From a virus (taxonomy: Duplodnaviria; Caudoviricetes), in IMG/VR virus record IMGVR_UViG_3300036846_001227, positions 1 to 56,993 of that record: a stretch of DNA of 56,993 nt. The stretch is one strand, 5' to 3'. Position numbers and translations under genes: made by a program. The first letter of the stretch is position 1. Each line of letters begins with the position of its first letter. The notes under the pieces were generated by a model. That model had not been told where the DNA came from, searched no databases, and saw only the letters and a program-made list of their open reading frames with translations. Below, in pieces: positions 1 through 56,993 of the stretch.

Positions 1-97
1 GGTTGCGGTCAAGAACCGGCTCAACATGCCCGACGAGAGGAACGGCTTCGATGAGTTCCGAGAACAGCTTTCCGGAGGAGCCGCGCCGGCTGGAAGT
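1..97. repeat. Direct terminal repeat, copy 1 (circular assembly overlap)
   Basis: Bases 1-97 are identical to 56897-56993, and an ORF reads in frame across the junction. Confidence 0.97.
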
Positions 98-425
98 GGT
101 GAGCGAGAGGATAGCGCCGGACCGGCGGAGGCCGCGCTCATCAAGAGACCCCAGCGAAGACGGCCTGTCGGGGCCGCCCCCCACGACCGGCCCGGCGTCT
201 CCTCCACCTCAAGCAGGCCCACGCACTAGGGAGGTGCAGGTTGCGGTCATCTTCGAGGTGATCAGCCGGATATTGGCCGTTCGGTTCTTTATGATGCTGG
301 CGGTGGTGGGGGCCTTCGCGTTGGGCTGGAAGGTAGAAGATGTGTGGAGCGCGGGTGTCTTCGGCGTGTTCTCGGTGGGCGTGGTCCTGCCCATGATCCT
401 CTTAGAATATAGGCTCCGGCCATGA
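51..425 (+). CDS. Small membrane protein, holin-like candidate
   Basis: Two C-terminal hydrophobic segments (FFMMLAVVGAFALGW; AGVFGVFSVGVVLPMILL); ATGA overlap with the next gene; start codon uncertain. Confidence 0.5.
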   Translation: MSSENSFPEEPRRLEVVSERIAPDRRRPRSSRDPSEDGLSGPPPTTGPASPPPQAGPRTREVQVAVIFEVISRILAVRFFMMLAVVGAFALGWKVEDVWSAGVFGVFSVGVVLPMILLEYRLRP

Positions 426-2566
426 GCTTCGCTCGCAATGTTGGATGGCTGGGTTTGCTTGCCTACCTGGTTGCCGGAGCTGGCGGCGAAGCCGCCGGCC
501 AAGTCTTTCAGCAAGGCGGCGTGATCCCCCAGCATCTCACCATGTGGTCTACTAATAACACGGTGATGGATGCGGGTACGGCGGCTGACCGGCCGCAGGG
601 ATTGCTGCCGCACGAGCTTGGGCTTCAAGCGCCGCCCAACAAGAGTGGCAACCCGTTCCCGGCGACGGCGACCGGGACTGGCCCAGGCGGCGAGCTTGCT
701 TGCCTGTGGGACAGCCCGATAGGGACGCCGGGGCACTACTTCTGCATGTCTCCCAACGTGGGAGCCGGGCTGGCCTCGATCAGCGTGGGATCGTCGAGCG
801 GCGGCACCCCCTCCAGCTTGCAGATAGTCTTGAATGGCACGGCGTATCCGTTCCCGGGGCCGCCGGGCGGCGTGCTGGGGCCGTCGACCACGGTTGTCGG
901 GGATGCCGCCAGCTGGAACAACACCAGCGGCACCTTGCTGGCCGACAGTGGGGTGAGCCTGAACGGCCTGGGGATACCTGGAGCCAAGGGCGACGGGGTC
1001 ACCGACAACTGCGCCGCGATCAATGCGGCGATCAGCGCGGCGGGGCCAGGCAACCCGGTGTCACTGTCGTTTGGTCCCGGCACCTATGTGTCGAGCTGCG
1101 CCATTACTTCCACTGGCCGCAGCGTTACCGTAAGGGGGGCGGGCAAGTCGACATCGAGTATGAAGTTCACTGGGGCGACCGACGGCTTCACTCTCAACAC
1201 TTCGCTGTCCTACAGTGTCGATATCACCGACATCACAATATACACCACCTCGACCAACACTGGCAGTGGCGTCTCGATCAACTACACGACCAACGGCTAC
1301 TTCAACCGCGAAAACAAGCGGGCCAATCTGCGGGATGTCCGGTTCATCGGCTTTACTCCGGCCAACCAGTCGTGGACCCAGTGTGTCACCTTCACCAATG
1401 TTAACTTCGTCAACGTGACCAATGTCGACTGCACCGGGTCCAACGGAACGGCTGGCACCTCGGGCAACGTGCAGGCCGATAATACTAATACGCCCTTTGG
1501 CTTTGTCATCGCCAACAACGACAGTATTCATCCGACGGATTACAAGTTCACCAACGTTGGTATTACTTCGGTTAACGTTGGTATCTATGCGGATAACGTC
1601 AACCTGGAGGGGTTGCAGATCATCACGTCCAGCATCGTGGGCGTCGGCACCGGCGTGCATTGGTACACCGGGGCAGCGAACCAGGGCCGCCCGCAGATAA
1701 CGGTCATCGGCAACAATACGAGTACTTATGGGGATGCCTTCGACATCAAGGGGATCAGCGAGGGCAACATCAGCGGCAACCTCATCTATCACAACGAGAG
1801 TTCGACGACTGCAGCGAACATGATCAACCTCGCCGGCATCGGGGGGATGAGTGTCACCTACAACCAGATCGAAAGCTTTGTGCAGAACAGTGTCGCGCCG
1901 ACGACCGGCATCATGATCCAGTCGGCCGCCGGCTATCCGGTCCCGGCCTCGTACGGGGTCACGGTGCGCGGCAACATCATAGGGGCGCAGGCGGCAGCGG
2001 GCACGTATGCGGTGGGCATCAACTTTGCGCCGGGTGCCGCACAGGCGACGTTGGGTGGCAACTATTGCGGCCCAAGTGTTACGGTATGCGTTGAGGACAC
2101 CAGCGGCACGGCGATAGGGCAGCAGCTTGCACCGGGCCGGCGCTACATCACGGCCAAGCTTGGTGCCGGTACGAGCATCCCCGACACCACAAGCGTCGCG
2201 ATCCCCTGGGATGTCATTGGGCCGGCGACTGTCGGCTGGGGCACGACACCTAGCGCCAATGTCACGGTCGGGGCGAACTCGCCTTTCATCTTTGTCCGTT
2301 GCACCGGGCAAGCCGAGTTCGCCGCCAATGCCACGGGGAGCCGGACAGCCGAGATTTTGAAGAACGGCATTCTTGTCGGCGGGGCAAGCCCCGCGCTGTC
2401 CGTGACGGCATCGACTGGTGGCCTGGCGACCGACCTCAATCTCGTTACGGGCATTATCCCCGTCACAGGCGGGGATGCCTTAACTTTTGTTGTCAGTCAG
2501 AATAGTGGCGGCGCATTGGGCCTCGATCCCCAGCTGACCTGGATGCAGTGCGAGGCGGTCGAATAA
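422..2566 (+). CDS. Tailspike / beta-helix polysaccharide depolymerase-like protein
   Basis: GAKGDGVTDN..AINAAI pectate-lyase-3-like motif followed by Asn/Gly/Ile-rich beta-helix repeats and a C-terminal beta-sandwich-like region; 714 aa. Confidence 0.8.
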   Translation: MSFARNVGWLGLLAYLVAGAGGEAAGQVFQQGGVIPQHLTMWSTNNTVMDAGTAADRPQGLLPHELGLQAPPNKSGNPFPATATGTGPGGELACLWDSPIGTPGHYFCMSPNVGAGLASISVGSSSGGTPSSLQIVLNGTAYPFPGPPGGVLGPSTTVVGDAASWNNTSGTLLADSGVSLNGLGIPGAKGDGVTDNCAAINAAISAAGPGNPVSLSFGPGTYVSSCAITSTGRSVTVRGAGKSTSSMKFTGATDGFTLNTSLSYSVDITDITIYTTSTNTGSGVSINYTTNGYFNRENKRANLRDVRFIGFTPANQSWTQCVTFTNVNFVNVTNVDCTGSNGTAGTSGNVQADNTNTPFGFVIANNDSIHPTDYKFTNVGITSVNVGIYADNVNLEGLQIITSSIVGVGTGVHWYTGAANQGRPQITVIGNNTSTYGDAFDIKGISEGNISGNLIYHNESSTTAANMINLAGIGGMSVTYNQIESFVQNSVAPTTGIMIQSAAGYPVPASYGVTVRGNIIGAQAAAGTYAVGINFAPGAAQATLGGNYCGPSVTVCVEDTSGTAIGQQLAPGRRYITAKLGAGTSIPDTTSVAIPWDVIGPATVGWGTTPSANVTVGANSPFIFVRCTGQAEFAANATGSRTAEILKNGILVGGASPALSVTASTGGLATDLNLVTGIIPVTGGDALTFVVSQNSGGALGLDPQLTWMQCEAVE

Positions 2567-2706
2567 GTTGGAGTAACGAGGGAGCCTCGTGTAAAGAGGT
2601 GGCATGGAAAAGGTCAGTTCCAGTGTCGAAAAGATCATCCAGCGTAGCGACCTCGCGCGCCTGTTGCCGGGGCGGGCCAAGCTGTTGACCCCAAGGGAGG
2701 ACCCCG

Positions 2707-2919
2707 ATGCCGAGCGACGACAGCCTGAACGACGCCGCGATCCGGCTCTGGCAGATTGAGATGGCGATGATCCACATGAGGCAGAATGCCGCAGCTCTCG
2801 GCTACGGGGCCAACATTGTAGGCGAGAGCCTCCGAGAAGAGCGCGACGCTCTCGTGTCCAACATAAGGAGCCGGGGAGATGCTTTGGTGGAAGGTCCTAA
2901 GAAGCCTCGCGCCGCCTAG
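2707..2919 (+). CDS. Hypothetical protein
   Basis: GGAGG RBS upstream of ATG; 70 aa. Confidence 0.65.
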   Translation: MPSDDSLNDAAIRLWQIEMAMIHMRQNAAALGYGANIVGESLREERDALVSNIRSRGDALVEGPKKPRAA

Positions 2920-3187
2920 CCTGCTCGCTTTGGCGGCCTGTGCCCCGACATCTCCTGCTCCGGTCGAAGCCCCTCCACCCCCGGTGATCGCGCCGGTGGG
3001 GTCCTATGCGCCGCCGGCCCCGGCGGAGTATGTGGAGCCGCCGGCCTACCACCGGCACAGGGCGCACCACTACAGGTCCCGCCACTACTACTATCGCCAT
3101 CCGGTTAGCCTGCGGCGGCATGTGACGCGGCACCATTCCGGGGAAGTGCCGGCGTCCTCGCCCCCAAATAGCCCGCTGCCACGCTGA
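2879..3187 (+). CDS. Pro-rich lipoprotein (o-spanin-like candidate)
   Basis: Lipobox LALAAC, then Pro-rich and His/Arg/Tyr-rich tail; GGAG upstream. Confidence 0.6.
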   Translation: MLWWKVLRSLAPPSLLALAACAPTSPAPVEAPPPPVIAPVGSYAPPAPAEYVEPPAYHRHRAHHYRSRHYYYRHPVSLRRHVTRHHSGEVPASSPPNSPLPR

Positions 3188-3246
3188 TGTTCCAGTTGAC
3201 CGAGGAGATGCGCGCCCAGGTGCGGGAGGACGTAAAGTCCATCATG

Positions 3247-4488
3247 TCAGGGGAGAAGGTAAGTCTTCCCCTTGTCCACCCGTTGGCGGAGGTCGCCACG
3301 CCCGATGGCGGCATCCAGGATACGGTTCGCGGTGGCGCTATCCACCGTGCGGGCCACGGCCGCAAAGGCAGTCGTTCGCGGGATCATGTTACCTGGCGAC
3401 GCCACTAGCAGCTTGATGATCTTCTCCAGGGCATCGTGTTCGAGCAGGGCCAAGGCCGTCGGCTCTGGCGCATGCTTGAAGATGTAAGGGACCTCCACCT
3501 CCACCGCATCGACATGGGTCATGGCATCGACGTAGTCGATCTTCTCGATGACGAGGGTGTCGCGCCGGGAGAGGCTGAGGACCATCGCCAGCTTGTGGAT
3601 GTGCGCTTGCTTGCGGGCGAAGAAGTAGCCCAGCCACGGATCGGCATCGGGCAAGTCGGCGTGCGCAGCCATCTTTCTGGAGTGCGCTTCGTACCACGAT
3701 GTGACGAGGGCGTCGGCGGCCGGAGAGAAGGTGATTGGGCCTTCCAAGTTGGAGATGTGGCGGAGGTCTTCCACTAACCGTTGGCTCAGACGCTCGAACT
3801 CGCCGGTGGACCATAACCTAGATGGGCGGGCCACGAACTTGGTCTTCTTGCTCTCATAGACAAAGATGATCCGGGACGAGAGGCCCCAGCCGCCTAGCTG
3901 GCTCTTGATCTTGTCCTTGATCCACTTGGTGGTGGTCCCCGCTATGAGGTTGAAGAAGGGGTGTTCGAGGACATCCGTGCCACCATACTTAGTATCCTTG
4001 ATGATGAGGGGCCGGCAGTCCCAGAGGTCGGTGAGGCCGTTGACCATCTCCTCGTCCTCCGGCTTGAAGAAGGTGCCGAGTTCGGAGATGCCGGCCGTTA
4101 CGGCGCATTGCTTGATCCACTGGTCGTCCTCTACATCGTCACCCAGGGTGGTGCGCAGCTCGACATAGCGCTGAGAGAGGTCCTTGATGAAAGCGGGGTA
4201 AGTGGTGTTGTCGGCGGCGAGGAAGACATGGTCGAGTTCGCGGAGGATGTTGATGCCGAAGCTGATGGTGGTGGACTTGGTCAGGGCACCGGGTGGAGCG
4301 ACGAACACTATGTAGAAGTTGGGGTAGAGCTTGAAGATCACCTCGTCGATGTAGGCACGCCGGGTGACCGCCCCACCAATTGTGGCGACGGCGGTCCAGA
4401 ACAGGAGCCGGGCCGGCGCTTCGGTCTTCGCATCAAAGGTGTTGACGAAGGCCTTGATCCAATCGGAGAAGTGTCGTTTGGCCATCAT
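3247..4488 (-). CDS. DUF3987-like protein (helicase-like partner of phage primase-helicase systems)
   Basis: YPNFYIVFVAPPG..KST, SELGTFF, LTDLWD, GLSSRIIFV and KLAM motifs typical of the family; replication context. Confidence 0.7.
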   Translation of the reverse strand: MMAKRHFSDWIKAFVNTFDAKTEAPARLLFWTAVATIGGAVTRRAYIDEVIFKLYPNFYIVFVAPPGALTKSTTISFGINILRELDHVFLAADNTTYPAFIKDLSQRYVELRTTLGDDVEDDQWIKQCAVTAGISELGTFFKPEDEEMVNGLTDLWDCRPLIIKDTKYGGTDVLEHPFFNLIAGTTTKWIKDKIKSQLGGWGLSSRIIFVYESKKTKFVARPSRLWSTGEFERLSQRLVEDLRHISNLEGPITFSPAADALVTSWYEAHSRKMAAHADLPDADPWLGYFFARKQAHIHKLAMVLSLSRRDTLVIEKIDYVDAMTHVDAVEVEVPYIFKHAPEPTALALLEHDALEKIIKLLVASPGNMIPRTTAFAAVARTVDSATANRILDAAIGRGDLRQRVDKGKTYLLP

Positions 4489-5729
4489 GATCCGGTCTGC
4501 AAGATGGTTAGCCTTTCAGAGGAGCGGGTGACGGCGGTGTAGAGCCAGCGCCGGCGGAAGTCCCGGTCGTAGGCCATGAGCCGGTCGTCGATAACGACGA
4601 CACGCGGCCACTCCGATCCCTGGGCCTTGTGCGCGGTGATGGCGTAGGCCCAGTCGAACTCGACCTGGTCCTTGTTCTTCCAGGTCTGGTTAGTCTCCTT
4701 GAGGAGATCGGGATTGAAGTGGCACTCGAAGTGGTAGCGGGCGATCTTGACGCTAGGGTGGACGGTGCCGTCTACCAGCAAGTCGGCGGTGAAGTAGGGT
4801 AGGCCCTGGCGGTCCAGGTGGATGCGCCAGACGTTGACCATCTGGCCGTTGATAAAGCCTTCGCCGTAGTTGTTGCGGCAGCAGATGAGGGGTTCGCCGG
4901 GGCAGGGAGTGTGGCCGACGAAGCCATCCTTGGCCCGGCAGCGGCGGGTCACGGCGAAGCGGCTCTTGTGCCTCCCACATATGACCATGTTGTCGGGGTC
5001 GGTGATGATGTCCCAGACGGCCTCGCCCATGAGCGGCATGACGCGGACCGTGTCGCCGTCGCCCATGTGTGGCCGGATGGGCGAGCCCTGCCGGACCAGC
5101 CAGGCCAGGCGGTCCACGGGCGAGTTCAGGACGGAGCGGTGCGGCTCCGTCAGCCGGAAGTCGGGCTTCCAGTTGAAGAAGCCGGGATCGCCCTTGACCG
5201 GCGGCAGCTGGCCGTCGAGGTCGCCAAGGACGATGGTCGGGACACCCGTAGAAGTGATGTCCTGGACCATGCGGTCGGGCACCATGCTGGACTCGTCGAT
5301 GACCAGGAGGTCCAGGCTTTCGAGGAAGGCCGGCTCGAAGATGCCGGTGAGCTTGCCTTTCTCGTCGTGGCGTGGGTAGTACATCGCAGAGAAGAGGGTG
5401 CGTGCGCCTTCCATCCCCTTCTCCTGCATGACGCGGGCGGCCTTGGCGGTGTAGGCGGCGTAGCAGACTTCGATGGGTTTGGGGTCGAGGGCCTGGACGG
5501 CATGGTAGGCCAGGGTGGTCTTGCCGGTCCCTGCTCCGCCGTCGAGCAGGAAGAACCGGCTCCGCCCCGGCGGGACTGCCGGCTCGTGGCTGTAAGCTAT
5601 GTCCTCAAAGAGGGAGTCGATTTCGTTGAACGGGGTTGGTGGTGTGGTAGGTTGTGGCGGTTGGAGGTCTGCCCACCACTTCTTGATGGCGGCTAGGGCG
5701 GCTTGTTGTTGCTCAGATAATTCGATCAT
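4485..5729 (-). CDS. SF1B RecD/Dda-like DNA helicase
   Basis: Walker A GGAGTGKT, DESSM, GDxxQLPPV, AYAITAHKAQGSEW, LYTAVTR; ATGA overlap with the polymerase C-half stop. Confidence 0.92.
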   Translation of the reverse strand: MIELSEQQQAALAAIKKWWADLQPPQPTTPPTPFNEIDSLFEDIAYSHEPAVPPGRSRFFLLDGGAGTGKTTLAYHAVQALDPKPIEVCYAAYTAKAARVMQEKGMEGARTLFSAMYYPRHDEKGKLTGIFEPAFLESLDLLVIDESSMVPDRMVQDITSTGVPTIVLGDLDGQLPPVKGDPGFFNWKPDFRLTEPHRSVLNSPVDRLAWLVRQGSPIRPHMGDGDTVRVMPLMGEAVWDIITDPDNMVICGRHKSRFAVTRRCRAKDGFVGHTPCPGEPLICCRNNYGEGFINGQMVNVWRIHLDRQGLPYFTADLLVDGTVHPSVKIARYHFECHFNPDLLKETNQTWKNKDQVEFDWAYAITAHKAQGSEWPRVVVIDDRLMAYDRDFRRRWLYTAVTRSSERLTILQTGS

Positions 5730-6481
5730 GCTGCTTGGCTCCATTTGTGGACCTCGCCCCAACTGCTGGGTGAATACTTCAGGCTCACGGGGATGTAGAG
5801 CGGGTCGTCAAAAGGGATGCGGACCTGCATCGCCTGGATGATCTCGGGGAAGATGCCGGGGCAGAGGTCCTCTCGCACTTCAAGGAGGAGGCTGTCGTGG
5901 ACCTGTAGCTTTAGGCGGACAGAGTCGCGGGGGAACTTGGCCCTCACTTGGAGCATGGCGTGGTTGATGGCGATGGCGACACCCGATTGGCCGAGCCAAG
6001 CAAGGGCTTGCGGTAGCAAGGCCTCGGCGTTGTGGCCGTCGAGCCGCTCAAAGTAGAAGCGGCGGAACCCCCAGACGTTGCGGATGTAATGTTGCAGGCG
6101 CAGGAGGGTGAGGGTGCTCTCGTGCCACCGCCGGATACCGGGGTACTTGCCAAACCAGTAGTGCTGGAAGGCTTCGGCGATGGCGATGGTGGTGCCCAGC
6201 GTGGCCGCCAGGGTGCGGGCCTTGCCGCCGTAGTTGGTGAGGTGGAGGCCGGCCTTGAGCGCCTGGCGAGAGACTACCTTCTTGGCCCAGCCCGATACCA
6301 GGGCGGCGTTCTCGGTGTGAACGTCCAGGCCCTCTTGGAAGATGACCTTGAGGGCCGGCTCGTTGGCGCTCCACGCAACGATCTGGGCGTCTGCGCGATC
6401 GAAGTCCGCGTCTACTAATACCCACCCGGGGTCTGGCTTGATGAGAGAGCGGATGGGGGGGAGGTCAGGCTGGAAGGGCAT
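5726..6481 (-). CDS. DNA polymerase family A, C-terminal (palm/fingers) subunit
   Basis: Motif A DADFDRADAQ, motif B RQALKAGLHLTNYG, motif C QVHDS; own ATG at 6481 with AAGGA upstream. Confidence 0.9.
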   Translation of the reverse strand: MPFQPDLPPIRSLIKPDPGWVLVDADFDRADAQIVAWSANEPALKVIFQEGLDVHTENAALVSGWAKKVVSRQALKAGLHLTNYGGKARTLAATLGTTIAIAEAFQHYWFGKYPGIRRWHESTLTLLRLQHYIRNVWGFRRFYFERLDGHNAEALLPQALAWLGQSGVAIAINHAMLQVRAKFPRDSVRLKLQVHDSLLLEVREDLCPGIFPEIIQAMQVRIPFDDPLYIPVSLKYSPSSWGEVHKWSQAA

Positions 6482-6773
6482 CGTTCGCTTCCTTGGCCTC
6501 GAAATGTGCGCCGTCGGGGCCGCACAGGTCGATATGGGTGATGCCGGTTTCGCTTTCGTTGCGTTGCAGATAGCACTCGGGCCAGCGCGGCTTGCCGTCG
6601 ACCAGGGACATGACCTGTTGTGGGGAGGTGCATTGCGGCTCCTCGTAAAGCTCTTCATCGATGACGCACCAGCGGCAGTCGGTGCAGATCGGCGGCGCAG
6701 TTGTCAGGGTCACGTTTCGCGGGGATGGGTCGGGCATGTCGTTGATACTCCCTACAGTTCCAGGTTTGTTCAT
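6465..6773 (-). CDS. Small Cys-rich hypothetical protein inserted between the polymerase halves
   Basis: CTDCRWC...C...C...CGPDGAHFE; start may be the downstream Met (MPDPS). Confidence 0.65.
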   Translation of the reverse strand: MNKPGTVGSINDMPDPSPRNVTLTTAPPICTDCRWCVIDEELYEEPQCTSPQQVMSLVDGKPRWPECYLQRNESETGITHIDLCGPDGAHFEAKEANDALPA

Positions 6774-6828
6774 GACACCAGTAACAAAGTGAAACTTTCT
6801 ATGCGTTCCCCTTTAGTCCCTTGCAGCT

Positions 6829-8601
6829 TTACTCCTCCATCCGAGGTAAGTTCTGCAAATTCCCAGCCTCCCCAAGGGCGGTGTGGTTCATCGAGAAGCG
6901 GTAGGTTTCGGGGCCGGCGACGTTGATGGCGGGGCGTAGCCGGCCATCGCGGCTGAGGCGCATGTCGAGGAAGTTCTCCTTGTAGACGGCGAGGGAGCGC
7001 ACAGCTTGGATGCGCTCGACCAGGGGCCGCAGGATGGGCCGCACGATCTTGAAGCGTTCAAGGGCGTGGTCGTTGACGGTGGGCTGGCGGGTCTTCCTGT
7101 GTAGGATGGGCTTGAGCCGGAGGTCTTCATAGAAGAGGCGCTGCATCTGTTGCGAGGACTCGACGTTGAGCGGATGCCCCACAGCCTCGTTGATCCAAGC
7201 CTGAGCCTCCTTGATCTGGCGCTCGACATCGGCCCGGTAGGTACGGCGGGCGGTATCGTCGAAGGCGAGGCCGGCGAACATCATCTCGAAGACAGCGGGG
7301 AAGAGGCTCATCAGGAACTCGTACTGCTCCCACAGCTTGTTGCTGTGAAGCATTTGCCGCTGCGCAGCAAATACCTCGTGTGTTCTCACGAGGTCTTCGC
7401 AGTTGTAGTGCCAGTATTGGAGTTCGTCGTGGATTGAGGGGTCCCAGCCTTTGCCGTCGTCCTTCCAGTAACGGTGGTAGTCACAGTAGATCGAGGAGCA
7501 GAATAAGAGGCTGTAGCTGCTGCCGCTCTTGCTTGTGCGGCCGGTGATGGGGTCGATCTTGCCGCCGAGCTGGGCCGGGAAGAGCGTGTGCTGAGCGACC
7601 ATGCTGTCGTGGGTGAAGCGGGGAAGCCAACCCCAGTTGTGGGCTATGACCTGACAGTCGTGGAGGCCGTTGTGGAAGAGGACAGGCCGGCGTCGCAGGT
7701 AATCGCGGAGGAGGAGCACGGCGTCCCGCTCTTCCTCTGGAGAGGCCCACCAATGGGGGTTGTCGCCGGCTCGATGAGCAAAAGGCACACAGCAAGCAGT
7801 GTGAGGATCAACAGCAAGGCCAAGGCAATAAATGCGAGCGTCATGTACACGTTCGGTGGAGTAGTCGTTCTCAACGTCGGCGGTGACGTAGGCGTCTTCG
7901 GGGAGCGTCGCGAAGTTGTCTCCCAGCCAGTCCCGTAGCTCGTGCAGCGAGCTAGGGACCGTGAAGCTCCAGGTGGGCCGTCGCACTTCCGGGTAGCGGG
8001 ACTCGCGAAGGGCTCGCTTGAGGTCATGGATGACGATCCCCTTCCACTGGTATTCACGGAGGACCGAGGCGGTGTGAACAGCGGGGATAAGTTTGATCCC
8101 CTTGCCATCCACTGGGCCGCCCGAAGCCTCCATGATGGAGCCGCGCCAAGACCTTATGCCAGTGTGCCCTGTAAGTGCCCAGAGGGCGGTGTTGCCCATG
8201 GCGATGATCAGGCGGGGCCGGAGGGCGTCGATGTCCTTCTGTAGCTGGACGAGGCCCTCGATCACCGGGCGGCGAGCACACCGGCCCGCGATCACGGTGA
8301 TGTCGGCAGCTAGGCGAGAGGCTGCATTGGCAAGGCTTAGGGTGTCGAGCTTGGGGGCATTCTTGGCCTCGGTCTTGGTGGCGAAGAACTTCTCGATCTC
8401 GTTGCCGGGGGGCCGCTCATGGCAGACGTTGGTGATGAAGAGTTGGGAGCGGAGGAGGCCGGCCGCACTCAACTCCTTGTCCAGCTCCCACCCGCTGATG
8501 CCGGAGAAGGGCCGCCCGGAGCGATCCTCCTCCTGGCCGGGCGCTTCCCCACACAGAAGTATTCCCCCAGGTGTTCGCGGCCCTTCTTGGATCAGACGCA
8601 T
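6829..8601 (-). CDS. DNA polymerase family A, N-terminal subunit: family-4-like UDG + 3'-5' exonuclease + thumb
   Basis: GEAPGQEEDRSGRPFSG and TNV..RPPGN (UDG-4); DVE, HNGLHD and YNCED (Exo I-III); ends TYRFS..NLQNLPR then stop. Confidence 0.88.
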   Translation of the reverse strand: MRLIQEGPRTPGGILLCGEAPGQEEDRSGRPFSGISGWELDKELSAAGLLRSQLFITNVCHERPPGNEIEKFFATKTEAKNAPKLDTLSLANAASRLAADITVIAGRCARRPVIEGLVQLQKDIDALRPRLIIAMGNTALWALTGHTGIRSWRGSIMEASGGPVDGKGIKLIPAVHTASVLREYQWKGIVIHDLKRALRESRYPEVRRPTWSFTVPSSLHELRDWLGDNFATLPEDAYVTADVENDYSTERVHDARIYCLGLAVDPHTACCVPFAHRAGDNPHWWASPEEERDAVLLLRDYLRRRPVLFHNGLHDCQVIAHNWGWLPRFTHDSMVAQHTLFPAQLGGKIDPITGRTSKSGSSYSLLFCSSIYCDYHRYWKDDGKGWDPSIHDELQYWHYNCEDLVRTHEVFAAQRQMLHSNKLWEQYEFLMSLFPAVFEMMFAGLAFDDTARRTYRADVERQIKEAQAWINEAVGHPLNVESSQQMQRLFYEDLRLKPILHRKTRQPTVNDHALERFKIVRPILRPLVERIQAVRSLAVYKENFLDMRLSRDGRLRPAINVAGPETYRFSMNHTALGEAGNLQNLPRMEE

Positions 8602-8606
8602 GTCAG

Positions 8607-9230
8607 CTACTTCCGCGATGGCGAGCGAAGCGAGCCAGGGATGTCGAGGGGGAGGGGAACGTCGTGCGGGATAGTGGCCAGGGGGACGATGCCGAGGGCT
8701 GAGAGCTGGTCGAACATCGCGTCCTGCTGGCCCTCGTCGTTGACCAGGACGCCGTCGGGTTCGATCTCCTTCCACTCCTGCTCAGAGATGTGCTTGTCAC
8801 AGGTGCGGAGACCGGGCCGGCTGATGGTGAAGATTTTGCCGCCCGCCGCTCGCACCGCAGCCGCCTCATGGTGGAACCTCATGTCGTCGCAGACGACATT
8901 GCGGGAGCCGAGGAGTTTGAGGCGGGACTGCCAGATGCCGGACCAGAGGGTGCGGTCGATCAGGTCGCGCCACTCGGTGCCGAGGGTCTGCATGACGTGG
9001 CGCGGGGATTGACCCGCGAGGTAGACCGAGGGCGCGTCCTTGCGGCTGCCCAACAGCATAGCCTGGATGCTGTAAGGGGGCACACCTTGATAGTGGAGGA
9101 GGGCGGCGACCATCTCCTTGATCGGGGCCGCGAAGGGCAGCGGGAGGAAGCCGCAGGTGTGGGTGAGGATTGTGGCGGCGGTGGACTTGCCGCAGCCACG
9201 GGGACCGATAAAGGCGATGATCTGGGGCAT
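8607..9230 (-). CDS. Deoxynucleoside monophosphate kinase
   Basis: IIAFIGPRGCGKST, FAAPIK, SPRHVMQTLGTEW, DDMRF..E, HISE motifs of T4 gp1-like dNMP kinases. Confidence 0.9.
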   Translation of the reverse strand: MPQIIAFIGPRGCGKSTAATILTHTCGFLPLPFAAPIKEMVAALLHYQGVPPYSIQAMLLGSRKDAPSVYLAGQSPRHVMQTLGTEWRDLIDRTLWSGIWQSRLKLLGSRNVVCDDMRFHHEAAAVRAAGGKIFTISRPGLRTCDKHISEQEWKEIEPDGVLVNDEGQQDAMFDQLSALGIVPLATIPHDVPLPLDIPGSLRSPSRK

Positions 9231-9239
9231 GTGTTCCTC

Positions 9240-9440
9240 CTAGGGTATGGGTGAGTTGCGGCCGACGGGGACCTCTGGCGGGTCTTCCGGTACACATGAC
9301 CAGGGCAAGGGTTGGGCGACTTCGAGGGGCCACTCCTCCTCGATGGAGCTATGCCAGCCGAGCGGTCGCTTGAGCCGGCGGGGCTGGGTCGCAAGGAGGC
9401 AGCGGGGGACGTGGCGACCAGGGGTAAGCTTCTCAAGCAT
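9240..9440 (-). CDS. Hypothetical protein
   Basis: AGGAG RBS; fills the operon gap. Confidence 0.45.
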   Translation of the reverse strand: MLEKLTPGRHVPRCLLATQPRRLKRPLGWHSSIEEEWPLEVAQPLPWSCVPEDPPEVPVGRNSPIP

Positions 9441-9483
9441 CGGTTAGCTCCTGTGTGTGCAGCACCTTTGGCGGTGCTTGCGA

Positions 9484-9563
9484 TTGCTACTTGAGGCCGC
9501 TTCGCTACCCGTAATCCGAGCGAAGCGAGGATACTGCGATTGCTGCTGGTTTTGTGCAGCGCA
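9484..9563. repeat. Intergenic repeat cassette (motif B, CGCTTCGCT/AGCGAAGCG hairpin, 34-bp motif A)
   Basis: Reverse complement of 9530-9563 equals 26947-26980; TTGCTACTTGAGGCCGCTTCGCT is shared with 11081-11103. Confidence 0.85.
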
Positions 9564-9667
9564 ACCTTCTTTCTTGAGCAGCGCCGGGGACCAGCCGGCT
9601 TCAACGAGGAGGATATCGCGAATACCCTAACTCCCCTCCCTGGCTGGTCCCCTCCAGAGCCTGCCTG

Positions 9668-10186
9668 CTAGCGGCGGCCCCGGTTGTTGGTCGCGGGGGC
9701 TGCGCCGGCGTCCTTGCGGTCGCGATAGAAACCAGTCACGCGACTGTAGGGGTGCTCGATGTCCTCGGGGTTGGGATCGTGGGCCACCTTGATAAAGCAG
9801 CTGAGGCCCTCGAACTGGCGCAGCGACCAGGGCTTGCCCTCCGGGATGCGCAGGGCGTACTTGAGCTTGCCCAAGGCGACGTTGGCGTTGGGGTTGTCGT
9901 CCTTGGTCTGGAGCCGCCCGTTCTCCATGTCCAAGAAGATGCTGGCGTTGATGGTCGGCTTGTCCATCTGCATCGCCGCCTTCACGTCCTCGTCCTCGAC
10001 GGTGAAGACCATGCGGCAGAGAGTGACGAGGTTCCCGGCCTTGCTGGTGAAGCGCTCGACCTTGATGCTGTCGGCGTTGATGCGCGCCATCATCTCGCCT
10101 TCGGGCACCGGCTCCATGTAGCGGTTGAGTTCGCCGGTGTACTCCGTCTCGACAAAGCTGGTGTCGAAGGTGTTGTCCTGTGCCAT
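9668..10186 (-). CDS. Single-stranded DNA-binding protein (DUF669-like)
   Basis: PVPEG motif, OB-fold-like size, located directly after a Sak4-like ATPase. Confidence 0.65.
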   Translation of the reverse strand: MAQDNTFDTSFVETEYTGELNRYMEPVPEGEMMARINADSIKVERFTSKAGNLVTLCRMVFTVEDEDVKAAMQMDKPTINASIFLDMENGRLQTKDDNPNANVALGKLKYALRIPEGKPWSLRQFEGLSCFIKVAHDPNPEDIEHPYSRVTGFYRDRKDAGAAPATNNRGRR

Positions 10187-10238
10187 CAGTGGTCCTTTCT
10201 GCCGGCGTTGGTGGTAGCCCTGCCGGCCGGGCCGTGGG

Positions 10239-11051
10239 TTAGTCTGCTAATATCTGGCGGAAGTCGGGGGTGATGCGGTCGCCGAAGGGGAGCCGGCGGG
10301 CCTTGAGGTCCATGTCGGGTTCGCTGGTCGACCACCAGAAGTTGCCCCGGTCGTCGCGCCGGGCGAGGATGATCTCGCTGAAGATGTCCTTGGTCAGGCG
10401 GGGAGCCAGCTTGTTGCCGATGGTGTGCATGGTCAGCTTGGTCTTCTGTGTCTCCTTGTCGGGTTCGCGGTCGACATGGGCAATCAAGATGAAGCTGGCG
10501 TCGATGGAGGCGCACTTGCGGAGGAGGTTCTCGACCTGCTGGCCGGCGGCATCGAACTCGGGCCAGGTCTTGGCGGGCTTGAGGCCGACGGTCGCCGTCA
10601 TACAGTTGCGGGAGAGGCCGGTGAGGCCGTCCATGACCACTGCATGATGCGCGTCGAGCTTGGCGCAGTCGCCAAACTCTTGGCCGCAGCGCTGACAGGT
10701 GTATTTCTTGAGGGCTGAATAGGTGTCGAAGAGCTGGGTGTAGTAGCGCCGGTTGGGGTCGTTGACCTTGGTCACATCGGTCGCAGAGTTGACCAGCTTG
10801 GTGATACCTGCGAGGTCGTCCCACTCGACATCGAGGGGAGGGATGTAGACGAGGTGCATGCCCATGTCGCAGGTGAGGTCGCCGTTGGTGTCCTCCCAGC
10901 CCGGCTCCAGGCTGACGGTGCAGACGATCTTGCCTGCGCCCTTGCATATCTTGCCGGCGATGTCGGGGTACTCGGGGAGGAGGGTACGGGTGCCCCAGGT
11001 CTTGCCGGTTTGGACGGGTCCCATGACGAGGGCGTTGGTGCGGTTGCTCAT
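10239..11051 (-). CDS. AAA_24 / Sak4-like ATPase (recombinase)
   Basis: Walker A GPVQTGKT, VVMDGLT, ILIAH; flanked by nuclease and SSB genes. Confidence 0.8.
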   Translation of the reverse strand: MSNRTNALVMGPVQTGKTWGTRTLLPEYPDIAGKICKGAGKIVCTVSLEPGWEDTNGDLTCDMGMHLVYIPPLDVEWDDLAGITKLVNSATDVTKVNDPNRRYYTQLFDTYSALKKYTCQRCGQEFGDCAKLDAHHAVVMDGLTGLSRNCMTATVGLKPAKTWPEFDAAGQQVENLLRKCASIDASFILIAHVDREPDKETQKTKLTMHTIGNKLAPRLTKDIFSEIILARRDDRGNFWWSTSEPDMDLKARRLPFGDRITPDFRQILAD

Positions 11052-11080
11052 CCTGTGTGTCCTTTTGTGGCTTGCTGCGC

Positions 11081-11103
11081 TTGCTACTTGAGGCCGCTTC
11101 GCT
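11081..11103. repeat. Intergenic motif B copy
   Basis: TTGCTACTTGAGGCCGCTTCGCT, identical to 9484-9506. Confidence 0.85.
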
Positions 11104-11108
11104 GGCCG

Positions 11109-12095
11109 CTAGGGTATGTCGCCCTCGCGCTGGAGGGGGTCCCAATGGCGGACCTCGAAACCGGAGTACCAGGGGATGGGTGAGGGGGCGTTGCACAGGT
11201 CGAGGTAGCCGCAGCCCCCATAGGAGCTACAGGCGCTGTCGAAGGCTTGGTCGAAGGCGAGGTGCGGGTTGTTCAGGGTAGAGGCCATCGTCCACATGTC
11301 GCCGGCACGGGTCACGTCGCGGCGCAGCTGTTCGAGCCACTGGTCGATCTGCCACGGCGGCCTGGTCAGGATGCTCTGCATGTGGGTGATGTCCTGCTTG
11401 AGGATGCCCACGCCCCGGATCACGCAGCCATCCGGCTCTATGCCGTAGGAGCGCATCCCCCACACGTAGCCGGAGAGCTGCCCCCGCAGGGGCCAGTTAG
11501 CTAACCACGTGGTGCCAAGGGAGCTGGCGGTCTTCTCGTCCACAATGAAGAGGCTGCTGCCGCCACGGTGCTGTGCCACCATGTCGCACCGGCCCGCGTA
11601 GACGACGGGCTGGCCGGTGATGGGATGGACGGTGCCTGGTATCGGGAGGGCGAAGCTCTTCTCGATGATGGCCTCGCCGTTGATGACTAGGGGGATCACT
11701 TGGTCATCGGACAGAGGGTATGTCTCAAAGTAGGAGAGGAGGGCGTCGAGACAGGCGCTGAGGTCCTTGACGCCGGCCCGCGACCGGCGCAGCTCGTCGG
11801 TCAGCTCGAAGTCCCCCCAGAACTTGATGAGTGCATGGAAGCCCTGGTTGACGGCATTCACCTCGTCCATGCCGGCGACATAGAAGGATTTGCGGGTGGC
11901 CTCCAGACCATGAGCAAAGGCTCCTCCGAAGTGCAGGTGGATAGAGAAGGCGGACTTGCGCAGACCCAGCAGGTATCCGTAGTACCACTGCCGGGGGCAG
12001 GCTACCCACGCGGACCGAGAGCTGCTGTCCCACACTTCGGGGAAGGGGGGCAGGAGGTCGACGAGGCCGGAGGGATGTTCGATGACCCGGCTCAT
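11109..12095 (-). CDS. PD-(D/E)XK Cas4/RecB-like exonuclease
   Basis: CPR, G..D..., DEKT, QL..Y and a C-terminal CxxxxxCxxxxxC cluster. Confidence 0.85.
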   Translation of the reverse strand: MSRVIEHPSGLVDLLPPFPEVWDSSSRSAWVACPRQWYYGYLLGLRKSAFSIHLHFGGAFAHGLEATRKSFYVAGMDEVNAVNQGFHALIKFWGDFELTDELRRSRAGVKDLSACLDALLSYFETYPLSDDQVIPLVINGEAIIEKSFALPIPGTVHPITGQPVVYAGRCDMVAQHRGGSSLFIVDEKTASSLGTTWLANWPLRGQLSGYVWGMRSYGIEPDGCVIRGVGILKQDITHMQSILTRPPWQIDQWLEQLRRDVTRAGDMWTMASTLNNPHLAFDQAFDSACSSYGGCGYLDLCNAPSPIPWYSGFEVRHWDPLQREGDIP

Positions 12096-12304
12096 AGCGA
12101 TTGGTCCAGGAGATCGGTGAGGTCTTCCTTGGGGGCGGGTGTCTTCTTCACACGGGCGGGTGCCTTAGCTCTCGGCTCTGCTGTGCGGCGGCCCTCGCGT
12201 ATCTTGTTGACCTCGTAGAGCATCTCCTCGGCGGTGAGGTCCTCGCCATTGAGTACACGTAGGCGCAACATAGAGGAGCGGTCCTCATGTGAGGTCATGG
12301 GCAT
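12092..12304 (-). CDS. Hypothetical protein
   Basis: ATGA overlap with the nuclease gene; first gene after a sigma70-like promoter; start uncertain. Confidence 0.6.
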   Translation of the reverse strand: MPMTSHEDRSSMLRLRVLNGEDLTAEEMLYEVNKIREGRRTAEPRAKAPARVKKTPAPKEDLTDLLDQSL

Positions 12305-12435
12305 GTCTCCCGCTGAGAGCCTGACGGCTGCGGAGTGAATAAGCTGGGCACGCAAAGTAGCGTGTGAAAGGGTATCCATGTTGAGCGCCTCGGCTAGTTA
12401 ACCGATGCCGGCTTATGCCGGTGTTTGAACCTTGG

Positions 12436-12463
12436 ATCATACAACTTTGATTTCGAGTGTCAA
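12436..12463 (-). promoter_or_regulatory. Sigma70-like promoter for the recombination/replication operon
   Basis: TTGACA-16 bp-TATGAT on the minus strand. Confidence 0.7.
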
Positions 12464-12694
12464 GGGATTTGTTTGGGAGTTGTCGAAGATTATCAAGAGG
12501 ATGCTAACATCGAAAGGTTGGCGGGAGATGTTGGAGAGGCCTGGCCGACGGCCGGAGACACGAAGTCCTTCCATTGAACGGTGGTTGGGAAGTTGGCACA
12601 CGGGCCTATATGTGGATCAGGTCCATGGTTAGGATCAAGATATGGTGGGGTGGCTGGAGGCCCTTAGAACCGTTCTAAAACGGGAGGCAGATAT

Positions 12695-12729
12695 GGAAAG
12701 GCCCGCCATCGGGGGTGATGGCGGGCCTT
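12695..12729 (-). terminator. Rho-independent terminator
   Basis: 13-bp stem AAGGCCCGCCATC/GATGGCGGGCCTT with a short T tail, downstream of 12807-13370. Confidence 0.7.
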
Positions 12730-12806
12730 GGGCACCCGGGGGTTTAAGGGGGGATTGGGTGCCGTACTACCGTGGCTTTGCTGTGCTTATGTGGCCTTCT
12801 TCTTGG

Positions 12807-13370
12807 TCAGATCAAGGACTCGACGGTGGTGCCCTTGACCCGGTCGGAGGCGGCCTTGGCGCGGGCGGCCTCGATGTGAGCGACACGCGCGGCGATGTCG
12901 GGGTGCGCGCGCAGGCGGCGGCGGGCCACGGAGACATTGGTGAGGGCGTGGCGGGCCTGGTAGGCAGGGATGAACTCCTCCAGCACCTTCTCGGGGGAGT
13001 AGGGTTTCTTTGTTTCGTGGGCAAGGTGCTCGGCGATGGCCTGGACCAACGGGTCCATGGGAGGCTCGCCACGCGGCGGACCCGGCCGCCAGTCACCTGA
13101 CATCATCCGGTCAATGGCGGAGGTAGCGGCGGCCACGGGGTCCTCGGCTGCCGAGTAGGCCGTCTGGATGACGGAGGCGGCACCCTGCGCGGCGAGGAGC
13201 GCGCGCGTGTTGTCGCCGGTCTTGGCCGTATCGATGGTGAGCTTGGCACCGCCGTAGAGATCGGAGAACTGGATCTCGACATGGGAGCCATTGATGGTCG
13301 CGTTGGCGATCTTGCGCTTGCCGGAGGGGGCCGGAGCGGTCGGGAGGTCTACTACTTGCGCGTCGGTCAT
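12807..13370 (-). CDS. Hypothetical protein
   Basis: GAGGAG RBS; bounded by two hairpins; 187 aa. Confidence 0.8.
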   Translation of the reverse strand: MTDAQVVDLPTAPAPSGKRKIANATINGSHVEIQFSDLYGGAKLTIDTAKTGDNTRALLAAQGAASVIQTAYSAAEDPVAAATSAIDRMMSGDWRPGPPRGEPPMDPLVQAIAEHLAHETKKPYSPEKVLEEFIPAYQARHALTNVSVARRRLRAHPDIAARVAHIEAARAKAASDRVKGTTVESLI

Positions 13371-13396
13371 CTAGGGGATGCTCCTCTTACTTGGTT

Positions 13397-13431
13397 GGAA
13401 AAGGGAGGGACCTCCACGAGGGAGGTCCCCC
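13397..13431 (-). terminator. Putative terminator hairpin
   Basis: GGGACCTCC/GGAGGTCCC stem followed by CCCTTTT on the minus strand. Confidence 0.55.
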
Positions 13432-13530
13432 TAAGTTTACACAGGTAGCCAGGTCATCGCCGCGCTCTACATGGAAGAAAGGCGAAAACCCAACATCGAT
13501 ATTGTAGTGAATATGTTGGATAATTTCAAG

Positions 13531-13887
13531 TCAAACTTGAGGCTCCTCCGTGTCAACAAGTGGCTCGTAGGCCTCGAAGGTAAGGAGCTTCCTGGTGATA
13601 ATATGTCGGTTATACCTCACCTGGTAGGAGCCAGGGGTGAGGGGGTGGATGGTAAGGCTCATGTCCTTTAGGGTGGCGTGGAGTTCCTGGAGGATGGACG
13701 ACTCGTCCCCTCGCTCTATGGCGTCGGCGACAGCGCGGCGGAAGCGATGGAACTCATTGCGTATGCTGTAAGCGTCGGACTTGGACAGGTTGTTGCTGGC
13801 GAGGCGGCCCGAGGGAGTGTCCTCGAACTTCTGGATTAGCTCTATGAGGGATACTGGGAACTCAGTCCAGCGCCGCTTGGTTGTCAT
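13531..13887 (-). CDS. Hypothetical protein (probable paralog of 15546-15938)
   Basis: AAGGAG RBS; shares the RR(x)W(x)EFP start and overall pattern. Confidence 0.75.
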   Translation of the reverse strand: MTTKRRWTEFPVSLIELIQKFEDTPSGRLASNNLSKSDAYSIRNEFHRFRRAVADAIERGDESSILQELHATLKDMSLTIHPLTPGSYQVRYNRHIITRKLLTFEAYEPLVDTEEPQV

Positions 13888-13956
13888 GGGGTGCTCCTTT
13901 TTGCTTGGTTTGCGACTTTGAAGTCGGCTGTCGCTTTTGTCAAGCAGCTTGTTGGA

Positions 13957-14196
13957 TTGACTTGGTTTCCTGTATTCGAGTGTTTGTTTGACCTAGTGGT
14001 TATTCCTGCGGCAGGCGAAGGAACAGATGAAAGAAAGTTGTTGACTTGTTAGAAATGATGTTTAGTGTATATGTGTAATATTAATATATCACATAGAACC
14101 ACACATATACACACAAACTATACACTCCCTATCGTCGTCACGCGCAGCAAATACCACTAGGGGGAAGAAACACTCGAATGTAGGAAACCAAGTCAA
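13957..14196 (+). other. AT-rich long fold-back element (candidate structured ncRNA or origin)
   Basis: About 44-bp imperfect inverted repeat (13957-14000 vs 14153-14196) enclosing a perfect 12-bp inverted repeat (14065-14076/14101-14112). Confidence 0.7.
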
Positions 14197-14235
14197 CCCT
14201 ACTTTGTGTTTGTCAAAACAAGAGGAGCGATTGGA

Positions 14236-14490
14236 ATGGAAGAGGGTGCTACTCGGATTGTCAACGGCTTCGAGCTTACGGTGGAGCCGGTAACCATCAC
14301 GATAGGAGGGCGGGGGAAGCCCTTTAAGTGGCCCTTCGCGGCCATGGAGGTGAGCGAGACTGCTTATGTGACCAACAGGGAGACGTTCCCGGCGGCCCGC
14401 TCGGCCCTCGCCTACCTACACAGGAAGACCGGCAAGCGGTTCCGGGCACTGCGTTGCGGCATCGGGCTGCGGGTTCAGCGTGTCGCATGA
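14236..14490 (+). CDS. Small putative DNA-binding protein
   Basis: GAGGAG RBS; KWPFAAMEV.ET...RVQRVA pattern seen in small phage DNA-binding proteins. Confidence 0.65.
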   Translation: MEEGATRIVNGFELTVEPVTITIGGRGKPFKWPFAAMEVSETAYVTNRETFPAARSALAYLHRKTGKRFRALRCGIGLRVQRVA

Positions 14491-14687
14491 TAGAAGAACA
14501 GACCAAGAGGCCGTACTATCACTGGGGCTATAGCGAGATGGAAGTCGGCGACACCAGGACCGTCTATGAGCCGGAGCTATTCGACAAGGCGCTGGCGAAC
14601 TTGAGACTCACGCGTCGCAGGTACAAGGACCGGCTATATCGGTTCGGTGTAGTGTCCGGGTTCTTCCAAGTGAGGCGCACGAAGTAG
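14487..14687 (+). CDS. Small putative DNA-binding protein (paralog of the previous gene)
   Basis: ATGA overlap; WGYSEMEVGDT...QVRRTK. Confidence 0.65.
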   Translation: MIEEQTKRPYYHWGYSEMEVGDTRTVYEPELFDKALANLRLTRRRYKDRLYRFGVVSGFFQVRRTK

Positions 14688-14696
14688 GGAGGCAGC

Positions 14697-14906
14697 ATGC
14701 CCGACGGGAATGGCGGGACGGTGGCCCGGATCGGCACGTCGCTGATCAGTGCCCTGCCGCCCGCCTTCCTCATCCTGGCGCTTCTCAACATAGGGTTTAT
14801 CGCGGTGATGGTGTGGTTCCTCAAGGACCAGTTGCAGCAGCGCGACATGATGGCCGAGAAGCTCTTCAACAGGTGCCTGGAGGTTGCCCTCCACGATGTA
14901 CCGTGA
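14697..14906 (+). CDS. Small membrane protein
   Basis: GGAGG RBS; one long hydrophobic segment. Confidence 0.65.
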   Translation: MPDGNGGTVARIGTSLISALPPAFLILALLNIGFIAVMVWFLKDQLQQRDMMAEKLFNRCLEVALHDVP

Positions 14907-14995
14907 CGGCGGGCCAGCGCATGTTGTTGATGCTGGCGCTGGCTCTTCTGGCATGGCTGCTTGTCGCGGAGACGTGGCGGTGGCTTGTCTGGTGA

Positions 14996-15202
14996 TCAGG
15001 TGAGGGACTCCATGCGGACCATGAGTTCTTCGGGGCCAAGAGCGAGCCACGCGGGATCCTGGAGGGCATGGGCTGTGAAAGCGGCACGGGCCTGGGCGAC
15101 GCTGCGGGCCTGCTCCTTGAGGGCCGGCCACAGGATGTCGAGGTCGGCCTGGCGGCGGGGGGCGTGAAGGAGCCGGTCGGTGATGCGGGCGAGGGTCTTC
15201 AT
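14996..15202 (-). CDS. Hypothetical protein
   Basis: ATGA-coupled to the upstream gene. Confidence 0.65.
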   Translation of the reverse strand: MKTLARITDRLLHAPRRQADLDILWPALKEQARSVAQARAAFTAHALQDPAWLALGPEELMVRMESLT

Positions 15203-15549
15203 CTGGGACCTCTCCGTTCGAGGAAGTCGGCGATGCGCCGCGCCACGTCCATGCCCTCGTGGATGGGAAGGAACAGGTGCATATTGTTCCGCAGCATCTT
15301 CACATCCGCTGCGTGCTGCTCGGCCTTGGCCTCGGCGCAGACGGTGGCGACGAACTCTCGCAAGACGGGCTCAAGTTCCTCGGCCGTCCACTGTCCATCA
15401 CGCCCGCTGAGGAGAGGGTATGCGAAGGTTTCGGCTAGTTTGCGAATTTGCGTTGTCAGATCACTCGCTGGCCGCTTGTTTTCGACGTAGTTATGGAAAG
15501 CTTCACGAGTAAAATCCTTGGCACTCGCTGACATGGGGCGCTCCGTCAT
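15199..15549 (-). CDS. Hypothetical protein
   Basis: ATGA overlaps on both sides. Confidence 0.65.
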   Translation of the reverse strand: MTERPMSASAKDFTREAFHNYVENKRPASDLTTQIRKLAETFAYPLLSGRDGQWTAEELEPVLREFVATVCAEAKAEQHAADVKMLRNNMHLFLPIHEGMDVARRIADFLERRGPR

Positions 15550-15938
15550 GGGGTGAGGGGGTTGAGCTTGAGGACCACCCAGTGCTGGGTGGGGTTGCCG
15601 TCCACCCGTGGGCAGGAGATGCGCAGGCGTTGTGATAACGAGTAGAGGACGCTTGCCTCGGGGTCGTGGCGGCGGGCGGCGAGGGCGCGGAAGAAGTAGC
15701 GCAGCTCGCGTTGGGCAAAGCGGGCATCGTTCCACGACATGGGGCCGAGCTGGAGGGGCAGCGTGCGCTGTGTCTCGCGGAGGTGGTCGGCGTAGGCGAT
15801 GGGGAACTCACGCCAGTCACGGCGCACGGGCGTGGTCGGGCGGCCCCGTGGCCGGGGTATCGTGACCGTGTCGGGGCCGGTCCACTTGGTCTTGTTGAGC
15901 AGCATGGGGCCTACAGTGAGGGGCTTAGAAGTCTGCAT
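15546..15938 (-). CDS. Hypothetical protein (probable paralog of 13531-13887)
   Basis: GAGGAG RBS before ATG 15938; RRDWREFP motif. Confidence 0.7.
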   Translation of the reverse strand: MQTSKPLTVGPMLLNKTKWTGPDTVTIPRPRGRPTTPVRRDWREFPIAYADHLRETQRTLPLQLGPMSWNDARFAQRELRYFFRALAARRHDPEASVLYSLSQRLRISCPRVDGNPTQHWVVLKLNPLTP

Positions 15939-16146
15939 CGAGGGACTCCTCGCTAAAGTTAGCTGGGGAAAAGATGAGTTCGAGCCTGTGGTGAACATCG
16001 CACCAGTGGGCGTGGTAACAGGCACCGGCGATCTCGCATTCGCCGGCATCGTCCTGGGGGCCGTGGAGGACCATGACCACCATCGTGTCGCCGTGCCGCA
16101 GGGGCCAGATGACCGGATCGCCGATGACCGAGCAAAGCGAGGTCAT
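15925..16146 (-). CDS. Hypothetical protein
   Basis: ATGA-coupled; AGGAG upstream. Confidence 0.6.
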   Translation of the reverse strand: MTSLCSVIGDPVIWPLRHGDTMVVMVLHGPQDDAGECEIAGACYHAHWCDVHHRLELIFSPANFSEESLDADF

Positions 16147-17042
16147 GCCTTCTCCTCTTGGTAGAGGATGTCGGCCATCGCCTTGGCGAAGAGGTCGCGG
16201 GCGGCGATGAAGGGCGCGGTCCCGGTCTTGTATGGCTGGGTGACGACTATCTGGTTGCTACGGGGGAGGACCGTGCGGCCCAGGTAGCAGCGGTCGAGGG
16301 TAGGGTTGCCCTTGCGGGGGAAGTGGAGCCGGGCGCAGTACCAGACTTCGGTGTTCACCTCCGGGTCCACGAGGTAGAGGTTGCCGGCCAAGAGCGAGTG
16401 CTGGCCGGCGAAGTGCTTGTTGAGCCGGCAGATGTCGCGGCTGGCGATCACATGGAAGGCTTCGCCTTCCAACTCCCAGCAGGCGTCGTCGGGGTGGAGG
16501 CCGGCGACGAACTCAGGGTCGCGGACATGTGCATTGGGGCGGGGGGTGATGCGGGCGCGGAAGGCCCGCAGGAACTTGTGCCGCTCCTCTTGCACACGCT
16601 CGGCGGGGCTGCCCTCCGGTAGGAGGACGGGGTCGCCCCGGTCGAGGTACTTGGGCAGATGGGGTGTGGGTGAGGCGGCGTAGCGGCTGCGCCACGGCCG
16701 CTGCATAGGCTGGGCCTCCAGGATCTTGTCCGTGGGAAGCTCGTCGATGTTGCCGACAAAGCCCATGTCCCGCAGCTTGACGGGGGTCGTGGTGCGGTCG
16801 GCCTTGCGGGCAAGCTTCCTGACCAGGCGCTCCTGGTCCTGCGGCCGCAGGTCTGTCCACAAGCGGTGGCGGCGGGGCGACCTGGGGGCGAGGAAGAACG
16901 CCAGCTTGGCGAACATCTCATCGATGTGCTCGCGGCGCTTGGTGGCAAAGGTGGGGATGTCCCGCCGGCTCGATGTCAGCATGTTGTGGAGGCGGACGAT
17001 TTCGTTGAGGATGGCTACCCGTTTGGTGTGGTTGAGTTTCAT
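16143..17042 (-). CDS. Hypothetical protein
   Basis: TAATG coupling; about 299 aa; phage-like codon use. Confidence 0.75.
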   Translation of the reverse strand: MKLNHTKRVAILNEIVRLHNMLTSSRRDIPTFATKRREHIDEMFAKLAFFLAPRSPRRHRLWTDLRPQDQERLVRKLARKADRTTTPVKLRDMGFVGNIDELPTDKILEAQPMQRPWRSRYAASPTPHLPKYLDRGDPVLLPEGSPAERVQEERHKFLRAFRARITPRPNAHVRDPEFVAGLHPDDACWELEGEAFHVIASRDICRLNKHFAGQHSLLAGNLYLVDPEVNTEVWYCARLHFPRKGNPTLDRCYLGRTVLPRSNQIVVTQPYKTGTAPFIAARDLFAKAMADILYQEEKA

Positions 17043-17143
17043 TAGTGTATCCAATGATAGAAGAGGAAGTTGACGGCGGCGACAGTGATGCCGGCGGCGA
17101 TCAAGGAGAAGACGAGGCCGGCGGCCCAGAGGTAATCCTTCAT
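17042..17143 (-). CDS. 33-aa single-TM membrane peptide
   Basis: MKDYLWAAGLVFSLIAAGITVAAVNFLFYHWIH; coupled at both ends. Confidence 0.6.
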   Translation of the reverse strand: MKDYLWAAGLVFSLIAAGITVAAVNFLFYHWIH

Positions 17144-17811
17144 TGGGATGCCTTGATGGCGGCAAGGGTCTTCTCGGCTTCGACGATGGCGGAGCCTACT
17201 TTGATGAAGGCCTCCTTGTAGTTCTTGTCGATGCGGTCGAGATCGGTCTTGAGGTTGATGAGATCGCGTTCGAGGCGGTCGATGCGAGGGTCGGCCCGAA
17301 GAGGTCCGTAGGCGGCCTCGCGCATGGCGGCGACAGTGGCCCATGGGATGTTGAGTTCCTGGCCGATGCGCTGGTCGGTGTAGCCCTCGATGTAGCGGCC
17401 CGCCTCATCATCAAACTGTGTGTCGAGGAGCCGCCGGACACCGGCTTTCTCGGCTGTAGTGAGCGGTCGGGGGGTTGTTGTTGTTGTCATGAGGGGGGTG
17501 ATGGTTGCCATTGGCTTCTCCTCCACGGTTGTGACGCTGGCTACCTGTGTAGTGGGCTTCTTCTTACATTCGGGGCAGATGCAGGAGCGGGGCTTGTAGG
17601 GGTCGAAGTCCCAGCCGAGGTCGTGGAAGTGGTGGGCGATCTTGCCGGGGTGTTCTTCCTTGGGGCAGGTGAAGTGACTGTCCTTGCCGCACTTGCTGCA
17701 CTGGGTGTCGATGAAGTGGTGGTATGCGCCATCCTTGAAGACGCGCTCGATGGTGTAGGACGAGGGGCGGCGGCGTGGGGTAGAGGCGTTGCGTCCGGGG
17801 CTGCCTTTCAT
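17140..17811 (-). CDS. Zinc-finger and coiled-coil hypothetical protein
   Basis: CSKC...CPEC pairs, an HTH-like middle region and a C-terminal heptad pattern. Confidence 0.75.
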   Translation of the reverse strand: MKGSPGRNASTPRRRPSSYTIERVFKDGAYHHFIDTQCSKCGKDSHFTCPKEEHPGKIAHHFHDLGWDFDPYKPRSCICPECKKKPTTQVASVTTVEEKPMATITPLMTTTTTPRPLTTAEKAGVRRLLDTQFDDEAGRYIEGYTDQRIGQELNIPWATVAAMREAAYGPLRADPRIDRLERDLINLKTDLDRIDKNYKEAFIKVGSAIVEAEKTLAAIKASQ

Positions 17812-18044
17812 CTCTTGCCTCCACTGTTGAGACGGAGGTAGGCGCGGCCTGCTGTGGTAGGCTTATACATCCCGTAGCCGGGTGCCCTGCCGCCGTCGCT
17901 GCCAAAGCCGGTGTTCTCGATGAGGCCGGCCTTGTGCAGGGCGATGAACTCCGACGAGTGGGGGTAGTCCCACCGGATCGCCCGGTGGGGACTGCTTCCC
18001 CACAGCATCAAGAAGAGGTCGACAGCAGCATTGGGGAGGTCCAT
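17808..18044 (-). CDS. Hypothetical protein (winged-helix-like)
   Basis: LHKAGLIE...PTTAGRAYL pattern; AGGAG RBS. Confidence 0.6.
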   Translation of the reverse strand: MDLPNAAVDLFLMLWGSSPHRAIRWDYPHSSEFIALHKAGLIENTGFGSDGGRAPGYGMYKPTTAGRAYLRLNSGGKR

Positions 18045-18047
18045 GAG

Positions 18048-19268
18048 CTAGTCTCCTAGCTGGACGTTCTCCCCCCACGGGGCTTCGCTGCCGCGCTCGC
18101 CGCTGAGCCAGAGGACTGGATAGGGCTGGGGGTCGCCGAAGTCGGCCCTGCTCATCTCCATGTCGGAGAGGACGATGGCACAGCGCGGCTGGTAGTTGCC
18201 GTCGTGGACCGCTTGCCAGATGGGCCGCATCGAGGTGCCGCCGTAACCACGGACGGGAACTTCCTGGGGCAGCTCGTCGTCGGGGGAGTATTCGGTGACG
18301 TTGTGGACCTTGGTGTCGCACTGGATGAAGATCGTGCGCTCCGGCTTGACCTCCGAGAGGATGAGAGAGAGGAAGCCGAGGAAGCGGGGGACGAGGTCCC
18401 GGCATGAGCCGCTGGTGTCGATGCCGATGACGATCTCACCGATGCCCTGGCTGTGGAGAGAGGGCAGGATGAGGTTGCTGTGGATGCTGCGGCGGTTGGG
18501 CCGGGACCAGCTGTAGTCGTCCTTGCGGCACATGCTGACGTAGTAGCGGATCAGGTCCCACGGGTTGAGGCGGGGCTTGACCGGCCGCACCAGGTGCTCG
18601 TAGGAGCCGGGCAGGTGGCCCTGGCTCTTGGCGATCTCGGCGGCCTGGCGGGCAATGATGGTCCACTTGCGTTCGAGGTCTTCGAGGATGGCGCGCTTCT
18701 CTTGGGGGGTGGCGGCACCCGAAGTGGGGTCGGTCGGGTCGTGGATGTCGCCGTCGAGGCCGCAGGGGGGAAGCTTGGGTGGGTTGGTCTTGTTCTCCTC
18801 GTAGAGTTGCTCTGCGGCCTTGCCCTTGTTTTGAGGGTTATGGAAGATGGCGTTGGCCTCCGGCGAACCGTGGTCAGGAGGCTCGAACCCGTGGAAGATC
18901 AACTCCGGGTCGATCCGTTGGTCGCAGGCGATGTTCCAGCCGAGGGGATCGCGGGAGCCGCGACGCCAGCCGTCGCCCTTGGTGCAGTGCGAGGTTTCGT
19001 GGGCGATGGTGGCGATGAGTTGGCTGTCGCTGACCTGCGCCTTGTCGCAGTAGACCAGCGGGTCGTAGATGATGTAGGTGCCGTCGGTGCCGATGTTGCC
19101 GGCGACCATCTGTGCGAGGTGGGGGACGGGCTTGAGTTGGAGGTGGAGGGCCGCCGTCGCCCAGAAGGCGAAGGTGCATTTCCCGTTGGCGTCGTGGGTG
19201 GTGAGCATGTGGGACCGAGCGCGACGGATGCGGCGGTCGGCGACGGCAATGGCTTCATCGAGGTTCAT
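18048..19268 (-). CDS. Metallopeptidase-like + VWA domain protein (DUF2201-like)
   Basis: TDG, HETSH, WNIACD..I, YSWSRPNRR, IDTSGS, GGT and SD (MIDAS) motifs. Confidence 0.88.
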   Translation of the reverse strand: MNLDEAIAVADRRIRRARSHMLTTHDANGKCTFAFWATAALHLQLKPVPHLAQMVAGNIGTDGTYIIYDPLVYCDKAQVSDSQLIATIAHETSHCTKGDGWRRGSRDPLGWNIACDQRIDPELIFHGFEPPDHGSPEANAIFHNPQNKGKAAEQLYEENKTNPPKLPPCGLDGDIHDPTDPTSGAATPQEKRAILEDLERKWTIIARQAAEIAKSQGHLPGSYEHLVRPVKPRLNPWDLIRYYVSMCRKDDYSWSRPNRRSIHSNLILPSLHSQGIGEIVIGIDTSGSCRDLVPRFLGFLSLILSEVKPERTIFIQCDTKVHNVTEYSPDDELPQEVPVRGYGGTSMRPIWQAVHDGNYQPRCAIVLSDMEMSRADFGDPQPYPVLWLSGERGSEAPWGENVQLGD

Positions 19269-19281
19269 CGAAGGGTTCCTT

Positions 19282-19310
19282 CTGCACAAAACCAGCAGCA
19301 ATCGCAGTAT
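19282..19310. repeat. Intergenic motif A copy (29 bp)
   Basis: CTGCACAAAACCAGCAGCAATCGCAGTAT, identical to the core of the 26951 and 9531 copies. Confidence 0.9.
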
Positions 19311-19364
19311 GTTAGGCCGCGCGGCGAAGGTCGATGTGACACTTTGCCGCGCGGCATTTTGTCG

Positions 19365-19529
19365 CTAGTTGCAGACGGTGGTGTTGCCGACGCGTTGGCA
19401 TGTCTGCCGCTGGCCGGTCATAGCGTCCGTGCAGATCGTCGTGTTACCAACCCGCTGGCAGACCCACGTCGCCTTGGCTGGAGTGGTGTAGACGACGGCG
19501 AGCAGTGCGATCGTGAGGTAGTACTTCAT
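19365..19529 (-). CDS. Small secreted Cys-repeat peptide
   Basis: Signal peptide ending AKA; mature part has CQRVGNTTxC twice. Confidence 0.7.
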   Translation of the reverse strand: MKYYLTIALLAVVYTTPAKATWVCQRVGNTTICTDAMTGQRQTCQRVGNTTVCN

Positions 19530-19531
19530 GT

Positions 19532-20083
19532 CTAGCGAACTCCCTGTGTCAGCATGGTGTAAAGGGCGAGGGTGGCTTCGAGCGGGAAGGCCGGGCAGGG
19601 ATAAAGGCCCGCCTTCCACTTCTCGTCGAGGAGGTCGTAGGCCTCCGGCCAAGAGGTCTTCAGGGCCTCTACCGTGCGGATGGAGGCAAGGGTGACTGTC
19701 AGCTTGCGGTCCAGTTCCTCCAGGTCGGCGTGGTGCTTCTGGATGACGGCGGTGTGAGACTGGATTTTGTCCAAGAGGCTCTCGCTGACAGGCAGCTTGC
19801 CGTGAACGAGCGAGGGGAGGCGCGTCGGCTCCTTCAAGCGGAGGGTCAGCCAGTAGGGGAGTTCCACGTAGATGTGGCCGATGGTGGGCAGCCAACCATC
19901 GGGGACGGCAGCGAACCGCTCCTGCCAGTCGGAGCCGAAGTTCTCGGCCAGGACGGCACGGGCCAGGGCGTCCTCGGTGTCCATGATGGGGGTCCAGGCT
20001 TCGCGGCGGGCCTTGCCGACAAGTGTTAGGCGGAGGTCCTTACGGGCCGCGCCTGTAAGAGGCGTCTTGCGGGTCTTTTCCAT
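19532..20083 (-). CDS. Nmad5-like (nucleotide-modification-associated domain 5) protein
   Basis: C-terminal IRTVEALKTSWPEA resembles the Nmad5 signature; size fits. Confidence 0.5.
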   Translation of the reverse strand: MEKTRKTPLTGAARKDLRLTLVGKARREAWTPIMDTEDALARAVLAENFGSDWQERFAAVPDGWLPTIGHIYVELPYWLTLRLKEPTRLPSLVHGKLPVSESLLDKIQSHTAVIQKHHADLEELDRKLTVTLASIRTVEALKTSWPEAYDLLDEKWKAGLYPCPAFPLEATLALYTMLTQGVR

Positions 20084-20089
20084 GTCTGG

Positions 20090-20974
20090 CTACTCCTGTG
20101 GGTTGAGGACAGAGCGGAGCTGGTCGAGGAGGTCGACCGCCTCGTCTTTCACTTGCTCGCGAAGGTAGTCGTCCTTCTTGAGGTCGTCGGGCGTGTAGCC
20201 GCAGAGCTTGGTGGAGAGGGCAACACGCATGGCTTCGAGGGCCGGGTCCTTGGTGACGTTTAGACGACTCAGGCGGTCGGTCAGTTCGGAGAGGTTGCCG
20301 ATCAGGCTGTCGTGGATACGGCCCTTGATCACTTTGCCGTCGGCGTCCTTCTCGTACTCCGAGAGGCGGTCGACGATGCGAGTGACGGCATCGGTCATCT
20401 CCTGCCACATGAAGCTCTGCATGCGGAGGATGTCGGCGTTGTTCTGCTCGACGAGGGAGAGGCGGATCGCCTCGGCCTCGTCCTCGGCCACGCCGGCACG
20501 GAAGTCCTCGGCATCGGGCACCGGGAACATCTCCACGTTGACGCTGAAGCGGGCCTGGACCTGTTCGCGGGTCGGGTAGTCGAACTCGCGAGCCAGGTCG
20601 CCCAGGGCGCGCTGGCCGTTGGCGACATGCTGGGACCAACGCAGGGTCAGGGCGTTGACGGCGGCCTCGAACTCCATCCGGCGGATGCGCCAGCCCTCGG
20701 TGAAGGGGAAGAAGTTCTCGACCGGGAGGAGGCCGACGCCATCCCAGCGCCACGGCAGGGTTTCCTGCCGGACAAAGGAACGGAGGCCGTTGGCCACCGT
20801 GTGGATGGGGTCGATGGCCGCCTTGGCGATCAGGTACTTGGTGGTCTTGACCTGATGACGGTCGGCCTTGTGCCGCTCGGCAGTGTCTTTTGACGCGGCC
20901 CGGTCGAGGACCTCACCTCGCCAGACACTGATCGAGGGGCGAACCAACATGGCGCGTTCGGTGAGCAACGACAT
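20090..20974 (-). CDS. DUF3150-like protein
   Basis: TLPW...GxxLLP and DYPT..V..RF motifs; adjacent to MoxR and VWA genes. Confidence 0.6.
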   Translation of the reverse strand: MSLLTERAMLVRPSISVWRGEVLDRAASKDTAERHKADRHQVKTTKYLIAKAAIDPIHTVANGLRSFVRQETLPWRWDGVGLLPVENFFPFTEGWRIRRMEFEAAVNALTLRWSQHVANGQRALGDLAREFDYPTREQVQARFSVNVEMFPVPDAEDFRAGVAEDEAEAIRLSLVEQNNADILRMQSFMWQEMTDAVTRIVDRLSEYEKDADGKVIKGRIHDSLIGNLSELTDRLSRLNVTKDPALEAMRVALSTKLCGYTPDDLKKDDYLREQVKDEAVDLLDQLRSVLNPQE

Positions 20975-20997
20975 GGCTACCTTCCTTTCTTCACTGG

Positions 20998-22032
20998 TTA
21001 GGACAGGAGGTCCTGGAACTTGGCGCAGAACCGGATGAAGGCACCGCTCTTCTGGAGCCGCTGGTAGCGGTTCTGTTCGAGGGGCGGCAGGGCCTTGAGA
21101 CGGGCGGCATCGACGGCGAGAGCGGACCTAACCGTGTAGACCGCGAACTCCGGCTCCACCCGGTCCAGGTAGCGGACGATGCGGTCGAAGTTGTTGTTGG
21201 TGGCGGCGGAGGAGAGGGCGGTGGTCACGACGTAGAGCGCGCCGGGGTTGGTGGGGACACGGGCCGTGTCGGGATTGGCGAGGATTTGGGCGACCGAGAC
21301 AAGCTCGGCGGCCATGCTGGCGAAGGCGACGAACTCGGTGGCGGGGCCTTCGCCCACCCATCCCTTGATGGCTTCAAAGGGAGGGATGGCGGGGGCGTAG
21401 GCGTTGCAGACCTTGGACAGTTCGTCCCAGGTGCGGGGGCAGGCAAAGGGGCCGGGAACCTCGGGCTTGAAGTTGACGAAGTTCATCGGAGCGTGCTGCA
21501 TGAAGGCGCGGACCAGGACAGAGCCGCCGGTCGCCGCCATGTGCTGGGTCCAGCCGTCGCGGTCAGGCTCGAACTCCAGCCAGCCCATCTTGGAGACGAG
21601 GGGCTTGGGCATCTGCTGGACGGCGGCCCGGTCCTCGGCGCGGTTGCCGGTGGCGACGATCATCCAGTCGGCACCGATGTTGTCGCGCTCGTAGACCGTG
21701 CGATAGGCCGCCGCCTGCGTTAGGGGCGGGGCGGTGGGCAAGTCATCGAAGAGGATGATGCCCGCGCCGGTCTGGGGTACCAGATCGCTGAAGCTGATGC
21801 GCCGGGCCTCACCGTCAATGATGGCAGGGAGGCCGCCGAAGTCGAGCGGGTCCACCACCGTCATCTGGATGGCGCGGAACTGGAAGTCGTGGATGGTTTC
21901 GCGGATCACGTCGCTAGCGGCCCGGACACAGGCCGACTTGCCGATGCCGGGGGGGCCGGAGAGGTAGGTGGTCTGGCGGAGGCCAGCCATGTAGAGCTTG
22001 GTGATGTGATCGACTACCTGGTTGAAGATCAT
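20998..22032 (-). CDS. MoxR-like AAA+ ATPase
   Basis: GPPGIGKS, D..GLP, ILFDD, ATGNR..DRA and CPRTW motifs. Confidence 0.88.
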   Translation of the reverse strand: MIFNQVVDHITKLYMAGLRQTTYLSGPPGIGKSACVRAASDVIRETIHDFQFRAIQMTVVDPLDFGGLPAIIDGEARRISFSDLVPQTGAGIILFDDLPTAPPLTQAAAYRTVYERDNIGADWMIVATGNRAEDRAAVQQMPKPLVSKMGWLEFEPDRDGWTQHMAATGGSVLVRAFMQHAPMNFVNFKPEVPGPFACPRTWDELSKVCNAYAPAIPPFEAIKGWVGEGPATEFVAFASMAAELVSVAQILANPDTARVPTNPGALYVVTTALSSAATNNNFDRIVRYLDRVEPEFAVYTVRSALAVDAARLKALPPLEQNRYQRLQKSGAFIRFCAKFQDLLS

Positions 22033-22203
22033 GGTGTTTTTCCTTCTCTGCGAGTGATTGGTAGTTTACTTGGTTACTTGGGATTTTGAACATGCGGCAA
22101 ATCGTCGCAGGCTGAAGTTTTCCGGCTACGGGTGGAGGGGAGCTAGCGGACTAGGCTGAGCGTCCCACATGAGTTAGGGTGGGTAGAACAGGAGGAGGAC
22201 AAC

Positions 22204-22278
22204 ATGGCGCGTCGTCGCAAGGTTCTGGTCCCAGCGTCACGCAAGGCCGCGCGTGCTCGCCGCCGTGGCCGCCGCTAG
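22204..22278 (+). CDS. 24-aa Arg-rich micropeptide MARRRKVLVPASRKAARARRRGRR
   Basis: AGGAGGAGG RBS about 5 nt before ATG; antisense to the early operon; below the ORF-track cutoff. Confidence 0.55.
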   Translation: MARRRKVLVPASRKAARARRRGRR

Positions 22279-22566
22279 CCGGCGAGCATAGCGCAGGGCC
22301 ACGATGTGGCCGCGCTCGGCCTGTTCCCAGGTCGAATAGCGGCGACAGATGAGGTCGTGGGCATCATCGTCGGCGAACACCATCGTCTCGAACAGGAGCG
22401 GCGGCCCCCTGCCCCAACTGTGGTCGAGGCCGAGAAAGACGGTGCTGACGTAGATGGGGCCGACATAATCGCAGGCGACATGCCGGTCCGCCGTCTCAAA
22501 CCAGCGCGCCCATGTCATCAGGTCGGTGGGCACCGGGTTGCGGCCGTCCAACACGTAGTGGCTCAT
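22237..22566 (-). CDS. Conserved phage hypothetical protein
   Basis: VSTVFLGLDH...PLLFETMVF...RYSTWEQA..GH motif; GAGGAG RBS. Confidence 0.8.
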   Translation of the reverse strand: MSHYVLDGRNPVPTDLMTWARWFETADRHVACDYVGPIYVSTVFLGLDHSWGRGPPLLFETMVFADDDAHDLICRRYSTWEQAERGHIVALRYARRLAAATAASTRGLA

Positions 22567-22571
22567 CAGGC

Positions 22572-22769
22572 TTAGCTCCTCTTGGTGGTCAGGTGCCATG
22601 CGCCGCACCAGCAACGGTAGGCGTGCTGGAGGGGAGCGTGGAACTTGCGGTGGATGTAGGCAGCGTGCTCCTCCGCCTCTTCGCGGTTGTTGTAGGGCTT
22701 CTTGAGGCAGGCACTGTCTCGGGAGGACAGGTGCTGGCGAAGGCGCTTGAGGGCGTCGTACATGCTCAT
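22572..22769 (-). CDS. Small Zn-binding hypothetical protein
   Basis: C.KKPY...AYRCWCGAWHLT. Confidence 0.7.
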   Translation of the reverse strand: MSMYDALKRLRQHLSSRDSACLKKPYNNREEAEEHAAYIHRKFHAPLQHAYRCWCGAWHLTTKRS

Positions 22770-22960
22770 GGGTGCCATCCGGGGGCAACATGCGCGACCC
22801 AGCCGAGCACTTGGTCGAAGTAGCGGCCCAGGGCGAAGCCCACGCCCACGCAGGCGAGCATGGCGAGCGCAAGCATGGTCAGGCGCAACCACGAGCGCCG
22901 CAGGCGCGAGTGGGCGAGGGGAGCGATGCTCCCCAAGCCCGGTATGTGGTCTAGACTCAT
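22766..22960 (-). CDS. Small membrane protein
   Basis: One TM segment; ATGA-coupled on both sides; its 3' end contains a copy of the 24-bp repeat. Confidence 0.55.
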   Translation of the reverse strand: MSLDHIPGLGSIAPLAHSRLRRSWLRLTMLALAMLACVGVGFALGRYFDQVLGWVAHVAPGWHP

Positions 22961-23136
22961 GAGTGGGTGTGGCCGTCGTATTCGATGCCGATCCACATGC
23001 CGCACCACGGGATCATGACGCAGCCCACCATGTGGCTGTAGGCGGCGCGGCGGCGGAAGGCGAGGTAGCTGGCAGCCCCATCGGGGCTGCGCTGGTAGAG
23101 GGCCAGTAGGGCTTGCTGTTGGGCCTTGGTGAACAT
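22957..23136 (-). CDS. Small conserved phage protein
   Basis: 59 aa, MFTKAQQQAL...CVMIPWCGMWIGIEYDGHTHS; AGGAG RBS; not in the ORF track. Confidence 0.7.
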   Translation of the reverse strand: MFTKAQQQALLALYQRSPDGAASYLAFRRRAAYSHMVGCVMIPWCGMWIGIEYDGHTHS

Positions 23137-23392
23137 GGCTCAGGACTCCTATTCGTCGTGATAGCGGAACGTGACCCAACAGGGGATGCGGTCCCTGATG
23201 ATAAATTGCGGCATTAGGCTCTCCCTTGCTTGCGTCGTTGCAGACGATACTCCGACATGACCCAGAGGCATGGCGGTACGAGGACGGGCAATCCCCACGA
23301 GGGCCGTAGGCCCGAGTGGAGGATCAGGAGGTTGCCGGTCCGGAGGTAATGGGCGGCGGCGCAGTGGAGTACCCACATGGTGCGTCCCATGG

Positions 23393-23623
23393 CTAGGCCC
23401 GGGTGCGGATGCGGGAGGCGGGGATGCCGGTGCGGACGAAGTACGTCCAGGTGGCGTAGCGGTCGCCGGCCTTGGCATCGTCGCAGCGCATGACGATGCG
23501 GGCGCGTTGGGCGAGGCTCATCGTGTCGCAGCCCCTGGTGTCGGCGTACAGGTTGCAGAGGTTGTCTATGTCCTCTGAAGCATTGTTCTGGATGTCCTGG
23601 AGTACCTGTGTAGCGATCTTCAT
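23393..23623 (-). CDS. Hypothetical protein (first gene of the leftward arm)
   Basis: AGGAAG upstream of ATG 23623. Confidence 0.65.
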   Translation of the reverse strand: MKIATQVLQDIQNNASEDIDNLCNLYADTRGCDTMSLAQRARIVMRCDDAKAGDRYATWTYFVRTGIPASRIRTRA

Positions 23624-23832
23624 GGCCTGACTTCCTGTGTGGTAGGTTGTTACTTGGTAGGCGAACGCCAATATTGGGCGCTTTGCCTGGAAACTTGTCG
23701 ATGCGACAAATCGACGCAGCAAAAGCCCAATGTTTTCAACGGCTTAGCGCTGAATGATACGAAACGGCGGCGTTCCGTTAGCAGGCTCGCCAGCCAACAT
23801 TTGCCGAGGGCCGCCAGGGACTGGACTCAGCC

Positions 23833-24142
23833 GGGGGCAACATGCGCGACCCACCCGTGGCTGGGAGGGCTTGACAGATGGGGATCTGACCAGGTACTCA
23901 CCTCCAGTGAGGTGAGTACCTGGTGGGGGGCAACATGCGCGACCCACCCGTGGCTGGCGGCTGTGGCGAAGTGGGAACGCGGCCGGTTGTGGTCCGGTCA
24001 GGAGCGGGTTCGCCCCACGTGGGGGCAACATGCGCGACCCACCCCCACAGATCAGCGACCGCGAGCGCCCAACACGGGCGCGAGCGGGGGCAACATGCGC
24101 GACCCACCCCCACCCCACCCATGGGATTGGGGTGGGTCGCGC
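23833..24142. repeat. Array of 24-bp direct repeats GGGGGCAACATGCGCGACCCACCC
   Basis: Exact copies at 23833, 23926, 24021 and 24086; inverted partial copy at 24129-24142; 1-mismatch copy at 22781-22804. Confidence 0.95.
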
Positions 24143-24346
24143 CCCACATGCGAGGCGAAAACCTGGCTATGTGGCAGGATGTCGCACCTGTCGATTGTCC
24201 AAGCCGTTGAAGTTGCTGGCCGATCTGGCGAATGGAACGCGACGGGAGCGTTTATTCGGGGCGGTTTTTGGCGAGGTTGTGGTTGACTGATTTCGCCAAA
24301 GGGCATTCCGCCCCAAGGCAAACCCCAGAAGGGAACACAGGTCGCC

Positions 24347-24553
24347 ATGATTACCCCGAAATGCGAAGGCAATACCCTCACCCTCGTGGTTGCGCTGAAC
24401 GTCAAGCCGACGGCGAGCCAGTCGGGCAAGTCGCGGATCGTCGCCAAGACCGGGCCGTTCGTGGAGATTTCCACGCCGTTCGGCATGGTCAAGTACAACC
24501 TGAACGTCATCACGACGGACGAGAACTACGGGAAGGCGCCCGCCAAGGCGTAA
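24347..24553 (+). CDS. Small basic protein, possible nucleic-acid binder
   Basis: SQSGKSRIVAKTG...NLNV pattern; followed by a terminator. Confidence 0.7.
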   Translation: MITPKCEGNTLTLVVALNVKPTASQSGKSRIVAKTGPFVEISTPFGMVKYNLNVITTDENYGKAPAKA

Positions 24554-24575
24554 GACCCCACGATCCCCCAGAACT

Positions 24576-24602
24576 GGCCCGCCGTGTGCGGGCCTTTTCT
24601 TT
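24576..24602 (+). terminator. Rho-independent terminator
   Basis: GGCCCGC-CGTGT-GCGGGCC followed by TTTTCTTT. Confidence 0.8.
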
Positions 24603-25292
24603 GGCCGCAGTGAAACGCTACAGTGGCGTTGCGTTGGGCCGATCGTGGAAAACGGTACGGCCCTGGATACCTACCAAGGCGCTAGGAGGGCTGTCAGACA
24701 TGCGAGAGGGCCAGTTGGCTAGTGCGGGAGCCCAACATAGACCCAAGGCGGTCCCACAGCCGCCGGAAGCGGTTACAGACATGGTCTGCGAGATTGGGGA
24801 TGCTGTGGCAGCTGTGGTTGTAGGGTCGGCAACCCGTCTTATGACCTACCATAAACCTGTTGGTAACCCGGCCATCGGTAACCCACATGGTGCCATTCCC
24901 AAGGGACCGTCACATGGTGCCGCTGGTATCGCTGGGCTGCGTGCTGACATAGGCGACGGTAGCCTATCCATTCGTGACCTAGAGCGCATGACGATACGGC
25001 AGCTACAGGATCGCTATAGGGTCTGCCACAGCTACGCTGTGACCATGCGGCGTCATGTGCTGGCCTATGGTCTAGGGGGACGGTGTAGGCTCCCCGGGGG
25101 GAGACCTCGGGACGTCCCCCTCCCTAGGCTAGGGAAGGTGACTGATCCGCGCGCGTAGCGCGCTCGCACATGCGTTGGGTCGGTGATGGTGGATGATAAG
25201 TGTCCGCAACCCACCCATTCCCCGGGTGTTTTTTTGCGACCCCCGCTCGCCTCCCCAGCCAACAGTTGTCTCTAGTTGATCGCACTAGGTCG

Positions 25293-25321
25293 TTGACTTC
25301 GGACCTTCTTTTGTCCATGAT
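25293..25321 (+). promoter_or_regulatory. Possible promoter for the rightward (late) arm
   Basis: TTGACT-17 bp-CATGAT in a locally AT-rich patch upstream of 25381. Confidence 0.4.
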
Positions 25322-25380
25322 ATGATCGCTTTGCTCGATTGGCGAACCTCGTCAATCCCTTGAAGCGAAAGGATCATTTC

Positions 25381-25698
25381 ATGGCTGACGTACCTGGGTG
25401 GCTCCAGTCCATCATCGACCAGGTGACCGCCGCCCCCACCAACGCGAAGGTCGAGACGCTCCTCCAGCTTGTCGACAACGAGATGCAGCACGGCCTCGGA
25501 TTGACTGCTCCGGCCGCAGTGACATCCGGCCTCCTTGTCGCTGCCGCCGCCGTCGCTACTGCCATCGCCGCGACCCCTCCGGCCGGCGGCGCAACAGGCG
25601 CAACTGGAGCGACCGGGGCCACTGGTGGGACGGGAGGCTCGACAGGTTCCACCGGGGCGACCGGCACCACTACCACATCCTCTCGCTCCACTTCTTGA
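25381..25698 (+). CDS. Small protein with GAT/GST collagen-like tail
   Basis: AAGGA RBS; [26 protein letters not shown]. Confidence 0.7.
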   Translation: MADVPGWLQSIIDQVTAAPTNAKVETLLQLVDNEMQHGLGLTAPAAVTSGLLVAAAAVATAIAATPPAGGATGATGATGATGGTGGSTGSTGATGTTTTSSRSTS

Positions 25699-25766
25699 GG
25701 CCGCTTCGCTGGCCGGCGTGTCACCACTCCCGGCCAGCTCCTCTACACTGCTAACAGGAGAGTGCC

Positions 25767-26402
25767 GTGTCGACTGCTTTTCCTGGTATCCGGGGCCAGA
25801 CCCCGCTTGACGACCTCCTAGACTTCAGCGGCACGGTCACTGCCGGCGGCACGGCCCAGCTCCTGTTGCCGCAGCAGCCTCGCCGGCTGTCACTCTCCGT
25901 TAGTGCAGTTGACGCTACCGACACCCTCTACTTGGGGATCGGACCAGCTAAGGGAGTGGCCACCCTCACCTCGGGGACCGTTTCGGCCATCGCAGTTAGC
26001 AACGGCGGCGTCGGCTACACGGTCGCTCCCCAGGTCCGCATACTCGGCGGGGTTGTCCAGGGCGACTACGAAACGGCCCCCGGCTCGACCAACCTCGGCG
26101 GAGCCTCCGTACCCGGCAGGGTTGCAGTCGCCCACGCGACCATCGCGGCCGGCGCAGTCAGCGCCATCACCGTCGACGACCCAGGCGCTGGATACTTGGT
26201 CCCGCCCCTTATTTACTTGGAGAACCCTTGGCCGGCGCTAGGCGGCGGAGCCTACGCGCCGGGTGTCAACAACGGCATCCCGGTCCCGATCAACACCACC
26301 TTCACCTTCAACGGCAGCCTCCTCGTGCCCGGCTCCGCCGTCGCCATCTTCGGGGCCACGACCGGCGACCAGTTCCATGTGAAGGTCGGCGGCCTGGTCT
26401 AG
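25767..26402 (+). CDS. Putative virion structural protein with GxGYxxxP beta-repeats
   Basis: AGGAG RBS; NGGVGYTVAPQV and DPGAGYLVPP repeats shared with tail proteins. Confidence 0.7.
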   Translation: MSTAFPGIRGQTPLDDLLDFSGTVTAGGTAQLLLPQQPRRLSLSVSAVDATDTLYLGIGPAKGVATLTSGTVSAIAVSNGGVGYTVAPQVRILGGVVQGDYETAPGSTNLGGASVPGRVAVAHATIAAGAVSAITVDDPGAGYLVPPLIYLENPWPALGGGAYAPGVNNGIPVPINTTFTFNGSLLVPGSAVAIFGATTGDQFHVKVGGLV

Positions 26403-26589
26403 TGACCACCTTCGGCCTAAGGTATTGGAATGGCTACTTCCACTTCCATGTGATGTGGACGAGCCTGACACCACCTTACGGGTGGAACTCGTCTCGCATG
26501 CGCAACCGTTACCGTGATCTGGACAAAGCTCTTCGTCACCTCGACACTAAAGACACTGTCGTCATGATCTTCCCGGTGTAGGAGGCTAG

Positions 26590-26796
26590 ATGTTCACTCA
26601 GTACCGCCGCACCCAGATCGCCGAAATGACCCCCTGGGCCGCCGGTCGCGATATGTCGGGCGTCTCCGTCTCGGCCGTCGACCTGAACAATGGCTCCCCC
26701 AAGGAAGGCGACATGATCGCCAGAAACCCAGCCAACCATGCCGACCAGTGGTTGGTTTCTGCCGCTTACTTCGCTGCCAACTTCGAGCCGCTGTAA
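26590..26796 (+). CDS. Conserved phage hypothetical protein
   Basis: AGGAGG RBS; GSPKEGDMIARNPANHADQWLV motif. Confidence 0.8.
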   Translation: MFTQYRRTQIAEMTPWAAGRDMSGVSVSAVDLNNGSPKEGDMIARNPANHADQWLVSAAYFAANFEPL

Positions 26797-26946
26797 GGCT
26801 CCAACAATGGGAGGTCTAGCCATCTTGACGTTACTTGCATCTGGTCCGGCGGCCGTACTGAATGAGGCCGGCTGTCTCCCTTCGGGGTCTGGGTGCTTGC
26901 GCCGACGGATGGGGCCTCGCGCCCCGGCACATCGAAATGCTGGGGA

Positions 26947-26980
26947 TGCGCTGCACAAAACCAGCAGCAATCGCAGTATC
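26947..26980. repeat. Intergenic motif A copy (34 bp)
   Basis: TGCGCTGCACAAAACCAGCAGCAATCGCAGTATC. Confidence 0.9.
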
Positions 26981-27143
26981 AGCAAGCTGGAAGAAGCACA
27001 GGCAAAGTCAGCAGTGCACACGCGCGGTGTACACACACAGCCGTCGCATCGCCGGTATCCCCTCCCGACCAAGATTGGTATAAGCTGGACTCGCCTAGTC
27101 GCGAGCGAAGCGAGCGACTGATCGAAGTTGGGAGGGGTGATAC

Positions 27144-27323
27144 ATGCCTATGATCCGTCGAGCAGCCCCGATTGCCCCACCAGTTGCCAGTGGCCGGGGA
27201 CTTCGCAATGCCAAGGTCACGGCCCCCGTTGTCAAGGCGGTCATGGATGCCGCCGCCCGCGCCCCGACCCGAGGCCGCCGCAAGGGCCGCCGGTCCCGCC
27301 GGGCCGGCCGCAAGAGTTACTAA
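27144..27323 (+). CDS. 59-aa Arg-rich basic protein
   Basis: GGAGG RBS; ends RGRRKGRRSRRAGRKSY; not in the ORF track. Confidence 0.65.
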   Translation: MPMIRRAAPIAPPVASGRGLRNAKVTAPVVKAVMDAAARAPTRGRRKGRRSRRAGRKSY

Positions 27324-27524
27324 GTGCCTATCTTCTTAGAGGACCGCCTCAAGCGCCAAGCCTCCAAGCGAGGCCTGAAAGGCCGGGACGCCGCCCGCTA
27401 TGTCTACGGGACTATGAATAACCGGGGCTATATGCGCGGCAACAAAGTAACCGCCAAGGGCCGCGAAGCAGAGCGCAAGCACCGCTCCCACCAGCGGTCG
27501 AGGCGGCGCACTAGGAGGTCCTGA
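27324..27524 (+). CDS. Small highly basic protein
   Basis: Directly follows the previous stop; ARYVYGTMN motif and an Arg-rich tail. Confidence 0.7.
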   Translation: MPIFLEDRLKRQASKRGLKGRDAARYVYGTMNNRGYMRGNKVTAKGREAERKHRSHQRSRRRTRRS

Positions 27525-27820
27525 TGTCTCTTGCGCATGACGACACCCCCGTCGCGCAGACTTACTTGACCCGCGAGGAAGCCGCCGCTTACTTGTCCGA
27601 GCGCTTGCGCGGCCAGTTCAACGCCAAGCAAATCTCCAAGTGGGGCGACAAAGGTCCGCGCTACCGGCTCTTCCGGGGCAACAAGGCTGCCCGAGGCGGC
27701 GGCTGGGGCCGGTGGGCACTCTACACCGCCGAGGACCTCGAAGCCTGGATCGAAACCCAACTCGTGGAGCCGTTCCCCAATGGAAGACCTGACGAGCATT
27801 CTGCCGGCGAAGCGGGTTAA
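27524..27820 (+). CDS. Xis/AlpA-like HTH DNA-binding protein
   Basis: YLTREEAAAYL...W..KGPRY...LY..EDLEAWI; AGGAGG RBS. Confidence 0.75.
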   Translation: MSLAHDDTPVAQTYLTREEAAAYLSERLRGQFNAKQISKWGDKGPRYRLFRGNKAARGGGWGRWALYTAEDLEAWIETQLVEPFPNGRPDEHSAGEAG

Positions 27821-30539
27821 CCGGCGACGGAGTAAACCAACCCTCGAACTGCCAGTCTCCGAGCAACTTGTTGCTGGGACGACCCCGCAATGGAGATCCC
27901 TCTTTCAGGTCTTCCTCGACCATCTCACTATCGAGAGCCGGGAGACGGGCACCACCACTCTTGGCAAGCACCTCTGGGGTTCGCAGACCCGCGTCCTCGA
28001 CTTCTTGGCCGCCGGCATGGACGAGGGCATCCGCGACTTCACCATCCTCAAGTCGCGGCAGCTGGGGGAGTGCCTTGACCCCGATACTCGCATCCTGACC
28101 GCCGACCTGCGTTGGGTCGCGATCCGCGACATCAGAGAGGGAGAGGAAGTCGTCGCTGTCGATGAGGAGCCAACAGGTGGAGGACGTGGCCAAGGCCAAA
28201 GGAAGATGCGGCGGGCTACAGTCCAGGCTAAGGTCTACAAGGAACTTGACGCCTACAAGCTACACTTCTCCGATGGGCGTACCATCATTTGCACCGGCAA
28301 GCACCCGTGGCTGGCGAAGCCAACGGCAGGATATAAGCAGCCGACGTGGTGTTCTCTAGAAAGCCCGGCAGGCAATACACGTTTGCGGATCGGCTCACTC
28401 GTCCGTTGGGTAACGGAGCCATGGGGGGCTTCCACCATGGAGGATGGGTGGTTTGGTGGGATGCTTGATGGCGAAGGCTCGTCGCACTGGCCACGCGCCG
28501 GTGGAGGGAACGTAAACGTATCGCAGCGTCGAGGTCCTGTGTGGGACCGCCTGGTCCGCTACGCTGAGCAGGAGGGCTATCACTACAACATCGAGAATGA
28601 TGAACGTCCTCGCCTAACCAAGTACGGTAAGGTCCCTGTACCAAAGCTCGTCTTTTCCCGGGCTAACGAGATCATGCAACTTCTGGGACAGACGAAGCCG
28701 ACGCGCTTCAATACCGACTTCTGGGAAGGCCGGGAGCTTCCAGGCAAGAAGAGCAACATCGGTTACAGCGAGCTGGTTGCGATAGACCGTCTTGGTCGAT
28801 GGCAGGTTGTCGATCTTCAGACAACGATGGGCACCTACATTGCCGAAGGCTTTGTATCGCACAACACCACGATCTGCCTGGCCATCGACCTATTCTGGCT
28901 CTTCCTCTATCCTGGCATCAACGGCTGCATCCTCATCGACGACGAGGGCAACCGCGACAAGATACGGGTGATCCTGCGCCAGTTCGCCAACGGTCTGCCG
29001 CCGAAATGGCGGCATCGGATCGTCGACGACAACAAGACCCTCATGAGCTTCAATGTGGGTGGCAAGCTCTCGATGCTGGACTTCCTCTATGCCGGCACCC
29101 GGCGCTCAACCTTGGGGGCCTCGCGCTCCTATCGCTTTGCCCACATGACCGAGGTCGCCAACTATGGGGACCCGGAGGGCCTGGAGAACTTTATCCAAAC
29201 TCTATCCGAAGGGCACCCCGACCGGCTCTTCATCAAGGAGTCGACCGCCAACCACTTCAATCACTTCTACCATATGTGCGAGCAGGCGAAGGAAGACACC
29301 CACACTCAGCGCTTCTGCTTTGTGGGGTGGTGGTCGCGTGACGATCAGCGCATCGCTTCATCGGACCCTCGCTACAACGAGTACATGGAAGAGCCATGGA
29401 CCGACGAAGAACTCGAACTAAAAGACGAGGTACTCCGATTGTATGATGTCACGGTCGATGACGAGCAACTCTGCTGGTATAGGTGGCGCTCGACGGCCCG
29501 TTCCATCGATGAGGGGATGCTGCACCAGACCCAGCCGTGGACTGAGAGCCAGGCCTTCGTCCTGTCGGGGCGCTCCTTCTTCCCTTTAAGGCGCGTTGAG
29601 GCCGACATCAAGGAGATTTACCAGGCCGCGCCGGCCCAGGACTCGCCCTATGACTTCACGGCCTTTCGGTATTACTTGGGCCAGGACCTCCCCTCCACCA
29701 CTATCGAGGAGGTCCACACCATCGAGGAGGCCGACCTAAAGGTCTGGGAGGACCCCGTCCCCTGGGGAAGATATGTCATAGGGGTTGACCCAGCGTATGG
29801 CCGCAGCGACTGGAACGACTCGCACGCCATCACCGTCTGCCGGTGTTATGCCGACAGGCTGGTGACAGTGGCCGAGTACGGCACTCCCGAACCCGAAACC
29901 TTCCAGGTCACCTGGGCACTCGCTCACCTGGCCGCCCTCTATGATGATTGCTACATCAACATCGAGGTCAAGGGACCCGGCGTCGTCATCATGAACGAGC
30001 TGCGCCGGCTCAAGGTCTGGCTCCAGTCCCAGATGATGGCGACCATTGTCCATGACAAGGACTGGCACAACATCACCGACAACGCCAAATGGTACTTGTG
30101 GCACCGCCCCGACTCCCTCGGCAAGGGTTATGCCTACGGTGTCAACACCACCTATGACCTGAAGATAGCCATAATGAACGAGCTGCGGGACAGCTACATC
30201 AACCATGCCCTGTGGATCAAATCCCTGCGCTGTCTCAAGCAGATGCAGTTTGTGGTACAAGAAGGCGCGGACATCGGGCCGGGTGCCAAGGGCCGCAACC
30301 ACGATGACTACGTCTTCAGTCTCGCCTTTGCTCACCGGGCGTGGCAGGACTGGGTCCGGCAGGACCTGATCGACCTCGGCTACACCTGGCAGCGTGCTCA
30401 GCAGGATGACCTCGACAGGAAGACCGGTCGGCCGCCCAATGTCGTCGCCAGCATCGTGTCCAACTTCTTTGCCAACAAGGAGCGCGACCGCACCGAAGGC
30501 CCACCCGAACAGCAGTGGTACCGGGAGCGCGGCCTGTGA
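27780..30539 (+). CDS. terL: Terminase large subunit (intein-containing)
   Basis: ILKSRQLG.TT Walker A split by the intein, HMTEVA Walker B, ESTA, nuclease IGVDPAYG and HDD.V motifs. Confidence 0.92.
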   Translation: MEDLTSILPAKRVNRRRSKPTLELPVSEQLVAGTTPQWRSLFQVFLDHLTIESRETGTTTLGKHLWGSQTRVLDFLAAGMDEGIRDFTILKSRQLGECLDPDTRILTADLRWVAIRDIREGEEVVAVDEEPTGGGRGQGQRKMRRATVQAKVYKELDAYKLHFSDGRTIICTGKHPWLAKPTAGYKQPTWCSLESPAGNTRLRIGSLVRWVTEPWGASTMEDGWFGGMLDGEGSSHWPRAGGGNVNVSQRRGPVWDRLVRYAEQEGYHYNIENDERPRLTKYGKVPVPKLVFSRANEIMQLLGQTKPTRFNTDFWEGRELPGKKSNIGYSELVAIDRLGRWQVVDLQTTMGTYIAEGFVSHNTTICLAIDLFWLFLYPGINGCILIDDEGNRDKIRVILRQFANGLPPKWRHRIVDDNKTLMSFNVGGKLSMLDFLYAGTRRSTLGASRSYRFAHMTEVANYGDPEGLENFIQTLSEGHPDRLFIKESTANHFNHFYHMCEQAKEDTHTQRFCFVGWWSRDDQRIASSDPRYNEYMEEPWTDEELELKDEVLRLYDVTVDDEQLCWYRWRSTARSIDEGMLHQTQPWTESQAFVLSGRSFFPLRRVEADIKEIYQAAPAQDSPYDFTAFRYYLGQDLPSTTIEEVHTIEEADLKVWEDPVPWGRYVIGVDPAYGRSDWNDSHAITVCRCYADRLVTVAEYGTPEPETFQVTWALAHLAALYDDCYINIEVKGPGVVIMNELRRLKVWLQSQMMATIVHDKDWHNITDNAKWYLWHRPDSLGKGYAYGVNTTYDLKIAIMNELRDSYINHALWIKSLRCLKQMQFVVQEGADIGPGAKGRNHDDYVFSLAFAHRAWQDWVRQDLIDLGYTWQRAQQDDLDRKTGRPPNVVASIVSNFFANKERDRTEGPPEQQWYRERGL
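28071..28865 (+). mobile_element. Intein (265 aa) with a LAGLIDADG-like motif
   Basis: Starts CLDPDTRILTAD, block B T..HPW, WFGGMLDGEGS, ends VVDLQT..GTYIAEGFVSHN followed by Thr. Confidence 0.93.
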
Positions 30540-30892
30540 GTCCGGCCCTCAACAACTTCTACATGCGCCTGCAAGCGTACAAGGAGGAGCATGGCGGGGA
30601 GTCCCCACCTGCAATTTACATGCTGCCGGAAGAGCACGCAGAGATCAAGCACGCGCTCTTCACTTACGACGTAACCTTGGCCGCCGGTCATCTCTTTGGA
30701 GTGAAGGTGGTGGTCGTGCCCTTTAGCAAGGACCCCATCTTCAAGCGGCTCCAGGCCATGGCCCGGTTGGTGGGAGCAAGTATAGAATATCCGCACGAGG
30801 CCGTGGCCGAGTTCTTCAAAGATGGTGCCGGCTGGCGCTTTGTGGCAACAGTGCCCGGGAAGCTCTACCCCATAGATCACACATGGAGTTGA
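30536..30892 (+). CDS. Hypothetical protein
   Basis: GTGA overlap with the terL stop. Confidence 0.65.
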   Translation: MSPALNNFYMRLQAYKEEHGGESPPAIYMLPEEHAEIKHALFTYDVTLAAGHLFGVKVVVVPFSKDPIFKRLQAMARLVGASIEYPHEAVAEFFKDGAGWRFVATVPGKLYPIDHTWS

Positions 30893-30895
30893 CCC

Positions 30896-31168
30896 ATGTT
30901 CTTCACCTTAGCGATCAAGAACTCCAACCACCCGCTGGTGCCGCCGCTGGTCATTCACACGCATCCGGTCACCGGCGACCGGATGACCCTTGACATAGCC
31001 CGCTACCTGGCCCGGGGCTTTATCGAGGAGTTCATCAAGAACAACAACCTACACGGCTCCGCCGTGTGGAAGGCGCGCAGCGAAGTGGACGACCTCGAAC
31101 CCAACCACTTCGTCTCCCTTGACTCTCTGACCATCGAGCTTCGTACAAAGGTTCTCTACGATGCCTAG
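30896..31168 (+). CDS. Hypothetical protein
   Basis: GGAG RBS; operon packing. Confidence 0.65.
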   Translation: MFFTLAIKNSNHPLVPPLVIHTHPVTGDRMTLDIARYLARGFIEEFIKNNNLHGSAVWKARSEVDDLEPNHFVSLDSLTIELRTKVLYDA

Positions 31169-31658
31169 GTACATCCGCGTCTATCGCTGTCCGGACTGCG
31201 GCCACAAGTGGAAGACGGAGTCGAAGCTGGGCTTCCTGGAGCCGGACTGCCCGCAGTGCGGCTTCCACCCCGACCCGCTGCCCGACCGGGTCACCATGCC
31301 GGCGATCATCGGCACCCACGCCAAAGCGATTGACGAGGCGTGGAAGGTGGCGTCGGAGGACTTCGGCCTGACTGACATGCGGGACAATACCCAGGAGGGC
31401 GAGACGGCCTTCAAGATGCCGCCGGCCCCACCAAGCAATATAATCCAGCCTAATAACTCGGTGGCGCGGGCGGGTGGCTTCATGTGGGGCAACGCGGGCA
31501 ATGGGACCGTGCCGCAAATCCCTGTGGCCAATGTTCTACAGCAAGCGCAGGCTGCCTCGAAGATGTCTGACGTGGAAGGTTCCAATCCCATGCGGAAGTT
31601 GCACCAGGCGAGGCCGACGATGACCGCGCACTCGCTGGGCAACTTCAACCGGAGATGA
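31161..31658 (+). CDS. FmdB-like zinc-ribbon protein
   Basis: MP...YRCPDCGH...CPQCG. Confidence 0.75.
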   Translation: MPRYIRVYRCPDCGHKWKTESKLGFLEPDCPQCGFHPDPLPDRVTMPAIIGTHAKAIDEAWKVASEDFGLTDMRDNTQEGETAFKMPPAPPSNIIQPNNSVARAGGFMWGNAGNGTVPQIPVANVLQQAQAASKMSDVEGSNPMRKLHQARPTMTAHSLGNFNRR

Positions 31659-31948
31659 CGATGGTCACCTGTGACACCTGCAAGTTCTTCCTCGCCCAGC
31701 AGCCGGGGGAGCCGCGCGAGTGTCACCGCTTTCCGCCGGCGGTCCAGCTTTACATCGACATGGTCTTGCACCCGGAGAGTGGTCAACCGGAGACCCGCGT
31801 CACCAAGTATGTCGCCTATCCCGCACCCCAACCGGACTGGCTCGCATGCGGAGAATACAGGGTGGGCATCATCGAGGCCCGCACCGTCGACCCCCACGCC
31901 TTGATTGGGCACCCTCGCCCATCACCGAGGCCGAGGAACGGGAGCTAA
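31655..31948 (+). CDS. Small Cys-rich protein
   Basis: CDTCKFF...CHRFPP...CGEY. Confidence 0.7.
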   Translation: MTMVTCDTCKFFLAQQPGEPRECHRFPPAVQLYIDMVLHPESGQPETRVTKYVAYPAPQPDWLACGEYRVGIIEARTVDPHALIGHPRPSPRPRNGS

Positions 31949-31977
31949 GCGAGAAAGCCAAGACCCTAGGGAGGCTC

Positions 31978-32145
31978 ATGGCCCAGGTCGACTCCCTGCC
32001 GCCGTTCGCCCGGGAGGTCCTCCAGGGCTTACCCAACCCGGTCGATCTTAATCTGGCCCTAGCCGAGGGTTGTCGCACGCAAGCCGATGCCGAAGAGTGG
32101 GTGCGGGCTAACTATGGACGGTCCGCCGTCGAACGACTAGCCTGA
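31978..32145 (+). CDS. Hypothetical protein
   Basis: GGAGG upstream; 55 aa. Confidence 0.5.
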   Translation: MAQVDSLPPFAREVLQGLPNPVDLNLALAEGCRTQADAEEWVRANYGRSAVERLA

Positions 32146-32176
32146 CGGCTTCCACCAATGGCGAGCGTAGCGAGCC

Positions 32177-32521
32177 ATGAGCACACCTGGACCCTACAAC
32201 CTCGTCATCTACCGGGGTGACACCGGCACCTGGGAGTTCGTGTTGTGGGCCGACGCCGCCAAGACGGTGCCCTTTGACCTGAGTGGGGCGACGGCTAAGG
32301 CCGAGATACGCAACCGGCCCGGTGGCGTCTTGCTGGCCACCCTGAGCGTGTCCATCAACCTGCCGCAGACCATCGTAGTCACCTTGAGCGAGGCCGAGAG
32401 CCTGGCTCTCAATGGTGGCGTCTATGCGTGGGACTTGCCGGTGACCATGCCCGGCGGCGGCGTGCAAACCATGATGGCGGGGCCGGTGACAGTGACGGAG
32501 GACGTGACAGGGAGCGCGTGA
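32177..32521 (+). CDS. Fibre-associated adaptor-like beta-sandwich protein (BppU-N-like)
   Basis: [26 protein letters not shown] and G.VTV..DVT; precedes the collagen-like fibre. Confidence 0.65.
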
Positions 32522-33672
32522 TGGCCTTCACCGATGTTGCCGTCGTCGATGTCATTCCGCCGCCGCCCATCGTGGTCGATGTGGTGGTGCCGCCGGGTGT
32601 GCAGGTGGTGGAGGTGATTGCCGGCACCCAGGGGCCGGCGGGGCCGCAGGGTCCCCCTGGCAACAATGGTGCGGTAGGTCCCATCGGTCCACCTGGCACG
32701 CCGGGCACTCCCGGTGGTCCACCTGGGCCAACCGGGCCGCCGGGTCCGACAGGTGCAACCGGAGCCAGTGGTCCCGCCGGCCCGACAGGTGGAACAGGTC
32801 CCGCCGGCCCGACAGGGGCAACGGGGGCGACCGGCGCAACAGGTGCCACCGGGCCAGCGGGGCCTACGGGTCCCACTGGCCCTGGCACTGTCACCAGCAT
32901 CACCGCCGGCACCGGCCTCAGCGGCGGCACCATCACCACCACCGGCACCATCGCCCTGGACGCAACTTATGTTAACGCACACTGGTTGCCGCTGACGGGT
33001 GGCACCCTGAGTGGGCCTGGCAACCTGATCATCGGCGGCACCACCCTGTTCCAGGGATCGCCCTACATCAACGGCCAGATTATCCACCTCTCAGGGGCCG
33101 TCGGCTCCGGCACCGGGAATATCTCTGGCGACGCCAACAACATCCTGGTGCAGTTGCCGACGGGCAACGGCTCGCTGTTCCTGTACAACAGTGCGGGCCA
33201 GAACATGCTGACGCTGGGTGGAGCAACCCAGTCGGCAATCTTTGGCGGGGCGGCAAGCTTTGCCGGCGGCCTCGTCGGCGTCACCACCAACAGCAATGCC
33301 GCCGCCGGCAATGTCGGCGAAGCGATCGCGGCGGTCGCTTCTTCATCGGTCACCTTGCCGGCGTCGACCCAGACCAACGTAACCAGTGTCAGCCTGACGC
33401 CAGGTGACTGGGATGTCGCCGGCGAGATGTGGACTACCGTGGCAGGAGCCGTCGACATCGAGGTCGGCATCAGCACGGTCAGCGCCACGCTCCCCGGGGC
33501 CGTCGCCGTCGGCTCGTCGCGCATCAAAATAACCGCCACCAGCACCAACCCGATCTTGGGTATCGGGCCTACTCGCGTGTCCCTTGCCTCCACCACCACC
33601 GTCTTTCTGGTCGGCTTCAGCAATGTCGCCGGCAGCGCCACCGGCAAGCTGGAAGCCCGCAGGATGCGGTGA
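32521..33672 (+). CDS. Collagen-like fibre protein
   Basis: Long Gly-X-Y run (about 32620-32890), then [18 protein letters not shown] and [10 protein letters not shown] fibre motifs. Confidence 0.85.
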
Positions 33673-33769
33673 CTAGGCCGCCTCCTCGGGCTCGGGTTCG
33701 CCTTCACCCTCGGAGCCTTCTTCGGCTTCGCCGGGTTCCTCGGGCGGCGGATCGGGTGTAAACATTGTC

Positions 33770-34834
33770 ATGGCCTCCTTGCTGGACGACCCCTCCTTAG
33801 AGCTTGGCGGCGCACTCGACAAGGTGTCCCCGCAAACCCCTGTGTCCGGGCGGGTGATCCGGCCCCCAAGGAGTATCCTGGACGTGGTCACCGGGGCCGG
33901 CGAGGCTATCGGCCAAGATGTGGGTGGGATGCTCCAGGGCTTAGCTAACTACATCAAGACCCCGGGCATGGTGGCCAGCGGGGAGATATCCATGGCGGAT
34001 GTGGCCGGCGCGGCCCAAGGCTTCGCGGCCAACACCGCCCTCCTGGGTGCTGGCCTCCCAGCCCCGGCTGGCGCGCTCCGCACCCTGGGAGGGATCAACA
34101 AGGCCGCCGCCCTGGACACCAATGCCTTGAGGACGGCCCAAGCCATGGCCGCCGCCGGTAAGGACCCCTATGCGATCTGGCAGCAGACCGGCTTCTATCG
34201 GGACACCCCAGTCAACTGGCGCTTCGAGATGCCTGATCAAGCTGCCCGTGTCGTCAACCCCGTGGTCGGTGTCAGGCCGGCCAGCGAGGCCTTCGATCAC
34301 CCCGAACTCTTTAGGCAGTATCCACAGCTGGCTGATCTTCCTGTCCGCTTCATGGACCTAGGGGCAGGGAACGCGGGGGTGCTCTACAAAAACGATGCGA
34401 CGAGGCAGCCGGCGTTCATGCAGATCAATTCCATGGACCCGGTGGCGGAGCAGCTGAAGACCTTCCTGCACGAGGGGCAGCACGGCATCCAGATGCTTGA
34501 GGACCTGCCAGGAGGGGCGCAAGTGAGCGACTTCCTGGCCGACGATTACCCGGCCAGGCGGGCTGAGCTTGAGCGAAGGGCCAATGCAGGAGAAGATGTG
34601 ACTAAGCCGTGGACTGAGATGGACAAGGAGTATCTGGAGGCCTGGGAGAAGTATCAGAAGGTGCCCGGCGAAGTAGAGGCGAGGAACGTGGAGGACCGCC
34701 ACGACATGACGGCGGAGATGGCCAAGCAGATCATGCCGAGCGGCGCGCAAGGGGCCAGCATCCCGGCCCCTGTCCAGTGGACCTGGCCTAATATACTGTC
34801 TGCCCTCGCCGGCCTCCAACCGGAGCAGCAGTGA
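33770..34834 (+). CDS. LPD23-like domain + HExxH metallopeptidase-like protein
   Basis: IWQQTGFYR...WRFEMPD, DHPELF.QYP.L, LHEGQHGIQ..E, GEVEARNVE.R. Confidence 0.75.
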   Translation: MASLLDDPSLELGGALDKVSPQTPVSGRVIRPPRSILDVVTGAGEAIGQDVGGMLQGLANYIKTPGMVASGEISMADVAGAAQGFAANTALLGAGLPAPAGALRTLGGINKAAALDTNALRTAQAMAAAGKDPYAIWQQTGFYRDTPVNWRFEMPDQAARVVNPVVGVRPASEAFDHPELFRQYPQLADLPVRFMDLGAGNAGVLYKNDATRQPAFMQINSMDPVAEQLKTFLHEGQHGIQMLEDLPGGAQVSDFLADDYPARRAELERRANAGEDVTKPWTEMDKEYLEAWEKYQKVPGEVEARNVEDRHDMTAEMAKQIMPSGAQGASIPAPVQWTWPNILSALAGLQPEQQ

Positions 34835-36186
34835 TGGCTGACGACACGGGTAGGGCGCAGCCCGGCCTCAAGCAGGACTCCCCCCAGCTAACCCTGCCTG
34901 ATGTCTACGCGGGGAAGCCTGCGCCGCCGCCGGCCGATTACTCTGCTGACATCTCGCCCTCGCTGCGGTCGGCCTACAAGTCGATGGTCGAGAATGGGGT
35001 GTCGCCGTGGAATGCTCGCGAGGCGCTGTTGCCGCCGCCTGATCAGGTGGTGCGATCGCCGAGTACTTTCACACAAGGGCAGGATCTCGGGTTCTACGGC
35101 CAGCGTGGTCTACCAAGTGTTCCACGACAGACCGGCGACCCGGTGATTGGCGGCCCGCCGCAGTTCGCCCCCTCCATGGGGAACTATGCGACGCCGCCGT
35201 ATATGCTCCCTCACCCTGGGTTCCAGAGAGCGGCAGACCAGCAGCCGGAGCTTGAAGACCAACGGTTCTGGGGGGCGAACCTCCAGCGCAACCGGGCCTT
35301 CCTGAACCCTGGTGCGACGGCTCCTTACAACACGGCCCTGCCGCCCCAGCAGGAAGCCCAGTTTAGGGCCTGGCTGACCGAGAACAAGGTCCCCTTCAAT
35401 CCCGGCCTGCCTGTCTCCGACTATGACATGCGCGGCTACTGGTCAGCATTGCAGGCTGGCGACCCCCACGCCAAGCAGGAGGTTGACCCCAGCGACAACC
35501 GGCCACACTTCCCCGACTACTGGAAGACGCCGCTCTCGGCCACCTTCTCCAACGAGAGTCAGTGGGCCAACCCCGAGGTGGCTCCCAGATGGGAGAACGA
35601 CAACCTCCAGCTGCCCAACGGCCAAGTGTTGTGGGATGACAAGGCGCAGAAGTGGATCGGACCTAACCCGCCATGGAGTGGGCAGCAACCGCAACAACAA
35701 CCGCAGGCCCCGCTGCCACGGATGGGCGGGGTGCCGACGGCCAACTCCCTGCTCCAGCAGATCGGCGATGTCCACCAGATCAGGCCGGAGATACCCCCGC
35801 TGCCGACAGTAAAGCCGTTTGAACCGGACTGGCGAGGGGAACCGTGGAACATGGAGTACCAAAACCCGGCCCGCCGATCGATGCAGCTTCCTACGGGTGT
35901 GATGCCGATGCGCCCGGCCAATGAAGCGCAGTTGCAGGCGGCCCCCCTCCTTCAGCAGGCGGCCCTCCTGCGGATGCTGCTGCCGGGTGGGATGGTGGGG
36001 CCGGGTGGCTACAAGCCGATGCCGGGGACCCAGGACAACCCGCTGTTGCAGGAGGGCGAGGAGGGTGCGGTCGTGGGATCGAGGCCGGTGCCGGGGAGTC
36101 GGGACCGCAATCGGTTCTTCAACCCCAATAGGCCGGCCCCTTATAATGCACCCGGCGTCCCAGACGACCGTAGTCAGGAGACTTGA
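34831..36186 (+). CDS. Pro/Gln-rich hypothetical (possible virion) protein
   Basis: 451 aa; central globular segment DYDMRGYW...HFPDYWKTP..TFSNES. Confidence 0.75.
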   Translation: MMADDTGRAQPGLKQDSPQLTLPDVYAGKPAPPPADYSADISPSLRSAYKSMVENGVSPWNAREALLPPPDQVVRSPSTFTQGQDLGFYGQRGLPSVPRQTGDPVIGGPPQFAPSMGNYATPPYMLPHPGFQRAADQQPELEDQRFWGANLQRNRAFLNPGATAPYNTALPPQQEAQFRAWLTENKVPFNPGLPVSDYDMRGYWSALQAGDPHAKQEVDPSDNRPHFPDYWKTPLSATFSNESQWANPEVAPRWENDNLQLPNGQVLWDDKAQKWIGPNPPWSGQQPQQQPQAPLPRMGGVPTANSLLQQIGDVHQIRPEIPPLPTVKPFEPDWRGEPWNMEYQNPARRSMQLPTGVMPMRPANEAQLQAAPLLQQAALLRMLLPGGMVGPGGYKPMPGTQDNPLLQEGEEGAVVGSRPVPGSRDRNRFFNPNRPAPYNAPGVPDDRSQET

Positions 36187-37892
36187 TGGCGCGAAGAAGT
36201 CAGACACCCAGTCATGCTGCCAACCTTGGCCGGATACCCCGGCGGGATGTCGGGGCGTGGTGCCAGGAGATAATAGCTAAGTGTACGGTGAGCCGAGACG
36301 ACCGAGTCCGCCAGGCGCAGGTCTATCGGAACTTCTATTATACCGGGACGGATGACGGGCAGGGGGCCGTCGACAATGAGATTTACCCGGCGGTGGATCA
36401 TCTGGCCTCGTCGCTCTTCAGCCCCGTCAACCCAAGATTTGTCTTTAGCTTTGACCATAGCGATACGCTGGAGGAGCGGGCCAAGGGACACAAGGCCGCT
36501 GAGCACCTCAGCAAGGAGTTCTCCCGACGGGGCGTCGACAATGCCTTTGCCGCCGCCGTCAACTGGGGCCTCATCGACAGCTCCTGCTTCGTCAAGCTGT
36601 TATGGGGCCGGAAGGGCCTCGACCCCTATGTGATCGCCCAGGGCTTTATGGGTGTCTACTACGAGGGCCTCCAGGGACTGGACCGGCAGGATGCCTTTGT
36701 CCACACCAGCTTCATGACGCTGGGGGCCTTCGAGCGAAGTATCGCCGACCACCCTGAAGAGCGGGCGATCAAGAACTATGTCAGGAGAAGGGCCAGGGCC
36801 GATCCCACCATCATGGGCCAGCAGCACGATGTGAGGACATTGTTGATTGGGGGCACGATCCCGGTCAACCTGACCCCGCCCCAATCGAGTATTCCTGGGG
36901 GCTGGGTCAACTGGGTCAAGGGACCGAGGCCGCAGGTGGACGCTCAGACCCTCACCGAGCTTGTCCAGATCGACGAGCTGTGGGTGATCGACAACGACCG
37001 GGAAGATTATACGACCTTCCAACTGGTCGACGAGCTGGTTATCGAGGGCAAGCTTCAGCGGCGCAACTTGTTGGGCATTAGTGGGCACCAACCTTTTGTG
37101 CAGGTGGTTCCCAACCCTGTGCTCGACTACTTCTGGGGGAGGTCCGAGGCGGCCCAGCTGATGATGGCCCAACAGGCGGTGACGGCCCAGGTCAACGGCA
37201 TCTCGCGGACCATGCGGATGCAGGAGGACCCGCCGATGACCTTCAACGGGATGACCGGCAACATCGACGAGAAGCGCTCCACGCTGATGAAGCCCGGCGG
37301 CCGGCTGGCCGAGAACAACCCCCAGTTCAAGGCGGAGAACATGGCCCCCAAGCTGGCCGAGCAGGCCCTGCCCTTCCTGGGTGATCTAAGGGAGAACTTT
37401 CACCGGCAGAGTGGTTTCGAGGCACCTGTCAGCCGGGGCATGGGCGAGCAGGGCGTGAGAAGCGGCGTGCATGGGGAGACGATGGTGCGGATGGCCAGTC
37501 CAAGGTTGCGGGACCGGGCACTCGACATCGAGAAGACCTACGGCGAGTTGGGCGACCTCGGGTTCCAGATGTTGCAGGACAAGGTGCCCGACATGTTTAC
37601 CGTCCATGTCGAGGGTCAAGCCAAGCCAGTAGAGTTTATCCTGGACCAACTGGCGGATGACTACGATCTGTCGGTAGACAGTCATAGTGCAAGTCCGGCC
37701 TTCTCGGAGGAAGCAAGGTCACTTGCCTTTGACTTGGCGAGGACCAAAGCCATTGATGACAAGGGGCTAATCCGCTTGACACACCCTCCCCAGGAGGACA
37801 CTCTTCTCGCCGACATCGATGAGCGCCGGAAGAAGCAGGCAGAGATGCTTGCATCTCACCCGGAGATGCTGCGGTCCCAGGGTCGCCGTTAG
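36186..37892 (+). CDS. Portal protein
   Basis: About 568 aa, helical, PFV...P...YFWGRSE motif; lies between terminase and capsid genes. Confidence 0.8.
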   Translation: MARRSQTPSHAANLGRIPRRDVGAWCQEIIAKCTVSRDDRVRQAQVYRNFYYTGTDDGQGAVDNEIYPAVDHLASSLFSPVNPRFVFSFDHSDTLEERAKGHKAAEHLSKEFSRRGVDNAFAAAVNWGLIDSSCFVKLLWGRKGLDPYVIAQGFMGVYYEGLQGLDRQDAFVHTSFMTLGAFERSIADHPEERAIKNYVRRRARADPTIMGQQHDVRTLLIGGTIPVNLTPPQSSIPGGWVNWVKGPRPQVDAQTLTELVQIDELWVIDNDREDYTTFQLVDELVIEGKLQRRNLLGISGHQPFVQVVPNPVLDYFWGRSEAAQLMMAQQAVTAQVNGISRTMRMQEDPPMTFNGMTGNIDEKRSTLMKPGGRLAENNPQFKAENMAPKLAEQALPFLGDLRENFHRQSGFEAPVSRGMGEQGVRSGVHGETMVRMASPRLRDRALDIEKTYGELGDLGFQMLQDKVPDMFTVHVEGQAKPVEFILDQLADDYDLSVDSHSASPAFSEEARSLAFDLARTKAIDDKGLIRLTHPPQEDTLLADIDERRKKQAEMLASHPEMLRSQGRR

Positions 37893-37968
37893 CCTGGGTG
37901 TAGTCGGGAGCGGACCTTGTCCCTGGGTAGGGAGTCTCCCCGGGACGCTCAAGAGGAGGAGGCCCACC

Positions 37969-38016
37969 ATGGCACGTCGCATGGGTCGTCGGCACCGTCG
38001 AGGCCGTCGGAAGTAA
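37969..38016 (+). CDS. 15-aa protamine-like peptide MARRMGRRHRRGRRK
   Basis: GAGGAGGAGG RBS 6 nt before ATG; lies in the head operon. Confidence 0.7.
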   Translation: MARRMGRRHRRGRRK

Positions 38017-38040
38017 CCAAGGGTTGGAGGGGGATTTAGG

Positions 38041-38469
38041 ATGCCGCCGCCGCCGTTAGGTGCCCTTGGACCGCAGCCTCCCTTCGGCTCCGCGCCCATC
38101 ATGCGTCCTAGCGCCAGTCTTGGTTCGGCCGCAAATGGCTCCGCCATGGTTGGTCAAGCGGTGAACATGCTGGAGAAAGCACTTTCCGAAATCCCTCCCC
38201 AACACCCTCTTCACAAGGCAGTTCTCACAGCGATCAGCTCGTTGACCAAGGCCGCCCCTCCAAGTGCGCAATCGCCGGGTGTCGGGCTGGAAGCCATGAA
38301 ACAGATGTTGGCAGGTTCACAGCAGCAATCCCCGTTGGCTGCCCTGCTGGCTGGTCGCGGGGGAGGCGGCGGCGGGATGCCTGGGGTTATGCCACCGCCT
38401 GCTATGGGGGCTGGCGGAGCACCTCCTGGCCCCGGCGCACCCCCCGGCGGTCCACCACCCCCCATGTAG
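38041..38469 (+). CDS. Pro/Gly-rich head-module protein
   Basis: GGAGG RBS; position between portal and scaffold. Confidence 0.75.
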   Translation: MPPPPLGALGPQPPFGSAPIMRPSASLGSAANGSAMVGQAVNMLEKALSEIPPQHPLHKAVLTAISSLTKAAPPSAQSPGVGLEAMKQMLAGSQQQSPLAALLAGRGGGGGGMPGVMPPPAMGAGGAPPGPGAPPGGPPPPM

Positions 38470-38478
38470 GAGACAGAG

Positions 38479-38667
38479 ATGGCTGACCGCAAGTTCCCCC
38501 GCGCCTACCGTGACTCGGTGCCGCAGGACCTCGACAACCCGGACCCGATGGTGGTCAGGGTGCCGTTCAACAACACCGACATCGGGGCGCGCAAGAGCGT
38601 CACGCGCTCGATCAAGGACGTGAACAACATGAACATCAGTCACGTCCCCGACGCCAACTCACACTAG
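38479..38667 (+). CDS. Hypothetical protein
   Basis: AGGAG RBS. Confidence 0.7.
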   Translation: MADRKFPRAYRDSVPQDLDNPDPMVVRVPFNNTDIGARKSVTRSIKDVNNMNISHVPDANSH

Positions 38668-38676
38668 GAGCGGGCC

Positions 38677-39291
38677 GTGACAGTCGAGATCGATGACTCC
38701 GACGCCCAGTTGTTGGCGACGGTCAAGCGGCTGGGGGGGATGCCGGCGCTTGACCAGATGTACCGGGCACATACGCTCCATACGACCCTTCATGGGGACC
38801 CCAATGTGCGGACCCACTATGAAAGGTTGATCAAGCACAAGTATCCGCAGGCCCAGACGACGGATGACATCGCCGCCCCCTACGTCAGGGAAATCCAGTC
38901 GACGCAGGAGCGGGTCAAGGCGCTGGAAGAGGAGCGGGTCAAAGAGCGGGATGCCGTCTTGATGGAGCGGCGGCAGAGCAGCTTCAACGAGGCTTGGTCA
39001 CAGGCCGTCAAGGACCACGACATGACGGCGGAGGGCGAAGAGGCTCTCGGCAAGTTCATGGAGAAGGAGAAGCTGCACGATCCCGAGAGTGCAGCTTTGC
39101 TGTACTTCAAGCGCAATCCTAAGCCAGCCTCTCCGCAGGAGAGTGGTGGGCTTGCCCCCAAGACGTGGGGGGTGGGGCCGCTGCCTGGCGAGGACCCCGA
39201 GAGCAGCAAGCTGCTCTTGGAGAACCCGGAGCGCTGGGCCGACAACGAGGCGTATTCGGTGCTCAACGAGATGCGGTCGGCGAGTCGATGA
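38677..39291 (+). CDS. Probable capsid scaffolding protein
   Basis: Charged coiled-coil protein directly upstream of the capsid gene; AGGAG RBS. Confidence 0.65.
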   Translation: MTVEIDDSDAQLLATVKRLGGMPALDQMYRAHTLHTTLHGDPNVRTHYERLIKHKYPQAQTTDDIAAPYVREIQSTQERVKALEEERVKERDAVLMERRQSSFNEAWSQAVKDHDMTAEGEEALGKFMEKEKLHDPESAALLYFKRNPKPASPQESGGLAPKTWGVGPLPGEDPESSKLLLENPERWADNEAYSVLNEMRSASR

Positions 39292-39346
39292 CATTGGTTG
39301 CAGGCCAGAGTTGAGGTACTGCAACTCCTGAGAGAAGGGCGGCTAG

Positions 39347-40357
39347 ATGCCACAATTTGGAAGCGGCATAATTCCCTCCGGGCCAGTCGGCCTTGAGCTT
39401 GCTGCAATCACACGTAGAGCATTCATACCCGCTCTAGTTGTCCAGATTTACAAGGCCCACCCGGTCTTGAGCCTGCTGCTGGGGAATGCACAGAGGGCCG
39501 CTGGCGGTGTCTCCTCGGTCACGGTGCCGACGCAAGGCGCGAGCTTTGTCCAGTACAGCTGGGCTGGGTTTGATGGTGCCTTCCCGCAGCCGACGGACCT
39601 TACGGCAGTACAAAACGCTGAATTTAATCTGAAGCTTGGCGTAGTTCCAATACCTTTCCTGGGTATGGAAGCATTAGTGCAGGCAACCGAAGTAGTCATA
39701 CCGAGGTTGAGAGCAGTGATGGCGGATGCCAAAGCAGTGGCAACGCAGTCTATTGCGTCAGCACTCTACCAGAACAACCAGAATGCTCCGCTCCAAGTCG
39801 ACAGTTTCTCACAGGCCTATGATAATGGGGCCAACGTCCCTACCTACGGCGGCATCAACCGGAATGCCAACCCGTTCTGGAAGTCGAACCTGATCGCGGT
39901 GAATACGAATATTTCGACCCGGATTGGCATTGCTTCCAGGATTGCCCAGCTGACCTTCTTGAATGGTGGGGAGGCACCGGACTTTGGGGTGATGAGCTTT
40001 GGCGACTGGACGACTCTCATGCAGGATTTCATGGGAGCGGAACAGTTCCGCACAAGCCCGGGGTCCGTCTACGGGATGGACGACAGCGTCAATGCGGGCT
40101 TCCGGTGTTTGACGGTGTTGAATGTGCCGATCTTTCCTGACCCGTTCTTGCAGCAAGGGACGATGTACCTGTTCAACACCAAGTATATTGCCATGTATAT
40201 TAGCGAGGATGCTCCGTTTCTCTTCTCTGGCTTTGAAAGTACTATACCTAACTTCCAAATCGCAAATATAGGAGTAATGATCGTAGCTTTCAACGTGGTA
40301 TGCACAAAACCATCGACAGGCATGCAGCTCACTGGTATGACAGGAAATGCCTTCTAG
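39347..40357 (+). CDS. Major capsid protein
   Basis: 336 aa; ELAAITRR, YGGINR...FW, GF..L...VPIFPD and MYLFNTKY patterns; position after the scaffold. Confidence 0.85.
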   Translation: MPQFGSGIIPSGPVGLELAAITRRAFIPALVVQIYKAHPVLSLLLGNAQRAAGGVSSVTVPTQGASFVQYSWAGFDGAFPQPTDLTAVQNAEFNLKLGVVPIPFLGMEALVQATEVVIPRLRAVMADAKAVATQSIASALYQNNQNAPLQVDSFSQAYDNGANVPTYGGINRNANPFWKSNLIAVNTNISTRIGIASRIAQLTFLNGGEAPDFGVMSFGDWTTLMQDFMGAEQFRTSPGSVYGMDDSVNAGFRCLTVLNVPIFPDPFLQQGTMYLFNTKYIAMYISEDAPFLFSGFESTIPNFQIANIGVMIVAFNVVCTKPSTGMQLTGMTGNAF

Positions 40358-41103
40358 GTCAAGGACTTAGCAATCGACAAAGCCACAGACAGGATTTTTG
40401 AAGTGTCACCGGAGCCTTTCATCGCATTAATCGCCCACAGTACAAAGCGGCTGTTGTCTGTGGTGTACCCCTTTGTCGAGTCGATCCTGTCGATGCTGGG
40501 GGAGAATGGACGCCCGCCGGGTTTGCCTGGAAGTGCCAGATCGAACGGTATGCCGGTTATCTCGCATTTGCCGGTCCAACGTGCGGAGGCCCAATCCACA
40601 GTTAGGTCGCACTCCAGGCCCTTCTGGGCGGCTCTGCGCTTTGCTCCCCTTATCAACTTTGCCCAAGGATAGAGTTCCCGTGCCCGCTGCTCTCTCTTCC
40701 TTGCTTCCTCCGCCAGCTTCTCTGGCTGCTCCTCCGCCAGCCGCTTGTACCGGGCGCGCATGTTTGCCCGCGTCTGCTCTCCGTTCTCGGCATACCAGCG
40801 AGCACGTCCTGCTTTCACTTCGGCTGGATGGGCGGCATGCCAGCGTCTTACATTCTCGCGCTCTTCCTCTAGATGCTCCAGCCGACGGAGACGGCGGCGT
40901 TCGTTGGCCTCTGCCCGATGCGTCTCGTGCCAGGCGCGGGACTGCGCATTTACTTTCTCTTTGTTGGCAGCGTATTGAAGAGCTGATCTGTGGCGGCCGG
41001 CGCAAGTTTGAGAGCAGTATCTCTTGGGTTGGGCGTACCGCCGGGTTACACAGAAAGTTTTGCCGCATGCGGGGTTCTCGCACACTAGTAAGATTGGTTC
41101 CAT
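40354..41103 (-). CDS. Free-standing HNH-like (homing) endonuclease
   Basis: N-terminal C..C...YCS..C, charged helical linker, C-terminal CEITG.PF..SPSIDRIDS.KGY..DN..N..K; GGAGG RBS; opposite strand to the operon. Confidence 0.75.
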   Translation of the reverse strand: MEPILLVCENPACGKTFCVTRRYAQPKRYCSQTCAGRHRSALQYAANKEKVNAQSRAWHETHRAEANERRRLRRLEHLEEERENVRRWHAAHPAEVKAGRARWYAENGEQTRANMRARYKRLAEEQPEKLAEEARKREQRARELYPWAKLIRGAKRRAAQKGLECDLTVDWASARWTGKCEITGIPFDLALPGKPGGRPFSPSIDRIDSTKGYTTDNSRFVLWAINAMKGSGDTSKILSVALSIAKSLT

Positions 41104-41173
41104 CTTCTTCCTCCGAAACGCCGATGTATGTGTTTCTACGCAATACGCCGGCGCTTGTCTAGGAGAACGTTGT

Positions 41174-42319
41174 ATGCCTACTATTCGCGGGACAGGCCTC
41201 CCTCTCACTTTGGGCAAGGCGACCACCAACATCGAGAGCCTTGCTCCTGGTGCATCGCGCGTTGTCCCGGCGGGCGCCAACGCCATCCATCTGGGCCAGT
41301 ACAGCTTTGTCCAGTATTTCGACCCGGTGTGGAATGTGAACACCGCGTCGAATGCTGGGCCGACGGGCGAGTGGAAGACCTGCCCTCGGCCCTGGAACGG
41401 CTGGATTTACGTCGAGAGCGACGGCGTCAACTTGCGGGTCGCCAACCTGTCGGGGTGCGTGCTGGGTGCAGTGCTGACGGCGTCCGGCTCCGGTTACACC
41501 AGTCCTCCGCTGGTGACGGCGAGTGCCGGCGGCGCTCAGTTCAGCGCCATCGTTGGTGGGTTGGTTAACACCTCACAGAGTTTGCCGGCCAACCCAGGCT
41601 CCGGCTACACCATTCCGCCGAGGTTGTTGGTCAGTGCTCCGCCGCCTGGTGGAGTGCAAGCGACTGCCCACACAACGTTGTCGGGAGGCGTGGTCAATAC
41701 GATTGTGGTGGACAACCAGGGTGCCGGCTACACCAGCCCGCCACTTGCCACCTTTGTGACCGATCCCAACGACACGGGCACCGCCATCAATGGGGCAGGG
41801 GCGAGTGTCCAGAACACGCCCAACTCGATGACGTTGAGCCTGACCGGGGCTGGGACGATTGCGGCGGTCGTCATGACCAACCCGGGCCTGCCCCAGACAG
41901 CGGTGCCGACGCTGGCGTTTGCCGGTGGTGGCGGCACGGCGGCGGCGGCCACGGCGGTGATGAACTTCTCGGTGACGGGCTACACCGTATCGTCTGGCGG
42001 CACCGGCGTCCCGGCGGGCACTGCCCTTATCTCCACGGGCGGCATCGTGGCTGTCACGCCGATCCATGTGAACCCGAGTATAGAGCAGGGTCTGATCCTG
42101 CCCCGACAAGCCAAGATCGTGCCGGCGCTGTCGGGTGGTGCCATCGTGCCAAGCGGCACGACGCCGCCGCTCGCCGTCGAGGATTGGGGCATCGGCTTCT
42201 CGGCCATCCCCAACCTGGCGATCCTGTCGGGGTCCGGCACGGAGACGACCGGCGCGACTGTCGCGGCGACCGTCGGCGGCAACCTCGATATTATCTATAT
42301 CCAGTCGTTGACGGGTTGA
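41174..42319 (+). CDS. Virion structural protein with GxGYTxxP repeats
   Basis: AGGAG RBS; SGSGYTSPP, PGSGYTIPP and QGAGYTSPP repeats. Confidence 0.75.
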   Translation: MPTIRGTGLPLTLGKATTNIESLAPGASRVVPAGANAIHLGQYSFVQYFDPVWNVNTASNAGPTGEWKTCPRPWNGWIYVESDGVNLRVANLSGCVLGAVLTASGSGYTSPPLVTASAGGAQFSAIVGGLVNTSQSLPANPGSGYTIPPRLLVSAPPPGGVQATAHTTLSGGVVNTIVVDNQGAGYTSPPLATFVTDPNDTGTAINGAGASVQNTPNSMTLSLTGAGTIAAVVMTNPGLPQTAVPTLAFAGGGGTAAAATAVMNFSVTGYTVSSGGTGVPAGTALISTGGIVAVTPIHVNPSIEQGLILPRQAKIVPALSGGAIVPSGTTPPLAVEDWGIGFSAIPNLAILSGSGTETTGATVAATVGGNLDIIYIQSLTG

Positions 42320-42323
42320 TCCG

Positions 42324-42794
42324 ATGAGAACGCCTGGCATCAGTGGATCGCTGGCTTTTACGGAGGGGGTCTTCACCGGCCCCTTCTTCGGGCCGTTCGC
42401 CGAGGTCGGCGTCAACAGCACGGTGGGCAACATTGCAGGGTCGCCCCAGGACCTCACCGGGGTGCCGACGGGTGGAGCGAGCCATGTAACCCTACTGTTG
42501 AACGGTGCTCAAGTCGGCGGCGTCAACTACACGCTGCCAACGGTGGCCGCCATCGTCGCGGCGCAAGGGGCACCCTTTGCCCAGCAGGACATCGTCGGCT
42601 GGTGGTACCGGCTGCGGATCGTGAATGTCGGTTCCGGGCAGATCATTACGGTGGTGCTGCCGGCGGGTGGCGGCTGGACCTTTACCGGCAGCTTGCTCAC
42701 CATAGCCAACAACACGTTCCGGGACTTCGTCGTGCAGATCATCTCGCCGGCGACAGCGAACCTGATCAGCACCGGCGTGGGCACCTACTCGTGA
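42324..42794 (+). CDS. Putative capsid decoration / structural protein
   Basis: YTLPTVAAIVA...RLRIVN beta-rich pattern; context. Confidence 0.6.
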   Translation: MRTPGISGSLAFTEGVFTGPFFGPFAEVGVNSTVGNIAGSPQDLTGVPTGGASHVTLLLNGAQVGGVNYTLPTVAAIVAAQGAPFAQQDIVGWWYRLRIVNVGSGQIITVVLPAGGGWTFTGSLLTIANNTFRDFVVQIISPATANLISTGVGTYS

Positions 42795-42800
42795 GCAGCG

Positions 42801-43619
42801 ATGGCCTTGAATGCCTACCTTAATGCGCTGCAAATACTCCTGCACGATCAGGCTGGACTTGCGTACCCGCAGTCGGTCCTGACCGGCTTCATCAACGAGG
42901 CCAGGCAACAGGCCGCCCTGGAGAGCGAGAGCATCCGGGGGCTTGGCACCATCGACACGGTCCCCAACCAGGAAGCCTATCGGAACGATGGCGTGGCGGC
43001 CCCGACCTTTCCGGCGGGCATCGCCAACCTGATCACGCCGAGGTCCATACAGTATGATCCGCAGTTGGTGTTGACGAGTGGGAGGACTCCCCTGGTCACG
43101 CTGATCAAGAGGAACTGGGACTGGTTTAACTTCTACGAGCTGGGGATGGCGGCAAGGCCGCCGGGGCCGCCGAGGGTCTGGGCACCATTTGTCATGGGGA
43201 CGCCGACGCTGCCGCAGGGCGGCATATCGTCGGGGCCGGTGGCGAGCGGGACCTTCTACATCAACCAGCCCAACATGGTCTACACGCTTCAGGTGGATGG
43301 TACCTGGGGGCCGTTGGACCTGGAGACGGACGACGACCCGGAGGCGCTGCCGGGTCCCTTCAATGATGCCGTTCCCCTCTACGGGTTGTACCTGGGCTTT
43401 ATGGATGCCCGGTTGAATGAGCTGGCCCAGCAAGCCCTTCAAGTTTACGAGCTGTTCATGACCCGGGCACGCGGCATCGTCACGCCGCTACCGGAGCAGA
43501 ATGCCTTCCCTGGTGGCCTGAGTGCGCGTCGCCTGCCAGGGATGGCCCCGCCTCAGAGGGGTGCTGGGGCGGGGCCGCCGCCTGCCCAGGGACAAGGTGG
43601 GCAAGGTGGTGGCGGATGA
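42801..43619 (+). CDS. Head-tail adaptor / tail tubular A-like protein
   Basis: L..FINEAR at the N-terminus and DD....P.PF.DAV..Y at the C-terminus; context. Confidence 0.65.
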   Translation: MALNAYLNALQILLHDQAGLAYPQSVLTGFINEARQQAALESESIRGLGTIDTVPNQEAYRNDGVAAPTFPAGIANLITPRSIQYDPQLVLTSGRTPLVTLIKRNWDWFNFYELGMAARPPGPPRVWAPFVMGTPTLPQGGISSGPVASGTFYINQPNMVYTLQVDGTWGPLDLETDDDPEALPGPFNDAVPLYGLYLGFMDARLNELAQQALQVYELFMTRARGIVTPLPEQNAFPGGLSARRLPGMAPPQRGAGAGPPPAQGQGGQGGGG

Positions 43620-44560
43620 AGTTGAGCGAGTACCTTCAAAGGCTCCAGAGGGTGCTGACTGACCAGACCTTTCAGCGCTTCAACATCGACGATCTGGTCC
43701 AGTATGTCAACGAGGCGCGGGTGTTTGTCGCCCTCGAAGGCGAGTGCTGTAGGGGGTTGGTGCCGTCGACGGTGGGCATCGGAAGTATAGACATGGTGAA
43801 TGGGGGGTCTGGCTACACAAGTGTACCGCAGGTTGTGATCTCGCCTCCACAACTGGGCACGGCCGCCACCGCCCAGGCATTCCTGGCTGGGAGTCAAGTC
43901 GGCTTTGTGCAACTGTTGACGCCGGGCGACGGCTACTCGACCTTCTCGACGCCGGCCATCAACTTTGTGGGGGGCGGCGGAACCGGGGCGCAGGCGACCT
44001 TTACGCTGATGCCCTTTGCCCAGGCCATCTTTGGCCAGGAGGTTTACACACACCAGAGCCTTAATCCGATACTTAGGGGGAGCACGGCCAGTCCGGGACT
44101 GGACGAGATCGTCAACATCAGGAACTGCGCCGTATCGTGGGGATCGATGAAGCCGATGATGAGGTACATGGCATGGGGCGACTTCCAGGCTTACTTGAGA
44201 TCGTACAACGTCGCTGCGCAGGGCTTCCCCCGTGTGTGGTCGCCCTACCAGCTGGGCACGAACGGGAGCTTCTACCTGTGGCCGATACCGGCGCAGAATG
44301 CCCAGATGGACCTCGACTGCACCTGCACACCCATCTACCTGGACATGGCCAACGACGAGTTGTACGACGCGATACCGAGGCCCTTCGACCTGGCGGTAGC
44401 GTACAAGGCGGCCGAGATCGCCTGTCTCAGTGATCCTGATATTGCGGGTCGAGCGCCGCAGATGGACGCCCAGTACAACATGCGGATGAGGTTCGCCTCG
44501 ATGACGGCCTCCGGAAGAACGATTATACCCGACTACTATAATTCGGCTGGCATGGCCTGA
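43616..44560 (+). CDS. Second adaptor-like protein with inserted GxGY repeats
   Basis: YVNEAR, FYLWPIP and IPRPFDLAVAY; resembles 42801-43619. Confidence 0.65.
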   Translation: MKLSEYLQRLQRVLTDQTFQRFNIDDLVQYVNEARVFVALEGECCRGLVPSTVGIGSIDMVNGGSGYTSVPQVVISPPQLGTAATAQAFLAGSQVGFVQLLTPGDGYSTFSTPAINFVGGGGTGAQATFTLMPFAQAIFGQEVYTHQSLNPILRGSTASPGLDEIVNIRNCAVSWGSMKPMMRYMAWGDFQAYLRSYNVAAQGFPRVWSPYQLGTNGSFYLWPIPAQNAQMDLDCTCTPIYLDMANDELYDAIPRPFDLAVAYKAAEIACLSDPDIAGRAPQMDAQYNMRMRFASMTASGRTIIPDYYNSAGMA

Positions 44561-46848
44561 TGGCGCAGGGGCAGCAAGCTGCCCGGGGCGCTGGGCTGGC
44601 GACGGGGCTGCCGGGCGAGCTTGAGCTGTTCAGCCCGTTCCCATTCAAGGGGATGGAAGTCAAGGGGTCGCCGACGGCGATTGATGACGCCGACTTCGCG
44701 TGGCTTGAGAACGTCATGTGGATCGGCAACGGGCAGATGGCCTACCTGGCCAGCTCCGCAAGCACCCCGCTTTATACCAGTGGGCCGCTCAACATTGCCG
44801 CCTACCAGTTCTTCGTTCTCGGTCCCCCCATTTTCAGTAGCGGCACCGAACTGTTCTGCGTGTTTCTTAGTGATGGCTCAGCCGTCGAGGTGCAGATACC
44901 CGGCGGCACGCTGCAACCTATTGCGCCGGCAGGGACCTTCAACCTGAACCCGACGCTGCCGGTCACTGCCACTTACGGGGCCAAGTACCTGTGTATCGGG
45001 AGCGCCGACAGCTACCACATCTGGGACGGGCTTGTCTTGTATGGGCCGGGGACCTTAGCACCACAAGTAACGGTGACCTCGGCGGGGCAGAATTATACGT
45101 CTCCGCCAACAGTCACCATCGTGGGAGGCAGCGGCACCGGGGCGACGGCCACCTCGGAGATCGTCAACGGCGCAGTAACACAGATCACTCTGACTAATCC
45201 GGGGACCGGGTATGGACCCTATGATGGCGGCCGGGTGCAGGTGCTGATAACCGGCGGCGGTAATGCCGACCGGCTCGCGACAGGCACAGCCACCATTGGC
45301 GGCGGCGGTGTGATCAGCGTTCAAGTTGTGGATGGTGGGACGGGGTATACCAATCAGCCGACGGTGACCTTCGCGGGTGGTGGCGGCAGCGGGGCGACAG
45401 CTGTGGCCGCCGGCACTGCCAACAGCATCACCCAGATCAGTGTGGTGACGCCGGGTGTTGGTTACACCAGTGCGCCCACAGTGACGATTGGTGCTCCGGC
45501 CGGCGGCGGCAACACGGCGACCGGCATCGCCATCGTCAGCCTCAACGGGATCAACACGGTGACGGTGACCGACGGTGGGGCCGGCTACACCAGCACACCC
45601 ACGGTAAGCATCACCGATCCTTTCGGCTTTGGCTTTGGTGCGGTGGCGACGGCCAACATGGGGGCCGGCGTCGTCACCAGCGTGACTGTCATTAATCCGG
45701 GGCAGGACTACCACGATGCGGTGGTGACCTTTGTCGGCGGCAACCCCAACGTAGCCACGGCCACCGTCGAGCTGATGCCGCAGGGTGGGCAGAACCCGGT
45801 CAGCGGAGCGGCCATCCAGGTCTTCAAGAACCGGGTGTGGATGGTCAACAACACGTTCCGGTACACGACGGCCGGCGGCAGCGTGTCCGACTTCTCGGCG
45901 GCGGCTGGCGGCATCATCTCTCAGAACAACGACAACTTCCTGATCTACCATTTGTTGGGGCTGGCGCAGTCGTCGGGCTTCCTCTACGAGTTTGGTGATA
46001 GTTCTGTCAATGCTATCAGCAACCCGACGACGACGACCGTGGGGGCGACGAGCACCTCGCCGGGGGTGACCAGCACCAGTTTCACGGTGACTAATGTGGA
46101 CCCGCAGGTAGGCTGCATTTGGCCGCAGACCATCCAGAACTTTGGCGAGGCGATCATCTTCGCCAACCCCACCGGCATCTACGGGCTGTACGGGTCCTCT
46201 GTAAGAAAGATCAGCACCGACATCGACGACCTGTTTAATAACCTGCCCGATCAGTCCGGCATTCTGCCGACGGCCTGCACGGTCCACCTGTTTGGTATCA
46301 AGTGTTATTGTATATCGCTGCAAGTAGTTGATCCCTACCAGAACCTGGTGCGGAACCTGCTGCTGCTGTGGGACGGATTTAAATGGTTTAGTGCTACGCA
46401 GGAACAACTGATGCTCTACCTGGCCACTGTTGGCGTGGGGGGTCAGTTCATTGGTTACGGGGCCGACCACCAACATATCTGGCAGATGTTCTCCAGACCT
46501 AGTGTCACGCTGACCAAGACCATGATCAGCAAGTTCTACGGAGCTACGTCGGCCCTGAAAGCCAAGCGGGCCATGCGCTTCTACCTGACCGCCGAGCAGA
46601 GCATGAACTACGCGGTGACGATCCACTCAGAGTTTGGCGATGTCCCGCTGGGTACGCTGAGCTATCCCAACCCTGGCGTCATTATGCCCGCACCACCAGG
46701 CGCGTATGGGAGAAGCTTCGCGGTCCAGTATCAGGATGCCCAGGGCGTCTGGGGCCACTATCTGGGGTGGACATTGACCTCGACGGTGGCGGCGAATAAT
46801 ATCAATTACATGGCTCTAGCATGGCTGCCCGATGCCCCGGCCTTCTAG
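44560..46848 (+). CDS. Tail tubular B / DNA-stabilisation-like protein with GxGYTxxP repeat insertion
   Basis: 762 aa, beta-rich; about six repeats inserted at about 45060-45780; context. Confidence 0.65.
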   Translation: MAQGQQAARGAGLATGLPGELELFSPFPFKGMEVKGSPTAIDDADFAWLENVMWIGNGQMAYLASSASTPLYTSGPLNIAAYQFFVLGPPIFSSGTELFCVFLSDGSAVEVQIPGGTLQPIAPAGTFNLNPTLPVTATYGAKYLCIGSADSYHIWDGLVLYGPGTLAPQVTVTSAGQNYTSPPTVTIVGGSGTGATATSEIVNGAVTQITLTNPGTGYGPYDGGRVQVLITGGGNADRLATGTATIGGGGVISVQVVDGGTGYTNQPTVTFAGGGGSGATAVAAGTANSITQISVVTPGVGYTSAPTVTIGAPAGGGNTATGIAIVSLNGINTVTVTDGGAGYTSTPTVSITDPFGFGFGAVATANMGAGVVTSVTVINPGQDYHDAVVTFVGGNPNVATATVELMPQGGQNPVSGAAIQVFKNRVWMVNNTFRYTTAGGSVSDFSAAAGGIISQNNDNFLIYHLLGLAQSSGFLYEFGDSSVNAISNPTTTTVGATSTSPGVTSTSFTVTNVDPQVGCIWPQTIQNFGEAIIFANPTGIYGLYGSSVRKISTDIDDLFNNLPDQSGILPTACTVHLFGIKCYCISLQVVDPYQNLVRNLLLLWDGFKWFSATQEQLMLYLATVGVGGQFIGYGADHQHIWQMFSRPSVTLTKTMISKFYGATSALKAKRAMRFYLTAEQSMNYAVTIHSEFGDVPLGTLSYPNPGVIMPAPPGAYGRSFAVQYQDAQGVWGHYLGWTLTSTVAANNINYMALAWLPDAPAF

Positions 46849-47017
46849 CGACGACGAGATGCACGAGTTCTCCGGCGAAATCCTCGCCGAGACAGAGCTT
46901 GCCTGGAAGTTCGCCGACGGCCGCAGAGCAGTGTGGCTGCCCAAGAGCCAGTGCGAATGGGACGAGCCGACCATGCTGGTCCCCGAGTGGCTAGCCATCA
47001 AGACGGGACTGGCCTGA
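46832..47017 (+). CDS. Small conserved phage protein
   Basis: ETELAW...VWLPKSQ...VPEWLA..GL motif. Confidence 0.7.
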   Translation: MPRPSSDDEMHEFSGEILAETELAWKFADGRRAVWLPKSQCEWDEPTMLVPEWLAIKTGLA

Positions 47018-47244
47018 TGGCTGTCCAAGTCTACGATCCCGATCATATCACCCCCATCGAACTGGGCTGGAAGCTGCGTGAGGCCGGCTACGACCCCGAC
47101 AAGCTGGCCGAGCTAGGTCAGATCATGGGGATCGACCTGCTGGAGATACTAGCCGGCTGGGCACCTGTCCTGGTCAAGGTCCTCAGCCCCCAGCGGATGA
47201 CCTGGTGGGAGTGGTTGAAGAGCTGGTTCAAGAGGAGGAAGTGA
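47017..47244 (+). CDS. Hypothetical protein
   Basis: TGATG coupling. Confidence 0.6.
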   Translation: MAVQVYDPDHITPIELGWKLREAGYDPDKLAELGQIMGIDLLEILAGWAPVLVKVLSPQRMTWWEWLKSWFKRRK

Positions 47245-47465
47245 TGCCGAGATGGAACAAGCCCGACGAGGCGGACTGGCCACAGGGCCATGTGTGCAAC
47301 GTGACGCCCAATGGGAAGACCTACGAGCAAGGGTCGCAGTCTCCTTTCGCGAATGGCTTTCTCGGAAGAGGTTGCATGGACACCACACAAGTGGGGACCA
47401 AGACCATCGAGCGGCCGGCGGCCAACACCAACCGTTCGGGCGAGAGCCGGGGAGGAGGCTTCTGA
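47244..47465 (+). CDS. Hypothetical protein
   Basis: GAGGAGG RBS; TGATG coupling. Confidence 0.65.
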   Translation: MPRWNKPDEADWPQGHVCNVTPNGKTYEQGSQSPFANGFLGRGCMDTTQVGTKTIERPAANTNRSGESRGGGF

Positions 47466-47671
47466 TGGGAGAGTGTGAAGCAAACGGGGTGGCCCAACTC
47501 CAGCAGACGGCTGTGCCCGAAGCAGAGATGCACCGCTTCCATATCGAGCAGTGGACGCGGGTGTTGATCGAGGCCGCCGGCATCCGGGAGGACCCGGAGA
47601 AGATGGCAGCGATCCGGGCCTACATCAGGGAGCGGCGCGACGAACTTGCCAACTTGCTCGACAAGCTGTGA
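47465..47671 (+). CDS. Hypothetical protein
   Basis: GGAGG RBS; TGATG coupling. Confidence 0.65.
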   Translation: MGECEANGVAQLQQTAVPEAEMHRFHIEQWTRVLIEAAGIREDPEKMAAIRAYIRERRDELANLLDKL

Positions 47672-48027
47672 TGACTTTGGTGGGGATACTTTCGGCAGGC
47701 AACACGCCGCAGCAACTGTCGGCGTGGAGCTTTGCGCATGCTCGCGACCATGACGACATCGATGCCGCTTTGCTGGCCGCCGGTTTCCCGCAGCCGATGA
47801 TCCCGCTTGATCCTTTGCCAAGTCTCGACAACGCCTTCTTCTGGCTGATCAATCACCAGCAGAAGCACAACGCGATGAACGCCGCCTTTGGCCTGACCGG
47901 CGACGACCTGACCAAGTACGACTTCACCAACAAGGAGAACCTGGACGCCTTTGTCGGCGTCAATTACTCGGAGCACACCAGCGTTTACCAGGTGTTCGCG
48001 GCGCAGGGTGTCCTCGTTGGTGGATGA
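47671..48027 (+). CDS. His-patterned hypothetical protein
   Basis: HARDH, HQQKH and NYSEH helical pattern; TGATG coupling. Confidence 0.7.
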   Translation: MTLVGILSAGNTPQQLSAWSFAHARDHDDIDAALLAAGFPQPMIPLDPLPSLDNAFFWLINHQQKHNAMNAAFGLTGDDLTKYDFTNKENLDAFVGVNYSEHTSVYQVFAAQGVLVGG

Positions 48028-48553
48028 GATGCTTGGTTATAACTACGACATTGAGGCGATCCTGGGTGTGCTGCCCAAGCTAGAGGAGGCGTGGCAGGAA
48101 GAGCGGTGGCGGCAGCGGTTGCCTTACACGCCGCACCGGGACAGCGAGACGATCTTCCTGCGGCGGCAACCGGGCGACCGGCCACGGGATGTGCTGCACC
48201 AGCTGGAGGTGGTAGGCACACGACATTGCGAAGGCGTGCTGGCCAAGGCGGTCGCGGCTATTGCGCTGCGGGTTGAGGGCCGGCCGGGCCGGGCGATGTT
48301 GGTGCGTCTGGCTCCCGGCGGCCGAGTGACACCCCATGTTGATATTGGCGTCTATGCCGAGGCGACGGAGCGTTATCACCTGGCACTGGTGACCAACCCT
48401 GGTGCGTGGCTCGCTTGGGGAGAGCGGCGCTGTCATCTGCCGGCGGGTATGATCGGGGCCTTTGACAAGCATATTGAGCACTCGGCGGGCAATGATGGGG
48501 CAGAGGGCCGTGTGCACTTGATCGTCGATGTCTTCCTCGATGATCCGCTGTAG
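48020..48553 (+). CDS. Aspartyl/asparaginyl beta-hydroxylase-like 2OG-Fe(II) dioxygenase
   Basis: LAPGGRVTPHVD, RYHLALVTNP, EHSAGN and RVHLIVD (HxD...H triad plus Arg). Confidence 0.85.
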   Translation: MDEMLGYNYDIEAILGVLPKLEEAWQEERWRQRLPYTPHRDSETIFLRRQPGDRPRDVLHQLEVVGTRHCEGVLAKAVAAIALRVEGRPGRAMLVRLAPGGRVTPHVDIGVYAEATERYHLALVTNPGAWLAWGERRCHLPAGMIGAFDKHIEHSAGNDGAEGRVHLIVDVFLDDPL

Positions 48554-49046
48554 GGTCACGACATTCGACGAGGCGCTCCCCGAGATCGAGGGAGTGCTGG
48601 ACGCTCATTGGCAAGAGGTCGGCAGTTACCGCGACCAGTTCACCCGATGTATACATTATGAAGAGTACCGGATGCTCGCCGCAGCGGGCCGCCTGTTGAC
48701 GGTGATGGCGAGTAATGAAGCAGGGGGATTTGCAGGATATTTCATAGGTGTTCTTGGGCGGGACTTGCACCGCAATAGTCTGACGAAACCGGAAGAGCGG
48801 GTCGTCACCCTTGGTGCACTTGTTTATTACATGCGACCCGAGTATCGTGGACATGCACGGACGCTGATCCGTTTTGTCGAGCGATACGCTGTAGAGCGGT
48901 ATGGCGCGCAGATCATCAACATCCGGGTGAAGACGGAAGCCAATGCAGCGGATGCCTTCCTCACGCTTTTGGGCTATAGAATTACCGAGGTCAACTACAC
49001 TCGCTTGATAGGGGAAGCCTCGGATGAAAAGCTTTCCGTGGACTGA
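48528..49046 (+). CDS. GNAT-family acetyltransferase-like protein
   Basis: HWQEV, AGYF, YYMRPEYRG and LGYRITE motifs. Confidence 0.7.
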   Translation: MSSSMIRCRVTTFDEALPEIEGVLDAHWQEVGSYRDQFTRCIHYEEYRMLAAAGRLLTVMASNEAGGFAGYFIGVLGRDLHRNSLTKPEERVVTLGALVYYMRPEYRGHARTLIRFVERYAVERYGAQIINIRVKTEANAADAFLTLLGYRITEVNYTRLIGEASDEKLSVD

Positions 49047-51069
49047 TCCCGACGCACATTTTCGGTGCTACATCTTCTCGGCTGCCATCCTGCCGGAGAT
49101 TGTCCTGCCGGAGGTGGCTGTCAGCGCGGTGGCACCCGAGGTCCTCGGAGCGACTGTCGGGCTGGGAGACATCCTTGGCGGCGTAGGAGCGGGAGCGTTG
49201 GCGCTTGGCGGAGCCATACCGAGCGCCATTGGTGCCTTTGGTGGTGTTGAAGGTGGTGTGGGGGGCGCGGCAGGCTTGGGACCCGATGCCAGCTTTGAGT
49301 TCAGCCCGGAGCAGATTGCCAATCAAATCCAGCCGAACCTGAGCAGGGCCGCCACCCTGTTGCAAGAGCCGGGCGGGGCAGGGGAGCTGGGTCAGACACA
49401 GGCGTTAGGTGAGGTACTTGGATCGGGGCAACTAGGAGCCGAGACGGCGGCGGTAGGGGAGCAGTTCGCGCCGCAACTGATAGGCGAGGCGTTCGCATCG
49501 GGCAGCTTTGCTACTCCGGCCGAGGCGGCACAATTCCTCCAGGCCTTTGGTTACCTGCCGGCGACAGACGCAACGGCGACAGGTATCGCTTTGCCGGATG
49601 TCAATGTCGCAGCGGCGGCCCCCGAGGCAGCGGCGGCTCCTTCTGCGGCGGCGGGGCCGAGCCTCTTTGGCATCCCATTGCCGTCGCCGAGCAGTGTGCT
49701 TGGTGCGATCAATCCCATCGGCACGGCGATGGCGCAGGACATGCCGGCGCTGGTAGGTCTGCCTGCGCCTAGTGGGGTCGGCGGCGCAGCGGGGGGACAG
49801 CCCACTGTGTTGACAGACCAGAACCTGGGTGGGCCAACGGGAACCTTGCCGTCGGGGATACGAGCGCCTGGTCTTCCTCAGAGTGCGCCGGCCGGCGGCA
49901 GCAGTTCGCTAGTGACGGGTGGGGCGGCAGCGGGTCCGCCTGCGCCGGGTGCCGCTCCCATCGAGCTTCAAACCCCCAGCATTGGTGGGCTGGACACCAC
50001 CACTGATGTGTCGGGATCGACAGCCGCGACCACCGCTGCTCCGTCGCCGACGACCCCACCCGCTACGACAACGACGACGGGGCCTGTCAACACAGCAGCG
50101 GTCACGCCACCAACGACCACGCCAACGACGACGCCGACCACGACGCCTGCGAGTGGTGGGGAGTTCTTCCCTGGGGCAACCAAGGGAACTGTGAGCGGGA
50201 CGGACCTGTCGAGCAGTGTGACAGCGGATGAGGCAGGGGCGGACAAGGGGTGGTTCGGCAACCTCAAGGCTTGGGCCAACGAGAACCAGGGGCTGTTGAG
50301 CCTGGCGGGGCTTGTTGGTGGGCTGGGGATGAACTTCCTCAACAAGCCGACGGTGCCGGGTCAGGCGACCAATGCGCCGACGCAAGCCGGGGCCAATGCC
50401 TTCCAGGCGCAGGGTCCGGCCAACCAGAGCTTCCAGACGGCGGCCCAGCAACTTATACCGGCGGCTCAAGGGGGGCTGGCGACGGCGATCCAGAGTGCGT
50501 CGCCGATCATCGCCCAACAGAGTGATTTGTCGGCGCGGTTGGGTGCAGCCTCTACACCCCTGTTGGCTGCCGAGACGACCGGCCAGTTGCCTCCAGGAAT
50601 AAGCGACTCCATCAGGTCAGCACTGGCGGCGAGCCGGGGGGCGATCACCAACAGAAACGCTAACCTTGGATTGTCGGGGTCCTCGACCGAGGCGTTGGAT
50701 ATTGGGGCCGGGGCCGGCAACATCATCGCGCAGATACCGGGCATCCTCTCCAGCCTGGTGAGCCAGGGCATTCAGGAGGCGCAGGGGTCCGGCACGGCAA
50801 GCGGCAATGCCTTGGCAGGGGTGACCTCTATCTTGAATGGCATCCAGGGCCTCAACCAGGCAGTGAGCACCGAGACTGGGGCGGCCGGCGGCGTGACCAA
50901 TGCGGCCAACGCGGTCACCAATGCCGCGCAGACGATCAGTCAGGCGGACCTGGGTGTAGCCAAGTTGCAACTGGAGGCCGACAACGAGTTGAACACGGCG
51001 CTGGCCAATCTGAGCAAGAACCTGGCGCTGTCGCAGATCAGCCCCTCCACGGTTAACGTGACGGCCTAG
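49024..51069 (+). CDS. Putative internal virion / ejection protein
   Basis: Ala/Gly/Gln-rich low complexity, hydrophobic segments, GLSGSS motif; position. Confidence 0.6.
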   Translation: MKSFPWTDPDAHFRCYIFSAAILPEIVLPEVAVSAVAPEVLGATVGLGDILGGVGAGALALGGAIPSAIGAFGGVEGGVGGAAGLGPDASFEFSPEQIANQIQPNLSRAATLLQEPGGAGELGQTQALGEVLGSGQLGAETAAVGEQFAPQLIGEAFASGSFATPAEAAQFLQAFGYLPATDATATGIALPDVNVAAAAPEAAAAPSAAAGPSLFGIPLPSPSSVLGAINPIGTAMAQDMPALVGLPAPSGVGGAAGGQPTVLTDQNLGGPTGTLPSGIRAPGLPQSAPAGGSSSLVTGGAAAGPPAPGAAPIELQTPSIGGLDTTTDVSGSTAATTAAPSPTTPPATTTTTGPVNTAAVTPPTTTPTTTPTTTPASGGEFFPGATKGTVSGTDLSSSVTADEAGADKGWFGNLKAWANENQGLLSLAGLVGGLGMNFLNKPTVPGQATNAPTQAGANAFQAQGPANQSFQTAAQQLIPAAQGGLATAIQSASPIIAQQSDLSARLGAASTPLLAAETTGQLPPGISDSIRSALAASRGAITNRNANLGLSGSSTEALDIGAGAGNIIAQIPGILSSLVSQGIQEAQGSGTASGNALAGVTSILNGIQGLNQAVSTETGAAGGVTNAANAVTNAAQTISQADLGVAKLQLEADNELNTALANLSKNLALSQISPSTVNVTA

Positions 51070-51072
51070 GCT

Positions 51073-53253
51073 ATGACCGGGTACGCCGATCCGTTGGGTG
51101 CCATCCCCGGCATGTTTGGCTTTAACACGCCGGCGGTCAAGTCGAGCGGGCTGTTGTCGGGGCTACCTGCGGTCAAGTCGGCGAAGGAGTTCTCGGACTA
51201 TAAGCCTATCGTGCCGGTCAAGCCGGTCCCCCCTCCAGAAGCCGAGGGCAAGGAGGTGGAGCGGCCCGACCCCGAAGGAAAGACCCCGGCCAACAAGGAC
51301 GATGTCAGCAACCTGCGGCCCCACGAGCAAGCGCCGGCCACCTTCTCGACCGACGCGCCCGGGGTCCGGCCGCCGGTATCATCGCTCTACCCGAGCGCGC
51401 AGCCGCCGACGGGAGGGGCCTGGCCGGGGGCGGTCACGTCCGATCTGGTGGTGAGGTCCGGCTTCCCTAAGGAGACGGCCGCCGACTGGGCCTCCCTGGC
51501 CAATTACATCACCAAGGGTGAGCACAAGAGCCAGGGCACTGGTGCTTTCACCGAGCTTTACAATGGCAAGCCATGGGAGGGGGCCAACACCAATCATCCT
51601 AAGGCGCTGGGCTGGCCGGGGGATGTGGGGCCAGATGGCAGGCCGACCTCGGCCTATGGTTACTTCCAGGACGAGTACGACACCTGGGTAAACACGATTG
51701 CCCCGAAGTTCTTGAATGGCGACACGCGGATGACGCCGGAGAACCAGATCAAGGGCAACCTGATGATGGCCGCCCAAGCCTACAAGGCCCATACGGGGCG
51801 GGACCTCCTGGCCGATTTCAAGGCCGGGCAGTACGCGAGCATCGACAATGTCCTGCACAGCCTGTGGCCGTCGTTGGGGCAGGGGAGCGCCGGCCAGGCG
51901 CGGTCCGACGAGGCCTTCGCCAACATGCAGCGGACCAATCAAGAGGCGATTGATGCGGGCCGCGTCAGGATGACTGAACTGGAGAAGATCATCCGGGCCA
52001 GTGACCCGGCATCGGAGGAGATGCACAAGCGTCTCCATGAGGCGATGGACGAGTCCGATAGGTTGGCCAAGCAGTATCAGCAGTTGTCCACCAAGATGCC
52101 CACGTCGCGGACGCCGATGGAGGCCGCCAGCGGGATCACGCCCCTTCTTACATTCCTGGTAGCGATGGGCGGCTTTGCGACGAGAAGGCCGGGCCTTGGG
52201 GCGATCAACGCGATGTCGGGTGCCCTCCAGGGGTTGAAGGAGGGCAATGATGCCCAGTTCGCCAACAATGTCGACCTGTGGAAGACGCAGACCAACATGG
52301 CCCACACGGCCTTCGAGATGCAGAACCAGGGCATCCGGAACATCGTGAGCGACCTGACGCTGACGGAGGCCGAGAAGCAACACAAGCTGACGGATTACTT
52401 CCGGCTGTGGCAGATGGACCAGGACCTGAGACTGGCCCAGAGCAACCAGTGGAAGGAAGTGTACGAGAGGATCGAGAAGAACGACCTCACCCAACTAAGA
52501 CGGGAGCAGCTGCGGCTGAAGTACCAGGCCGACATGGATGCGTTTGTCGAGGAGGCCGCCGACAAGAAGGACGGCTCCTATGGGCTGACCGGCAACACCA
52601 AGGTCTACTACAAGGATTTGGTGCGACAGCTGGGCCATGCCCCCAGCCCCGCCGAGATAGCCGATCTGCATCTGAAGGCGGCGGCGGTAGGAAGGACCGG
52701 CACCAAGGGGTTGACAGCGTCGCAGCTAGAGGAGAACGCCCAGATCGATGCGGCCCGCAAGGCCTTCGGGGCCGACGATTGGCCGGCGACCTTTGAGCAG
52801 GATGTGCTCGACGGTCAGACGCATCCTGAGGCACCCTTGACAGATAAGGAGTTGGCGGATCGTGGGTACAACAAGAGATCAGCCGACGAGTACAAGAACC
52901 TGATCAAGTCGAGCATGGACCCCAACCGGAGCACGCCGCTCTACAAGAGGTTTGAGAAGGCGATCAAGCCGAAGTTTGTGGCCCCCACGTACACTTTGCC
53001 GGATGGGACGACGACAACGGGTCCGGTGCGGCCAGAGGAAGACGCGGCTAAGGCGGAACTGGATAGAGGTGTCCAGCAGTCCAGGGCGGCCGGCGCTGAT
53101 CGTGAGCAGTCCAAGGCGCTGTATATAGAGCTTGGTGGGGCGGCGGAGGACTTTGATGCCCTGTGGCCGCCGACTGTAGAGACGCCGACGGGAGCTGTTG
53201 GCGGGCAGTCCCTGCCGGATGCCATCGGCCTCGCTCCACAGTATGGGTTATAA
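51073..53253 (+). CDS. Ejection protein with lambda-R-like lytic transglycosylase domain
   Basis: ITKGE...TSAYGYFQ...TW...TPENQ...LWPSLG parallels lambda lysozyme motifs; followed by coiled coils. Confidence 0.7.
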   Translation: MTGYADPLGAIPGMFGFNTPAVKSSGLLSGLPAVKSAKEFSDYKPIVPVKPVPPPEAEGKEVERPDPEGKTPANKDDVSNLRPHEQAPATFSTDAPGVRPPVSSLYPSAQPPTGGAWPGAVTSDLVVRSGFPKETAADWASLANYITKGEHKSQGTGAFTELYNGKPWEGANTNHPKALGWPGDVGPDGRPTSAYGYFQDEYDTWVNTIAPKFLNGDTRMTPENQIKGNLMMAAQAYKAHTGRDLLADFKAGQYASIDNVLHSLWPSLGQGSAGQARSDEAFANMQRTNQEAIDAGRVRMTELEKIIRASDPASEEMHKRLHEAMDESDRLAKQYQQLSTKMPTSRTPMEAASGITPLLTFLVAMGGFATRRPGLGAINAMSGALQGLKEGNDAQFANNVDLWKTQTNMAHTAFEMQNQGIRNIVSDLTLTEAEKQHKLTDYFRLWQMDQDLRLAQSNQWKEVYERIEKNDLTQLRREQLRLKYQADMDAFVEEAADKKDGSYGLTGNTKVYYKDLVRQLGHAPSPAEIADLHLKAAAVGRTGTKGLTASQLEENAQIDAARKAFGADDWPATFEQDVLDGQTHPEAPLTDKELADRGYNKRSADEYKNLIKSSMDPNRSTPLYKRFEKAIKPKFVAPTYTLPDGTTTTGPVRPEEDAAKAELDRGVQQSRAAGADREQSKALYIELGGAAEDFDALWPPTVETPTGAVGGQSLPDAIGLAPQYGL

Positions 53254-53256
53254 AAG

Positions 53257-56200
53257 ATGCCGACGCTCGAAGAGCTTGCCGAGCAACGTCGTCAGAGAAG
53301 GCAAGACGCTGCACCTGGTCCGGCAGCTCCAGCGGATGTTTCCCGGCAACCAACACAGGGTTTGACGCTTCAGCAGCTTGGTGCTCGACGGCGGGGCGAA
53401 GGCGTTGGACCCGAGGCCCGGCCGGCGGAGGAACCGAGGCGCTTCCCACAGACGTTTGGTGAGGAGCTTGCCGAGTTTCCGAGGCTAGAACGCCAACACG
53501 CCACCGAGCACTTCGACAGCATGACGCAGGCGGCCAAGGACTTCTGGAAGCACGACACGGTGTTGGGGCATGCGTGGAACGCTTTGAAGACGGTGGGCGA
53601 GGGGGCCGCCTATGTGATGTCGCCAGTCGAGGCCGGCATCGAAATGGCCGCCGAGCCGTTCGAGACATACGGGGGGAAGGCGGCCCAGGCGGCGGGGTTG
53701 AAAGCTAACCCGGTGCGGGGGCTGGCCTCCAGTCTGGGATCGGCGGGCAGCATCGCCACCCAGTTTGCGATGGACCCGTTGATGGCGGTGGGGCCGCTGA
53801 CCGGATTGGGCAAGGCCGCCACTGCGCTGAGGGAGGGGCCTGTCGGCCAGTTCGCGGAGAAGACCTTCTCGGCGACGACGCGGACCGAGAAGATACCGAG
53901 GCTGGTCACGGACCCGGCGACCGGCGCGCAGATACCTCTGCGCGGCAAGGTTGACAGGTTCGGGAATATAGGGCCGGGCAAGGTGGACCCGGCGACAGGG
54001 TTGCCACCGATCATTACACAGCGGGTGGGGCGGGCCGCCGAGACAGGGCGGATCATTTCAAGGAACCTGACGCTGCGGGGGCTGGAAGGCTTCCGGCAAA
54101 GGGAGGCGCTGGAGAAGTTCCAGAAGGTTGTTGGCGGCCTGAGCCACGATGACCGGATGAACTTCAACTACCACATGGATGCCGACCCTGCAGCGGCCCC
54201 GCTGCCGACGGGATTGCAGCCCCTGGTCCAGGAGTTGAGGCGGCTGATCGATGACGCCGAGGGACGGCTGACCAGCATCGGGGCCTTGAGAAGCGCCAGC
54301 GGCACCTATTGGCCACGCATGTTCCGGGACCCGGATGTAGCCGAGAAGGAGGTCAACGCCTTCCAGGCGGCCCAGGCCGCCGCTACGTCCAGGAGGCCCC
54401 TCCAGGGGTCGAAGGGGGCCGCCGGCCTCTTGAAGAGGACTGTGCCGACGATGCGGGAGAGCATCGACAAGGGCATGGAACTGGTCACCGACAACCCCAT
54501 CGAGATGGCCCTCCTCCGTATGCAGGGGATGGACCACTACTATTATGGGACCCTTATAGGAAGAGAGCTGAAGAAGCTGCCCTACCTGAGGTTTGCCCGG
54601 TGGGGTGGGCAGGAAGCGTTTGCCAGGAGGGAGGGGTTGGTCCCCCTTGACGACAAGTTCTTCGAGGCCCGGTTGCCGCCGGCGGAGGTCAACAAGACCT
54701 TCACGCTGGAGGCGACTCACCGTGAGGGCTTTGATGTCGGGCTAAGACAGGGCGTCGAGGACGTAGCCAAGTACCTAGGCATCAAGCCCGAGCGCCTGTT
54801 TGCCCATGAAGACCCGGTGTTGAACCCGGCCAACCCGGCGGGCGGTGCCTTCGGCTACACCAACCGTTATAGCAAGAAGCTGGTCACTCGGTATGGACAT
54901 GGTGACCTCGTGTTGTTGCACGAGATCGGCCACCACATGAACTACAACTTCCGCATCAGCGACCTGATGAAGAACCAGAACCCGGCGGCCTGGGACCAGC
55001 TGAAAGATTTGGGGCTGGCGCGGGAGGCGATGCCGGCTGCTGTGCTACAGGCGAAGTATCCACAGCACTATGCGTATCTGATCAACGACGAGGAGCGGAT
55101 CGCCAACTTCTTCCACGCCTATTGGCATGCGCCCCACTTGTTGAGGCAGATCGCGCCCGACGCCGAGAAGTTTGTGAAGGACTGGCTGAACCTGCCCACC
55201 AATAGGGGCCTCAAGGGCGTCATCGATAGTGTCAAACCAAGCGTGCGTATCTCCGAGACGCAGCGGGTGGAGAAGCTGGAGGAGCAGTTCCACAAGTTCT
55301 TCCCCGGCGTGAGGTATCTGGGGCGATGGTATGCGCCGGAGCCGGTGGCCCGGGTGTTCAACAACTACGTGTCGCCGGGGCTAGTCCCAAGCAAGCTGGG
55401 GGACATCCTGAGACATGTGGGCAACACGCTCAACATGGCGCAGCTGTCGTTGAGTGCCTTCCATCTGGCGATGGTCAGCATGGATAGTGGGGTGTCGGCG
55501 CTGGCACAGGTGCCACGGGCGGTGGGGAGAGGGGAGTTCGGGCGGGCGGCCACCTTGTTGTCCGCGTCCCTGCCGGTGGTGGGGCCGTTGTCATCGGGGG
55601 TCAGGCAGCTTATCAGGGGGAAGCGGCTGGAAGCGGCCCTGCTTGATCCCAATAAGGCGACGCCTGAGATAGCTCAGATGATCCGGGCCTTCGAGGCCAG
55701 CGGCGGCCGGGTCACCATGGACATGATGTATCGGTCCAACGGAATGGGGGGTTTCTTCCGGGCGATCAAGGGAGGGTATCTGGGGGCGAGCATCAATGAC
55801 ACGCTGAAGTCGGTGGGGGTGAAGACGCCGGTGGCAAGGCAGGTTGTGCAGGGCTTCAAGCTGGCCGGGCGGACCCTGGAGACGACCATCGAGCCGTTGA
55901 TGGTGGCGTTCGTGCCACGGGTGAAGATGGGCGTCTTCCAGGACATGGCGAGTGAATTTATTAAGACACATCCTCATGGCACCCAAGAGGAGTTTGTCGC
56001 GGGGATGCAAAAGGCCTGGGACAGTGTCGATAACCGCCTGGGCGAGATGGTCTACGATAATCTCTTTTGGTCGAAGACCGTGAAGGACCTGAGCTTTCTG
56101 ATGGTGCGGGCGGTGGGGTGGAACCTGGGCACGCAGCGGGAGTTGGGCGGCGGCCTGCTTGATGCGATCAAGGCCACGCATAATGTGGTGACGGGGACTG

Positions 56201-56763
56201 CGCCGGCCGAGATCACCGAGAGGATGAGGTACAGTGCGGCCCTGCCGATCTATGTGGCCTTGCAGGGAGCGGTGTGGAACTACTTGTATACAGGCAAGGG
56301 GCCGACGGAACTGCTGGACTACTTCTACCCGAAGACTGGCAGGAACACGCCCGACGGGTTGCCCGAGAGAGTCTCGTTGCCGACGTATGTCAAGGATGTG
56401 TTTGCCTACAACTATGATCCGGCGAGCACGGTCCTCAATAAGTTGCATCCTCTGTGGTCGAGCGCGAACGAGGTCTTCTGGAAGAACGCTGACTACTGGG
56501 GAAGGCCAATAAGGGACCCGTTGAGGACGACGCCGCAGCCTGTGCAGCTGGCGGAGTATGCGCTGAACCAGTTCATGCCCTTTGGCTTCAGGGGCATACA
56601 GCGGCAGATCAAGGAGGGGGCCGACGTGTTTGCCGTGATCATGAACGAGTTCGGCTTTGTCCCGGCCCCGACGAGCATCACCAATCCGTCAAAGCTGCAA
56701 CGGTATCAGACGTTGCAGGACATCAAAGCGCACCGCCGGGGTGTACGATTGCAGGATAGATAA
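53257..56763 (+). CDS. Large internal virion / ejection protein with HExxH motif
   Basis: 1168 aa, helical; LLHEIGHH...EERIA; last large gene of the structural arm. Confidence 0.7.
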   Translation: MPTLEELAEQRRQRRQDAAPGPAAPADVSRQPTQGLTLQQLGARRRGEGVGPEARPAEEPRRFPQTFGEELAEFPRLERQHATEHFDSMTQAAKDFWKHDTVLGHAWNALKTVGEGAAYVMSPVEAGIEMAAEPFETYGGKAAQAAGLKANPVRGLASSLGSAGSIATQFAMDPLMAVGPLTGLGKAATALREGPVGQFAEKTFSATTRTEKIPRLVTDPATGAQIPLRGKVDRFGNIGPGKVDPATGLPPIITQRVGRAAETGRIISRNLTLRGLEGFRQREALEKFQKVVGGLSHDDRMNFNYHMDADPAAAPLPTGLQPLVQELRRLIDDAEGRLTSIGALRSASGTYWPRMFRDPDVAEKEVNAFQAAQAAATSRRPLQGSKGAAGLLKRTVPTMRESIDKGMELVTDNPIEMALLRMQGMDHYYYGTLIGRELKKLPYLRFARWGGQEAFARREGLVPLDDKFFEARLPPAEVNKTFTLEATHREGFDVGLRQGVEDVAKYLGIKPERLFAHEDPVLNPANPAGGAFGYTNRYSKKLVTRYGHGDLVLLHEIGHHMNYNFRISDLMKNQNPAAWDQLKDLGLAREAMPAAVLQAKYPQHYAYLINDEERIANFFHAYWHAPHLLRQIAPDAEKFVKDWLNLPTNRGLKGVIDSVKPSVRISETQRVEKLEEQFHKFFPGVRYLGRWYAPEPVARVFNNYVSPGLVPSKLGDILRHVGNTLNMAQLSLSAFHLAMVSMDSGVSALAQVPRAVGRGEFGRAATLLSASLPVVGPLSSGVRQLIRGKRLEAALLDPNKATPEIAQMIRAFEASGGRVTMDMMYRSNGMGGFFRAIKGGYLGASINDTLKSVGVKTPVARQVVQGFKLAGRTLETTIEPLMVAFVPRVKMGVFQDMASEFIKTHPHGTQEEFVAGMQKAWDSVDNRLGEMVYDNLFWSKTVKDLSFLMVRAVGWNLGTQRELGGGLLDAIKATHNVVTGTAPAEITERMRYSAALPIYVALQGAVWNYLYTGKGPTELLDYFYPKTGRNTPDGLPERVSLPTYVKDVFAYNYDPASTVLNKLHPLWSSANEVFWKNADYWGRPIRDPLRTTPQPVQLAEYALNQFMPFGFRGIQRQIKEGADVFAVIMNEFGFVPAPTSITNPSKLQRYQTLQDIKAHRRGVRLQDR

Positions 56764-56765
56764 GC

Positions 56766-56993
56766 ATGGCCAATAGCTTGGGGCAGCGCAGCGATGTCGT
56801 TAACTCCGCCGACGAAATGATGCGGAGCATCATCGAGGAGGCGGAGAAGCTGCCGCTTGATAAGAGATTGGCGGTCATGCAGGCTGCGACGCGGTGGGTT
56901 GCGGTCAAGAACCGGCTCAACATGCCCGACGAGAGGAACGGCTTCGATGAGTTCCGAGAACAGCTTTCCGGAGGAGCCGCGCCGGCTGGAAGT
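56766..56993 (+). CDS. Hypothetical protein spanning the circular junction (continues to position 229)
   Basis: ATG 56766 is in frame with ORF 26-229 through the 97-bp repeat. Confidence 0.7.
   Translation, partial: MANSLGQRSDVVNSADEMMRSIIEEAEKLPLDKRLAVMQAATRWVAVKNRLNMPDERNGFDEFREQLSGGAAPAGS
56897..56993. repeat. Direct terminal repeat, copy 2
   Basis: Identical to 1-97. Confidence 0.97.

Follow-up and report, generated by a model that had tools for sequence, protein, structure and literature searches.

Split polymerase genes in phages

Family A DNA polymerases are the best-studied DNA polymerases and have been treated as single chains. Divided genes for replication enzymes, including split polymerases, are already known in phages. 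As summarized in a review of phage "genes-in-pieces" (PMC2988022), nrdA is split by mobE in Aeromonas phage Aeh1, and the family B polymerase gene 43 is divided into 43A and 43B in phages 25 and 44RR. That review describes the published cases as keeping activity and the 43A and 43B halves as co-purifying. In such systems, an essential replication enzyme is encoded in two cistrons where relatives have one contiguous gene, and the parts are separated by an endonuclease gene or an untranslated spacer.

Family A polymerases encoded by two genes have also been described. In T7-like cyanophages of the S-SBP1 type, gene fission separates the exonuclease from the polymerase (Czernecki et al., 2023; PMC10201439). 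This fission is reported to have arisen via a frameshift with no insert, and the two products, when modelled with AlphaFold, superpose on an intact relative (PMC10201439). In LUZ24-like phages, "DNA polymerase part I" and "part II" are annotated with many small ORFs between them (PMC3890496). In both cases, the breaks lie between the exonuclease and polymerase domains. A third set of observations concerns mobile elements. Group I introns with HNH genes interrupt phage polA at sites equivalent to E. coli position 674 in SPO1, SP82, Bastille and Pf-WMP3, and at position 676 in phiL7 (PMC3428280). The conserved DNA that encodes the NLQNIP motif has been published as a hot spot for homing in PolA genes.

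In this report, we describe a phage polA gene that is divided within its polymerase domain. The most likely reading is that gene fission has produced a two-subunit PolA.

Organization of the locus

The window, by which we mean the whole stretch of 56,993 bp that was analysed, is the complete genome of an uncultured soil phage with direct terminal repeats. On its minus strand, PolA-N, a Cys-rich ORF (here called M) and PolA-C form three coupled cistrons of one replication operon. The first-pass annotation of this DNA had described a family A polymerase split into two genes with an ORF between them, and both its coordinates and its wording were correct. Three other IMG/VR contigs have the identical three-gene layout, with halves that are 90-98% identical in protein sequence. 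All neighboring genes named here are on the same strand and in the same operon. A dNMP kinase gene (8607..9230; phrog_139, E 4.4e-42) lies directly upstream, and its stop is 5 nt ahead of the PolA-N ATG. A Dda/RecD-like helicase gene (4485..5762; phrog_325, E 7.9e-75) follows PolA-C; by ORF-list coordinates, its first in-frame start, a TTG at 5762, overlaps the end of PolA-C at 5726. A DUF3987-type primase gene (3247..4488; phrog_14296; PF13148) is next.

The PolA-N cistron (6829..8601) runs from an ATG at 8601 to a TAA stop at 6831-6829 and encodes 590 aa ending in ...GNLQNLPRMEE. Its product matches phrog_17 (DNA polymerase) and comprises a family-4 UDG-like domain, a 3'-5' exonuclease, the thumb and the first palm element. 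The UDG-superfamily domain (approximately residues 13-185; 8047..8565) matches PF03167 (E 3.7e-18), and its best solved-structure matches are the family-4 UDGs 1l9g, 1vk2 and 1ui0. The N-terminal third of the polymerase domain, from the thumb to the NLQNLP block (6844..7242), matches positions 6-132 of the 381 in PF00476 (E 8.3e-11) and aligns to residues 206-357 of the Klenow chain and also to Taq. With the offset between chain and Pol I numbering, residue P586 corresponds to Pol I P680. Judged by these matches, which agree with the earlier reading of a UDG-exonuclease-thumb ORF ending at 6829, PolA-N is of the UDG-PolA type, in which a UDG-superfamily domain precedes the exonuclease and polymerase in one chain.

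The PolA-C cistron (5726..6481; 251 aa plus stop) starts at an ATG at 6481 (MPFQPDLPPIRSLI...), 17 nt inside the end of M and in a different frame, and AAGGAAG precedes this ATG. As had been annotated, it is a separately initiated ORF with LPPIR and motifs A, B and C. It encodes the remaining palm and the fingers, matches PF00476 positions 140-371 of 381 (E 4.6e-29) and aligns to Klenow chain residues 370-602 and to Taq. Among 30 split C halves, D26, D31, K76, H195 and D196 are invariant and Y84 is nearly so. These residues align with D..E, K...Y and HD of Taq, which belong to motifs A, B and C, respectively. The PF00476 match, the catalytic carboxylates and the motif B Lys and Tyr assign the split protein to the family A DNA polymerases.

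The PolA-N stop and the PolA-C ATG are separated by 347 nt, in which a spacer of about 90 nt (6738..6828) is followed by M (6465..6737; 90 aa plus stop). The presence of a Cys-rich ORF after PolA-N was correctly noted by the first-pass annotation; what changes is its start. The ORF list gives 6773 (102 aa), but the ATG used in three close relatives corresponds to 6737, which is the likely start. DNA alignment revealed that these relatives lack the spacer, and their M starts 1 nt after the N stop. M belongs to an unnamed family of small phage proteins with five conserved Cys, and profile searches assigned it to no Pfam or PHROG family.

Position of the break

The break divides the PF00476 match between two ORFs. 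Its site lies between NLQNIP and motif A, in a surface loop that varies in length and corresponds to residues 681-688 of E. coli Pol I. Consequently, the thumb and the palm and fingers are encoded on different chains. PolA-N ends 4 residues past NLQNLP and PolA-C begins 6 residues ahead of LPPIR. Together these residues make a loop of normal length, so nothing is missing. Intact relatives read NLQNIPKGGGDDELELPNVR across this loop; split relatives end in ...KGDEE and a stop, then resume with M...ELPNIR. At the protein level, the residues flanking the break are conserved and agree with the loop of intact relatives.

The cut between PF00476 positions 132 and 140 is inside the polymerase domain, unlike those of the S-SBP1 and LUZ24-like phages. 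Our literature search returned no break inside the PolA palm; the only PolA fission that it found (PMC10201439) is between the exonuclease and polymerase domains. The break is about ten codons downstream of the published intron sites 674 and 676 (exon 1 of SPO1 ends ...GRLSSNEP), and the locus shares a small gene region with the intron-bearing polA genes, of which SPO1 also encodes a UDG-PolA. A further common feature is the presence of HNH genes in the gaps of some relatives. The cultured Vibrio phage vB_VspS_VS-ABTNL-3 (MF497422) has the same breakpoint: PVS_29, PVS_28 and PVS_27 read ...NLQNLPKGDG and a stop, a 184-aa ORF, and then M..LPNIKKLF. However, this relative is 26-35% identical and falls outside the clade of the window, and its intervening ORF is of other families (phrog_8380).

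Distribution and history of the split

A survey of relatives, as the first-pass annotation had proposed, found the same breakpoint to be common. Among the 120 homologues listed (of 271 matches), 84 terminate 2-12 residues past the motif, 35 are at least 740 aa long and 1 fits neither class. Of 177 loci examined, 104 were intact and 43 were split (35 distinct gaps), while 21 had the N end only and 9 had no N end. As in genes-in-pieces, the gene is thus contiguous in many relatives, and the divided form has its own stop, SD and start.

The window is inside a clade in which every member is split (29 of 140 rows, SH-like 95). IQ-TREE also recovered this clade (21 of 69 rows, SH-aLRT 97), and the lowest pairwise identity within it is 39.5%. 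Its phages come from soil and freshwater. All distant outgroup rows are intact. Intact PolA is the ancestral form, and the split arrangement is old and stable. Across the tree, the split state requires 8 changes, and well-supported branches force at least 3 of these. An AU test rejected the grouping of all split rows in one clade (p 0.0002). The history of the locus therefore includes repeated fission, re-fusion or lateral replacement. Compared with 43A/43B, the split concerns a family A rather than a family B polymerase and has been kept across a large and deep clade.

Gap content and a possible origin

The gaps between halves range from 18 to 2213 nt. Their cargo changes and is unrelated between relatives, with several genes in the largest, and includes HNH and GIY-YIG endonucleases, an exonuclease, a dNMP kinase, a pyrophosphatase and small ORFs. 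The gap behaves as a slot with rapid turnover of its content. In one relative, the kinase inside the split is 34% identical to the dNMP kinase encoded upstream of PolA-N in the window. The window differs from genes-in-pieces in that its gap has no endonuclease and in that related gaps hold changing cargo of up to 2.2 kb.

The first-pass annotation saw no homing nuclease here, and the window gap indeed holds the Cys-rich ORF only, yet relatives carry HNH and GIY-YIG genes at this position. Endonuclease genes lie directly upstream of the C half in three loci (HNH_3 in L101, GIY-YIG/SegE in L111 and a PHROG HNH in L151), that is, in 3 of 35 distinct gaps, with 22 of 67 chosen gap ORFs scanned. 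With these counts, and with no endonuclease in the window, the case for an endonuclease origin is circumstantial. We infer that a free-standing homing endonuclease, or an intron since decayed, may have inserted beside the conserved DNA encoding NLQNIP. Purine-rich codons in the acidic loop (GGAGA., GAGGAG) would then have supplied the downstream half with a ready-made ribosome binding site.

A broader and rather speculative proposal, which we consider improbable as a whole, is that the loop after NLQNIP of UDG-PolA is a long-lived integration and expression slot within an essential gene. Fission would be tolerated indefinitely, coupled accessory genes would be loaded into the gap, the split would spread or recur via homing endonucleases, and the five-Cys protein of the window could be a metal-binding third partner. 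The accessory genes named for the slot are those for dNMP kinase, MazG-type pyrophosphatase, DEDDh exonuclease, di-haem oxidoreductase and small metal-binding proteins.

Assembly of the two chains and alternative explanations

We regard it as probable that the replicative PolA of this phage is made as two polypeptides from coupled cistrons of one operon, a two-subunit enzyme derived by gene fission. PolA-N would contribute the UDG-like domain, exonuclease, thumb and the palm element up to NLQNLP; from PolA-C would come the strand that runs into motif A, the fingers with motif B, and motif C. The chains would reassemble non-covalently into the ordinary PolA fold. A two-chain complex model, also proposed by the first-pass annotation, gave an ipSAE of 0.89 in three runs, whereas the best-scoring control of three gave 0.00. 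Shared contacts amounted to at least 94%, and the partner pLDDT was at least 88. Of 80 solved complexes, 58 attained this mark; of 110 mismatched pairs, 2 did. The pass probably reflects likeness to known single-chain PolA structures; such a pass is expected, and the result thus speaks to fold compatibility rather than binding. Purifying selection, conserved catalytic residues and the complex model give indirect support to retained activity of the split enzyme.

The best surviving alternative, though an unlikely one, is that the halves are partly independent or that M is a third subunit or regulator. PolA-N alone, with two complete domains and their own active sites, could act as a UDG-exonuclease in repair or editing, and the split could serve dosage or timing; differential regulation is raised for the T7-like exonuclease/polymerase split in the account of Czernecki et al. 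(PMC10201439). Translation of M is coupled to that of both halves, and M has conserved Cys residues. However, M is missing from most split relatives, evolves faster than both PolA halves (dN/dS 0.23-0.49), and in 3 of 3 distant loci its family occurs with no PolA within 3 kb. Outside this setting, M is not tied to polymerases.

The first-pass annotation had left open a heterodimer or a spliced or bypassed message. It is very unlikely that a single-chain PolA results from self-splicing of the 347 nt as a group I or II intron or from their bypass by the ribosome. The idea has precedent: group I introns interrupt phage PolA genes, including the UDG-PolA gene of SPO1, just upstream of the break, and the Pf-WMP3 intron opens with UAA, a would-be stop for exon 1 (PMC3428280). 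The Rfam group I model is weak (the real SPO1 intron scores 25.6 bits against a gathering score of 50), and a very divergent ribozyme could escape the scan. Yet RF00028 and other intron models found no match at E <= 10 in window positions 5600-9000, and 14 split loci likewise gave nothing at E <= 1, while the SPO1 intron was found in the same scan mode (E 0.0013). The gap RNA folds worse than shuffled sequences (z +2.2), and most of the gap is taken up by an ORF that is under purifying selection. In three relatives (L110, L147 and L167) the gap is only 18, 23 and 24 nt long, respectively; each of them has a separate stop, an SD-like purine run and a separate start, and in L110 the stop and start overlap as GTGA. 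The unrelated multigene cargo of other gaps and the protein-level conservation beside the break also speak against splicing or bypass.

An intein or split intein was rejected. Stops and a frame change separate the halves, Pfam shows no Hint or intein match in PolA-N or PolA-C, and the termini, 4 and 6 residues from conserved blocks, leave no room for one; the earlier statement that no intein ends are visible holds. One relative (P0008) carries an intein, located elsewhere, within its N half. With a breakpoint kept under selection across a deep clade, gaps of 18-24 nt, no intron match and no room for an intein, the comparative evidence favors the heterodimer over splicing or bypass, and a heterodimeric PolA is what we infer.

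It is likewise very unlikely that the gene is broken and decaying and that the phage relies on a host or other polymerase. A stop codon inside the polymerase domain does resemble a fresh pseudogene, but both halves are under strong purifying selection rather than relaxed selection: in pairwise comparisons of the window and its three close relatives (L006-L008), dN/dS is 0.06-0.10 for the N half and 0.08-0.17 for the C half at dS 0.32-0.64. Catalytic residues, start codons and ribosome sites are retained, as is the breakpoint at 39.5% identity. Although the window comes from a metagenome assembly, an assembly or sequencing artefact is hardly credible, with the layout repeated in three contigs that differ at many synonymous sites, the breakpoint present in 43 loci and annotated as two genes with an ORF between in the cultured Vibrio phage, and a 555-nt Logan contig (DNA run X1, which may be the source sample) covering 6347-6901 without differences. 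No RNA run was found to contain this stretch.

Conclusion

A palm break kept clade-wide to about 40% identity suggests that the catalytic domain of a family A polymerase can assemble from two chains. Natural split PolA pairs would provide a ready set for studies of reassembly, regulation and engineering. There are consequences for annotation and for virome surveys in which polA is the marker: 84 of the 120 homologues listed (of 271 matches) are called as a truncated "UDG" or "DNA polymerase" protein, and it is easy to overlook the C half. The fast-changing cargo suggests that the traffic of selfish elements may make an essential gene into a gene slot.

Organization of the Split Polymerase Genes

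The window, a complete IMG/VR virus record of 56,993 bp bounded by direct terminal repeats, encodes both halves of the family A DNA polymerase in a replication operon on its minus strand. The genes follow the order kinase, PolA-N, small ORF, PolA-C, helicase and primase, and the cistrons are tightly packed. The dNMP kinase gene (9230-8607; phrog_139) is followed after 5 nt by the ATG of PolA-N (8601-6829; 590 aa), which matches PF03167 (UDG) and positions 6-132 of PF00476. PolA-C (6481-5726; 251 aa) matches positions 140-371 of the 381 in PF00476. The PolA-C reading frame, whose ATG is preceded by AAGGAAG, shares its first 17 nt with the end of the small Cys-rich ORF (6737-6465). The ORF of a Dda/RecD-like helicase (5762-4485; phrog_325), with TTG 5762 as its first in-frame start, overlaps the end of PolA-C at 5726 by the ORF-list coordinates, and profile matches identify a DUF3987-type primase at 4488-3247. 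PolA-N terminates in ...GNLQNLPRMEE-TAA and PolA-C begins with MPFQPDLPPIRSLI. The first-pass annotation had described a polymerase divided into two genes with an ORF between them, and this was correct in every detail.

The one change concerns the small ORF, for which a start at 6737 (MPDPSP...) is more likely than one at 6773, because its three close relatives (L006-L008) begin there. In a scan of 5600-9400, no promoter-like sites were found and the one terminator-like site lay inside PolA-N, fewer than in shuffles; a separate transcription unit is therefore not suggested. A repeat search of 6300-7000 returned short chance-like repeats only, and the insert has no flanking repeats.

Two further genes of this genome deserve mention. 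A 919-aa ORF (27780-30539, plus strand) matches the large-terminase family phrog_2 only over residues 394-856, against 274 profile positions, and has no Pfam match; it has a long N-terminal extension and possibly an insertion too. A DUF2201 metallopeptidase/VWA-like protein (PF13203, PF09967) is encoded near an ATPase gene (phrog_1297; 18048-19301 and 20998-22032, both minus strand), and its PHROG name "HNH endonuclease" looks wrong.

Position of the Break in the Polymerase Fold

Residues 429-586 of PolA-N align to residues 206-357 of the Klenow chain, and residues 13-242 of PolA-C to residues 370-602. This chain is taken by us to begin at Pol I residue 324. With that start, P586 of PolA-N corresponds to Pol I P680 and I10-R11 of PolA-C to I689-R690. 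This places the break in the loop formed by residues 681-688, which separates the NLQNIP block from the strand leading to motif A. In intact relatives the same loop is acidic and variable in length, as in NLQNIPAGGGGRNPEELELPNIR and NLQNIPKGGGDDELELPNVR. The four residues past NLQNLP in PolA-N and the six ahead of LPPIR in PolA-C together give a normal loop length, and nothing has been lost.

A related UDG-PolA is cut elsewhere in Caulobacter phage Kuura (L004, 2971-6375), with UDG/exonuclease at 2971-4080, polymerase at 4693-6375 and two small ORFs between them.

Separate Cistrons or a Spliced Message

A heterodimer and a spliced or bypassed message had both been offered to explain the split. 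An intron in the gap, removed from the message to restore one ORF, is unlikely. Near-zero gaps occur in three split loci (18 nt in L110, 23 nt in L147 and 24 nt in L167), where each junction consists of the N stop, a purine-rich run and the C start; in L110, the C start overlaps the N stop as GTGA. In L006-L008, a single nucleotide lies between the N stop and the ATG of the small ORF. Spacings of 18-24 nt and 1 nt thus leave no space for an intron. The proposed Infernal check also spoke against one: in a permissive Rfam mode, no intron was found in 5600-9000 of the window (E <= 10) or in 14 split loci (E <= 1), whereas the SPO1 polymerase intron used as positive control was recovered in the same mode (E 0.0013, 25.6 bits). 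A gathering-threshold scan of 16 loci gave no matches and is uninformative, because the SPO1-type intron, at 25.6 bits, lies below the gathering score of 50. The RNA of the window gap folds worse than shuffles (z +2.2).

The codons of the acidic PolA-N tail resemble Shine-Dalgarno sequences, as in GGAGACGAGGAG and GAAGAGGAAGAA, in ATGGAGGAGTAA of the window (6829-6846) and in GGAGACGAGGAGTGA of L110. Intact relatives have an acidic loop too, so the site may have been pre-adapted to fission.

Misassembly and gene decay, named by the first-pass annotation as possible refutations, were both rejected. L006-L008 share the three-gene layout, with protein identities of 95-98% for the N half and 90-95% for the C half. 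A 555-nt Logan contig from a soil DNA run, which may be the source sample, spans 6347-6901 with zero differences. Pairwise dN/dS among the window and L006-L008 was 0.06-0.10 for the N half, 0.08-0.17 for the C half and 0.23-0.49 for the small ORF (dS 0.32-0.82, except one small-ORF pair at dS 0.13). The shared layout and the identical contig therefore argue against misassembly, and the low dN/dS of both halves against the relaxed selection expected under decay. An intein or split intein was also rejected, since the termini leave no room for one and have no Hint match, in keeping with the earlier remark that no intein ends are visible at the break.

Contigs of the soil DNA run X1 part from the window inside the gap, with loose ends at 6503, 6571, 6606 and 6850, and a single X1 contig has an 85-nt joint (6391-6477) whose shorter side is 24 letters long. 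These most likely represent co-occurring strain variants, and the pattern would fit different inserts in them. Among the sequencing runs listed for this stretch there was no RNA run, and every aligned contig came from DNA. An intein does occur in a PolA-N relative (P0008; 852 aa, 72% identical), which also ends in NLQNLPRIEE: it lies in the exonuclease region (PF14890 at 428-658, Hint at 387-506), so that an intein and the split have both affected one and the same polymerase gene.

Distribution and Phylogeny of the Split

A search for PolA-N homologues returned 271 matches, and end points were taken from 120 of them. Among these 120 listed homologues, 84 stop 2-12 residues past the NLQN-type motif, and most of these tails are acidic (PRMEE, RPDED, KGDEE); the remaining 36 comprise 35 proteins of at least 740 aa that read through the loop and one fragment. 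DNA around the relatives was collected from IMG/VR, metagenomes and genomes, and 177 loci were classified by script: the loop is uninterrupted in 104, a C half lies downstream of the break in 43 split loci, 21 have the N end only and nine are without an N end. The C half is absent from the available DNA of the 21 N-end-only loci, of which 17 stop at the split-type position, three reach the contig end and one reads on. Because some contigs occur in two collections, the 43 split rows correspond to 35 distinct gaps. The suggested survey of relatives recovered the same breakpoint repeatedly. It was also found in a cultured virus, Vibrio phage vB_VspS_VS-ABTNL-3, whose annotation shows two polymerase genes separated by an ORF of 184 aa.

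Phylogenetic analysis used 151 N halves whose match started within the first 40 query residues; internal stops were absent, and 140 remained once identical copies were removed. FastTree placed the window in a clade of 29 rows (SH-like 95), every one of them split, with a minimum pairwise identity of 39.5%. A further all-split clade of nine rows (99) and several scattered split rows were also recovered. The split/intact label changes eight times on this tree, and at least three changes are forced by well-supported branches. A quick IQ-TREE tree of 69 chosen rows likewise required eight changes, with a window clade of 21 rows (SH-aLRT 97). A single clade of all 34 split rows was rejected by the AU test (delta lnL 202, p 0.0002). 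The intact form is ancestral, because the distant outgroup rows are all intact. The loop has thus had a repeated history of cutting, re-joining or lateral replacement.

Cargo of the Gap

The distinct gaps range from 18 to 2213 nt in length (median 677), and cargo was sought in 22 of 67 chosen plus-strand gap ORFs. Nucleotide metabolism is represented by a dNMP kinase in L018 (PF21448) and by MazG-type pyrophosphatases in L049, L157 and L170 (phrog_5658). The dNMP kinase upstream of PolA-N in the window shares 34% identity (E 1e-23) with the in-split kinase of L018. RNase_T/DEDDh exonucleases were found in L097 (PF00929) and L095 (phrog_192), and gap ORFs of L099, L101, L111, L112, L114 and L117 were judged exonuclease-like by eye. 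HNH endonucleases occupy the gaps of L101 (PF13392) and L151 (phrog_374), and a GIY-YIG/SegE endonuclease (PF01541, PF19835) that of L111; all three endonuclease genes end at, or overlap, the C-half start. Other cargo comprises a di-haem oxidoreductase in L013 (PF06537), a ChlI/Lon_C-like protein in L154, HTH_3 in L022, DUF4326 in L103 and, by a weak match, a Mom-like protein in L097. Several scanned gap ORFs had no family match.

The gap also differs between close relatives, as in L013 (2098 nt) and L014 (307 nt). The L013 gene (6383-7879) encodes a 499-aa di-haem oxidoreductase/peroxidase-like protein (E 3.3e-36 to its family), and its sister contig L014 has only the 307 nt at that place. 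Compared with L006-L008, the window has an extra 90 nt, and the small ORF of L006 and L007 has a C-terminal extension of about 50 aa. The tail region differs in L008 (4879-5004), where the extension gives way to an ORF of 41 aa that has a CxxC motif and ends in a basic tail; this ORF may be the remnant of a zinc-finger or endonuclease gene. The 204-nt gap of L106 (3967-4171) encodes two very short hydrophobic peptides of about 31 and 29 aa.

The small Cys-rich ORF of the window belongs to a family without a name. No Pfam or PHROG family covers it, a phage-database search gave no match, a word-indexed search returned only the ORF itself, and its Atlas clusters are all viral and unnamed. With a profile of four copies, 1.84 billion representatives yielded 31 proteins at E <= 0.001. 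Thirty of these are 67-177 aa long; the outlier, P0129, has 2869 aa and five short matched stretches. The family alignment has conserved C18, C21, C36, C55 and C72, plus R59 and a CG..G..FE end, and the protein is probably metal-binding. Its AlphaFold model (mean pLDDT 77) had no Foldseek match in the PDB at E <= 0.001; the best match, the beta subunit of benzylsuccinate synthase (E 0.5), is a lead only. In IMG/VR, the 3 kb around three distant members of the family contain no PolA. The small ORF is therefore a promiscuous small phage gene that occupies the slot by chance, and no reason is seen for naming its product a polymerase subunit.

Function and Predicted Assembly of the Halves

Across 30 aligned split C halves, D26, D31, K76, H195 and D196 never vary and Y84 hardly does. 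These residues line up with those of motifs A, B and C in Taq polymerase. The suggested complex modelling was carried out for the N and C chains (from the alignments of N halves, A1, and C halves, A3). It gave an ipSAE of 0.89 in three runs, with at least 94% of contacts shared and a partner pLDDT of at least 88, whereas the best of three controls scored 0.00. Of 80 solved complexes, 58 attained that mark, as did 2 of 110 mismatched pairs. The predicted interface joins residues 421-466, 525-569 and 585-588 of PolA-N to residues 2-17, 137-146, 162-180 and 189-195 of PolA-C, the contact expected within single-chain PolA. Because single-chain PolA structures are abundant, the model is limited to fold fit: it shows that the predicted chains are compatible with the known PolA fold and says nothing of binding. 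The best reading of the locus, with high probability, is a family A polymerase of two subunits, each translated from its own cistron.

Many split C halves of different subclades end in ...AA (KWSQAA, MKDAA, KIAA, KKAA, EKAA, HAA in A3; 5729-5734 in the window). This ending could be a conserved C-terminal tail that a partner recognizes, or it could mark the proteins for degradation.

Relation to Known Systems and Origin

Phage replication enzymes in pieces, tied to homing elements, are already known as a general kind. The nrdA gene of Aeh1 is split by mobE, and phages 25 and 44RR carry gene 43 in two parts, 43A and 43B, whose products are active and co-purify (PMC2988022). Split polymerases have been described in T7-like cyanophages (10.1101/325100), and the available text of PMC10201439, which also describes UDG-PolAs, terms the exo/pol fission in these phages the first splitting seen in PolAs. 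The break reported there is only between exo and pol, whereas the break described here lies inside the polymerase domain. In LUZ24-like phages, numerous small ORFs separate DNA polymerase part I (171 aa, exonuclease) from part II (546 aa) (PMC3890496), and OM43 phage DNA polymerases are split with a small ORF of unknown function (PMC10580990). Splits are not mentioned in PMC13697223 and PMC6302109, as far as a term search of these two papers goes. No description of a break inside the PolA polymerase domain at this position was found in the open-access texts searched, in which the position of the MEP401/402 split (PMC10580990) is not given.

Group I introns have been reported at E. coli sites 674, 676 and 881 (PMC3428280). 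Exon 1 of SPO1 ends in ...GRLSSNEP, immediately ahead of the NLQN block; the present break lies some ten codons further downstream than this classical homing site. We infer, at roughly an even chance, that movement of homing endonucleases or introns at the NLQNIP hot spot plausibly gave rise to the split. What is new is that the cut lies within the polymerase catalytic domain of a UDG-PolA, has persisted in a large clade and recurs, and that the gap serves as a slot for cargo.
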